This document shows positions 1 to 64,000 of a DNA stretch of 64,000 nt, piece after piece. Source of the stretch: Eledone cirrhosa (taxonomy: Eukaryota). A model generated the notes under the pieces. The model saw only the letters and a program-made list of their open reading frames with translations. It ran no database searches and was not told the origin of the DNA. A program made the translations under genes and the position numbers. How positions within the stretch are numbered: position 1 is the stretch's first letter; each line of letters starts with the position of its first letter. The DNA lies in the NCBI GenBank assembly GCA_964016885.1, contig OZ024740.1, positions 191,084,001 through 191,148,000 on the forward strand, written 5' to 3'.

Positions 1-1685
1 TGTTACCTGAAGAGTAACCCCAAGGAGAAAGGATATAGGAAACGGCCACTGAGGAGATGAATGCTGACGGGCTAGGACAAGATTTGGTTGATATCCTAAA
101 CTTAGTGGTAGATGAATTGAACAATGATAGTGGGAGACCTATGAACATAAGATTTGTAGACAGGAAAAAGTAAAAAGAAACAACAGCTAAAGTAAACAAT
201 GTCACCACATACCTTGAGGCGAGGAGACTTCACCAGTGCAACAATATCCTCAAAGCAACAGCAAATGCGGTGAGGAAACTACTTGGTATAAAAGCGAGAG
301 GAAACAACAGACAAGAAAGAGCAGAGCCTTGGTGGAAGAAACGACTGAGTGGTCAAATCAGGGAAATGAGAAATGACATTGGAAAGCTTGAGTCCCTACT
401 GAATGGGACACTAAAAAACATAGTCACTAAATATAGACTGGAAATAAGGTACAAAACTAGGAGGAAAAAGCTAAATATTATCATAGAGGAACTGAAGCAA
501 CGCATTGTAGCAAAGAGTGCAAAAGTCAGGCGATACGAGAACAGAGTCAGCCAGTATAGACAGAACCGCATGTTCGACAACAACAAGAAGATGCTGTTTG
601 GACAGCTTGAAGGGAAAGAAAGAGGCAACGACTTGATCCTTGAGTCGGAACAAACTAAAACATTCTGGAGAGGAATATGGGAACAGGATGTTAAACATAA
701 TGACCGGGCAGTGTGGATTGAGACAGTACAGAAGGAGATTAGTGAACAGGCACACCAACAAACTGACTTGAGTATCACAGTTGAAACTCTTAAGTGGCAG
801 GCCAAAAAACTAACCAACTGGAAATCACCAGGCCAAGATGGTGTGCAGGGGTATTGGATTAAAAATATAACATCCCTCCACCAGAAACTGACAACCGTGT
901 TCAATGACTGTTTGATGTCAGGTGTGGTACCAGAGTGGTTGACAAAAGGTACCACAGTTCTGATAATGAAAGACCGAATCAAGGGTAATGATGTTACCAA
1001 CTATAGACCTATCACATGTCTGTCCGTAATGTGTAAACTGTTGACAAGCATTATGTCTGAGGAAATCTACCATCACCTCCACACAAACAACTTGTTCCGG
1101 GTCGAACAGAAAGGATGCCGAAAGAAGTCACGTGGTACAAAGGACCAATTACTTATTGATAACATGGTAATGAGGAATTGCAAGAGGAGACACACAGGTC
1201 TTGCCATGGGATGGTTAGACTACAAAAAGGCATTTGACATGGTGCCTCATTCTTGGATCACCAAAAGCCTGGAGATCTTCAAGGTGGCAGATAACATCAG
1301 ACAGTTGTTGGACAAAAGTATGAAGTCCTGGGAAACAGAGTTAACATCAACTGGAGAATCCTTGGGAAGCGTGAAGATCAAGAGAGCTATCTTCCAGGGA
1401 GATAGTCTGTCCCCTCTGTTGTTTGTCCTTGTCCTGATGCCCCTGACCAGTGTACTGCGAAAAGTGAGAGCAGGATACCGTTTGGGAAAGCGAGGGCTTA
1501 CCATCAATCACCTCCTCTTCATGGACGATCTTAAGCTCTTCGGGAAGAGTGAGAAGGAGTTGGATGTGATTGTTGACACTGTCCGTATTTTCACCAAAGA
1601 TATATGTATGCAATTTGGTATTAGTAAGTGTGGAGTCATTGTGATGAAGAGGGGTAAGTTGAGCAGAAGTAACGGAATCCAGGTA
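1..1685 (+). mobile_element. R4/Dong-like non-LTR retrotransposon, family A, 5' part (RT), 3'-truncated
   Basis: ORF 270-1709 has RT motifs KSPGQDGV, NYRPITCL, QKGCR..RGTKDQLL, DYKKAFDMVPH, IFQGDSLSPLLF, HLLFMDDLKL. Homology breaks at ~1685 into (CCA)n/(TAA)n. Confidence 0.9.
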
Positions 1686-1709
1686 CCACCACCACCAATC
1701 CCAGCATAA
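270..1709 (+). CDS. Reverse transcriptase of R4/Dong-like retrotransposon (truncated)
   Basis: 479-aa ORF with non-LTR RT motifs through FMDD; C-terminal Zn-knuckle and RLE absent. Confidence 0.8.
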   Translation: MRKLLGIKARGNNRQERAEPWWKKRLSGQIREMRNDIGKLESLLNGTLKNIVTKYRLEIRYKTRRKKLNIIIEELKQRIVAKSAKVRRYENRVSQYRQNRMFDNNKKMLFGQLEGKERGNDLILESEQTKTFWRGIWEQDVKHNDRAVWIETVQKEISEQAHQQTDLSITVETLKWQAKKLTNWKSPGQDGVQGYWIKNITSLHQKLTTVFNDCLMSGVVPEWLTKGTTVLIMKDRIKGNDVTNYRPITCLSVMCKLLTSIMSEEIYHHLHTNNLFRVEQKGCRKKSRGTKDQLLIDNMVMRNCKRRHTGLAMGWLDYKKAFDMVPHSWITKSLEIFKVADNIRQLLDKSMKSWETELTSTGESLGSVKIKRAIFQGDSLSPLLFVLVLMPLTSVLRKVRAGYRLGKRGLTINHLLFMDDLKLFGKSEKELDVIVDTVRIFTKDICMQFGISKCGVIVMKRGKLSRSNGIQVPPPPIPA

Positions 1710-2477
1710 TAATAATAATTACTATTATTATTGTCTCAAGTTTTAACAAAATGTTTAATTCCAATATTAAGGAAAAATATGTCAACACATATATTAAACA
1801 TACGCGACAAACGCATAGATACACAGATCAAACAAAACTAGTCTATTCGACAACACTCAGTAACGACAATGCCATCACTATAGTCACCGCCGCCACCAAT
1901 CCATCCATCATTGCCACCACTATCCCATCACCGCCGCCACCACTCCTTCATTGCTACCACCACTATTCCCCCATTACCTTCTGTTAACTTAAGAAAGGGG
2001 AAGGTGGCTGTATCACTAGACAAGGGAGAGGCTAGCAAAATATATAAATATATTGACTTAGTGACACGGCCACCGGCCAAACGTCAACGAATATGCCACT
2101 GCTAGCTCCCCCCTTCCCCACCAACAACAGAAAAAGCCCCAGCACCACCACCGACATAGCCAACAACAATAACAGGCAACTTCAACAAAAAGTATATTAT
2201 AGTATTAATAATTTCATTCTTAAGCCACGCAATGCTCACATTAAGGAACCACTCATGATAATAACAACTTAAAAACAACGAAAAAGAAAACCTCGTGACC
2301 AAGAAATAGCGGGATGGCGGCCGGCGGGGAATAGCCGTGTCTATAGGGGAGGACGAACCGTCTAGTCTTGGTTGACACTCGTCCTAGAAGTGGTAACACG
2401 AAATGATTACCCCTTGGCAGATAAGGATAAAACGCGACAAAATAAAGTAAATGTCTAATGATAAAATCTCATACCGG

Positions 2478-2560
2478 ATCGGCCGTCACCCGGGTCAAAA
2501 AGGGCCGCGTCCCTCAGAGAGTAACCAAACTGGTGTCGAAAAATCAGCTAATGGTTCAAA
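2478..2560 (+). ncRNA. Candidate (decayed) HDV-like ribozyme near 5' end of R4/Dong element B
   Basis: gggccg pairs with tggttc (P2-like); ctggt/atcag hairpin (P4-like) followed by CUAA (J4/2-like); tccctca resembles L3. P1 is imperfect. HDV-like ribozymes are known at 5' ends of R2/R4/RTE elements. Confidence 0.35.
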
Positions 2561-5500
2561 CCTTCCCATCACTTCGGAGCTGGAGACCTCCCATAACCGG
2601 AATACTCCTACTGTTGGCCCTCCATGCTCACCACCAAGAAATCCAAAGAAAAAGAGAGAAAAATGGCCAAGGGAAGATAATAAAGAAGTCCTTGAGGCTT
2701 TCTACACTGCCATGTACTACCTATCAAATACATCGAATACTGAACAGACATATATTAACTGGAAAAAAAACATCCCGAAAACAGAGGCTATATTGACAGT
2801 AACAATCTAGCCAATATACGAAGAATTATTGTAAAAAAACGTCACTAACTGATATATAAATTAATCAGATCAAGCTATTAGCACAAAGTCAGCGAAGGGA
2901 AAATGAAACATGTGTCAGTGAATACGAGGTAAATTGTAACACTTCGAATCCCAGGGTTGAGGCGGAATCACTGGCAACAGAATACATTAAAGAAAGGATC
3001 TACAAAGTGGAGGGAGTGCATGCGCAAGATGAAACTCCAAATGAAAACAATGAGATCGTAAATGATAAAGAAATGAATGAGAATGAACTCGCCAACTTGA
3101 AGGATGAAATTATGATCGAATGGATGAAAATGAAAGAATCTGACATGGGGGAACGAGACACCCTCCCTAAGGTCCAGAACTCCAAACAGAACCAAAAGAT
3201 AATACACAAGATTAAACATAATTCTCAAAAATGTTATCATCACAAACAAACTAAACATTACTGATTTAAATCATCTCTATTATGCAGCGGCTAAAGTCAC
3301 CACTCACTTATGTGGAGTGAAGATGAAAAAACAAAGGAATTCTCACAAGAAATCTACTTGGCAAGAGAACATCAATCGCCAAATAAACCTTCTCCGATCT
3401 GACATAGAAATTTTAACAAACTATAAAGTAGGTGAACATGTTAAACAAACTAAACTTAGAAAATTGAAAAGAAAGTACAGTATAAAATCAACAAGTGACA
3501 TAGACATGCTGATAGAAATAATCAAGCAAAAAGTGTCGGCCAAAGCTGCTCGTATAAGGCGCTTTGAAAAACGATCTATATTCTATAAGGACAATAATAT
3601 GTTCAAAAACAACCAAAGAAACTTCTACAGAAAAATTGGTAAGTCAACAATAACTGCTAAATCAATACCACCCAAGGAGGAAGTGCAAGAATTCTGGGAA
3701 AAGATCTGGGCCGTAGAAAAAGTTCATAATGTACATGCCCCATGGATAGACAGACAAATGAAAGATACAGCTCACCTTGAGGAACAAATATGTGAAAATA
3801 TAACAGTTGAACAGTTGCGTTTGGCTCTAAGAAAAACCAACAAATGGAAATCCCAGGAAAAGACAAAATACACATTTTTTTGATAAATGCCTTCACAGAG
3901 TCTCATGAACTGTTAGCCCAAATTTACAATGAAATAGTTAAGGAGCCAGTAAAGATATCATCATGGCTAGTTGACGGCAGTACATTCCTGCTTCCGAAGA
4001 ATGATGAGGCAAACAATCCCCAAAATTACAGACCGATAACGTGCTTGACCACAATGTATAAAATGTGAACATCAGTCCTAACTGAATATACATATGACCA
4101 CCTGATAACAAATGACCTATTTCTCATTGAGCAGAAAGGGTGTAAACGAGGCTCATATGGCTGTAAGGATCAGATTTTGGTTAACAAAATGATACTGGAA
4201 GATTGTCATAATAGACACAACAATATATCGATTGCTTGGATAGATTATAAAAAAGCATTCGATAGTTTGCCACACAGTTGGATTGAAAAATGTTTAGAGA
4301 TTTTCAAAATATGCCCCGTTGTCAGGAGGTTTTTGTCATTCAGTATGAAGACATGGAAAACGACACTCCTTTTGAATAGTGAAACAAAATCACTGGAAGC
4401 TTGAGAAGTTAATATTAATTGTGGAATTTTTCAGGGTGACTCTTTATCACCGCTTTTATTCTGCATCGCACTTATACCATTAAGTAAAATGCTCAATGAA
4501 ACAAAACATGGATATAAAGTCTATGACAAAACCATTAATCACTTGTTCTACATGGATGACCTGAAATTATTTGCAAAACATGATGAACAATTGCAAGGGC
4601 TTTTATCCACTGTGGAGCAGTTCAGTGATGAAATGAAAATGGAGTTTAGACTAGATAAATGCGCCAAACAACGTTCACCAGAGGAAAGCTGCTGAAAAGT
4701 TCAGACATTAATCTTGATCGGGGGAATGTGATAAGAGAACTTGATCAAGAGGAAACTTACAAATATCTAGGTGTTTGTGAAGGAGACGGAATCAAACACT
4801 CGACAATGAGGGAAAGGTTAAGGAAGGAATGTTACCGCAGAGTAAGAGCAATCTTAAGAACGGAATTGAATGCAAGGAATAGGATCGATGCCATGAACTA
4901 GCTTGCCATACCTGTAGTAACCTACAGTTACAATGTCATCAACTGGTCAAGCACAGAGATCCGTAAGCTCGATACAAAAATTCGAAATTTCTTACCCACG
5001 CACAGAATGCATCACCCTAAGGCAGATACAGATAGAATATATCTCCCTAGGAAAGAAGGAGGACGTGGGTTATTCCAGTTAGACATTGCGTTGAAAACTG
5101 CAACAATTGGATTATGTACATATCTAAGGGAATCACATGATTGGATGATCAAACTCGTTTTGAAACACGAAAGAATCAAAAGATCATACTCCATTACAAA
5201 AGATGCACAAAGATACAGTAATGGACTACACATTTCAGAAGTCCCATTTACTGCTGAAATGGAAAACACAGAAAAAGCAAAGCGGGTAAAAGTAACTGCA
5301 AAGAAAGAACTGCTACAGAAACTGGCTAAGAAATGGCAAGAAAGGCTTCTGTATGGAAAATACCCAGAACAAGCTAACAAACCTGATGTTGACAAAACGT
5401 TAACCCATCAGTGGTTGGCATTCTCTGGACTCAAATCGGAGACTGAAGGACTGATTATATCAGCACAAGATCAGTGTCTGCCAACAAAAAAATTACCAAG

Positions 5501-6240
5501 CCAACATAATAAAAAATGGAAGCAGCCCGTTATGCCGTGTATGTAGAAAACAACCAGAAACCATTGACCATATAATTTCAATGTGCAGTCCTATAGCTCC
5601 AACCGAATACCTAAACAAGCATGACAGAGCTGCACAATACATACATTGGATAATGTGTAATCATTTTGACCCGCCCCATCAAAAGAATTGGTGGGAGCAT
5701 CAACCACCTCCCATACTTGAAAAGGATCACATCTCAATCTTGTGGAATTTAGCATCGAAACAGACCGAAACATAGATGCAAATAGACCTGATATAATATT
5801 GAAGGACTTTAAAAAGAGTGTCGCCTGCTAATTGATATGTCCGTTCCAATAGACAAGAATGTATCTATAAAAACATTTGAAAAATTGAGTAAATATAAAG
5901 ACCTGGAGATAGAAATTGGAGAAATGGGGAAATTGAGAACTAAAACAATACCAGTAGTTGTAGGCGCTCTGGGAATGATACCTAAGGGGTCTAATGATTA
6001 CTTATCGCAAATCCCAGGAAACCCGCGTATAGGTGAAATACAAAAGATAGTACTAATGGGAACTGCCCATATACTAAGGAAGATTCTGTCAATATAAGTA
6101 CATCATCAGTCTAAACACCTAAAGATGCATGTATGAGTATGTATGTTCTTTCTTGAACATGGCAGACCTTGTTGTCTCTTGAGGTCACTGGTTGGGACTT
6201 GGTGATAACTCGTATGAACATAAAGAAAGATAAATGCAAC

Positions 6241-6241
<1 letters not shown>

Positions 6242-6310
<69 letters not shown>
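6242..6310 (+). repeat. (TAA)n tail / target of R4-Dong element
   Basis: Perfect TAA run directly after the element B 3'UTR. Confidence 0.95.
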
Positions 6311-6311
<1 letters not shown>

Positions 6312-7866
6312 GGGCTTACCATCATTGGCCTCCTCTTAAGCTCTTCGGGAAGAGTGAGAAGGAGTTGGATGTGTTTGTTGACACTCTCCGTATTTTCAGC
6401 AATGATATATGTATGTAATTTGGTATTAGTAAGTGTGGAGTCATTGTGATGATGAGGGGTAAGTTGAGCAGAAGTAACGGAATCCAGATACCAACAGGTG
6501 AGATGATAAAATAAATTGACTCTGAAGAAGAATACAAGTATTTGGGCGTTCTGGAGGCTGATGACATCAAGAACAAAAAAATGAGGGAATTGATAAGAAC
6601 TGAATACCTTCGGAGAGTAAGGAGCGTATTATAGACACATCTGAACAGTAGGAATGCCATAAGTGCAGTAAATTCCCGAGCTGTGTCTATTATTAGGTAC
6701 ATTGCGGGAATTCTGAGATGGAATGTTGCTGAACAAAAAGAAATGGATAAGAAGACTAGGAAACTATTGACTATCTACAATATGTTCCACAAGAGTGATG
6801 TCGATAGACTCTACTTGAGGTGATCTGAGGGTGGAAGAGGTCTTATCAGCATAGAGGACTGTGTTAAGATAGAGAAAAACAACCTACACAAATACGTGAC
6901 TGATAGTAAGGAGCCAATGCTCAGAGCTGTACTGAAGGAGGTGACAATAGGCCATGGGATGTCCAAGGGGGAAATAACATCAAGGAGAAAGAGCAGGCTT
7001 CAGGAAAAATCCCTTCATAGTACCTTCTTTGAGAAAACTGAATTTAGAGATCCACAGACACGGAACTCGTTGAAAAGAGGAGACCTTAAAAAGGATACAG
7101 AAGGAATGTTAATGGCTGCGCAGGAGCAGGGCCTCAAAGTGAAGTGGTTCAAACACCACATTTACAAGGAGGAGGCTAGCCCACTGTGCAGGATCTGTGG
7201 AGAGAGAGAGGAGACTGTGGCTTACATTGTATCCGAGTGTAAACACCTAGCCCAGACTCACTATAAGGGCTGGAGACATGATGTGATGGGCAGGGTGATC
7301 CACTGGCACCTATGCAAAGTAAACAATTTACCACATTCTGAGAAGTGGTATGAGCATAAGCCAGAGGCGGTGATAGAAAACGATCAGGTGAAGGTGCTGT
7401 GGGATTTTAGGATACAGACGGACAAGAAACTGGAACACAATAGACCTGACCTGGTGGTTGTGGACAAAGAAAAAAGATCGTGCCTGGTTGTGGATATGGC
7501 CTGCCCATTCGACACGAGAGTGCAACAGAAGGAGAGGGAGAAAATTAACCGATACCAGGACTTAAAGTGGGAGGTATAAAGGATTTGGAACTGCCATGAA
7601 TTGAAAGTGATCCCGATTGTCATAGGCGCACTAGGGACTATCTCAAAAAGTTTCCAAGGATGGTTAAAGAAAATTGGCCCCTTCACGCTTTTTGGAACGC
7701 TTCAAAAGGCATGCTTGCTGGGAACAGCAAGAACCCTCCGATACGTCCTGAATATCTGAGGCTGCAGGTAGTGGCTTGATATTCATCCCAACAAACTTTC
7801 CAGTTAACTAACATCAATGGCTGAGACTCAAAGAGTAATAGCAATAATAATAAACATAATAATAAT
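6311..7866 (+). mobile_element. R4/Dong-like family A, 3' part (RT end, CCHC, RLE, 3'UTR, degenerate TAA tail)
   Basis: Starts with a near-copy of 1493-1685. Then YKYLG, GGRGL, CRICGEREETVAYIVSEC, NRPDLVV, KINRYQDL, GTARTLRYVLNI*, and a TAA-rich tail at 7837-7866. Confidence 0.9.
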
Positions 7867-8599
7867 GACCACTTCATCTATGTTTAGTGACCTGAGGTCG
7901 CTGAGCAGGTGGCTCTGCTTCCATGACGACCTCAAGCCAAGCGCCTTTATGCTGCCTATTCTGAGTGAGATCATGTTGAAATGGAGTGGAAAAGATGGGA
8001 AAGAACACTTACCTTACATCTCGTAGAGGAAGGACGGTTTCTCCATACTTTTCACTGGTTCTGGCCTCCTCCGGAAGGATGTCCTTATAAATCCTCCTGG
8101 AGCGTGCTTGTCGGAAGTCTCCGATGTCTTTGGGGAATGTTTGTTTTAGTGTCGTGTACGTTTTCTGTCTGATGCGAGTGATTTGCATGTGTGGAGATGG
8201 TGTGAACTTTTGGTGTGTCGTGTATTCTTTTTTCTGTGATGCTGGTGTTGTGTAATAATGGTTGTTGTTCACATTTAATGCTGTGTAGTGTGTGTCGTTT
8301 TGGTTGTTTTGTTTTGTTTGCGTTTGTTGTGGGTTTGTTTCTGTTTCACTTCTTCGTGACTTTTGGTTTCTCACTGTTGTTGTTGCTGTTGTTGTTGCAC
8401 ATGGGTCTGCTGAGTGCTTGTATTGCCATCTTCTGGTTGTGTGTGGTTTTTAAGCCTACTCCTGTTGATGGCAATACAAGCACTCAGCAGAAACCTGTGA
8501 AAAGAGGGAAGGGGGACCCAAACAGACCCGGGGATCCCCCACCGTGCCTGGGGGAAGACCACCATGTAACACCTAAAGGGAACCCCAAGCTAGGCACGC

Positions 8600-9042
8600 A
8601 GAGGTCGACCACCCTCTGCAACTGCAGAAACCCCGAATCATGCCCCCTTGGCAATGAATGCCTTAAGAAGAACCTAGTATACCGTTGTATGTTTAAAACC
8701 CCCCACTCCGAACACATCTACATAGGAGCCACATCAACGAGCTTTAAAGAGCGCTGGTACAACCATCGCCATTCATTCCATAAGGAAGCCAAAAGGAAAA
8801 GTACGGCCCTCTCCGACCTGATCTGGAAGCTTAAGCTAGACAGGACTCCGTACTCTCTGGCCTGGTACATAATCAGGAAAGTACCACCTGATAAAGGTAG
8901 ATCTTGCTTATGCAAACTATGCCTGAACGAGACCATCGAGATACTAAGAGTTGGCAGTGGTCTGATAAACCTCAGAACCGACTTCTTCGGGACATGCAGA
9001 TACTTCAGGGCCGGGTCCTTCCTCAAGATATATGGACAGTAG
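8600..9042 (+). CDS. PLE-type GIY-YIG endonuclease domain
   Basis: CxC-x5-CPL-x3-CL linker, LVY...YIG motif, conserved R/H and CxxC..E. Confidence 0.8.
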
Positions 9043-10305
9043 CAACACAAGAAGATGTGAACTCCCCTCAAGCTATAGGGACTTCTCCAGAACATGTAGA
9101 CACCTCTCGGCCAGACCTCCCTCAAGCTATATGGGCAATAACAACACTCTAGGTTGAGAACTCCCCTCAAGCCATAGGGACCAACCCAGGCTGAGCAGAC
9201 ACCATGATATCCTAGAGATTGATTCTGACACAGCCATTATAATTTGGCCAACATCTTTATAACACACACACATTTTAATTTACTTGATATTTTATTTTTT
9301 AATTTTTCAATTTTGATTTCTCATTATAAATTTGTTATTTGTTTTCTGTTCTCTTCACTTTATCACCTTATATTTATTTTTAAGTTGAGATTGGTTATAA
9401 CACAAACACATTTTATTTGATTATCTTATTATTTTACCATCTTGTTCCTCATACCAATCTATCCAACATATTTCTGACCTTGATATTGATTATAGCACAC
9501 ACACACTTTATCTTACTTTATTTGAATCTTCATTTTATTTTTCACTTCTCCATATTCATTTTCATTACTTTTTCATTACTTTTTCATTAATTTTTCATTT
9601 ATTCTTTATTCTCTATGTATTATTTATTTTCTGTTTTCTTCACTTTATTGCTACATATTACTTCATATACATTGAAGAATCCCCCCCCCCCCAACCACCA
9701 CGGGAGATGATGGCAGGAGGAATGAAGAAACACACACACAGATCCTTCTAAATTGTCAGCAGCAGCAAGACATAAGCTGACCGCAACAACAACAACGCTA
9801 CCAAAATAAGTGCAGAGGTCAGATGTACTTAACAATAGCAAACGCACACACTACAGGGAGCCTCACCCCAGAAAGAATTTCTATAGTCTTTGGACTGAGG
9901 AATGCTCTCAAAACTGACCAATGGGAATTTGACATGTTTTTTATTTTGTTCCTTTACCATATTATTCCTTCTACCACTTTATCAATTTTTTTTTAGCTAA
10001 CTCCAACAATAACAACACTACCAACACAATAATAGAGGTCAGATGTACCTAACAATAACAAGAACAACAACTACAGATTGGCTTGCCTCAGAACGAATTT
10101 CTGTAGACTTTTGAATGAGGAATGTTCTAACAGCTGACCAATGGGAGGAGAAGAGGCCCTTTGACACTGAAATTCGTTTGTTTGAATTCATATGATTCCA
10201 GTTCCTCGTGAAATAACATCCCAACCAGGAACTGGGCATATAAGAGTATTGACAAAGTTATACACCTCAACAAAATATGTACATGTCTAGACCACACTAA
10301 TTCGG

Positions 10306-10360
10306 ACTGCCTGAAGAGGTCACGGCCGAAGATGGCTGTCACCGAAATATATATATCAGT
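10306..10360 (+). ncRNA. Type I hammerhead ribozyme (PLE-type)
   Basis: actgc-CUGAAGA-ggtcacggcc gaagat ggctgtcacc-GAAA-tatatata(t)cagt, then AATAAA. Confidence 0.75.
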
Positions 10361-10410
10361 AATAAACGAAACTAAATTTTAAACATTTGACTTATTTATT
10401 TTATTTCATT

Positions 10411-10590
<180 letters not shown>

Positions 10591-10638
10591 AATTAAATTC
10601 AAATATTAATAAAATAGATGTTCTTGTGATCAATAAAA

Positions 10639-10702
10639 TGTTATTATACATATTTCAGAGGTACTTGGATCAGGTTCAACTGTATGTGATCATCAGATAA
10701 AA
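10639..10702 (-). ncRNA. Hammerhead ribozyme (inverted arm copy)
   Basis: Reverse complement: ttttat-CUGAUGA-...-GAAA-tatgta-UA-ataac. Confidence 0.65.
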
Positions 10703-10956
10703 TAAGATGATACATGACATACCCTAAGATGTTAGATGGTTAAGATTTAATCAAGGTAGTGATTAACGTAAGAGAAAACTCAACATTTATACCTTAATAA
10801 TGAGAACATACGAACACGTAATAGAATCAATAGAGAAGGTGTGAGTAAGAAAAACATTGCTTAAATGTAACATTTCATGACAGCTCTTTCCCTAGTCAAC
10901 ATAAATTCCATTTCATTTTTAATAGACACACTATTAAACCATCTTATTCTACAACT

Positions 10957-11400
10957 ATGAATATGTACCAAAACATTGCTAAAATAAACAGTAACATTCT
11001 AAAGCAGAATCAGCATAATGATTTTAATAATAGTGTTAACATAAATAATAATAAATCTAAATGTAATTGTAGAAATCAACCTGATTGCCCTCTGCAAAAT
11101 AATTGTTTGGATAGTAATTTGGTGTATAAATGCACCGTAAAAACCTATTACAACACATACAACTACATAGGATCGACTTCTTCTACATTTAAGGCTAAAT
11201 TTGCGAATCATAAATGCTCATTTTCGAATTCTAATAGGAAATCATCGACTTCTTTATTACAGCTTATATGGTCAAAAAATACAAACGTTTATAATACTCC
11301 ATCCTTTGGACGAAACTTTGTAATAGGGGAGTTTTCCGCAACTCAAGTATATCAAGTAACTGCGCGCTTTGTACAATGGAGACACTTTTGATTAGTAATA
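10957..11400 (+). pseudogene. PLE GIY-YIG endonuclease fragment (frameshifted)
   Basis: CNCR..CPL..CL..LVYKC..YIGSTSSTFKAKFANHKCSF. Confidence 0.8.
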
Positions 11401-12009
11401 ATTATGAGAATTTAATTAACATAAAAGTGAATTATTCTCAAACTGCCTTCATAAAGCCTTGTCTAGATTACAAGCCTCGCATAAGATCAGGAAAAAACAG
11501 TAAGCAACCAAGCCTGCTTTTTTTACGTACATCATCAACTGTTGACAATATAAATCTTAATGGCTTATAAAACTTCAAAATAACGTTTGAATGAATGACA
11601 TTTGTTTAATAACATGCTGGCACGTTGATATACATAACATATTGCTTTTTGGATATTATTAACTTTGATCCAGACCTTTATTTCTCTATCTTTATTTTTC
11701 TATCTCTGTTTTAAATATAGTTTAAATATCTAACCTGTACATTTTTACGGACCTTATGTTGAACTGTTGATCATTCACGCGTTTACATTCTTTTGTATAT
11801 ATGTATGTATTTTACAGTTATGAATCTATTATCTGAGATTATAATCGTTTTCCTTTACCATAAGTATACTGTCTCAATAATAATTAGTATATCTCTCTAT
11901 ATGTAGTTTTTGCAAATATGTTTATATTGTATAATAACATAATCATAATTATAGTTAGGTATATCTCTGTTTATAGTTTTGTGCATTTATGTTTATAATG
12001 TATAATAAC

Positions 12010-12655
<646 letters not shown>

Positions 12656-13377
12656 GTTATTATTATTATATATATATATAATTATATATATATATATATA
12701 GCTGAAAACTCTGCGTCAATTATTATACATTAGACAATGTATCTATTTAACAATAAATTCCTTGATATTTATAACAGCGAGTACTTCATACCGAAAATGT
12801 TGACACTGTTACAAGTAATTTTGTTAAATATTACATTATGTGAATATTGAACAGTATATAGTTTTATTTTTATGTTCGGGTAAATCCTTTAAATTTGTTT
12901 TCATAAAGCTTAGAATTTAGAAATGTAACACATTTATAAAATTTATAAAATTTATAAAATTAGTAAAAATAACCATCAACTTTTAAAACCTAATATTTTG
13001 ATTCTTCACCCTAAAACACATAAATTAAATAATTTGAAATTTAACAGCTAAGTCTATATGTGTCCGATAAAAATGTTTTCATAAATTACTCCCCTTTATA
13101 TCTCCCTCTCTTTAAATATACATCAGTTGCTTTCTCAAGCTAAAAACTTAAAAAATTATAACTCCATAGACGTATTCCTCTATAATCCTTATTGTAGTAT
13201 CGCAGATTTTAAAAACTCTATAACTGTAACATTAAAGCAGTGTTTTCTATTGATTCTATTACGTATTCGCATGTTCTCATTATTAGGGTATATATGTTGA
13301 GTTTACTCATCAGTTAATCACTATCTTGATTATATTTTAACCCTCTAACATCTCAGGGTATGTCATGTATCAATTTA

Positions 13378-13441
13378 TTTTATCTGATGAGGATGTACTG
13401 TTGAACCTGATTCAAGTATCTCTGAAATATGTATAATAAAA
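13378..13441 (+). ncRNA. Type I hammerhead ribozyme
   Basis: ttttat-CUGAUGA-ggatgtac...gtatctct-GAAA-tatgta-UA-ataaaa; helix I ttttat/ataaaa. Confidence 0.75.
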
Positions 13442-13589
13442 CTTAATTGATCACAATAACATCAATTTTATAAATATTTGAATTTAATATTAATAACTCT
13501 GGAAAATATGTTATTGTAGAGTGCTTCCAATCTAATGTAAAACTCATTCTTTGATGTACTCATTGAATCTTGTTTAACTCTTTAATAAA

Positions 13590-13892
13590 TGTATATATAT
13601 ATATATTGGAAAAATGAAACTACATTTCATTTCTCACTCTTAGTACGGCTGTTACTTAAATATAAGTATGTACACGTACATACATATATGTATACAGACG
13701 TACAGTAGTATGTATATATATATACATACATGTACACATATCTATATGTACGCATGGATTTACCGAACATTTATTATAATGCTCGGTTTGTTTGTAAATA
13801 AACATCCCGAATTAAGCCGTACAGTGTTTAGCCACCATCGTTGCATACTTATAATAAATGTTCAGTAAATCCATACGTCCATATATTATATG

Positions 13893-13945
<53 letters not shown>

Positions 13946-14450
13946 ATGTATGTATATATATACATGCTACTGTACGTATGTATACATATATGTATGTACG
14001 TATAAATAATTATTTTTAAGTAACAGCCGTATTAAGAGTGAGAAATGAAATTTCGTTTCATTTTTTCCATTTATCGTTTTCGGTGCGCCCGTCCGATTAA
14101 CTCACTCAATATGCAAATTAGGCTGCTCAGCCGTTAATATGCATAAGGTAAGTATATACTTTCAGACGTTCAATCATCTGGCAGGAAGGTATACGGTGCT
14201 GACTATAGCTAATAAGCTTGAAACTAGTACATCGTTCCTTTGTCAGTGTTGAACAAAAAGGCAACGATTGTTGCTAAACAATGTACGGCTTAATACGGGA
14301 TGTTTGTTTACAAACAAACCGAGCATTATAATAAATGTTCGGTAAATCCATACGTACATATAGATTATGAGTACATGTATGTATATATATACATACTACT
14401 GTACGTCTGCATACATATATGTATGTACGTGTACATACTTATATATATAT
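13590..14450. repeat. Nested inverted repeats among (TA)/(TG) tracts
   Basis: 13660-13840 recurs inverted at 14265-14450; 13605-13710 inverted at 13945-14070; 13725-13780 inverted at 13848-13890. Confidence 0.75.
14194..14234 (+). ncRNA. Minimal hammerhead-like motif (G8 mutated)
   Basis: cggtg-CUGACUA-tagct aata agctt-GAAA-ctag-UA-catcg; palindromic helix III actagt. Confidence 0.6.
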
Positions 14451-14867
14451 ATATATATAAGTATGTAGACGTGTACATACTTATACATATATATATTATA
14501 TATTATATATTATATATATATATATGATGGCCTTTTCTCAGTTTCATTTGTTATCTTTATGCCTGAAATGACACTGCTGCTGAGATACACATCAAGCGGT
14601 ATGTGGGTCAAATAACAGGAATTTGAGTAGAGAAAGATGGCTTCCAATGTTAGGTAGTTCCTTTAACAATATGCTGTTATCAACCCAGTCATATACTTTG
14701 CTGAGATCAATGAATATAACACCTGAGAAAATTCTATATTAGTGAAAATTCTATTTTGAAGTAGAAGCTCCATTATTTATTCCCTGCAATCGCAGAAACC
14801 AAGCTCGTTTATGTGTGTATATACGTGTGTTTGTTTGTGTGTGTGTGTCGCGTGTGTGTGTGTGTGT

Positions 14868-14907
<40 letters not shown>

Positions 14908-15352
14908 GTGTGTGTGTGTGTGAGAGTGTGTGTGAGTGTGTGTGTGTGTGTGTGTTCGTCAGCGCGTGTGTGTGTGTATACAAATTATAATTCGTTTAAT
15001 ATATTTGCCTACTTTTTCTGTTATATTTTTACTTTGGGTTTATCTAAGTTCCAGCATTTTTCATTTACATTGAATTTGTTAGCAGCAAGCAATGCTTATT
15101 GCAGAAATGCGGTACGCTCACCTTGGATTATAACAATTATTTCACTTCCAACCGCGTTAATTTCTTTCCGGTGAATTTGAAGAATTTTAATATAATGCAT
15201 ACGATTGTGCATTGGGGTATTAAGTCAGCGCATATGAACGGTTACATAATTGTACAGAAACATATGTTACATATTGAACACTCAATACATTTCTCCTCAT
15301 GACCACTCCCTCTTGCCTAGTTCTTCCTGTTCTCCCTTTTAACATACTTATA

Positions 15353-15403
<51 letters not shown>

Positions 15404-15407
15404 GAAA

Positions 15408-15467
<60 letters not shown>

Positions 15468-15483
15468 GAAAATATATACACAC

Positions 15484-15656
<173 letters not shown>

Positions 15657-17061
15657 GAGAGATAAATATAGATATGTGCATGTGCTTATGAAATAAAATT
15701 AGCTATCACCGTTGCTATGATATCGGGATTATTACGTTGCATTACTTTTATCACTTTACAGATTCAATTCAGATCCGGCCAAGACAAATTTCTGTATCTG
15801 TAAACTACCGCCATAGTCGGTAGAGTAGATGATTGCTATACCATAGCTTGATATACTTTGTCGTTGTCATTTCAGATTATTTTCTGAGACTTCAAATTCC
15901 ATAGCTGTATAGCTACGTACCTTAACCTGCCACCCGTTTTAACAACATCATATGTGCTTAGGCGCATTAACTCTTTTGATTCTATTGAGAAAATTCCACC
16001 GAGGTAATCGTGATAACGACTGACTTCCTCCCTCGCATCTGTATAGATAGTTATGAAAATTTTAATTGACACCAACTTTTCCAACCTGACTAAATATTAA
16101 ATAAAACAGAAGAATATTTGAAGTGTACATACGTTACACATGCATAACATAATGTGATACTAAAACAAATTATTTAGTAAACTTCAACTGAAATCCAGGA
16201 CGGGCAATAACACTTTCCTCAACTATAATGAGTTGAATGTTCTCAAAATTCCAATCATGGATTTGTTCTTTGGAATTTTGGACTTAAAATCGGCATAAAA
16301 TGAATATGCATATTTTGATGTGGTAACAGAGGCTGACTGGTAGATAGGAATTATACATTGGATGTTATTGTTTAATATGGTTCCTATTACAGGAGAAAAG
16401 CATCGATGTTCTGAATTTTTCGTGATAAAATCTATACTTTCTATAATGTATGTTTTAGGTGTACCAATATATCATCGTCTTTATGAATATAATATATATA
16501 CGAAGGGTTCTATACAAGATCTCCAATATTTCATATTCACATGCTGGGATTAATTTTTTTCTCGTTAAGATATCAGTTGTCATTAAGTCAAGCCAAAGAC
16601 GAAATGTCATTATTGTTGATCGACATGATCAAAATAGCTTCTAGTATGCCTGAAATCATAAACCATTGAACTGACTAAGCTAGACACCATATTTCTTCAT
16701 ATCCCTAAATTGATAGGATGAACATAAGGATATTCTCAATAAACATACTTCTGTCTAATCAAATTTGATTTGGAGAAAACTATAAAAATACTATTTCAAG
16801 TTGTTTTCTTTTTGACAAATACAATTTAACTATATATCGGCAGAAACCATTTAATGTCGATATGTATATTAATATTGTGCAAGAAAAGATTTTATTGAAT
16901 TGTACTTTGTGGAATCACATATAGACATATAGACATATTCGTAAATATTTCAGTTGCTTTTGAAGGCAACATTGAGGTGAAAAAAGATGTTTACTACGAT
17001 ACTCACTAGATACAAGTTATATTGTTTCTCCGAATATATCTATATATATATATATAAAACA

Positions 17062-17543
17062 AAGTTAAATAAAACGTCAAATGTTTAAAATTCAGCTTCG
17101 TTTATTACTGCTATATATATTTCAGTGACAGCCATCTTTGGCTGTGACCTCTCCAGGCAGTCCGAATTAGTGTGGTATAGACAAGTACATATGTTGTTGA
17201 GATGTATAATATTGTCAATACTCTGATATGCCCAGTTCCTGGTTGGGTTGTTATGTCACTGAGGAACTGCAATCATATGAATTCATACAAACGAATTTCA
17301 GTGTGAAAGGGCCTCTTCACCTCTCATTAGTCAGTTGTTAGAACATTCCTCATTCTAAGTGTTGTTATTGTTCGATTTAGCTTAAAAAAATGATAAAGTG
17401 GTAGAAGGGACAAGGTGTTAAAGGAACAAAATAACAAAAAAAGTGTCAAACTTCCCATTGGTCAGTTCTGAGATCATTCCTCAGTCAGAAGTCTATATAA
17501 TTCTTTCTGGGGTGAGGCTCCTTGTAGTGTTTGTGTTTGCTAT
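17062..17543 (-). mobile_element. PLE 3'-end fragment (same family as 9835-10400)
   Basis: Reverse-complement match to 9835-10400 with an internal deletion; 3' end abuts (TA)n at ~17040. Confidence 0.85.
17107..17161 (-). ncRNA. Hammerhead ribozyme copy (A6G core change)
   Basis: Reverse complement: actgc-CUGGAGA-ggtcacagcc aaagat ggctgtcact-GAAA-tatata-UA-gcagt, then aataaa. Confidence 0.65.
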
Positions 17544-18159
17544 ATAAATATAGATTCTCCGAGAATCGCATTTCGCCGGGTAGAAAAGGCGAAACGAAAC
17601 GTAAAAATCAGAAATGAAGCTGACTAGCGCTCCATATTTAAAAAAACAGAGCTAAACAATATGTTAAGAGGCCATACAAATCTGAAATAGTGGTCAAGAA
17701 AGCAGCAACCACCTAAGCCAAAAAGCAAATCAAGCTAAACAGGTCAAAACAAAATAAATGACAAAAATACACAGACCTGAACCCGTTGGAATTGATGTTA
17801 ATATCCAAATGCAGGGTTTCTATGACACCTAAATGAAAATACTGTCTGCTTAAAAATATAAGCTTTAGGTATAGTGATCAAACAAGGAATATCACGTTAT
17901 CTACAGGTATTTTGCTCTGTAGCAAATTTGTGAATGACACAGAGGCACGCGAAATCACGTGTAGAATTCACAAGGGGAAAAACTCCAGATTTGGGCAAAC
18001 GAATTCAGTATGTGTATACCATGAAAAATATTGCATAAATAGTACAAATCGAATAAGCTCTCAACCGGGTGGTTTTTAAAATAATCTTATACAATTAACC
18101 TGTCAATAAAAATTATTAATTAGTTAATTGTAAGACACGAGAGATTAATACAAATATAG

Positions 18160-18201
<42 letters not shown>

Positions 18202-18326
18202 AATTGGTGTTGGATGCTTAAAGCATCGATAGGCGGTAGGCCATATGAGCACTCGATGTTCTCATGGAGCAGAGTATGATATTACAGAAAAAAAAGAATT
18301 AGTGTTGCTACGAATAGAATTTATTA

Positions 18327-18422
18327 GACATATTACAATCGTTTCTCTGGTGACCAGCTCGAGGCACGATCTATATGATGATCGAACCTGACTCTGAAAA
18401 TCGCAAGGTCCTCAGATACGTA
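18327..18422 (-). ncRNA. Hammerhead ribozyme (left IR arm)
   Basis: Reverse complement: acgtat-CUGAGGA-long helix II-GAAA-cgattg-UA-atatgtc, then aataaa. Confidence 0.65.
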
Positions 18423-19054
18423 ATGATTCTACGATGCATATTCCCCTATGTCCTTTTACATCGATATAATTCACTTGTCGGCTTAGATTCTGTTGTTGTC
18501 ATTCTATGAATGGTCAAGAATTGTACACGTCACGGTATTTCTAGCCAGTCATGGTTGAAAATTCTTTGGTTATTTTCATTCTCCACCTGCCAATCAAATG
18601 TGTTTCTTAGGTCGGAATTACTACTGTAGTAGGTAAGGGGTTGTATGCCTGAACTGCTGACGGCACTTCGACGTCTTCACTGTTTTTAGGGGCCCACTTT
18701 TACATCCATGGCGTACACATCCTCAACTGTACCATATGCGACGATAACGGTAAATAATGTTTGGAGGGAATGTTTAAATCAAATTAGAAAAATATCAGAA
18801 AAATATTAGATAAATATTTAGCATGACGTTTCAAGAACACAGCCTCAGAATACATTAAAACATACATATTTCAAAAGAAAAAAGTAAACAATCTCTGCAC
18901 ACGGAACGTTTATAAATGAATCCTTGGAACAGCCATTCAAAAAAAGTTATTTCGAAAGCATATTTGATATCTACACATATCTACACCCACACACTCTACT
19001 CAGGGAAGCGTGTATATTTGAGACGCTGCAACAAGACGGGGAAACCAAAGCGCA

Positions 19055-19870
19055 TTGGACGAGTGTTTCCCGACTTCACACAGGTACCACGAAATGTTCA
19101 AACGACACACCGTGAAGTTCTTATTTTCCACGGCACCTAACATAGCAGACTACAAGACCAAGGCCAATGCGTTGAAATTGAGGACACACCACCGACAAAT
19201 CGATCAGGCCCCAGACACGCCGGGGAGGCTGACAAGAGCGCACGCGGAAGTGGCTAGTGGTTCTGGATATGTGCCTGGTCCGGAGCTGTGGCCGAGGTGG
19301 ACTGCACACCTGCCAATAGAGACCTACTAGTGTGGAACACTAAGTCCACCGCTCTGCTGGAGCACCACTTGGTGACCGGGGAGAACCCAGATAAGACGCC
19401 AGGCCCAAATAAGGGGTATTACAATAATGATGCACGGACATGTAACTGCCGTGTTGAAGAGGAGTGCCCTCTACAGGGAATGTGCCTGACTAAGGGCGTT
19501 GTCTACAGATGTGTGGTTACCACGCAAAATGATAGGCACTCATACATCGCAGCTACATCCACGATTTTTAAATCGAGGATGTACAACCACAAGAACTCGT
19601 TCAAGGACAGGAACTAGAGACACTCCACCAGACTGGCGGAAATAGTATGGGGACTCAAAGACAGTGGCATAGAGTTTGACCTCAGCTGCAGTATTGTACA
19701 GCGAGCATATGTGTACTCGGCCGGGGGCAGGAAGTGCAAGTTATGCCTGTACTAGGCTATGGAGACAGTAAAACTTAAGAGCGACACAGTCAATATCAAC
19801 TCTGAAATCATCATGGCCTGCAGATACCAACGTAAATGCACTATCTCTGCTTTAGTGATACCGGATGGGT
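19055..19870 (+). pseudogene. PLE linker + GIY-YIG endonuclease (frameshift, stops)
   Basis: ORFs 19055-19330 and 19288-19617, continuing past a stop as RHSTRLAEIVWGLKD...CKLCL. Confidence 0.8.
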
Positions 19871-21551
19871 CTACCTAAGACACTACAGCCATCACAATAC
19901 CAGGTGGGGTGCGTGATGTGGACCAAGATATAAAACACAGCATACTTATGAATGCATGTCGGAACAAGCTGATATCAACGACAGACCCAGCGATGCCTAC
20001 CTCGTAACATACCCTAGATAGCACCGCCACAACAATTTGCGGACGCCGACTAAATATAAGTCTGATTTGTTCTACTACCCTATGTGTGGTTTTAAATTCC
20101 CAAATGTTTAAATTTTCGATCTTAGATTCGTGGTGTTTAATTTGCTGCTTAGATGCCGGACCTGATGCTGGTTTTAAGGTTAATGTCGCAGTTAATTTTA
20201 ACTTTGCCTGCCTTTGATATATACACGCCTACAACACAAGCTGCTGGCACATTCCAATCATGCATACATTCCAAGTACATTTCATATATACCGTTATGAA
20301 ACACACACCCTATTTATTCCATGTATTCACCCACAATATATATAACATGTTTGTGTACGCACGCAAGGTCCCCATGTGACCACCAACCATGAGACCAGTA
20401 CCTTAGATCACCAGTCCCCATGTATATTATATGACCATATGCACCACAACCCTCAAGTATTTTAGGCAATTTTACGCACGCCCCAGTAATGTTCGGTCCC
20501 CCTATGGATCCTTGTCATGTATACATTCCTTTTTCCAGCATTTTATTTTATATTATTTTATTTTATGTAGTTACAGGCATTTTTTTTTATCTATATGGGC
20601 CACCCATATTATATGTGATTAGCGCAAGGATACTATGTGGCTATAACCTTTATGCATATTGTGCATGCACTTCCGGGCGTATATCGCCACTTGATCGGGC
20701 TGGATCCAAGCCTCAAGAACGCTTTCCCATATAATAATATGTGCACCATGTGCACAGCCGCGCGTGTGTGTACGGATGGGTGGGTGTTGTTCAAGTATGC
20801 GCCATCGATATGAGTGTGCGTGGGCGCATGTATGTATGTGCGTCCACGCAGATATGCATGCGTACGTGTGTGCATATTTCTGGGTGGATGTGATTGTATG
20901 AATGCCTATGCGTAGATCTTTCTTTTTTTCATCTGTGTATATTGTTGCAACGTCTCAAATGTACACGATTCCCTGAGTAAAGTGTGTGAGTGTAGATATG
21001 TGTGTATTTATCAAAAATGGCTGTGAAATAACTTTTTTGAAAGGCTGTTCCAAGCATACATATAAACACGTTTCTTGTACAGGGATTTTTCTTTTTCCTT
21101 TTGAAATATGTATGTTTTAAGGTATTCTGAGGCTGTGTTCTACAAATGTTATGCTAAATATTTTTCTAATATTTTTCTAATATTTTTCTAATTTGATTTA
21201 AAAATCCCTTCAAATATTATTTACGGTGATCGTCGCATACGATACAGTTGAGGGTGTGTACGCTATCGGTTTAGAAATGGGCGCCTAAAGACAGTGAAGA
21301 CGTCGAAGTGCCGCCAGCAGTTCAAGCATACAACCCCTTACCTACTACAGTAGTAATTCAGACTAAGAAACACATTTGATTGACAGGTGGAGAATGAAAA
21401 TAACCAAATAGTGGACAAACATGAGTGGCTAGAAATACCGATTACGTGTACAATTCTTAACCACTCATAGAATGGCAACAACAGGATCTAATCCGACAAG
21501 CGAATTATATCGATGTAAAAGGATATAGGGGAATGTGCTTCATTAAATCAT

Positions 21552-21646
21552 GACGTATCTGAGGACCTTGTGATTTCAGAGTCAGGTTCGATCATCATAT
21601 ACATCGTGCCTCGAACTGGTCGCCAGAGAAACGATTGTAATATGTC
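21552..21646 (+). ncRNA. Type I hammerhead ribozyme with extended helix II
   Basis: gacgtat-CUGAGGA-(62 nt)-GAAA-cgattg-UA-atatgtc, AATAAA at 21648, (TA)n at 21690. Confidence 0.7.
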
Positions 21647-21687
21647 CAATAAATTACATTCTTCGCAACACTAATTCTATTTTTTCT

Positions 21688-21776
<89 letters not shown>

Positions 21777-21802
21777 GGGAAAAGGTATGAGATTCTCGGC
21801 GG

Positions 21803-21860
21803 AGCTCAAGCTGTTTCGACGGCTATTTCCAGAAATAGCCGTCGAAATGGCTTGAGCTCT
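21803..21860. repeat. Short palindrome (about 27-bp arms)
   Basis: gagctcaagctgtttcgacggctattt-ccag-aaatagccgtcgaaatggcttgagctc. Confidence 0.85.
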
Positions 21861-22174
21861 GAGGTCAGGTCATACTTATTTCCTATTTTCCACTCTACTA
21901 CACTAAGTATTGAGTACTCTGGTGCGTTATGGTCCATCTGGTTCCTTACCACATTTCCTTTGTTATTCATATATATATATATATATATACATACAAATAT
22001 AAATTAGCTAGAATCGTATTTCGGAATTAACGAAAAACAACTTCCGTGATGCGTGGCAAGCCCTTGATGATTCAGATGAACCAGAGCTACAACATACGTT
22101 AAAGGCCAAGCAGACTGAGACGATAGTTAAACAAACATCCGCACAGCCAAAGAAACGACCAAGTAATTCGTGTA

Positions 22175-22264
<90 letters not shown>

Positions 22265-22412
22265 TACACGGGTGTGTATGATTGCGTATAGAAGATTATA
22301 TTAATAAAAGGATTCCCAACTTTGTTTCTCTGGTTTTATTTACAATCCTTTAATATGTATAATGGTATTAGAATGAAATACTATGGTAGAATATTAATTG
22401 TTTAGTGTTAAT

Positions 22413-22451
22413 TGAACAAGCATATTCACGCATTTGCAATCTTCAGGTTCC
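22413..22451 (-). ncRNA. Minimal hammerhead (decayed GAAA)
   Basis: Reverse complement: gaac-CUGAAGA-ttgc aaat gcgt-GAAT-atgc-UU-gttc. Confidence 0.55.
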
Positions 22452-22490
22452 AATTCTGTGGTGACAGTGAAGTTTGCACCCCCCAGAATA

Positions 22491-22529
22491 TGACCCTGAC
22501 GATTGCGAAAGCATGAAAGTACTTGTTCA
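22491..22529 (+). ncRNA. Minimal type I hammerhead
   Basis: tgacc-CUGACGA-ttgc gaaa gcat-GAAA-gtac-UU-gttca; palindromic helix III agtact. Confidence 0.7.
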
Positions 22530-22641
22530 ATTAACACTTAACATTTAGTATTCTACCATACTATTTCATTCTAATACCATTATACATTTTAAAGGATTGT
22601 AAATGAAACGAGTAAATCAGACAAAGTAGGAAATCCTTTTA

Positions 22642-22680
<39 letters not shown>

Positions 22681-22681
22681 T

Positions 22682-22755
<74 letters not shown>

Positions 22756-22756
22756 C

Positions 22757-22850
<94 letters not shown>

Positions 22851-22855
22851 GTATG

Positions 22856-22887
<32 letters not shown>

Positions 22888-22929
22888 TATATTTAAAAGA
22901 ATCGAGGTGTAACAAACGAGTTGTGATAT

Positions 22930-23233
22930 ATTAGTTAAAGGAAAACAAATGCTGACAAATTTTTCCCAGTGAAAAATAGTTTAATTAGGAATAAGTATAA
23001 ATTAGCAATAAGTATTGGTTAGTATTCAGTTTTAGTTTTAAGTTTTTATCGGTTGCGCATTTGTAATGCTTTTCAAAAATAATTTTGAGATAGAACACCC
23101 GTGAACACTCTAATCAGATTAGAGCAAACATCACGGGCGGTCTATCTCAAAATTATTACTAATTTATACTGATTCCTAATTAAACTATTTTTCACTGGGA
23201 AAAATTTGTCAGCATTTTCATTTACTTTTACTA
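22930..23233. mobile_element. Inverted-repeat mini-element between (TA)n tracts; family also at 35730-35930
   Basis: 22935-23100 is the reverse complement of 23110-23233 (right arm internally deleted) and of 35750-35930. Decayed UUGAAAA hammerhead-like motif at ~23045-23085 (-). Confidence 0.7.
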
Positions 23234-23234
23234 A

Positions 23235-23315
<81 letters not shown>

Positions 23316-23330
23316 TTATATATACATATA

Positions 23331-23427
<97 letters not shown>

Positions 23428-24255
23428 TAATATGTATGTGATGAAACACAGATACCAACACATCTGTATATATATTGCAAAAGAAAAATTTAGCCAGATT
23501 GAAGTATACTAATTATTATACTACAGTTTGTCCATATCGATTTAAAATAAATCAACGAAGGCGAACTGTATTGCCAAGAGGCCGTGATGTTTAGACACAT
23601 TTAAATTTCAAAATCAAACCTGTTCCGTAGATAAGTTTAAACATTAAGATCCAAATATGTTTCGAGTTAAATAAGTGTAGGAATATCATGTCCTGCTAAC
23701 CTCAGTAAACATCCAGAGACAAATTGATATGCTTCACTTCTAAATAATTTAAAAAACTGCGTGACGCACATGGTTTTACAGTATCTAACTAGTCTCATAA
23801 CCGTACTGCTAGAAATAACAGTCGTATATATGAGGCGGCTTGCAGCTCAAACTAGGAGCAGTTAAAATTAATAAGGTAATGAATCCTTTTACAATGGAAT
23901 CAGCTCGAAGGAGGAAAATACCCCCTGAGCAGTGTATAAATAAATATGTATGTGATGAAACACAGATACCAACACATCTGTATATATATTGCAAAAGAAA
24001 AATTTAGCCAGATTGAAGTATGCTAATTATTATACTACAGTTTGTCCTTTCGATTTAAAATAATAAATCAACGAAGGCGAACTGTATTGCCAAGAGGCCG
24101 TGATGTTTAGACACATTTAAATTTCAAAATCAAATCTGTTCCGTAGACAAGTTTAAACTTTAAGATCCAAATATGTTCGAGTTAAATAAGTGTCGGAATA
24201 TCATGTCCTGCACTCCTCATTAAACATCCAGAGACAAATTGATATGCTTCACTTC
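23428..24255 (+). repeat. ~310-bp direct duplication (23428-23740 and 23943-24255)
   Basis: Near-identical blocks from tatgtatgtgatgaaacacagatacc to gatatgcttcacttct. Confidence 0.9.
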
Positions 24256-26854
24256 TTCCACACACACACACATTATCTCTCTCTTCCACACACACACACA
24301 CACACTATCTCTCTCTTCCACACACACACACACTATCTCTCTCTTACACACACACACTATCTCTCACTTCCACACACACTATCTCTCTCTTCCACACCCA
24401 CACATACACTATCTCTCTCTTCCACACACACACACTATCTCTCTCTTCCACACACACACACTATCTCTCTCTTCCACACACACGCACTATCTCTCTCTTC
24501 CACACACACACACACACTATCTCTCTCTTCCACACACACACAATATCTCTCTCTTCCACACCCACATACACTATCTCTCTCTTCCACACCCACACACATT
24601 ATCTCTCTCTTCCACACACATACACACTATCTCTCTCTTAAACACACAAACACACTATCTCTCTCTTCCACACACACCCACTATCTCTCTCTTCCACACA
24701 CACACACACTATCTCTCTCTTCCACACACACACAATATCTCTCTCTTCCACACCCACACACACCATCTCTCCCTTCCACACACACACAATATCTTTCTTT
24801 TACAAACACACACACACTATCTCTCTCTTCCACACACACACACTATCTATCTCTTCCACACACACACACAATATATCTCTCTTCCACACACACACTATCA
24901 CTCTCTTCCACACATACACACACTATCTCTCTCTTCCACACACACACACACTATCTCTCTCTTCCACACACAAACATACTATCTCTCTCTTCCACACACA
25001 CCCACTATCTCTCTCTTCCACACACGCACACACTATCTCTCTATTCCACACGCACACACAATATATCTCTCTTCCACCCACACACACTATCTCTCTCTTC
25101 CACACACAAACACACTATATCTCTCTTCCACACACACACACACAATATATCTCTCTTCCAGACACACACACACTATCTCTCTCTTCCACACACACACTGT
25201 CTCTCTCTTCCACACCCACACACACTATCTCTCTCTTCCACACACACACACAATATACCTCTCTTCCACACGCACACACACACACACACTATCTCTCTCT
25301 TCTACACGCACACACACACAGACTATCTCTCTCTCTCTCTCACACACACTATCCCTCTCTTTCACACGCAGACACACACACACTATCTCTCTCTTCCACA
25401 CACACACACACTCTATATCTCTCTGTCAGACCCACCCACACTATTTCTCTCTTCCACACACACACTATATCTCTCTTCCACACACACGCACACAATATAT
25501 CTCTCTTCCAAACGAACACACACTATCTCTCTCTTCCACACACACACTATATCTCTCTTCCACACACACACTATCTCTCTCTTCCACACCCACACACACT
25601 ATCTATCTCTTCCACACACACACACAATATACCTCTCTTCCACACACACACACACTATCTCTCTCTCTCACACAAACTATACCACTCTTTCACACGCGCA
25701 CACACACACAATATCTCTCTTTTCCACACCCACACACTATATATATCTCTTCCACACACACACACATTATCTCTCTCTTCCACACACACACATACTATCT
25801 CTCTCTTCCACACACACCCACTATCTCTCTCTTCCACACACACACACACTATCTCTCTATTCCACACGCACACACAATATATCTCTCTTCCACCCACACA
25901 CACTATCTCTCTCTTCCACACACAAACACACTATATCTCTCTTCCACACACACACACACAATATATCTCTCTTCCAGACACACACACACTATCTCTCTCT
26001 TCCACACACACACTGTCTCTCTCTTCCACACCCACACACACTATCTCTCTCTTCCACACACACACACAATATACCTCTCTTCCACACGCACACACACACA
26101 CACACTATCTCTCTCTTCTACACGCACACACACACAGACTATCTCTCTCTCTCTCTCACACACACTATCCCTCTCTTTCACACGCAGACACACACACACT
26201 ATCTCTCTCTTCCACACACACACACACTCTATATCTCTCTTTCAGACCCACCCACACTATTTCTCTCTTCCACACACACACTATATCTCTCTTCCACACA
26301 CACGCACACAATATATCTCTCTTCCAAACGAACACACACTATCTCTCTCTTCCACACACACACTATATCTCTCTTCCACACACACACTATCTCTCTCTTC
26401 CACACCCACACACACTATCTATCTCTTCCACACACACACACAATATACCTCTCTTCCACACACACACACACTATCTCTCTCTCTCACACAAACTATACCA
26501 CTCTTTCACACGCGCACACACACACAATATCTCTCTTTTCCACACCCACACACTATATATATCTCTTCCACACACACACACATTATCTCTCTCTTCCACA
26601 CACACACACACTCTATATCTCTCTTCCAGACCCAGACACACTATTTCTCTCTTCCACACACACACTATATCTCTCTTCCACACACACGCACACAATATAT
26701 CTCTCTTCCAAACGAACACACACTATCTCTCTCTTCCACACACACACTATCTCTCTCTTCCACACACACACTATCTCTCTCTTCCACACCCACACACACT
26801 ATCTATCTCTTCCACACACACACACAATATACCTCTCTTCCACACACACACACA

Positions 26855-26895
<41 letters not shown>

Positions 26896-29800
26896 TATAC
26901 CACTCTTTTACACGCGCACACACACACAATATCTCTCTTTTCCACACCCACACACTATATATATCTCTTCCACACACACACACACTATCTCTCTCTTCCA
27001 CAACTACACACACAAAATATCTCTCTTCCACACACATACACACACTATATATCTCTTCCACACACACACACACTATATCTCTCTTCCACACACACACACA
27101 CTATCTCTCTCTTCCACACACACACTATCTCTCTCTTCCACACACACACACAAACACACTATCACTATCTTCCACACACACACACTATCTCTCTCTTCCA
27201 CACACACAATATCTCTCTCTTACACACCCACACACACTATCTCTCTCTTCCACACACACACACACTATCTCTCTCTTCTACATGCACACACACACACGCT
27301 ATCTCTCTGTATCTCTCACACACACTATCCCTCTCTTTCACACGCACACACACACTATATCTCTCTTCCACACACACACTATCTCTCTCTTCCACACACA
27401 CACAATATCTCTCTCTTTCACATCCACACATACCATCTCTCCCTTCCACACACACACAATGTCTTTCTTTTACAAACACACACACATTATCTCTCTCTTC
27501 CACACACACACACTATCTCTCTCTTCCACACACACAATATATCTCTCTTTCACACACACACACTATATCTCTCTTCCACACCTACACACACTATCTCTCT
27601 CTTCCACACACACACACACTATCTCTCTCTTCCACACACACACACAATATATCTCTCTTCCACACCCATACACACTATCTCACTCTTCCACACACACACA
27701 CACTATATCTCTCTTCCACACACACACACACAATATATCTTACTTCCAGACAAACACACACTATCTCTCTCTTCCACACACCCATAATCTCTCTCTTCCA
27801 CACCCACACACACTATATATCTCTTCCACACACACACACACAATATACCTCTCTTCCACAGGCACACACACACACACACACACTATCTCTCTCTCTCTCA
27901 CACACACTATCCCACTCTTTCACACGCACACATACACACACTATCTCTCTTTTCCACACCCACACACTATATATCTCTCTTCCACACACACACACTATCT
28001 CTCTGTTCCACACCCACACACACAATATATCTCTCTTGCACACACACACACACACTATCTCTCTATTCCACACACACAACATTCTCTCTTCCACACACAC
28101 ACACACACACACTATATCTCTCTTCTACACACACACACACTATCTCTCTCTTTCACACACGCACACACTATATCTCTCTTCCACACACAAACACACTATC
28201 TCTCTCTTCCACACACACACTATCTCTCTCTTCCACACACACACTATCTCGCTCTTCCACACACTCTATCTCTCCCTTCCACACATACACACTATCTCTC
28301 TCTTCCACACACACAATATCTCTCTCTTACACACCCACACGCACAATCTCTCTCTTCCACACACACACACACTATCTCTCTCTTCCACACACGAACACAC
28401 TATCTCTCTCTTCCACACACACACACTATCTCTCTCTTCCACACAAACACACACTATCTCTCTCTTCCAAACACGCACACACTATCTCTCTCTTCCACAC
28501 ACACACACTATCTTTCTCTTCTACACGCACACACACACACACACACTATCTCTCTCTCTCTCACGCAAACTATCCCTCTCTTTCACACGCACACACACAT
28601 ACACTATCTCTGTCTTCCACACACACACTATCTCTCTCTTCCACACCCACACACACTATCTCTCTCTTCCACACACACACACACACACTATATCTCTCTT
28701 CCACAGACACACACACTGTCTCTCTCTTTCACACACACACTATATCTCTCTTCAACACACACACACACTATCTCTCTCTTCCACACACACACATACACAC
28801 ACACACTATCTCTCTCTTCAACACACACACTATCTCTCTTGTCCACACACACACACACTATCTCTCTCTTCCACACACACAATATCTCTCTCTTCCACAC
28901 CCACACATACTATCTCTCTCCTCCACACACACACACACAATATATTTCTCTTCCACACACACACACTATCCCTCTCTTCCACACACACACACACTATCCC
29001 TCTCTTCCACACACACACACACACTATATCTCTCTTCCACACACACACTATCTCTCTCTTCCACACACACACCCACACTATCTCTCTCTTCCACACACAC
29101 ACTATCTCTCTCTTCCAAACACACACACACTATCTCTCTCTTCCACACACACACAATATATATCTCTCTTCCACACGCACACACACACACACACTATCTC
29201 TCTCTCTCTCTCTCTCACACACACTATCCCACTCTTTCACACGCACACACACACACACACCATCTCTCTTTTCACACCCACACACTATATCTCTCTCTTC
29301 CACACACACACACACCATCTCTCTCTTCCACACCCACACACACACTATCTCTCTCTTCCACACACACACACACACTATCTCTCTCTTCCACACACAGACT
29401 ATCTATCTGTTTCACACACACACACACTATCTTTCTCTTCCACACCCACACACTATATCTCTCTTCCACAGACACAATATCTCTCTCTTCCACACCCACA
29501 CACACTATTTCTCTCTTCCACACACACACACACACTATCTCTTTCTTCCACACACACACACTATCTCTCTCTTCCACACAAACGCACACTATCTCTCTCT
29601 TCCAAACACACACACACTATCACTCTCTTCTAGACACACACACTATCTCTCTCTTCTACACGCACACACACACACACACACTATCTCTCTCTCTCCCTCA
29701 CACACACTATCCCTCTCTTTCACACGCACACACACACACTATCTCTCTCTTCCACACCCACACACACTATCTCTCTCTCTTCCAAACACACACACACTAT

Positions 29801-30740
29801 ATCTCTCTTCCACACACACACACACTATCCCTCTCTTCCACACACACACACACACTATATCTCTCTACCACACACACACACACTATCTCTCTCTTCCACA
29901 CCCACAGAGACACTATCTCTCTCTTCCACACACACACACACTATCTCTCTCTTCCACACACACACAGACACTATCTCTCTCTTCCACACACACACACACT
30001 ATCTCTCTCTTCCATACACACACACTATCTCTCTTTTCCACACACACACTATCTCTCTCTTCCACACCCCCACACAATATCTCTCTCTTCCACACACATA
30101 CACGCACTCTATCTCTCTTCCACACACACACACACTTTCACTCTCTTCCACACACACACACTCTATATCTCTCTTCCACACACACACACACTATCTCTAT
30201 CTTCCACACACACACACTATCTCTCTCTTCCACACACACATTATCTCTCTCTTCCACACCCACACACACTATCTCTTTCTTCCACACACACACACACTAT
30301 CTCTCTCTTCCACACACAAACACACTATCTCTCTCTTCCACACACACACACTATCTCTCTCTTCCACACAAACACACACTATCTCTCTCTTCCAAACACA
30401 CACACACTATCTCTCTCTTCCACACGCACACACTATCTCTCTCTTCCACACGCACACACCCACACACTATCTCTCTCTGTCTCTCACACACACTATCCCT
30501 CTCTTTCACACGCACATACACACACACACACTATCTCCCTCCCTCTCTCACACACACTATCTCTCTCTTCCACACGCACCCACACACACGCTATCTCTCT
30601 CTCACACACACTATCCCTCTCTTCCACACACACACACACTCACACGCAAACTATTCCTCTCTTTCCCATACACACACACTATTTCTCTCTCTCTCTCTCT
30701 CTCTCCCTCACATACATATACATTCTCTCTCTCTCTCTCA
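24256..30740 (+). repeat. 6.5-kb minisatellite, unit ~(CA)nCTAT(CT)nTC (about 22-28 nt), with higher-order duplications
   Basis: Repeated ttccacacacacacactatctctctc. Matching ORF-track peptides at 25225/26041 and 25413/26229 show an 816-bp period. Confidence 0.95.
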
Positions 30741-30827
30741 TACATGCACACACATATTCATTCACATAGTCTCTCCACACACTTTTTCAACACACTCACC
30801 AACTCACATACTACCTTTCCGTACACA

Positions 30828-30985
30828 TACTATAAACAAACGCTTGAAAACGACTTAGAAAAAATGTCATCCCAAACAGAGAAAATAGGAACACTTGCCA
30901 CTGAAAGCTCCTTAAGCCCGGATGAAGGCACATTTAGGTCCAAAAATATTGGACAAATAAAAAGAACAACAACAAATTCTCTTTG
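30828..30985 (+). mobile_element. PLE 3'-end fragment (family of 49670-51020) with decayed hammerhead-like motif
   Basis: ataaacaaacgcttgaaaacgacttagaaaaaatg...gatgaaggcacatttaggtcc matches the reverse complement of 49700-49797. Confidence 0.7.
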
Positions 30986-31417
30986 AGGTTATATTCAAAC
31001 GTAATTTTTAATCCTAGTTCCTTAAAAAGCTTTGTAATAATTTTACGCATCCTTTCTAAATTCTGGATATTCTTCCTTACTTGACACTTTAGTTCTGTAT
31101 TAATACTACTACACCAAACGACCAGTCCTGTCCAATGTTCAATTGGTCAAATATAGATTAAAATAGGCTCTCCCAAAAATTCTTATTTAGATAAAATAAG
31201 CCATATACTCATTGTATTCTCATTAAAAACCGTCTATATACTTGTTTACCAGCAAATTGATTTGCCATCTGTCATATACTATATACATTTGCTATCGAAT
31301 ACTTGCTAACACTATATGATTACGCAAGCAGCGATACATGGGTATTCCGTCTGTTACAGAAACATATGTCAATACCTAATAAATTCCTTTATAAAAGCAC
31401 TTTCATTTTATATTCAT

Positions 31418-31484
<67 letters not shown>

Positions 31485-31798
31485 ACTACTCCTAACCTAG
31501 CAGACGTCATAGGAACAACGAAGCACAGTAAGATCACTAAGACACACCACCTTAGCACAGACGCACCTGCACCTGACAATGACTATATCGGCCTTAACAA
31601 CTTCTTAGCAGCATCCAATAGTTCTGGCAACAGCCTCTACAGTCGTAACCAGCATAACCGCGACATGACTAGGAAACATGCAGGACATGACGTGCGGAAT
31701 AATAATCTTACCACCCCGCGCACTATGGGTTGTAATGGTGCTAACGACAAGTACGGGAGCGTAGATAACAACGTAGATAGCAACAAGATAGCCTTACC

Positions 31799-32251
31799 GT
31801 GGGAATTAGAAGAAACGGCGACAGAAATTGCAACTGCTGCGGCAGGGGACGCTGCCCCCTTAGAGGATACTGCTTGACAGATAGGGTTATATATAGGTGC
31901 ACTGTAACTAGCCACATTAACGTTAAACTTTTTACAGGGGCTACCTCTGGCCCGTTCAAAATTAGATTTCGAACACATCTTTACTCTTTCACAAATAAGA
32001 AATTAAGACACTCCACTTCGCTCGCGGACTACATTACATCATTAAAAGATTTAAACATCAGCTTCTCCACGCACTGGGATAATGTCGGCAGGGCTGCACC
32101 GTACAACTTTAGGAGGTGCAATATTTGCCTCATGGAGCTCTACCACATCATAACTGCACCCCACGAGTTCAACAGCAGAGTTGAAACGACGATATGTTTT
32201 ACACATCGCTTAAAAATATTCTTGTTCAGATCGATTAAGGATGAGGAGTGA
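31799..32251 (+). CDS. PLE-type GIY-YIG endonuclease domain
   Basis: Same motif series as the 8600, 10957 and 19288 ORFs. Confidence 0.75.
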   Translation: MGIRRNGDRNCNCCGRGRCPLRGYCLTDRVIYRCTVTSHINVKLFTGATSGPFKIRFRTHLYSFTNKKLRHSTSLADYITSLKDLNISFSTHWDNVGRAAPYNFRRCNICLMELYHIITAPHEFNSRVETTICFTHRLKIFLFRSIKDEE

Positions 32252-32630
32252 AACCGTGAACCGGGTCTCCCAGCAGCAAGCTTTAACACCCCAGCGGGCA
32301 GGCGCTGCAAAAAAAACGTCCATGAAACTAACCATGAATCCCAGACCCAGCTTCAAACGACCCAGGCGAGCAGGTAGAGAAAAAACAAACGTCTCAAAAT
32401 AAGCGTTGATTATCTGACCCTGTGCGTATCGAAAATGGTAAGGTTATAACCACATTTTGTAACGGATAAAAAAATTGTCCAGGAAAGCCTGCCCTGACAC
32501 CGGCCAGAGTTACCTCCCTTGACCTACTGCAAAATCAAAACACGCTTTTTTTGCGAAGAATGAATTATGACGTGAACTTAACACCCGAAACACATTCCGA
32601 GCAATGTAAGGAACACTTTTGGTTATTTAA

Positions 32631-32669
32631 GCCCTTGACAAGCCCAACTGGGCCAAACGTACGTAGGTG
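32631..32669 (+). ncRNA. Decayed U3-A8 hammerhead motif
   Basis: cc-UUGACAA-gccca ac tgggc-CAAA-cgtacg-UA-gg, then aataaa. G12 is mutated and helix I is weak. Confidence 0.5.
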
Positions 32670-32867
32670 ATGTTTAAATAAACATGTATTTACGGTCTGT
32701 TCTCCGATTTCTTACTTTTCCACGTGCTTACGCTCTACTAACTCTGTCGCCCCCTAAATATTAACACTGCCGGCACTAGTATTGAGCTCCTTTTGCATAC
32801 GCTATTTGGCAAATAACTACATGTATCACCTGTTTTTCCTTTTTTTTTCTCTCTCTCGATACGTACA

Positions 32868-33030
<163 letters not shown>

Positions 33031-33097
33031 AACATGTCTATAAAATCAATCATATATTAAAATATATACTATTTCTTCTTCTATTTATTCTTATACT

Positions 33098-34985
33098 CTT
33101 TTACCTGTTTCAGACATCCGGTTGAAGCCATGCTGGGGCACGGCCCTTGTTGCTACACATTTTATCTCCAGCCTGTATAGGTTGGCCACTGGTGTAAGAG
33201 GGAGTTTGTTGCTGCTGCCCTTATGTTTCCCTCGTGCCTTACTGTGGGCTCATCCGGGATCCTGGATAGCAAGGTGTCGAGATGTTTCTTGAAACATCCA
33301 CCTCCACATCATGAAAATCTCTCAGATGCCTCGGCAGCTTGTTGAAGAGTTGAGGGCCCTTGAATCCCAGGCTAATACCTGCTCCTTATTCTAGATGTGG
33401 AAGACGCGACGTTTGGCACCACACAGTGACGTCCTGTTCGACGGTTGGTCCAGCTCCCAATGCCAAAGTTTAGTGCTAGTCCTCTCCAGGATTTTCCACA
33501 TGTAGATCACTGCGTATCTCTCACATCTTCGTTCCAAGGAGTATAGGTTCAGTTCCTTTAGCCTCTCCCAGTACCTTGTGTCCTCCATCGTGGCCATCCT
33601 CTTGGTGTAGCTTCGCTGCATTGCCTCAAACTCCGTGGTTAGTTTGACACTATGGGGTGACCACAACTGGGAGCAGTAGTCCAGGCGGCTTAGGACAAAT
33701 GTCCTCCATAGTGTCAACATGGTGTATCGGTCTCTTGTCCGGAAAGTCCTCAAGATCCAGCCAGCGAGTCGTCTGCACATTGTCGCCAATTTCATCATGT
33801 GTGAGGAAAAAGATGCATCATCGCTCATGGCTATGCCAAAGGTTTCGTATCGATTTTGACACGGGGATAACGGTCCCTCCTGGTCCTGTGTAGTTGTGTT
33901 GTACTATATTTGTGTTTGCAGGGTTGTTTGGAGGTTTGTATTGTAGGGCTTGGAATTTGCCAGCATTAAACTGCATGTTGTATTCTTCCGGCCATTTGTA
34001 TATGGAATCCAGATCTTGTTATAAAAGGGCAGCGTCAGCCAGGTTTTTGATTACCTGTGCTACCTTAGTGTCATTAGCATAGAAAGTGAGGGATGTTGTT
34101 GTATGTACTACAGAGGGCATGTCTGAGAGAACCACCAAAACAGTAGTGGTCCCAGGACTGTCCCTTGGGGCACCCCACTTGTTATTTGTGTTTCCTTTGA
34201 AAGGACCCCGTTTGTTGCGACTGTCTGGCTTCTGTCCTTTAGGAAGTCATTCAGCCACTCACCTACTTTTCCAGTTATATCGAGTCCGTGTAGTTTGTGA
34301 CATATCATTCCGTTGTCGACCTTGTCAAAGAACTTCGCAAAGTCAAGATATATCACGTCCACATGTGAGCTGTCTAGTAGTTGTTTCAGCACCCGGTCGT
34401 AGTGATGTAGCAGCTATGTAAGGCATCTTCTTCCCGGGCGGAAACCATGTTGCATGCTAGTCATGCGGTCATTTTCCTCGAGGAAAGTGATCAGTCTCTT
34501 TCTGACGACTCGTTCCATGACCTTACTGATATGCGACGTCAGTTCCAGCAGTTGAGTCTGTTCTAATTTCATCTATGGCGTACACCACATCCTCCTCCGT
34601 TATGTCTATGTGGTTGATGGTCGCCATTTTTTCATGTAGTGTTGTGGAATCAAATAATTCTTCTGGCGTCGTTATTTGCATGTGCCTCAGTGGACATGTG
34701 AACACACTTTTGTACTGTTCGTTCAGTATTTCACATATTTCTTCGGGGTTTTAGGTAAATGAAGCGTCCGTATGGAAGAGTGGCCCAATCTTGCAGTGTA
34801 CCGAGGCAGTTCCTTTTGCAAATTTAAAGAAGGCCTTAGTGTTTGTTTTAATGTTTTATATGGCCCTGTTGCTCTTTCTTTGCCCTCTCATTTTCATGGG
34901 AAAGTTTGAGTCCATCTAGGTGCCAAGTAGTGCACATTTCAAATAGGATTCTTTCTTGTTTTTGTTTTCTAGTTGAGCATTGAAC
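33098..34985 (-). mobile_element. CR1/L2-group LINE remnant (RT and 3' end)
   Basis: QHGFRPGR, DVIYLDFAK.FDKV, SGVPQGTVLGPLLF, YANDTK, SRLDYCSQLWSPH, YWERLKELNLYSLERR, with frameshifts and deletions. Confidence 0.88.
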
Positions 34986-35047
34986 TTGGTTCTACGTCTC
35001 ATAAGAATTTTCCTATCTCTGGGAATAAGATATTTGTGTGTGTTTGG

Positions 35048-35105
<58 letters not shown>

Positions 35106-35192
35106 TATAGATATATATATAAACATATATATATATATATATATATACATATATATATGCACACATATATATATATATATATAGATATATAA

Positions 35193-35241
<49 letters not shown>

Positions 35242-35251
35242 TTTATATATA

Positions 35252-35359
<108 letters not shown>

Positions 35360-35367
35360 TATATATA

Positions 35368-35447
<80 letters not shown>

Positions 35448-35729
35448 ATCGCACTCACATTCCTGCTGACCATTATCACAACAACAAACCTCTTTACTAC
35501 TACTACACACACATACACACACATATTTGTTTTGAAATACTTATTTTCTGTGACTTCTCAGCCGACAGAAACCTACATTTGGCGCAAAATTAATTTTTCA
35601 AATTCACAGGACCTCTACCGACCAATCCAAATTGTTTTGACCACAAGAAATTGTGCAACACGAAATGGCGCGAAACTTATTTTAATACATCTGGAGCCAC
35701 TTTTTTCACATAAAACAGGTAGAATTTCC

Positions 35730-35927
35730 AAAACTAATCAGATTAGAGCAAACATCACGGGCGCTCTATCTCAAATTATTTTTGAAAAGCATTAGAAATG
35801 CGCAACACCGGTAAAATTTAAAACCAAAACTGAATACTAAACAATACTATTACTAATCTTTACTTATTCCTTATTAAACTATTTTTCACTGGGAGCAATT
35901 TGTCAGCATTTTCTTTTCCGTTTACCA

Positions 35928-35930
<3 letters not shown>
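35730..35930 (+). mobile_element. 3'-end fragment with decayed UUGAAAA hammerhead-like motif, ending at (TA)n
   Basis: ttt-UUGAAAA-gcatt aga aatgc-GCAA-caccg-GUA-aaat; homologous to 22930-23233. Confidence 0.55.
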
Positions 35931-35968
<38 letters not shown>

Positions 35969-36042
35969 TAAAGAAAAAGGGATGTAATCGAAAATGCAAC
36001 TGAAGTCTTATTTTTTTTTTAAATATATATATTTATTTGGTT

Positions 36043-36083
36043 CCTTTACCGGTTTCGCAGTTCTTCTGCTTTTCAAAAAAAGT
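36043..36083 (-). ncRNA. U3-A8 hammerhead, mirror copy
   Basis: Reverse complement of 36153-36190 with minor changes. Confidence 0.6.
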
Positions 36084-36152
36084 GTGTTGAGATGGAGGGT
36101 CTGTGGTTTTTCTCACATGTGAGAAAAACCACAGACCCTCCATCTCAACACA

Positions 36153-36190
36153 CTTTTTGAAAAGCAGAAGATCTGCGAAACCGGTAAAGG
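36153..36190 (+). ncRNA. Minimal hammerhead, U3-A8 core variant
   Basis: cttt-UUGAAAA-gcaga aga tctgc-GAAA-ccgg-UA-aagg, then aataaa; palindromic accggt at helix III. Confidence 0.7.
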
Positions 36191-36348
36191 AACCAAATAA
36201 ATATATATATTTAAAAAAAAAATAAGACTTCAGTTGCATTTTCGATTTCATCCCTTTTTCTTTATACTTCCACTCGTGTAGGACACCGCGGTTATTTTTC
36301 ATTTTGTAAACAAAACCTCACTTTCTAATATATATATATATATATATC

Positions 36349-36521
36349 TAAGGCGGGTAAAATTCCCGATATCCATGGACGAGTTCTCTCCAGCGGTCTC
36401 TGTCCCTCACTATCGCTGCCATATCCTGCATCTCCAACAGGGAGCCCCTACATGGATACACTAGATGAGGAAGACCAAGGTTAACATATGTTGATGCTCT
36501 GAGGACAGACACTGGTCTGTT

Positions 36522-36523
<2 letters not shown>
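36349..36523. mobile_element. Rearranged (part-inverted) 3' fragment of the RTE-like LINE, within (TA)n
   Basis: 36349-36440 is the reverse complement of 38108-38197; 36441-36523 is a direct match to 38033-38115. Confidence 0.8.
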
Positions 36524-36582
<59 letters not shown>

Positions 36583-36665
36583 GGAGTTGAGTTTTATTGT
36601 AGTACAATAAAGCAATGCAAATATCGGATAAGAAGCACTCTACAGTTTGTAGGACTGGAGTATAC

Positions 36666-36920
36666 ATAATATATAAGAACAAAAGATGGTTAAAATAGTT
36701 CCATGTATTTCATTATGCGCATTTCAAAACCAAATATCATCATGTAATCATATTTGTGTTTTCATCAGATAAAACAGGAGGACATGATATGAAGGTTAAA
36801 AAACACTTGTGGATAGTTCAGTTTTAAATCAACATATGAGAAATAGTTTTAGATTTAAATGTTTTTGAAATGCGCATAATAAAATACATGGAACTCTTTT
36901 AACCATCTTTTGTTCTTATA

Positions 36921-36925
<5 letters not shown>
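36666..36925. mobile_element. Inverted-repeat mini-element with hammerhead
   Basis: 36670-36730 is inverted at 36861-36922; right end abuts (TA)n. Confidence 0.7.
36708..36774 (-). ncRNA. Type I hammerhead ribozyme, intact core
   Basis: Reverse complement: ttttat-CUGAUGA-aaac acaaatat...atatttg gtttt-GAAA-tgcgca-UA-atgaaa. Confidence 0.78.
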
Positions 36926-36999
<74 letters not shown>

Positions 37000-37082
37000 A
37001 TGTGTGTGTATATATATAAATATATATATGTATATAGATATACATTTATATATATATATACATATTTATACACACATATACA

Positions 37083-37206
<124 letters not shown>

Positions 37207-37218
37207 TATATATATATA

Positions 37219-37329
<111 letters not shown>

Positions 37330-38194
37330 GGAAATCAGTAAAACCGAATCTTTGGCGGTTTGCAAGTAAATTCGGCCTACTTATATGAAGTGATGGGTTA
37401 GCAAAGCACTCGATAAGATAGGTCTCAGAGTATATGTTGTACACATCGCTTGAAAATATCCTTGTATATATACAGTGAAGGAGGCAGATGATTTGATGCG
37501 GGAGTTTGAGACTGTGTCGATGAGTGTGGAGCTGAGAATGAATGAGACTAAAACAAAATCTCTGGTAGAGAATGCTGAGAAGTCAGAGAGGATCACTAAT
37601 GTAGGCGGGAAGCCGGTAGAATTGGTTGAGGGCTTCCATTATTTGGGAGCAAAGATTGGGAATACGGTTAGATGATGTGGTTGAGAGGGTCAGCAAAGCC
37701 TGGGCGGCGTGCCACAGCTTGAGAGCGGTGTGGAAGTGGGACCTTCGTATAGATCTGAAAATCCGCCTCTTCATTGCTGTAGTGGAGTATGTGCTGCTGT
37801 ACGGGTCTGAGACTTGGACACTGACCAAGAAACTCACTCAGATGGTGGATGGGTGCTACATGAGAAAGCAGAGGATGTCTCTGAACATTAATCTGTATAC
37901 ACTGAGGATGAACAACTCAGAGCTGTATGGGAGCCTCCCAAAAATCAGCTCAAAATTGACACGGAGGAGACTGAGGTTACGTGGACATGCTCACCGACAT
38001 CCAGAGTTGACATTGCACTCAGTGCTCCTGTGGGAGCCCCATCGTGGACACACTGAAAGCGGAAGACCAAGGTTAACGTATGTTGATGCCCTAAGGACAG
38101 ACACTGGTCTGTTGGAGTCGCAGGACATGGCAGCGATAATGAGAGACAGAGACGCTGGAGAGAACTGGTTCATGGATCTCGGGTATTTTACCTG

Positions 38195-38197
<3 letters not shown>
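37330..38197 (+). mobile_element. RTE-clade LINE, 5'-truncated, flanked by (TA)n
   Basis: [60 protein letters not shown]; 3' end runs into (TA)n. Confidence 0.85.
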
Positions 38198-38260
<63 letters not shown>

Positions 38261-38273
38261 ATATAAATATATT

Positions 38274-38308
<35 letters not shown>

Positions 38309-38416
38309 GATGATACTTTACGGACACGTAACGCTCCAATTTTATTTTTATTTTTTATTTCATCTTTATTTTGATTTCTGTTTTATATATAGTAATACTC
38401 TCATTATCTTTCCCCA

Positions 38417-38541
38417 AGTTCCGAAGATCTGCTCCATAATATTATTTTATGTTACTTATATTCCTCTGCACCAACTCAATAACTCTCTTACCATTGTTTG
38501 ACCCAGAAATATTATATGAAGTAGTGAAAACATCGTAAATT
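38417..38541 (+). ncRNA. Candidate hammerhead with long helix II (U4C core)
   Basis: agtt-CCGAAGA-tctgctccataatatt...aatattatatgaagtagt-GAAA-acatcg-UA-aatt; (TA)n ~35 bp downstream. A related 3' half lies at ~41538-41575. Confidence 0.5.
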
Positions 38542-38601
38542 GACAATACTATCCTCTTTCTATATTAAACTGCATATATATATATATATGTATATATATA
38601 C

Positions 38602-38633
<32 letters not shown>

Positions 38634-38644
38634 ATATATATATC

Positions 38645-38749
<105 letters not shown>

Positions 38750-38807
38750 CTCTGTATATATATCTGTATACATATATATTTATACCTATATATGTATATA
38801 CATATAC

Positions 38808-38858
<51 letters not shown>

Positions 38859-38862
38859 TATG

Positions 38863-38991
<129 letters not shown>

Positions 38992-39195
38992 ATATTTGGG
39001 GAGGGTCATATTTGCGTAATATTGCCAGAATTAATAACGGAACACACTCACTGTTTGGTTGGTTTTCGCTTCTCGCTGTCTTTTATATCTGCGATCTAAC
39101 TTACTCGGTCCTCAATTTTGCCATTGACTGACCGGCGGTCAAAAATAATACAGATACAATATAGACACAAACACATATATATAGTTTACATAATT

Positions 39196-39238
39196 TACAT
39201 AAATCGTTCGTTGCACATCTGCAACATCGTCAGTGGTG
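39196..39238 (-). ncRNA. Decayed hammerhead in PLE 3'UTR
   Basis: Reverse complement: cca-CUGACGA-t gttgca gatg tgcaac-GAAC-gatt-UA-tg. Confidence 0.5.
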
Positions 39239-39516
39239 TTATATTCATTGTTCCTCCTGTTGTGTTGTATGTCTACGCCATTTTTTTGGTTCAGTCTGTC
39301 TATATATTTATTTATTTATTTGCTTGTTTGTTTATCTTATTTTATTTTGTCTTCTTTGCGCATGCGTTTGCGTGTGTGTATAGTGTTATGTGTGATGTGT
39401 GACTAGTGTGTATAGTGTTGTGTCTGCTGGGTGACTAGTGTGTGTTTATGTGCTTGTTGTTATTGTTCTTGTGTATGTATTTATTTATCTTATTTTATTT
39501 AATTTTATTTACTTAT

Positions 39517-41427
39517 TTATACTTCTCTTAGGTCAGTGTTGTTTGTTTGGTTGTTGTTGTTGTTCCACTCATTCTTTCTGTTTAGATTTGGTCTTCTAAT
39601 TTCTATTTCACTGGCCTCTCTGATTTGCCTATCTGCTGGGTCATTCCTATGTTTAGATATTATTCTAATTTCTATGTTGTCTATGTTACCGTCATGTTGT
39701 TGTCTAGCATGTTCGTATAGTACTGGCCCGTTTTTTCGTCCTTTTAGTTCCCCCCAGTGTTGGTCTATCCTTTCACCTATGCTACGAGCTGTCTCACCTA
39801 TGTATGTTGTTGTCATGTTTCTGCAAGTACCCTCTGTACATCTTATGCTATAGACTACGTTTCTAGTTTTACAGTTTATCCGGGGGTTCACCTTACATAT
39901 GATACATTTCCTATTGGTACAGTGGGTTTTCTTAAAAGGGTAGGTTTTGCTGATCAGGGATTTTATGGTGGTTCCTGGCTTTTCTACCACCTTTATTTTT
40001 AAGTGGGTCTTTCTCAGGGCCTTTCTACACTGCTTAGCTAATTTCCCTCCAGGGGTGGCGTCCACAAACATGACACTCTGATATCTCTGGTTGTCGTACC
40101 ATGATGTGGCCTTCCCTATCTTATGTCTAGCCCTATCTAAGCTATTCCATGATTTGCTCCTGTATAGTGGGCAAATTCCTTTCATGTCCAGTTCTATGAG
40201 GGTCTTATACTTTTCCATGGCTCCTTCGTATACTCTGACTCTGTCTCTTTGGTTGTAGCCAGAGAACTGCATGCGGTTGATGAAGTGTTGGATGTGTCCT
40301 TCCATTTCTGTTGGATCGCACATGCTGGACACATTCTTCATCACTCGTACCAAATCTGCGATCAGAATATTAAACCTAGCACTACTGGACATTGCTGAGT
40401 TTTTGAGTATCAGGTATTTGGAGGCCATGGGTTTAGCATAGTGTGAGTGGAGAATTTGGGCTCTCTCGTCTATAGTGTTAATCCAGAGTTCTGTGTCTAA
40501 TACAGGTAGTCTATTGTTAGGGTGTTTGGAAGGGAAGTATATAGTTACAGTTATACTCTGGTGTATGGAATTAGCTATCTGCTGGATGCTTTCCATCGTG
40601 CTACGTTCTAAATCAAACTTGTTAGTGCTCTCTAGTGGGGGTGTTCTTATAACTATATTGATATCGTCTACATAACGAGAGTACATGATGAGGTCTATGG
40701 AGCTTTCATTAAGGAGATCTTTAAGTCTCCTTGCCCACCATACCATGAAAAGTTTGGCAACATCACCAGCTATGCTGACGCCGATGGCTGCTCCCTCATT
40801 TTGGGTGTAGATTTTCTCGTTGAACTTAAATATGTGGCCCTTTAGGGTAGTTTTGATACTAGCCCCTATTGCATGTGCGACCATTTTTCTTACCTGATCA
40901 GTGTTTTGGGGGGTCCGTATAGCTTTGGTCCACCCAATCCACCTTCCTATGGGAGTCTTTTTAGCCATTGAGGTTATGGTGGGGGGTCTACCTCTTATAG
41001 GTCTACTAGGGCAGAAACATCTAAGGTCATGGCTGTCTAGGTAGTCAGTGTCGTAGGTAAGTCTAAGTAGGAGGCCCAGTTCGTCTGTGTCGACGTCGCA
41101 GAACTCCACCTCACTCTCAATGATCATCTCCACACATCTTTTCACAGCAAAATCAATGTTAATGGATGGGTACAGTGACACCACATCCATGCTGCCTATT
41201 ATGCAGTTGGATAGGCTCCTGTTTTTGTTGCACTCACTGATTCTGCTGAGGAGGTCCTCTGTACTTTCACATACATCTGGGGACATCTTGATTATGGGGC
41301 GTATAACCATTGAGAGGAAGTAGGAGATCCTGTAGTTGCTAGCTATATTATCTCCGCATACGGGTCTTGTTGGTGGTCCTGTTGTCGGGTCGTCGACTGT
41401 CTTGTGGTCTTTGCGGAAAGACCACAA
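39517..41427 (-). CDS. PLE reverse transcriptase + GIY-YIG endonuclease (N-terminally truncated)
   Basis: KDHK..PPTRPV, SMDVVSLYPSI, YTQNEGAAIG, RYVDD, LPVLD, Cys linker HCTNRKCIIC, NVVYSIRC..YIGET..IGERIDQH, RQIREASEI..PNLN. Confidence 0.9.
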   Translation of the reverse strand: MWSFRKDHKTVDDPTTGPPTRPVCGDNIASNYRISYFLSMVIRPIIKMSPDVCESTEDLLSRISECNKNRSLSNCIIGSMDVVSLYPSINIDFAVKRCVEMIIESEVEFCDVDTDELGLLLRLTYDTDYLDSHDLRCFCPSRPIRGRPPTITSMAKKTPIGRWIGWTKAIRTPQNTDQVRKMVAHAIGASIKTTLKGHIFKFNEKIYTQNEGAAIGVSIAGDVAKLFMVWWARRLKDLLNESSIDLIMYSRYVDDINIVIRTPPLESTNKFDLERSTMESIQQIANSIHQSITVTIYFPSKHPNNRLPVLDTELWINTIDERAQILHSHYAKPMASKYLILKNSAMSSSARFNILIADLVRVMKNVSSMCDPTEMEGHIQHFINRMQFSGYNQRDRVRVYEGAMEKYKTLIELDMKGICPLYRSKSWNSLDRARHKIGKATSWYDNQRYQSVMFVDATPGGKLAKQCRKALRKTHLKIKVVEKPGTTIKSLISKTYPFKKTHCTNRKCIICKVNPRINCKTRNVVYSIRCTEGTCRNMTTTYIGETARSIGERIDQHWGELKGRKNGPVLYEHARQQHDGNIDNIEIRIISKHRNDPADRQIREASEIEIRRPNLNRKNEWNNNNNQTNNTDLREV

Positions 41428-41950
41428 GACAGCATTATGAGAGATCTGCCTATGGGTAACGATGAGCCACTCTGTTTTTTAAATATGTTAATTATTTTCA
41501 ACTGAACAAGATCAATTATGATATAGAGTCACCTGATGCAGAAATATTATATGGAGTAGCGAAACAATTGTAAACGGTCATTATTAATATTAATATTATT
41601 ATTATTATTCTCTACATTCCTTACATCAAAATAAAATATGTTGACAATCTTTTAATAATGTCTTCCGTGTGAAATTTGTGGTCTCGTTTTGCTTAACTAA
41701 TGAATATTTCTACCACTGCGCACCTAACTTCTGCATGAACCACCCACCTAACTGCTTTCTACTGCATATTGCACATTGAGCACATGCCTTTACACTTTGG
41801 CTTCTAACTAACTCACCAATCTCTCCTTTCATATCTCCTCTACTATCCCCATCTCTCTCTTTAAGATTGGTTACTCTTGAACTGTGTATATATATATATA
41901 TATATGTATATACTTATATATGTATACATATATATATATATATATATATA

Positions 41951-42026
<76 letters not shown>

Positions 42027-42467
42027 GAAACACACAGATAGATGCGGTCACACACATATACATGGATGCATCCACACCCAACCGTGAGTTAAGGGTGCCA
42101 ACCTCACCGATGTTGCTCAATGGATGACTGGGACAGACCAATCCGGTTGAACCAGACTGAACCAGTATCAGAGTTAAAATTACATTATGAAGAGAGAAGA
42201 AACATATAGATATAATTATGGTTGATTAATCTTTGAAGTGTGGTAACTGCTGGAAAGCTGCCATTACTCATACTTCTCGCCCCCTTCACCACCTCTTCTA
42301 CGGCTTCGATATAAATACCCCTCCGCCTCTGTGGTATTTTCTTCGGGGTTATAAGAGGCTTAGCTCTGTTTCTCGACCGTTATATCGCGTGACTATCTCC
42401 CCCTCCGCCTTTTGGGATTCTTTCTCACGTCGTGTAGACGCGTTCTTGAGACTAGTAAAATGAGGTA

Positions 42468-42558
42468 TCCTCTTGATAAGTCGGCATACCTCGCAGGGAG
42501 TCTATATCTTTATGATGTATTGTTTTTTGTTTATGCCACGAAACTACGTAGTCGAGGA
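42468..42558 (+). ncRNA. Type I hammerhead, U3-A8 core variant
   Basis: tcctc-UUGAUAA-gt c ggcata...tatgcc ac-GAAA-ctacgtag-UC-gagga; GUC cleavage triplet. Confidence 0.75.
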
Positions 42559-43061
42559 ATCTAGGAACAGTTTAGGTATGATACATTTTATTACTAATTA
42601 TATCTAAATGTTTCTTCTCTCTTCATAATGTAATTTTAACTCTGATACTGGTTCAGTCTGGTTCTACCGGATTGGTCTGTCCCAGTCATTCATTGAGCAA
42701 CATCGGTGAGGTTGGCACCCTTAACTCACGGTTGGGTGTGGATGCATTCATGTATATGTGTGTGTCCGCATCTATGTGTGTGTTTCTAAATATATTGTTA
42801 ATAACTCCCCCTGGTTGAGTAATCTTTGAAGTGTGGTAACTGCTGGAATGCTGCCATTACTCATACTTCTCGCCCCCTTCACCACCTCTTCTACGGCTTC
42901 GATATAAATACCCCCTCCGCCTCTGTGGTATTTTCTTCGGGGTTATAAGTGGCTTAGCTCTGTTTCTCGACCGTTATATCGCGTGACTATCTCCCCCTCC
43001 GCCTTTTGGGATTCTTTCTCACGTCGTGTAGACGCGTTCTTGAGATTAGTAAAATGAGGTA

Positions 43062-43151
43062 TCCTCTTGATAAGTCGGCAGACCTCGCAGGGACTCTATA
43101 TATTTATGATGTATTGTATTTGTTTATGCCACGAAACTACGTAGTCGAGGA
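43062..43151 (+). ncRNA. Type I hammerhead, U3-A8 core variant (tandem copy)
   Basis: Same core, helix I and helix III as 42468-42558. Confidence 0.75.
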
Positions 43152-43220
43152 ATCTAGGAACAGTTTAGGTATGATACATTTTATTACTAATTGTATCTAA
43201 ATGTTTCTTCTCTCTTCATA

Positions 43221-43383
<163 letters not shown>

Positions 43384-43960
43384 CTAGCAGAGGTAACGGG
43401 CGTTGCTCGGTTATTAAATAGCAGATATGTATAACATTTAAGTCAATACATCAGTGCTGCTTCGAAAACTTTACTTTTAAAAAATCATCGGCTTTATCTA
43501 AAATTGGCTTCCGGCCCCTACTCAATATGTACCAATTCTGAGAGTTCACATTCATTTGTAGGATAAACGTAGCCCATGTGTCAAGTTTTGTGAAAATTGG
43601 TTATGACGTTTTGTTGCATTGCACTGCAGTGCTTCAGTCGACTCCAAGGAAGTAGTTAAAGGGGGTTATCTGCCGGGAGACCCTATAATCACAATCTGGA
43701 AAAATGAAAGTGCCCATGACCATTTGGAGTACATAATTAACCTATGTCTTACGTTTGGTGAGAATACTGTAGAAATGCATAAGGTTTATACATACGCGCG
43801 CGCTCGTGCGTGCGTGTATGTGGGAGTGTGTGGGTATGTGTGTGGGTGTGTGTTTGTGGGTGTGTATGTATTTGTGTGTGCGTATGTATGTGTATGTCCG
43901 TCCAGGGAATACGTATGTACTAGCCTACATCTTCACTATTTAATTTTACTATTATAATAA
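43384..43960 (-). mobile_element. Non-autonomous Helitron-like element
   Basis: On the minus strand it ends ...ccgagcaacgcccg(ttacctctg)CTAG|T; homologous to 58150-58505; 5' boundary uncertain. Confidence 0.6.
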
Positions 43961-44403
43961 CCTCTGTCATTACGTTTTCAATTTTATTTACATCATTCCT
44001 AAACTCCGAGGCTGGAAATCATTCTGTTATTTTAAATAGAATATTAGTCTAAAGACTCCATTTATACCATCAACTTGGTATTGTATCTGCATGAAATTGT
44101 TCTTAACGCTACACATAAAGACGTATTAACCTCGCTTTTTTTCCGTACATTGCCAGGAAACGCCTTCACGAACTAAAATATCGTCTTCCTGTTTCCTTCA
44201 GTTGCAACGTTTCTCGAAATATTTACTTCTGCGTTCACAGATTACTCTTTGTTCAATTTGAATGGAAAATTCCTGTTTCATCGATTTTCTCCGTACCCAT
44301 GGAAGCTTGTAGCTTGAAGTTCGATCCAATGCCTCCCCGGGTCATTCTACATACCAGTGTAAATTTTCGCTAATTACCACCAGTTTATCCAACTACACCT
44401 ATA

Positions 44404-44497
<94 letters not shown>

Positions 44498-44578
44498 TTA
44501 TATTTATATATTTACATTTATACTTATATACATTTATATTTATATATTTACATTTATATTTATATAAGGACTAATTTT

Positions 44579-44707
<129 letters not shown>

Positions 44708-45288
44708 TATAATTATATATATATATATATATATGAATAAAATTAGTCCTTCATCAGTGATCTTCCAACATTCATTGGTATTTCATCGCTTAAAAATCAT
44801 ATACGTCTGGTTGGTGCGATCTAATAACTAAATAAAGTTATTGGGACAAGTAAAATAGCGTGAAGCGAGAGAGTCATATAAACAAACAAAGATGGTATTG
44901 CAACAGAAAGATAGGAACAGACAAGTACATGAGATCTATAAGCTTAAGCTTGGTGAATTCATGGACGAGAGATACAGACAATCCGACTCTGGTGAGATGT
45001 GAGCGAGAAAATTATTTCACACATGTCAAACGAAAGAAAGTGAGAGAGGGGCTGAATCATAGAGTGAGTGAGTGGAAGTGTGACGAAGAGGCCAGGCGAG
45101 AGAGAGTGTGACTGGCAGAGGGGGTAAAAAGAAGGTGAGAGATACAGAGAGATGGGAAGCAGTAAGAAAGAAACGGACAATCGCAGCTGTGGAAAAAATA
45201 TAAATATAAGAAATGTAGTGCTGCGTTGTTGCACATGGGTTACTATATATGCACACTCACACACACACACACATATATATATATATAA

Positions 45289-45458
<170 letters not shown>

Positions 45459-45557
45459 CTTATATATATATATTATATATATATATATATATTATATATA
45501 TATATATATGAAAGACGTAAAATAAGAACATTTTAAAATTAACTTACTAACATTTTC

Positions 45558-45639
45558 ACTCCAACTAATTAGATTCTGTAAGGGAATAAATATAGTTACG
45601 CAACGCAACTATAGAGAAATCATTACGTCATCAGTGAGT
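45558..45639 (-). ncRNA. Decayed hammerhead with extended helix II
   Basis: Reverse complement: actca-CUGAUGA-cgtaa..tatagttgcg ttg cgtaactata..ttaca-GAAT-ctaattag-UU-ggagt; points to (TA)n ending at ~45510. Confidence 0.55.
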
Positions 45640-45756
45640 CTATTCTCAGCTAAGTTACCAGGCAATGCGCGGACACTAGCAACCCATATAAAAATAATAA
45701 TTCAGTGGATGGAAAAAAGCTAGCGGGGACTAGATTCCAGGATGTTGGTAGATATT

Positions 45757-45877
<121 letters not shown>

Positions 45878-46015
45878 ATACTTTGGGAGGGTCACGTTGC
45901 CAATAAGAAACACACGCACCAGTTGCTTTCACTTCAATTTATTATAATAAATTTATAAATTTATAAATTTCTGGTTGGTTGGTTGGTTCCACAACCAGAT
46001 AGTTGTTTATATATT

Positions 46016-46058
46016 GTCATAGTTCTTTCGTCACACACTCTGTGACCTCTTCAGTGAC
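46016..46058 (-). ncRNA. Minimal type I hammerhead, intact core
   Basis: Reverse complement: gtca-CUGAAGA-g gtcaca gagtg tgtgac-GAAA-gaac-UA-tgac. Confidence 0.8.
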
Positions 46059-46594
46059 TGGTGATTCCTTTCTTTGTTTCTGTGCCTCTCCTTTGTTCTG
46101 TCCTACGCCATTTTGTTTCTGTGTGTGTGTTGTGTGTCTCTTTACTATCTTGAAGGTCTCGACAAAATGAACACTGGCGAGACCTTCAAGATAATAAAGA
46201 ATCATCTGTACTCTACCAACATGCTAAAATAGAACACAAGGGAAAATTAGAGAACATCGAAATAAAGATAGAATATACACACAGAAAAGACGCAATGTTT
46301 AGACAAATTACAGAGGCAATAAACATAAAATAATTACAACCAAAATTAAGTAGAAAATATGAGTGGAACAGCAACATCACAACTTACAATTAAGGACAAA
46401 ATGAAAACACACACACACATAGAACAAACAACCAACCAGTAACATGTAAATAAACAAATAAATAAATGAACATAAACACACACGGACACCCGGATGTGGC
46501 GCATGCGCAGACTGAACACACAACACACACACAGAAACAAAATGGCGTAGGACAGAACAAAGGAGAGGCACAGAAACAAAGAAAGGAATCCCCA

Positions 46595-46637
46595 GTCACT
46601 GAAGAGGTCACAGAGTGTGTGATGAAAGAACTATGAC
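46595..46637 (+). ncRNA. Minimal type I hammerhead
   Basis: gtca-CUGAAGA-ggtcaca gagtg tgtgat-GAAA-gaac-UA-tgac. Confidence 0.78.
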
Positions 46638-46839
46638 AATATATAAATAACTATCTGGTTGTGGAACCAACCAACCAACCAGAAATTTATAAATTTATGA
46701 ATTTATTATAATAAATTGAAGTGAAAGCATTTGGTGCGTGTGTTTCTTATTGGCAACAAGACCCTCCCAAAGTATAACAATATCGGTTTTAACACACGAT
46801 TTCAGATAAAGAATGTTGCTAAACAAATTCAGAAACGAA

Positions 46840-46962
<123 letters not shown>

Positions 46963-47024
46963 TACATATGTATATATATATGTATATGTATATATACATA
47001 TATATACATATATATATATATATA

Positions 47025-47092
<68 letters not shown>

Positions 47093-47261
47093 TAATAAAA
47101 AACGAAAAATTAGTGATTTATCTGAACTTAATTTATTGCGGGCTACAATTGCTTCCCAGGCATACTGCCTATGGAAGTATATTAACTACCATGAGAGACA
47201 CACACACACACAGAGACACATACACACACACACGTATATACACACACACATACACACACAC

Positions 47262-47350
<89 letters not shown>

Positions 47351-47412
47351 CATAACATATATGTATCAAAATAAAGATCCGAAGGCAGGGTATACATTTA
47401 CAATCATTTGAA

Positions 47413-47484
47413 TCACGACATGTTTCAATAATGGATAGATCGATCGTGTGGTCATGATCAATTATCACTGGTCTCATCAGGTGA
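47413..47484 (-). ncRNA. Type I hammerhead, intact core
   Basis: Reverse complement: tcac-CUGAUGA-...-GAAA-catg-UC-gtga; palindromic acatgt, GUC site. Confidence 0.75.
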
Positions 47485-48284
47485 ATAATGAAATGTCTAC
47501 AAATCTTTGATATGAGGGTGGAAAAACTAACGATGTTCACTCACTAGAGTTTTGTTCCCCATATGAAGAATCAGCAGCCAAAACGCGCCAATTGCTATCG
47601 TCTACAGTCATGGTCATACATCTGTCAAGTATCTATCTCTCAATAGCTGTAAAAGACGCTTGACAGGACTAATCTCAGCATCAGATATGTAGAATTTCGG
47701 TCGGTCACAATTAGTGTTAGTGAGTACGCACACACCAATACGATGTCAGAGAAAAAAATATATATACACACAGACACAGTATGCACGGAAAGTTAGGTTA
47801 CAAAATAACAAACTTTATATTGGTCAAATCTCAATATTCAGGATGTAAATTAGAAAAAAATTGGGTCAACCACAACCCAATACACACGCAAGTAAATTCC
47901 GTTCAACGTTTTGCTATACGTGTATCGATTGAATTGTAACATCCGTATCGTCTAAATAGTGTATATGTTGGTATATACACGTCCATGTGAAGAGCAAGTA
48001 GTCAGCTCGTATCGAACTCCATATATGCCGTTGTCCCGTTGAGAATCTGAGACCCTGAGGATGTGCGTGCAACCATCCCCATGTAAGCCAACAGGGTGTT
48101 CCATGTAAGGTTGGATATTTGAGTTAAGGTGTGAGTGTGTACATTTTCCCGTTGTATGGGCCCTCGGGCTTTTAAGATAAGTGTTTGAGTGGTGGAGGTG
48201 TGTTGCCCAACACAAAATGAAATAACAAAATCCCGGAGTTGTGTGTAAGCCCATTGATGGCGTGTAACTAGTATTGTTCATTCA

Positions 48285-48720
48285 GCAACTGTGAGCACTC
48301 CATGGTTAGGGGATCACAGACCAAAACCTAGTGTAGTATTCAATCGACAAGATCGTGACTGATCATAACTGTGGGAACTCCGTGTCTAAAGAAACCGGGT
48401 ACTGTGTAGAATTATGTATAAAGAGCGTAATCGTTCTTAACTGAGTGTGTAATACGTCTATTTACTAACTGAGAGAACTCTATGGTTAGAGTCTTCTAAA
48501 GTAATGGTGAATGCGCGTAATCGGTCTTAACTGCGTGTGTAATTGTTCTAACTATTTACTAACTAGGTATTCTAAAGTAATTGTAAATGTGCACTCAACT
48601 GTGAGAACTCTGTGGAAACATACCGAGTACAGTGTGTAGGTGCGAACACGATCTTAGCTGTCTACTAACAGAGTGTGTGATTGTCTATTTTTTGCTAATT
48701 AAGAGAACTCTATGGCTAAG
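48285..48720. repeat. Degenerate internal repeats in PLE 3'UTR
   Basis: Recurrent aactgtgagaactc(t/c)atgg and gcgtaatcg.tcttaactg.gtgtgtaat blocks. Confidence 0.6.
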
Positions 48721-49169
48721 GTAAAAATGGGGGAGTTAGTGGTAGGTTACTTTCCAAAAGTCCTGAGGAAGCTTTTCTAGGTTCTATGCTGGAAGGTGTT
48801 GAAAAGGTCCGCTATCCTATTGATTAGTAGGAGCCCGCCTCTAATTATATTAAAGGTTTCAGCTATACATAAATTTCAAACGCCCGTGCTGCCGTTATAT
48901 GGCTGAGGAAACTATAGTCCAGGATAAGGAGTTCTCTATATTCTGTTGTTTAAGCTTCCAGACCAATTCAGAAAGCGCCGTGCTATTTTTTTTATCTTCT
49001 TTATTAAAGGTTTTATTGAGAGATAGAGATTTGATAAATTGATGACCCTGACTGAAGACGATAGCAGTTGGCGTGTTTTGGCTGCTGATTCTTCATATAG
49101 GGAACAACACTTTAGTGAGTGAACATCGTTAGATTTTCTTCCCTCATAGATTTGAAGACATTTCATTAT

Positions 49170-49243
49170 CCACCTGATGAGGTCAGTGATAATCGATCAT
49201 GACGACTCGACCGATCTATCCCTTATTGAAACATGTGTCGTGA
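49170..49243 (+). ncRNA. Type I hammerhead (right IR arm)
   Basis: cac-CUGAUGA-...-GAAA-catgtg-UC-gtg. Confidence 0.7.
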
Positions 49244-49327
49244 TAAAAATGATTTCAAATGTATACCATGCTTTCGGATCTTTATTTTGATACAAATACT
49301 CCGTTTTACATCATCTAGCCGTTCCCA

Positions 49328-49563
49328 TAAATGGAATTGGAGATATACAAAAGCGTGGAGAACATAATATTGCTAACAAAAGTTTATTGGACCGTATGAC
49401 ACAATCAATAATACACCTTGCTATATAATAACTATATCTATTTATATATCTATATATATAGTTGTTATATAGTAAGGTGTATTATTGTTTGTGTCATACG
49501 GTCCAATAAATTTTGTTAGCAATATTATGTTCTCCACGCTTTTGTATATCTCCAATTCCATTT
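49328..49563. repeat. Palindrome centred on a degenerate (TA)n
   Basis: aaatggaattggagatatac...ataactata mirrored by tatagttgttat...gtatatctccaattccattt. Confidence 0.85.
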
Positions 49564-49669
49564 GTATAAACGTTGTCAGTTCGTTTCCTGGACCGGGTGA
49601 TGCGTTATGTCCCCGAGCAAGACAATTTATTCACGAAAATTAAAAGTAATTTACCTGTTAGTCGTGGAT

Positions 49670-51022
49670 TTGTTTTTTGTTTTCTATTTTGTTGTTGTTG
49701 TCAAATTTTGTGGGACCTAAACGTGCCTTCATCGGGGTTTAAGGAACATTCTTTGGGATAACATTTTTTCTAAGTCGTTTTTAAGCGTTTGTTTATGGTT
49801 ATTTCGTTTACCACGTGAATGACGTCAATTACCAATATAGTATTTCGTGAAATCAATTATCTGTTTGTATGAGATGTTTAGTTTGTGTGCCTGTGGGTAT
49901 GTAGTTTTATGTCAGATACTGTGTGCTAATGCATTATTTATTTGTGGGTTAAATCTACGTAAGACCAAGGCTCCCTTAATTCTTATGTTGCACATATTTC
50001 AATTACTGGCTTTAATAATAACGATAATATGTTGGTTGATGCTTCTACATTTGGCAATGTGTTTTTCAATGAGAATGCAGGTGTGTTGAGCTGTTTGTTT
50101 AATGCAAGTGGGGAGTGCTTGACTCATGCTTCCAATGTAAAATTCCTTATATTTGTTGCATTTAATCTAGTATACCACATGTGTCCGTTGGTCCTTAGCT
50201 GTATCGCGGATAGGGCAGTTAGTCAGCGAGCATGTATTGCTGTTGCCTCAGGATTGCTTTTTATTCAGGTATCCACGCATTGAAGGGCCGGAGTGTGCTA
50301 GCTGTATGCCTAGTCCTTCTTTGCGGATAGCTATGGTTATGCTTTCGGTGAAATGTGGTAATTTCATGAAGCAGCTGTTAAGGGGAGATTTTATGCCTCC
50401 GACGCCTTCGATTCTTAAGTTTATTGATTATGGATATTGGGTATCTCATCGTCTTCAGTACATCTGTAAAGTGTGCAGTGTGAGTGATCTGGTCCTCTAT
50501 CTTACTATATGTATTCTGGATACGCGTAAGTTCATTTCATATGTATCCAGTGTTAGCACCACGGGGTAGGGCTGATCTATAATGCACAAACAGGTCTCTG
50601 CTGGCAGCTTTCTAATAGAAGTTGGTGTATATAGTAACTTTCTCAGTTAGCTAAGGTGAAAGTCCAGCAGAGACAAAGAACCATTTTTATCAGGTTGTTC
50701 TGTGTAAATAGTATGTTATCTGCGTTTGAAAATGCTTTAGATATTATGATGGCCTCTTCACAGTATGATGTGAGTATGAATATATCATCTATGTATCAGG
50801 TGGAGAACACATAGGATCGACAGTAGTCGAGCATTCGACGTTTCATTTGTTTCATATAGATGATGGCTAGATAGCCTGAAAGACTACTCCCCATGGGTAG
50901 TCCTGTTGTTTCTTGGTACTTGTGGTGGTAGAAAGTGAAATAGGTATTTTCTACGATGACGGATAGAAACTAATGTATGTCTTGTTGAGTGAGATCAAGT
51001 AGTATATTTTCTACGAGATAAT
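49670..51022 (-). mobile_element. Degenerate Penelope-like element (RT + GIY-YIG pseudogene)
   Basis: Minus-strand translation: ENTYFTFYHHKYQETTGLPMGSSLSGYLAIIYM, YIDDIF, CPI..HVVY*IKCNKYKEFYIGS; many stops. Confidence 0.85.
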
Positions 51023-51023
51023 G

Positions 51024-51094
<71 letters not shown>

Positions 51095-51277
51095 CTGTAT
51101 ATAGTAATACGAATATTTATATGTATATATGTTTCATATAACTATAAATATGTAGGGTAGTACTAAGTACTAGCCAGTTACAGGTATGACAAAAGGCTCA
51201 ATGCAAATTTTCAAGTGTTTTACAGAGCAGAGATAGAAAGTGTTAAAACGATCAAATTCTAGTTTAGAACATTTATT

Positions 51278-51324
51278 TGCTGACAATTGTTTCTTCCAGA
51301 GGGAAGTTTGGAATCATCGGAGCA
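51278..51324 (-). ncRNA. Type I hammerhead (U4C core)
   Basis: Reverse complement: tgct-CCGAUGA-ttcca aacttccctc tggaa-GAAA-caattg-UC-agca, then AATAAA immediately. Confidence 0.7.
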
Positions 51325-52021
51325 TATGGAGTGTCGAAACATGTTACTAAAGTCCTAGTCATTTAGAAAATGTAGGGTACATAATTGTTATTAGTGTCAA
51401 AGGCATCATGTGGAGAGTCAGGAGTTAAAACGATGTTCTGCTTGAAAGAACACAATTACAGGCAGCACTGGTTGGAAGTGTAATAAGTATAAGTAAAAAG
51501 CACAAGCAAAAGAAATCACAAGCAAAAACAAAGCAAAAAAACACAGGCATAAACATTATAAGCAAGTACAATTGGTGTACAATGCAGGAATCAAAACAGT
51601 CAATAATGCATGTATGAGGAAAGAGTTATAATGCAGTTGAAATAAACGTATTTTGTGAGGAGTGTTAAAGCATGTTATAATTGTTATAAATGTTTAAGAT
51701 AGTGTGCAATTTGTTAGAGAGGCCTGTTGTGATAATGTAGGTATTTGTTATGTAAGGTGTAATGCAAAGCACATGATAGAGTTGGGTATGTGATTTTCAT
51801 TTAAGTGTTTGTGTGTTGTAGTTCGTATGCACGTGCGTGTGTGTGTTGTTTGTTACTCACAGCTGTTAACCATGGGATTATTTTAAGTCATTTATAGTCA
51901 ATAGGTGTTTGTTTGTTAACTGTAAATTCCGCCGAATTACTGGCCATGTTGTTATTTTAGCTATATTATATTATGCATTTTTTATCTAAAAATTATTTTT
52001 TCTAGGGTTTGTATTAACCGT

Positions 52022-52112
52022 TATTAAGTTGTTGGTAAACACTTGTGTTGCTTAATGTTACCTAAAATGTTACTTAAAATTAAGCAACACATCGGTTTAC
52101 CAACAGCTTAAT
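52022..52112. repeat. Imperfect inverted repeat (~33-bp arms)
   Basis: tattaagttgttggtaaac..tgtgttgcttaat mirrored by attaagcaacaca..gtttaccaacagcttaata. Confidence 0.7.
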
Positions 52113-53268
52113 AAATGTATTTAGATTAAAATAACAGGTTCATTAATGTTGACTTATTTTGCAAATCACTGTGGTGGTTCCGAACGTTATGTTGCGCGGA
52201 TGAAGGTTGTTCATAGGATACATATTTCATTATCGGCATTAGAACTACAAGGGTGCTGGAAATGTAACTCAATATGGAACATAAGCGTAATCCATGAAAC
52301 TGGGCCAATTTCTCGGGCAATATAGCACTTATACCTACATAGAGTACATGTGTCTTCAGATAGAAAGCTTAGAAACATTTCATAGAATGTAACAGTGATT
52401 TAGTTTATCCCAGAACCTCACTTCTACATATTTGCCTTATTTTACAACACTTAAATCATGTATTATCCTCAGAGTGTTTTGGAGACAGAATGAATATAGC
52501 AGAAACGAAATAATTAAAACATATATAATTTCCTAAGCCAGAAATATTAACATGTTCTGATACATACACACTACTATATTTATACTTTCTTTTCTTTTTT
52601 TAGTCGTGAATCATATTTGCCTTTCAAACTATATTTGTTTTCGTTCCTCATATTTGCCTTCCTGATAGAACCAATATATTTCATGACTATTCAAATGGAA
52701 GCCTTAACATGTGTTGTTTAATTGTGCAGCTATGGCTTATTAAATAATGATATTGTACAATGGATTGAAAATCTTCTGTAAACATTAATGGATCAGTAGG
52801 TCATGATATTTCATTCTGACTACAAGTCGAATGATTAATCATTAATACAAAGGAATGATGAGGAGAGTGTTCCATTATTTCTCCAATTCATACAATGAAC
52901 GCGAACTGTTAATGAGAATGAAAAGTTTATTAGGTAATATAAACATGTGAATAATAATATATACCTGATAAAAGTCATTCTAGAGGACGCCCATACAAAT
53001 TGAATCTAAATGTGCGTTTCAAATATAAATATCTTCCAATCCATTGTTCTATGACAAATGAAATATCTAAAAGGACCTGGAATCTGTCAAATTTGAATTG
53101 AAACTATAAAGGCGCAAAAATGTTTCTTGCATAAGTTGTAATATCATATCACGAACACTTCACTGCCAAATATGAATACTTTCACGTGTTCCTTAATTGT
53201 ATCTTAATTTAAGAGTTATGTTAAATAATGAAAACTTGCAGTAGTATAATTGCACACATATGCATATA

Positions 53269-53304
<36 letters not shown>

Positions 53305-53750
53305 ACCCCACACGCACACACACACTAAACATACATATAATACAAAAGATGACATGTTTATATATATATATACAATTATATCAGCAAATACAAAACCATA
53401 TATACGTTTGTGTGCGTGTTTGGTAGTGTAGCGTTTTGCATGGGAGTAAAGATTTATTAAGTGAGGTTAATATACTTAAATATACAAATATCTTGGGAAA
53501 GTTGGCAGGTGGAACAAATAATTTTGGAATGTAATTAAATCATTGTAAAAAATGTCAGCATTGCCTGCAACAATGTGCATTTAACAAACAATACGCACAA
53601 TACCATGACTATGAGTTAATTAATAACATTATTGAAAAATAAAACAATCAGTATCCACTTTATAGTTTAACATTTCTGTGATAATTGAAATAGAATATTA
53701 ATTCCATGTTTGTATTTGCTTTTTTGTAAAATATTTTCTCATTATTGTAC

Positions 53751-53813
<63 letters not shown>

Positions 53814-56311
53814 AATATATATATAAATATATATGCGTGTGTGTGTGTGTATACACGCAGGCACGAATTGCTTCTTTGCACTGAAATGGCATTTAACTCC
53901 AACGTTGCACTTAGTGTATATCTATATTTCTTTGTTCGCTTATATATCAGTATACATCAAATGGATATATGCAGACACGCAAACACACATCTACACCCTA
54001 CACACACACACGGACACATACCCCCCACCCCCCACCCCACCAACACACACACACATACACACCCGCACACACCCGCACTCACACACATATATCTATATAT
54101 CTCTCTATATATATATATCTGTTTACGTGTTTGTATGTACGCTTGTGTATACGTGTGAATATATATGAGTATGTTGTATAACATTAATAGGCTTTCAATT
54201 CAATAAGCTGTTATTTATTGCACGCAATATGAAAATAAGTTAATTTACGAATGATATCTGACAAGATCAGCTTTTATTTAAAACATGCACATGCAATGGT
54301 AATAGTATATAGAGTTTTCGGCTAGTTTCGCTTGCTTAAAGTTTAGCGAAATATATATTGAATTTTGTCTTATATTCAGGGTGTACACAAATGTTAATAT
54401 GATCAAGCGGAATCTTGAGAAATGTTAAATATTTTGCCAGCACTAGGAGCGAGGTTTTGGTTGAGTAATTAGATCTTTGACCAAAATTATTTACGTATAT
54501 GTTTTTATTCTTTATACGTTTGATTCCTAAAATATCGATGAAATTTGTTACAGCTCAAATTCTCAATTATCAAGCTTTGATCCTAAGTAACAACATATTA
54601 TTTTCACGGCATCGGGAAATCAAAACAGACCAAACGTTCATTAAAAATTCTGAAAAGCATTTGATCAGACCTGCTTTGATAAACATATATTGTTACTAGA
54701 TGTACTATTTAATATATATATAAACTTTGTGAATTTCGGTTTTACATTATGTATGTTTAAAATTAATTGATATAGTTTCTATTGCCGTAAATCAACAATG
54801 TAAAGGATATTAATCTAGGCGATCGCTTCCTTTTCTATACATGTACGCGTTTGTCTCATATCGAAAATTATTTAGTAGCAGTACATGTGTTGACAACGTT
54901 TGCCATTGGGGACTATTGGGCAGAGAATGATGGGAAATATATATATATTAACATATACGTATGGTTAGAAGCAATAGCACGTATTACCTTATTAAACATA
55001 TGATATCATGCGTTGAAAGAGACTCATTCAATAATTAAAGTGCTCCAGCGTCAATATAATGCAGTGGATTAATATGAAATAAACGTAGAAATACAAAATA
55101 TGAGTGGGTGACTTGAGAATCATTGTTTATATAATTGCTTGTAATGCATAGTAGGTTTGCAGAATTTTCGCCAGCTTGCGAATAGCCTGAAATTATCGGT
55201 GTAAGAAAGAAAGAAAAAAAAAAGAGAAATGGTTGATGAGAGAAATATGAAATCTTTTAAATTATTAATGTGAGAATTTTTAAATTTTGAGTAGTGTTTT
55301 AGAACCTGGAAATATCAGAGATGTTGTGTTTTAAGGAATGCTTATATTTCATTAAGCGATACATACTGAGTTTTAGAGAGATATACTTTTCATGTATATA
55401 TTCTATGGAGCTCAAAACTAATACCCGATATAATATTATACTGAAAAAACGACAAAATCTCATGGTTACCTAAAATTTCATAGGTTCGTATCATATGAAT
55501 AATCATTTTTCATTTAAATGATATGTCAACAGGTTTTATAAATATTACATAGGTACGCTTAATACTTAAAACATGTACAATAATTACAGTAAGGCAGAGA
55601 AAATGTTTGATATGGAAATGCAAAATGAACGTGTGCTGTTGAGTTGCTCCGCTGGTGGAGAGATTTGGGTGAGGAAATCATTAGTAACATTTTATTATCC
55701 TCATTTCGCATATTTTGCATAAAGCCCAAATAAGTTATGCATGCGATTCGGTGTATGTGTATTGTTTTGATGTTTTCCTTCTATCAGTGAGTGACAGCAT
55801 AAATGAGCGTGAGTGAGAATATGAGAGATGAATGAGAGAGAGAATTGAATAAATTGGAATAACTTGAGACAGATAGGCATATGTGCTGTTATGTGATAAT
55901 GAAAAGTTGTGTAGTATAAAAGTATGCAGTTCTTCAGAAGATCTATGAAAGAACGTGTATGCGACCACAACATGCATATATCAAGACAAAATAATATAAT
56001 GAAGTTGATGTCAGAAAACGGCGTCATTATTAATGTTGAAAATTTGAGTTAAATCTTCTAAGATATTTTGTCCAAAAAATTCTAATGAATATTATTAGAT
56101 GTTAATTCAACTCTCTTACGAGGTTTTGGTTTTTCTTCAATGGTTCGTACAATAGAGAGTGTTGATAGCATAAGCAAGAGGTATATTTACATTGTTTTTT
56201 TGTTTAGCCAGATTAGCAAAATATTTGAATAGAATTATTCATTCACAAGTGATTTAAATAATCACGTGTATAGGAATAATTTCTTTGTTGGATGCATGAT
56301 AATATAATGCC

Positions 56312-56349
56312 GTTTACACGAGCACTGCTAGAGCAGTGCTCGTGTAAAC
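56312..56349. repeat. Short perfect palindrome
   Basis: gtttacacgagcactgct-ag-agcagtgctcgtgtaaac. Confidence 0.85.
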
Positions 56350-56679
56350 AGGTTATTTTTTCATATATGAGTGTTTGAATTTCTTTTTACTTAAAAAAAA
56401 GGGCTCAAGAAGGCTTTTTTTTAATAAACGTAATTTGATTGGTTATAAATGTAATTTTGGCTGTCACGTGAACAAGTTTTCATTAAATTCTCGCGCCCTT
56501 ATTTGGAAATCTATTCTGCAGCCTTTTTAGAGAATTTTATGACAAGCAAGAGATAATGGTCAAGAGAAATTGGATGGGAGAATTGTTCTGGTTCAGTGAA
56601 TCTTGTTAGTTTGCTGGGGTGTCAGATTTCAGATGTTCTATTGAAGTAAAGAAAATAAAGATGTGTATGTTTATTTGTG

Positions 56680-56683
56680 TGCT

Positions 56684-56714
<31 letters not shown>

Positions 56715-57035
56715 TGGAAGATGATTCTATTAGTAGAAACGGGGGAGGGAGTAGTGTGTGTGTGTATATGAGTGTTATGTGCGTGTGGGAGGGGGGGGCA
56801 TGTTAAGATGGAGAGAATATATATATTTTGTGTGTGTGTATATATGTGTGTAGGAAAGTGATTCTATTAGTAGAAATGGGGGGAGGGAGTTGTGTGTGTA
56901 AGAGTGGGGGTTGTTATGTGTGTGTATGGGTGTTATGTGTGTGGGAGTATGGTTAGCAGGTTAAGATGAAGAGAATATATATATATACTGTGTGTGTGTG
57001 TGTGTGTGAAGGAAAATGATTCCTTTAGTAGGAAT
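56680..57035 (+). repeat. Degenerate ~140-150-bp tandem repeat with (TG)n
   Basis: ggaa..tgattctattagtagaaa.ggggg at ~56716 and ~56852, and a weaker copy at ~57010. Confidence 0.65.
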
Positions 57036-57649
57036 ATTTTTGAATGAACATATTTTCCTTACTTATTCGTATGTGTTCTGTTGTATTGTCAGCGCAAAGG
57101 TATGTTAAGGTTTATTTAGTTCGGGCTTTTATTTTCTAAAGAAGCAGGTGTTATGTGTGTGTGTATGTGTCTCTTTCGATGGTTAGCATGCTATGGTGTT
57201 GACATAATGTATATTAAACCATATTTAATGCTGGTCTATATTTTTGAATAAACATATTTTCCTTATTTATTCGTATTAAAATACATGCGGCAGATAACAC
57301 AGATAATGAAAGAGAATAGTCCGATAATCAGATCTAGTAGATAGTGTATGCGTTAGTCATACATGGAGCATGCAAGTGTGTATCATTTATATACGAGTAT
57401 TCTGTGGCAAGGTATTACATGTAATACAAGCACTTTAAGCGGGTAAGCAAGAGTATTATGGTGGTTGTAGTGGGAGGGTATTTTTTGTATAGATCAAAAA
57501 AGTATGTGTGCAGAAAAAGAAAAAGAATGATATAGATTTCCATCCACCACCATTATCACATCAAGAAAAAGGAAGTTATAGTTTTTACAACCATCACATA
57601 TGTTCCGATGATTTCGTATTGAATGTTTGATGTAGTAAATGATTGTAAC

Positions 57650-57873
57650 GTATTGAGGCTCAGTGTTATTTAATCCATATTTATAGAATAGGTTCTTTCT
57701 GCTGCGAGAATTTACAGTAAATTCTCGCAGCAGAAAGAACCTATTCTATAAATATGGATTAAAAACAAGTAACATTCAGCCTCAATACACTGAGCCTCAG
57801 GTATGGAAGAACCTATTCTATAAATATGGATTAAAGACAAGTAACATTCAGCCTCAATACACTGAGCCTCAGG
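57650..57873. repeat. Palindrome fused to a ~72-bp tandem duplication
   Basis: 57669-57713 mirrored by 57719-57763; agaacctattctataaatatggattaaa..cctcaatacactgagcctcaggt occurs twice. Confidence 0.85.
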
Positions 57874-58080
57874 TTTGGATGAAACAATAAATGTTTTGAA
57901 CATAGCATTGATTCTTGTGAATTCTATATAACTGCTCTGTAGAACAACTGATGTTCTTACATTGAGCTACTTATCTTACTGGTAATAAGGTAGTAATACA
58001 TTACTGAACTTCCTTGTTTATAGTTTAAAATATGCATAACTATAAAAAGTTTAAAATATATATAACTATAATATACTTAA

Positions 58081-58146
<66 letters not shown>

Positions 58147-58149
58147 TCA

Positions 58150-58505
58150 TGTGCTCGGGTATTAAATAGCAGTCATGTATAGCATTGATGTCAATACTTC
58201 AGTGCTACTTCGAAAACTATAATTGTACACAAGTAATCGTCTTTTTCCAAAAGGGCGTTGCTGTCTCCAGGTTGTCCCCTACTCAACATGTGCCAATTCT
58301 GAGTGTTCAAATTAATCTGTAGAACATAAGTAGCCCATGTGTCAAGTTTGATGAAAATCGGTTGCAAACTCCAGAAGTGCTTCAGACGATTCCAAGGAAG
58401 TGGTTAATGGGGGTCATTTGCCCAGGAGGGCTCTATAATCAATATCTAGAAAAATAATGGTGCCCATGACCATCCTGGGTACATAAGTAACATATGTCTT
58501 ACATA
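58150..58505 (-). mobile_element. Helitron-like non-autonomous fragment (family of 43384)
   Basis: Collinear similarity to 43403-43752. Confidence 0.6.
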
Positions 58506-59485
58506 CAACGCTGCGTTGACGCTTTTACAGTAGCTGTACGTTCAGCAACTTGTAATCGTCTCATTGCAGGCTACATTGACGATTCATTTGCTTTTCTTCT
58601 TTTCCCTCTCGCAGCTTTCACCGTTGTTCGACCAATCGCGGGACTTTTCCTTGCAGGCATTATCTAAGGAAAGATGATGTAACACACTAAGATGAGTAAA
58701 ATGTTAACCAACAATTATTTAAGTTTCGCACATATGACGTGATTGTCCCGGTGATCTAAAGGCAGCCTTCGTCCACAACACATCTGGAAATATGACGCAT
58801 GATTGTTGCAAATTTGAAGTAAATTGGTTGCAAATTGTACAGGTTATGTGAGTACAGAATGGGAGTAACAAAAATAGCTGTATAATTTTACAGAAAGACG
58901 TATGGGATTTATTCTATTCGTGAGAATTACCGTCTACTGCGTCCTTAAACTTTCCAATCAAATGGGACTTTATTGTACATGAATTTAGTTTCTGGCAGTG
59001 TACGGCTCTAATAAGTCCCCAAAAGCTATTGTCTGTATCGTTGACGCTAATAACAATGTTTTCTCTAGCTACTGTTATGCGTGAGGCTTAACGAAAAGGT
59101 ACAGATAATATAATATGTGTTCCCTACCTAAGATTCCGACTAAAATTAGATATTGCTTTAGAAAATGTTCTCAAACAAATGCTCTTCAATTTGTATATAC
59201 ATACGTGAAATTTCGTTGCATTGTCATTGCTTTGTTTTATTCAAACCTAATCGAGCAGCCATATCTTCAAAGGGGATTGAACTGTGACCATACAAATATT
59301 TTTATATATTTAAGACTTCGTTTGCTCAGTATGTATTTTATAGAAGGGAGTAATATGAACGAGATTGAAGTGCTATTTTTAAGTTGGAATCCGGGTAAAT
59401 GTTCTCGTTCTGCTGTTTCGAGGGCATGTAGTTTTCTTGTTTTGAATATATGATAATATTATGTGTGTCTACTTTTTATTATAGA

Positions 59486-60259
59486 CTAGCAGTAAAGCCC
59501 GGCGTTGCTCGGGGTCGCTCAGTAGCTGTGTTAAAGTTACAATGTTAAGTTTCTTTTTTGGCTTAAAAACTGTAATGTCTACTGTGCAGACTTGCATGTG
59601 GTGTTTTTGATTAATATTCCCTCAACCAACAATATGCCTTATGAAGTTAAGAAAACATAACGATAACCCGAATGTTATAACAAAAGAGGATTCTGGGGAT
59701 AAAAACTGCACTGGTTATTTATTAACAAAGATCGAAAATGTAAACACTGCAACGCAGAGAAAAACATTAGCGTAACCAAATTATCAGTTATGTCTGTCTG
59801 CACGCCTATATCACCTCTCTGCACGACTGTCTGTCTGCACGCCTGAAATATTTGCTTGTTTTACGTAGTCTTTAAATAGACTTGTTTTCAAGTAAAAATA
59901 TTGTTTTAAAATGCTTTTAAATGGAAATGAAGCAAAACGGAAGCTTAGTGTTCGAATGTTCGTGTATTGTGTTAATGTCATTTTAAACGCTGAGAAAGCC
60001 AACGTAATTTTTTACGTAAGACGCTCAATGTAAACAGAACAAAGGGAAATAACTGATAACTTACGCTCAAAAATCGATACATTATATTCGATTTCGTCAC
60101 ATAGGGTGGGTCAATTTGAAATTTTTTTTTTCCGATGTCTTCGCTAGGGCTGAATGTACAAGTCTAGCAATTTCGGTGCAATTCCGTGAGAGATTCTAAG
60201 AGGAGATGTGTGCCAAAAATCGATAGACAGACAGACAACCACAGTTTTATATATATAGA
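59486..60259 (-). mobile_element. Complete non-autonomous Helitron
   Basis: Minus strand: A|TCtatatatataaaac...cccgagc aac gccggg ctttactgCTAG|T. 5'-TC, subterminal hairpin, 3'-CTAG, insertion between A and T, no TSD. Confidence 0.82.
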
Positions 60260-61510
60260 TTACATGTTAAGAGTGTCTTAACTAACAGTATAACTTGCTG
60301 TTTTGCCCGACGTCAGCACTGATATCAAACATGTAATTTAGAAAATATGTCTCATTATTGACCATCTTGTATCACAAGAACTACATTGATTACTATGATT
60401 GACAATTTTGAAGTAGGTTGGTAAATTATTTCATGCCTGTGGAAGGTAAATACGTGTATACGAAATATGCAATTATGTTGATTTTCGGAAAATATACCAC
60501 TAGAATTTAAACACAATTCAGAAATTATGCAGTGTAGCAAATTTATGTATGGAGAATGAATAATAGTATCTTAATAGTAATCGTAACTGATTAATTTATT
60601 TGAAATTGAACAGGATGGAATCAGTTTCTTTTTTTATTAAACATATAGCGATCTTACCTCACATCATACACTATTTAAGCTAAAATGAAGATGGTAATAG
60701 CCAAATTCCGCAACAGACAGGCAAGTGCCTGACTTGTATTTTCCAACGAAAACATTGGACTATCGTTCTACACTATGTAAAGTGACATGGTATTTTATTC
60801 AAATATGATACACTGTGAAATATTGATATTTTAAAAAAATGGAATCACATTACCTGTAGTTTACAGGCTAGCTCTACGAATGTGCAATCATCTTCTCAAT
60901 GTGTCATTCGGCAAATAAATCGTCGACATGTTGGATATTCCCAAACGCAATTATATTATATCAGAACATATACTTCATGATATTACTATATGTCTGATTT
61001 CTTTACATCAGCGCATATGGTACACAGTTTTATATTTTTAGAAATTATTTATATTCGTTCTACTTTGTGCACTTGCAAATATTTGCATACATTTCTAACA
61101 CAGATAATTCCCTTATATATTGACTCTGAAGTCTAATTAATATAAACAAGAAAAATAATATATGTGTACTATATAAATGGCAATTTCTGTCTGTGTATAT
61201 GTGTACTGTGTATAACCAGTTGTCAACTAAGACAGTGATCCGATCCTTACACACATGTTAAGCTAATATTCAGAAACAGGACTGACTAATTGGATTTCAA
61301 TAACAAATCAATAATGGAAACCCTGGGGACATCTTTACAAGGGAGGAGGAAGAGAAGATGTTTCAGTGAGAGAGGGGTAAAAGGCGATAATACTATAGTA
61401 TGGTAAACCCTACCTCCCACAATTCAGTCCTCCAAAACGAGGCAACAACTTATTAGACTATACATAAAGAAATTTCAAACGAAGCAGACGACAATATAAT
61501 TATGTCGCTG

Positions 61511-61558
<48 letters not shown>

Positions 61559-61746
61559 GATAAATCTACCAAGAGTTTACGGTAGTGTCCAATCCGTATG
61601 AAGAACTCAATGTATTCCGGATATCATGGAAAGAAGAGATGTAATGAAAAATCACTTTCGGTGAAAGATAAACGGTATACAGAGTCAAGATAAAATATAA
61701 AACAAATAATGAATAAACAATTCCTTATATTAAACAAAAAAAGTTC

Positions 61747-61894
61747 ATTATTTAACGATCGTTTCTAGGATATATATGTGTTAGAATTGGCATGCATATT
61801 CAACAGATCTATGTACAAAATTATACAAAATTATACAAACTATCAAGATTAAATATACATACCAACACATATATACGCCGTCTTCAGAAATAAT
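61747..61894 (-). ncRNA. Hammerhead, mirror copy
   Basis: Exact reverse complement of 61896-62043. Confidence 0.65.
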
Positions 61895-61895
61895 G

Positions 61896-62043
61896 ATTAT
61901 TTCTGAAGACGGCGTATATATGTGTTGGTATGTATATTTAATCTTGATAGTTTGTATAATTTTGTATAATTTTGTACATAGATCTGTTGAATATGCATGC
62001 CAATTCTAACACATATATATCCTAGAAACGATCGTTAAATAAT
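61896..62043 (+). ncRNA. Type I hammerhead with ~115-nt helix II
   Basis: attattt-CUGAAGA-cgg cgtatatatgtgttgg...ctaacacatatatatccta-GAAA-cgatcg-UU-aaataat; 7-bp helix I, palindromic helix III. Confidence 0.72.
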
Positions 62044-62087
62044 GAACTTTTTTTGTTTAATATAAGGAATTGTTTATTCATTATTTG

Positions 62088-62130
<43 letters not shown>

Positions 62131-64000
62131 ATATGGCCTAAGCTTGTGCATTCAGGTCACATTCAGGTCAACTGTAGAAATCGGTGATAATCGGTGATAA
62201 GTTAAAAAAAAGTGTGATGATCAAAGACCTGGAAGTTGGCTTATCATGAGATTAGTCCGAATAATAAAACACAAGTTGTATGTTGAGGAATATTCGTATT
62301 ACCCCTATGTTAATTGATACATGTTTTCTTTGAGAGTAGAGTTTATTTTGTCGATATTTCGAGGTGTCGGATCATTGGAAGATTAACAAGAATTAAGGAG
62401 ATATAACTTCTGCCCCCATCATTGACAATTTGCAACAGTGGACGTTACAAGGCCCTCTTTATGGCCAACACTTCTGATTGTTTATAGGCATATTATGGTG
62501 TGTTTTCTCCGGTTATGTCTACTTTTAGGGGAAAAGGGGATGGTTTTATTGAATTGCTTCAATCATTCGACTGGTTTTACAAACGGTGATATATAGGGTG
62601 CTTGAACAGTACCTGAATATCTTCACTCGGTTGTAATTTCTTCGATAGTTGCTATCACTTCCTCAATTGTTCTGCGTTTGTTCTTGATCGCTAAGTCAGT
62701 AAGTCTACTATTCTTATACATAAGATTGTTGAATAAGTTCGATACACTTCGAGCTCAAACTTCCCTGGCTTATTCATTCTGAATGAAGAAAGCTGGATGG
62801 AAGAAGGTCTGATGACTTAAACAGCTATCGATTGTTCCACATCAAAAGTTGTTTCTATTCAAAATACAGCATGTGCACCCAGGATCGCTAGCATTTTCAG
62901 TTTCACTCTAGGAACTGCGAATAATCCCACCTTTCCGGGTATTACTGGGCACTGCAGCTAGTATATTTATATACGAAATATACACAGATGTAAATAAAAT
63001 GTATTACAAAGATGTCTGGAAAAAGTCAACTCTGTGACAGTTGATTCGATTAACTTTAAATGTTTTGTAGTTTCTAAATAGCTACTCACGTCTCTACTCT
63101 CCCCATTATGGCAAGTCTGGTTTTTGAAGCGCATGTTATGTATTTTCATTCTGGTACACATTTTATTTCAGAAAGCGGATAGTTTTATATTATTTAGCGT
63201 ATCGGTTATAGCTCATGAGTGTACCATTACCGAATACTTATAACCTATGTTGTAGTGTGTCCACCTATGTTTGCCTTGCCTACATTTAAACGGAAGCGCA
63301 ATGAGTGAAACGAGTACACATATTGAAGAATGGATTTCTGTTCTATTTGAACAGTGCGTTAAATATTTACACGCACTTTTTAATTTCCATTGATGGATGT
63401 AGCTGGCGCTCATTGACGCTGTCTCGTGAGGTTATTCACATGATAAACTATCGTCGATTTCAATTACAGGTTTGTTTCGAACTTTGCCTGGAAATGCAAT
63501 AAATATCTAAAGTGAGAGGTCTACGTTATGCCGGTTGTATTATATGAATGCCATATGAATATGGCACTGCAAGTGAAATGATAGGTACAAGCTATACGTA
63601 GACGGATTGATTGGCCACTACTCTATTTCCTCGGCTAGCGGCGCTGAAATTTAGATTTTATTATATTTGTTTCCAAAAGCTGTGAACAATATTTTATTAG
63701 AATATGTTTTCTGTCGAACTCTAGCGGAAATTGTTTGAGACGACAGTATGCATTATGTAAGATTACACACTAATCTTCAAAGTACATATTACATTGATAC
63801 ATGTGTCACATAACATATCAATTAATATAAAGTTTTAAAATACGTGTTTTGTATTTAAAAGAGAAATTTAACAAAGATATCTCTTTGTTTGAAAAATTTA
63901 ATAAATATTCTGCAATTAAATCATATGCGAAAGAGACACATGACTGATTTACTACATATTTTCCTTAGCTTAGTTACGACACTTTTGATAATTCGTTTTG

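What the first reader, a model, noticed from the sequence alone, without database searches (positions are those of the whole stretch)
18278..21692. Endonuclease-only PLE body enclosed by ~750-bp inverted repeats with outward-facing ribozymes
Seen: (TA)n, then an inverted copy of the 3' end (HHR on -), linker + GIY-YIG, a long UTR, the 3' end (HHR on +), then (TA)n. No RT. The arms differ visibly (roughly one base in ten by eye). Established: PLE insertions often carry an inverted 5' pLTR. Inference: (TA)n is its own reverse complement, so nicks on both strands could each prime reverse transcription from an RNA 3' end, giving two cDNAs joined head-to-head. This would create a TIR-like unit with identical outer termini.
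Basis: partly seen in the sequence, partly recalled or inferred. Interest (0 to 1): 0.75.

Follow-up and report, generated by a model that had tools for sequence, protein, structure and literature searches.

The report
Two-armed Penelope insertion, one end tailed
This is an old, cut-short copy of a known kind of jumping gene (a Hydra-type Penelope-like retrotransposon) whose two back-to-back arms end at two different fixed points, as in nearly every two-armed copy sampled from this genome, which likely means that both cut DNA strands started copying the element's RNA, each at its own start site.

Summary
The inverted arms (89.5% alike), two outward-facing hammerheads, the endonuclease remnant and the (TA)n flanks are real. 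The unit starts at 18200, not 18278: the left arm carries a 79-base family 'tail' that the right arm lacks, so the outer ends differ. 'Endonuclease-only' is plain 5' truncation; other copies run on into the reverse transcriptase of a ~4.9-kb Hydra-clade family (at least 2,019 exact hits of one 21-mer). The layout is published. In 78 loci picked without regard to structure, 55 of 80 units were head-to-head; 48 of 49 with two readable ends paired a tailed with an untailed end, none had two tails. Junctions vary (84 distinct of 89), so this is no TIR-like mobile unit. Either arm may be the longer (26 vs 15), against fold-back. Paired arms share rare variants (101 vs 10.6 expected). Best reading: twin target-primed reverse transcription from two internal start sites (0.65); trimming of one tail is not excluded. 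The scan already noted this pattern in other Penelope families, here and in at least 16 genomes; three paper searches found no such model in print.

The parts
18163..18198 (.). (TA)n target array, left
18200..18278 (-). 79-base tail (the family's 5' UTR segment that follows the short 3' end); on the left arm only; its outer end is the 'tailed' terminus
   Evidence: the same 79 bases end many other copies and run on into the ORF in full-length copies
18250..18276 (-). first hairpin of the tail (5-bp stem, 2-base bulge, 6-bp stem in most copies), starting 3 bases after the short terminus; two substitutions weaken it in this copy
   Evidence: predicted folds only
18279..19034 (-). left (inverted) arm: last ~725-750 bases of the family's 3' UTR/pLTR
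18327..18422 (-). type I hammerhead motif, core intact, predicted cut between 18334 and 18333
   Evidence: layout matches the Hydra HHR table seen; activity untested
19032..19050 (+). junction piece copied from the ORF about 380 bases upstream of the truncation point, with 2-3 base overlaps on each side (template jump or deleted template)
19049..19878 (+). 5'-truncated ORF end: linker, CxCX5C motif (from 19441), GIY-YIG domain (VVY...YIA), CxxC, CRY; frameshift near 19260-19330; stops at 19615-19617 and 19753-19755
   Evidence: copy L072 gives a weak Pfam GIY-YIG hit, E 0.01, below the curated cut-off
19879..21694 (+). 1.8-kb 3' UTR; holds one copy of a 52-bp unit (20955-21007) that forms arrays in other copies
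20942..21694 (+). right arm (the part homologous to the left arm), ending at the short terminus without tail
21525..21694 (+). last 170 bases: the 5' limit of most short family copies (likely RNA 5' end; inferred)
   Evidence: 34 of 130 arms begin at -172 to -166
21552..21646 (+). type I hammerhead motif, core intact, predicted cut between 21639 and 21640
21695..21776 (.). (TA)n target array, right

Best explanation
This is a dead, 5'-truncated copy of a Hydra-clade Penelope-like retrotransposon with one tailed and one untailed end, likely made in a single event in which the element's protein nicked both strands of a (TA)n array and each free DNA end primed reverse transcription at a different fixed site inside the element's RNA. 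Shown: two fixed termini 79 bases apart; near-obligate pairing of one of each in head-to-head units; variable junctions; (TA)n at both ends. Inferred: the two termini are RT start sites. Each ends in 3-4 bases that match (TA)n and lies 2 bases before a small YRCTC/GAGYR stem. Inferred: both cDNAs run toward the RNA 5' end, stop early or at -170, and are joined by short overlaps or template jumps. Inferred, weaker: one RNA (or one source locus) serves both arms, handled by a two-part enzyme. Here the untailed cDNA reached 2.7 kb (into the endonuclease gene) and the tailed one 0.8 kb; the copy then aged to 10.5% arm divergence.
For: Sample picked without regard to structure: the first 100 of 2,019 exact 21-mer hits, 78 loci, 80 units; 55 inverted head-to-head, 25 single, 0 tail-to-tail. 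Of 49 with two readable ends, 41 short/tail, 7 short/part-tail, 1 short/short, 0 tail/tail (P about 9e-14 against independent 50:50 choice). The single short/short unit (L168) also duplicates non-family flank and has a TA array between its arms, so it looks like a later duplication. The two like-with-like units in the other samples (L108, L078) have arms from different subfamilies, 73-74% alike to the reference. Junction pairs: 84 distinct of 89. Further 5' reach: short arm 26, tailed arm 15, tie 7. Both arm types pile up at the same -170 limit (19 and 17 arms at -172 to -165). Arm-to-arm identity exceeds background in 55 of 62 pairs. Rare variants shared by paired arms: 101 vs 10.6 expected over 64 units; in this copy 10 vs mean 1.24, maximum 6 of 50 comparisons, spread over 560 bases. 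(TA)n follows 101 of 115 termini. In vitro, a Poseidon PLE cuts and extends both strands and starts RT at two internal sites that bracket the tail (PMC11167929, parts 1-2 of 4 read).
Against: All evidence is genomic footprint; no activity was tested. Trimming of one tail after both arms start at the tail end gives the same pairing. About three quarters of rare variants are private to one arm, and 42 of 64 units share none. This copy's arms are no closer overall (89.5%) than its right arm is to the best other copies (89%). Shared variants could come from one source locus or from later gene conversion rather than from one RNA. Seven of 48 units are ties, and some junctions are palindromic (L145, L180, L066, L065), as fold-back predicts. 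The in vitro study saw no strand difference in start-site use and no homology between primer and start site. No extra-G cap signal at -170 (5 of 38 rows, some of which are not true truncations). Only 16 of 62 junctions were clean enough for an exact microhomology count (6 with 3 or more bases vs 5% null). The second hairpin folded as predicted in only 3 of 5 copies that hold it. The sample is one contig; L128/L129 look like one duplicated event; L170's arms are 2.7 kb apart; I set wider joining gaps by hand for 9 loci.
Confidence: 0.65

Rival explanations
1. Both cDNAs start at the tailed end, and the endonuclease then cuts the tail off one arm while resolving the intermediate (the reading given for the tail in PMC8557442).
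For: Predicts the one-tail rule and a sharp short terminus. PMC11167929 notes that the D. virilis EN needed the tail to recognise and cut.
Against: PMC11167929 mapped two RT starts that bracket the tail in vitro. Both termini here sit at the same offset before similar stems and join (TA)n in the same way. Single short-ended copies are as common as single tailed ones (13 vs 12).
Confidence: 0.15
2. One arm is copied from the other by fold-back or self-priming (on the first cDNA or on an antisense RNA; PMC3846280 discussion).
For: Explains rare variants shared by the arms. Palindromic junctions in L145, L180, L066 and L065 and 7 ties in 48.
Against: Fold-back needs the tailed arm to reach at least as far 5' as the other. 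The untailed arm reaches further in 26 of 48 units, including this one (-2728 vs -725). The junction here holds ORF sequence that is in neither arm.
Confidence: 0.1
3. Two separate insertions into the same (TA)n array, or a later inverted duplication.
For: The arms differ by 10.5%. L168, L108 and L078 look like such cases.
Against: No TA between the arms here. Orientation is not random (55 head-to-head, 0 tail-to-tail). End types are not random. The arms share 10 rare variants.
Confidence: 0.07
4. A fixed TIR-like unit carrying an endonuclease that moves as DNA.
For: Long inverted arms enclose an endonuclease gene remnant.
Against: Outer ends differ by 79 bases. No other fetched locus has this junction. 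84 of 89 junction pairs are distinct. The gene has no start, a frameshift and two stops; most other copies continue upstream into the ORF.
Confidence: 0.02

Closest known systems
Hydra clade of C-terminal EN+ Penelope-like elements (Craig et al. 2021, PMC8557442; abstract, passages, sections 6 and 11, supplement part 2 of 59 read)
   Same: RWR (for RWK), DKT, CxCX5C linker, CxxC and CxH around the conserved E and N, type I hammerhead near the 3' end, insertion into (TA)n. The supplement lists Penelope-13_HM with a 5'-truncated inverted copy at its 5' end (nt 1-966) and a hammerhead on each strand: the same layout as this finding.
   Different: About 4.9 kb rather than under 3 kb, with a 1.8-kb 3' UTR, extra ORF stretches, a 79-base tail (30-40 quoted) and a 43-base loop II. 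Its hammerhead sequence differs from the listed Hydra-1_oBim, so it is another family. No phylogeny against the published references was run.
General EN+ PLE insertion layout: inverted 5'-truncated copy plus a tail at one end (PMC8557442 Fig. 2 legend; Adineta Pen2a in PMC3846280, 9 passages read)
   Same: Head-to-head inverted arm, tail on one end only, variable truncation.
   Different: Those texts say 'often' or 'optionally' and explain it by EN resolution or self-priming. Here the one-tail rule is counted (48 of 49) and arm nesting is tested and fails.
Anolis Poseidon PAc in vitro (Frangieh et al. 2024, PMC11167929; parts 1-2 of 4 read)
   Same: Both strands cut and extended, AT-rich target, two internal RT starts that bracket the tail, hammerhead cutting not needed.
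   Different: No strand preference in start site in vitro, and no two-armed products described in the parts read. A different clade.
L1 twin priming (recalled, from no call)
   Same: Both target strands prime on one RNA and give an inversion.
   Different: In L1 the arms come from different, non-overlapping parts of the RNA and the second start is not fixed. Here the arms overlap and both starts are fixed.

Membership tests
Hydra-clade PLE | RT followed by C-terminal GIY-YIG EN in one ORF | tested here: met
   Copies L065-L068 extend about 2.1 kb upstream with RT-type motifs. Homologs P0002-P0005 are 630-685 aa RT+EN proteins, E 4e-29 or better. Pfam RVT was not hit by the L066 fragment. All copies seen are broken.
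Hydra-clade PLE | RWK motif and DKT in place of DKG | tested here: met
   RRMRWRAFH (R for K) and PDKTGN in L068; absent from the window copy because it is truncated
Hydra-clade PLE | CxCX5C linker | tested here: met
   CNCRVEEEC in the window protein
Hydra-clade PLE | CxxC and CxH beside the conserved E and N; no CCHH inside the GIY-YIG core | tested here: met
   CKLC and CRY in the window, CRH in L072 and all four homologs. CCHH judged absent by eye: the cysteine inside the core is not conserved in the homologs.
Hydra-clade PLE | Canonical type I hammerhead | tested here: met
   Core CUGAGGA...GAAA, 7-bp stem I, 8 of 9 pairs in stem II, 2-bp stem III; 94.5% of cells paired over 50 of 131 copies found, one pair with a two-sided change in 10 copies. 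78 of 131 copies keep the strict core. Not found by Rfam; cleavage untested.
Hydra-clade PLE | Insertion into (TA)n | tested here: met
   101 of 115 termini followed by (TA)n
Hydra-clade PLE | Short length (<3 kb, 'generally') | tested here: not met
   About 4.9 kb; a tendency in the paper, not a defining character
Hydra-clade PLE | Placement in the Hydra clade of an RT tree | not tested
   No named reference proteins were returned
TIR/foldback DNA transposon unit | Identical inverted termini and a fixed internal structure across copies | tested here: not met
Non-LTR retrozyme | Non-coding tandem monomers each with a hammerhead | tested here: not met
   The family is coding; no tandem -170 to +79 monomers in 134 loci

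The most novel reading that the evidence does not exclude
Penelope-like elements integrate by a coupled two-sided reaction: one RNA-protein complex docks the two nicked target strands on two fixed, hairpin-marked start sites of one RNA, so that every two-armed product has exactly one tail, and most products copy only the first 170-250 bases of the mRNA. This would explain the inverted pLTR and the one-sided tail together.
Probability: 0.5. Interest if true: 0.65.

Novelty: new member of a known kind. Interest (0 to 1): 0.42.

Why it matters
The single insertion is ordinary: a published layout in a known clade. The family-wide counts matter because how Penelope-like elements integrate, and why they leave an inverted arm and a one-sided tail, is stated as open in the papers read (PMC8557442, PMC11167929). 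The near-strict tailed/untailed pairing and the lack of arm nesting rule out simple fold-back for most units and give a sharp prediction for the existing in vitro system. For annotation, such units can be mistaken for MITEs or TIR elements.

Tried and rejected
Rfam searches of the whole window and of 18200-21700 found no hammerhead; the motif rests on a hand descriptor and pair counts. Unconstrained folding of the hammerhead regions was not better than shuffles (z 0.09 and -1.08). Pfam found nothing for the window protein or for an RT fragment, and only a sub-threshold GIY-YIG hit for L072. Ribozyme cut as the template end: not supported; the predicted cut is at -54 and only 4 of 130 arms begin at -60 to -41. 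Cap-derived G at -170: not seen. Target-site duplications could not be read inside (TA)n. RNA test of the -170 start: no RNA holder listed; no reads were laid. Paper searches: the twin-priming search listed two papers, seen as listings only and neither about Penelope mechanism; the library lacks most subscription papers, including older Penelope work that may discuss such models. bioRxiv 10.64898/2026.07.22.740005: part 1 of 5 read, not used for a claim; its supplements were not seen. The host species was not determined.

Full report
1. Observation. The arms at 18279-19034 and 20942-21694 are 89.5% identical over 752 ungapped columns. Between them lie a broken linker plus GIY-YIG frame (19049-19878; frameshift, two in-frame stops, YIG changed to YIA) and a 1.8-kb UTR. 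(TA)n arrays flank the unit. They belong to the family: many other copies end with the same 79 bases, and in full-length copies they run on into the 5' UTR and the start codon. This is the PLE 'tail', described as often present at only one end (PMC8557442, section 6). The right arm lacks it, so the outer termini are not identical.

2. Family. The window lies in a 3.0-Gb genome. One 21-mer near the 3' end has 2,019 exact matches and 0 for the reversed control. Of the 29 other EN-matching loci shown, most continue upstream of window position 19049 with the same ORF sequence; four of 20 longer loci reach about 2.1 kb further, through RT. So 'endonuclease-only' is a 5' truncation. The family shows RWR, DKT, CxCX5C, CxxC and CxH, the characters given for the Hydra clade (PMC8557442, section 11). 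Four unnamed homologs are 630-685 aa RT+EN proteins. At about 4.9 kb it is longer than the published members. No tree was built.

3. Hammerheads. Rfam missed them. A descriptor found 131 distinct copies, 78 with the strict core, including both window arms. On 50 of them, 94.5% of cells pair, against 16-46% for slid controls, and one stem II pair changes on both sides in 10 copies, which is one subfamily-level event. The layout resembles the Hydra hammerheads in the paper's supplement, which also lists Penelope-13_HM with an inverted 5' copy and a hammerhead on each strand. The two ribozymes face outward simply because each arm is a 3' end. Activity is untested, and arm ends do not gather at the predicted cut (4 of 130 arms at -60 to -41).

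4. Population test. I fetched the loci of the first 100 pattern hits (all on contig C1, with four already held). They give 78 loci and 80 units: 55 inverted, all head-to-head, and 25 single (13 short, 12 tailed or part-tailed). Six inverted units had one unreadable end and were left out. Of the other 49: 41 short/tail, 7 short/part-tail, 1 short/short, 0 tail/tail (P about 9e-14 against independent choice). Caveats: L128 and L129 look like one duplicated event, L170's arms are 2.7 kb apart, and I widened the joining gap by hand for 9 loci. Two biased samples agree: tail-selected (35 loci) 19 short/tail, 1 tail/part-tail, 1 unreadable, 3 complex, 13 single, two of which form a tail-to-tail pair 132 bases apart (L106); EN-selected (21 loci) 8 short/tail or part-tail, 1 short/short, 3 unreadable, 10 single. 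The exceptions are informative: L168 duplicates non-family flank, and L108 and L078 join arms of different subfamilies.

5. Junctions and arm lengths. 84 of 89 junction pairs are distinct, so each unit is its own event. In the unbiased sample the untailed arm reaches further 5' in 26 units, the tailed arm in 15, with 7 ties. Fold-back from a tailed first strand cannot give a longer untailed arm; this copy has untailed -2728 and tailed -725. 34 of 130 arms begin at -172 to -166, both types alike, and only 19 reach further. I read -170 as the 5' end of the usual RNA; that is inference, with no cap signal and no RNA run to test it. The window's junction holds 19 bases from about 380 bases further up the ORF, with 2-3 base overlaps. 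Among 16 clean joints of 62, 6 have 3 or more bases of microhomology against 5% expected.

6. One template? Paired arms are more alike than background in 55 of 62 pairs (mean 93.2% vs 89.9%) and share 101 rare variants against 10.6 expected. The window arms share 10 (background mean 1.24, maximum 6), spread from -577 to -21. Yet they differ at 10.5% of sites, about as much as from the best other copies, so the insertion is old and most differences arose later. One RNA, one source locus and later gene conversion are not separated by these data.

7. Mechanism. Most likely (0.65) the protein nicks both strands of (TA)n, and each 3' end primes RT at one of two internal sites 79 bases apart; the two cDNAs are then joined head-to-head. 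The sites end in ATAT and TAT, which match the target. Following a lead from earlier scan notes, I checked for paired hairpins: a bulged stem starts 3 bases after the short end in most of 79 tails, with compensating changes in divergent copies (L108, L123, L166), and a weaker stem with the same outer YRCTC/GAGYR pairing starts 3 bases after the tailed end in 3 of 5 copies that hold it (predicted folds). The in vitro work on PAc shows both-strand extension and two starts bracketing the tail, but no strand preference (PMC11167929, parts 1-2 of 4). Trimming of one tail by the endonuclease (0.15) fits the counts equally and is the main rival; fold-back (0.10) may explain a minority.

8. Novelty. 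The layout and clade are known. The family was not matched to a named one, so I file it as a new member. The counted one-tail rule and the nesting test were not found in the searches, but the library lacks most subscription papers. The scan's own notes report the same reading in 76 findings in at least 16 genomes; my counts were made before that look-up, and the notes are not counted as support. Interest 0.42: an ordinary element whose family gives a testable constraint on an open mechanism.

Noticed in passing
window 8206-9042, 10849-11391, 31781-32251 (all +): Three further endonuclease remnants with CxCX5C linkers, apparently other Hydra-type families (judged by eye).
   Followed up: no
window 39517-41478 (-): 653-aa open frame with RT-like (YVDD) and GIY-YIG-like (YIG) motifs, likely a PLE of another clade (judged by eye).
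   Followed up: no
window 174-1709 (+), with related pieces to about 7600: 511-aa open frame with non-LTR RT-like motifs (judged by eye).
   Followed up: no
window 24254-30640: 6.4-kb satellite of a 26-28-bp unit built from (CA)n and (TC)n.
   Followed up: no
window 20955-21007; L007, L027, L029, L030, L064, L066: A 52-bp unit, single in this copy, forms arrays of up to about 27 units in the 3' UTR of other copies; the left arm ends just beside it.
   Followed up: partly
window 21802-21859: Small palindromic repeat just past the right (TA)n array; the same motif occurs in 27 of 134 fetched loci, perhaps another (TA)n-seeking element.
   Followed up: partly
L066 about 1880-1960; L065 about 2340-2480: Near-full-length copies whose 5' end is a short palindrome made of tail sequence, centred in or next to the hairpins; they look like fold-back products.
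   Followed up: partly
L124, L126, L135, L139, L148, L164, L165, L138: Single-armed copies that begin at about -160 to -170 directly after (TA)n: possibly events in which the second cDNA was lost.
   Followed up: partly
window 17033-17543 and 9835-10435: Inverted dispersed repeat pair, 86-90% alike, not part of the family.
   Followed up: no
window 36078-36157, 57665-57765, 61855-61935: Short near-perfect palindromes that scored below threshold against miRNA models; likely MITE-like.
   Followed up: no
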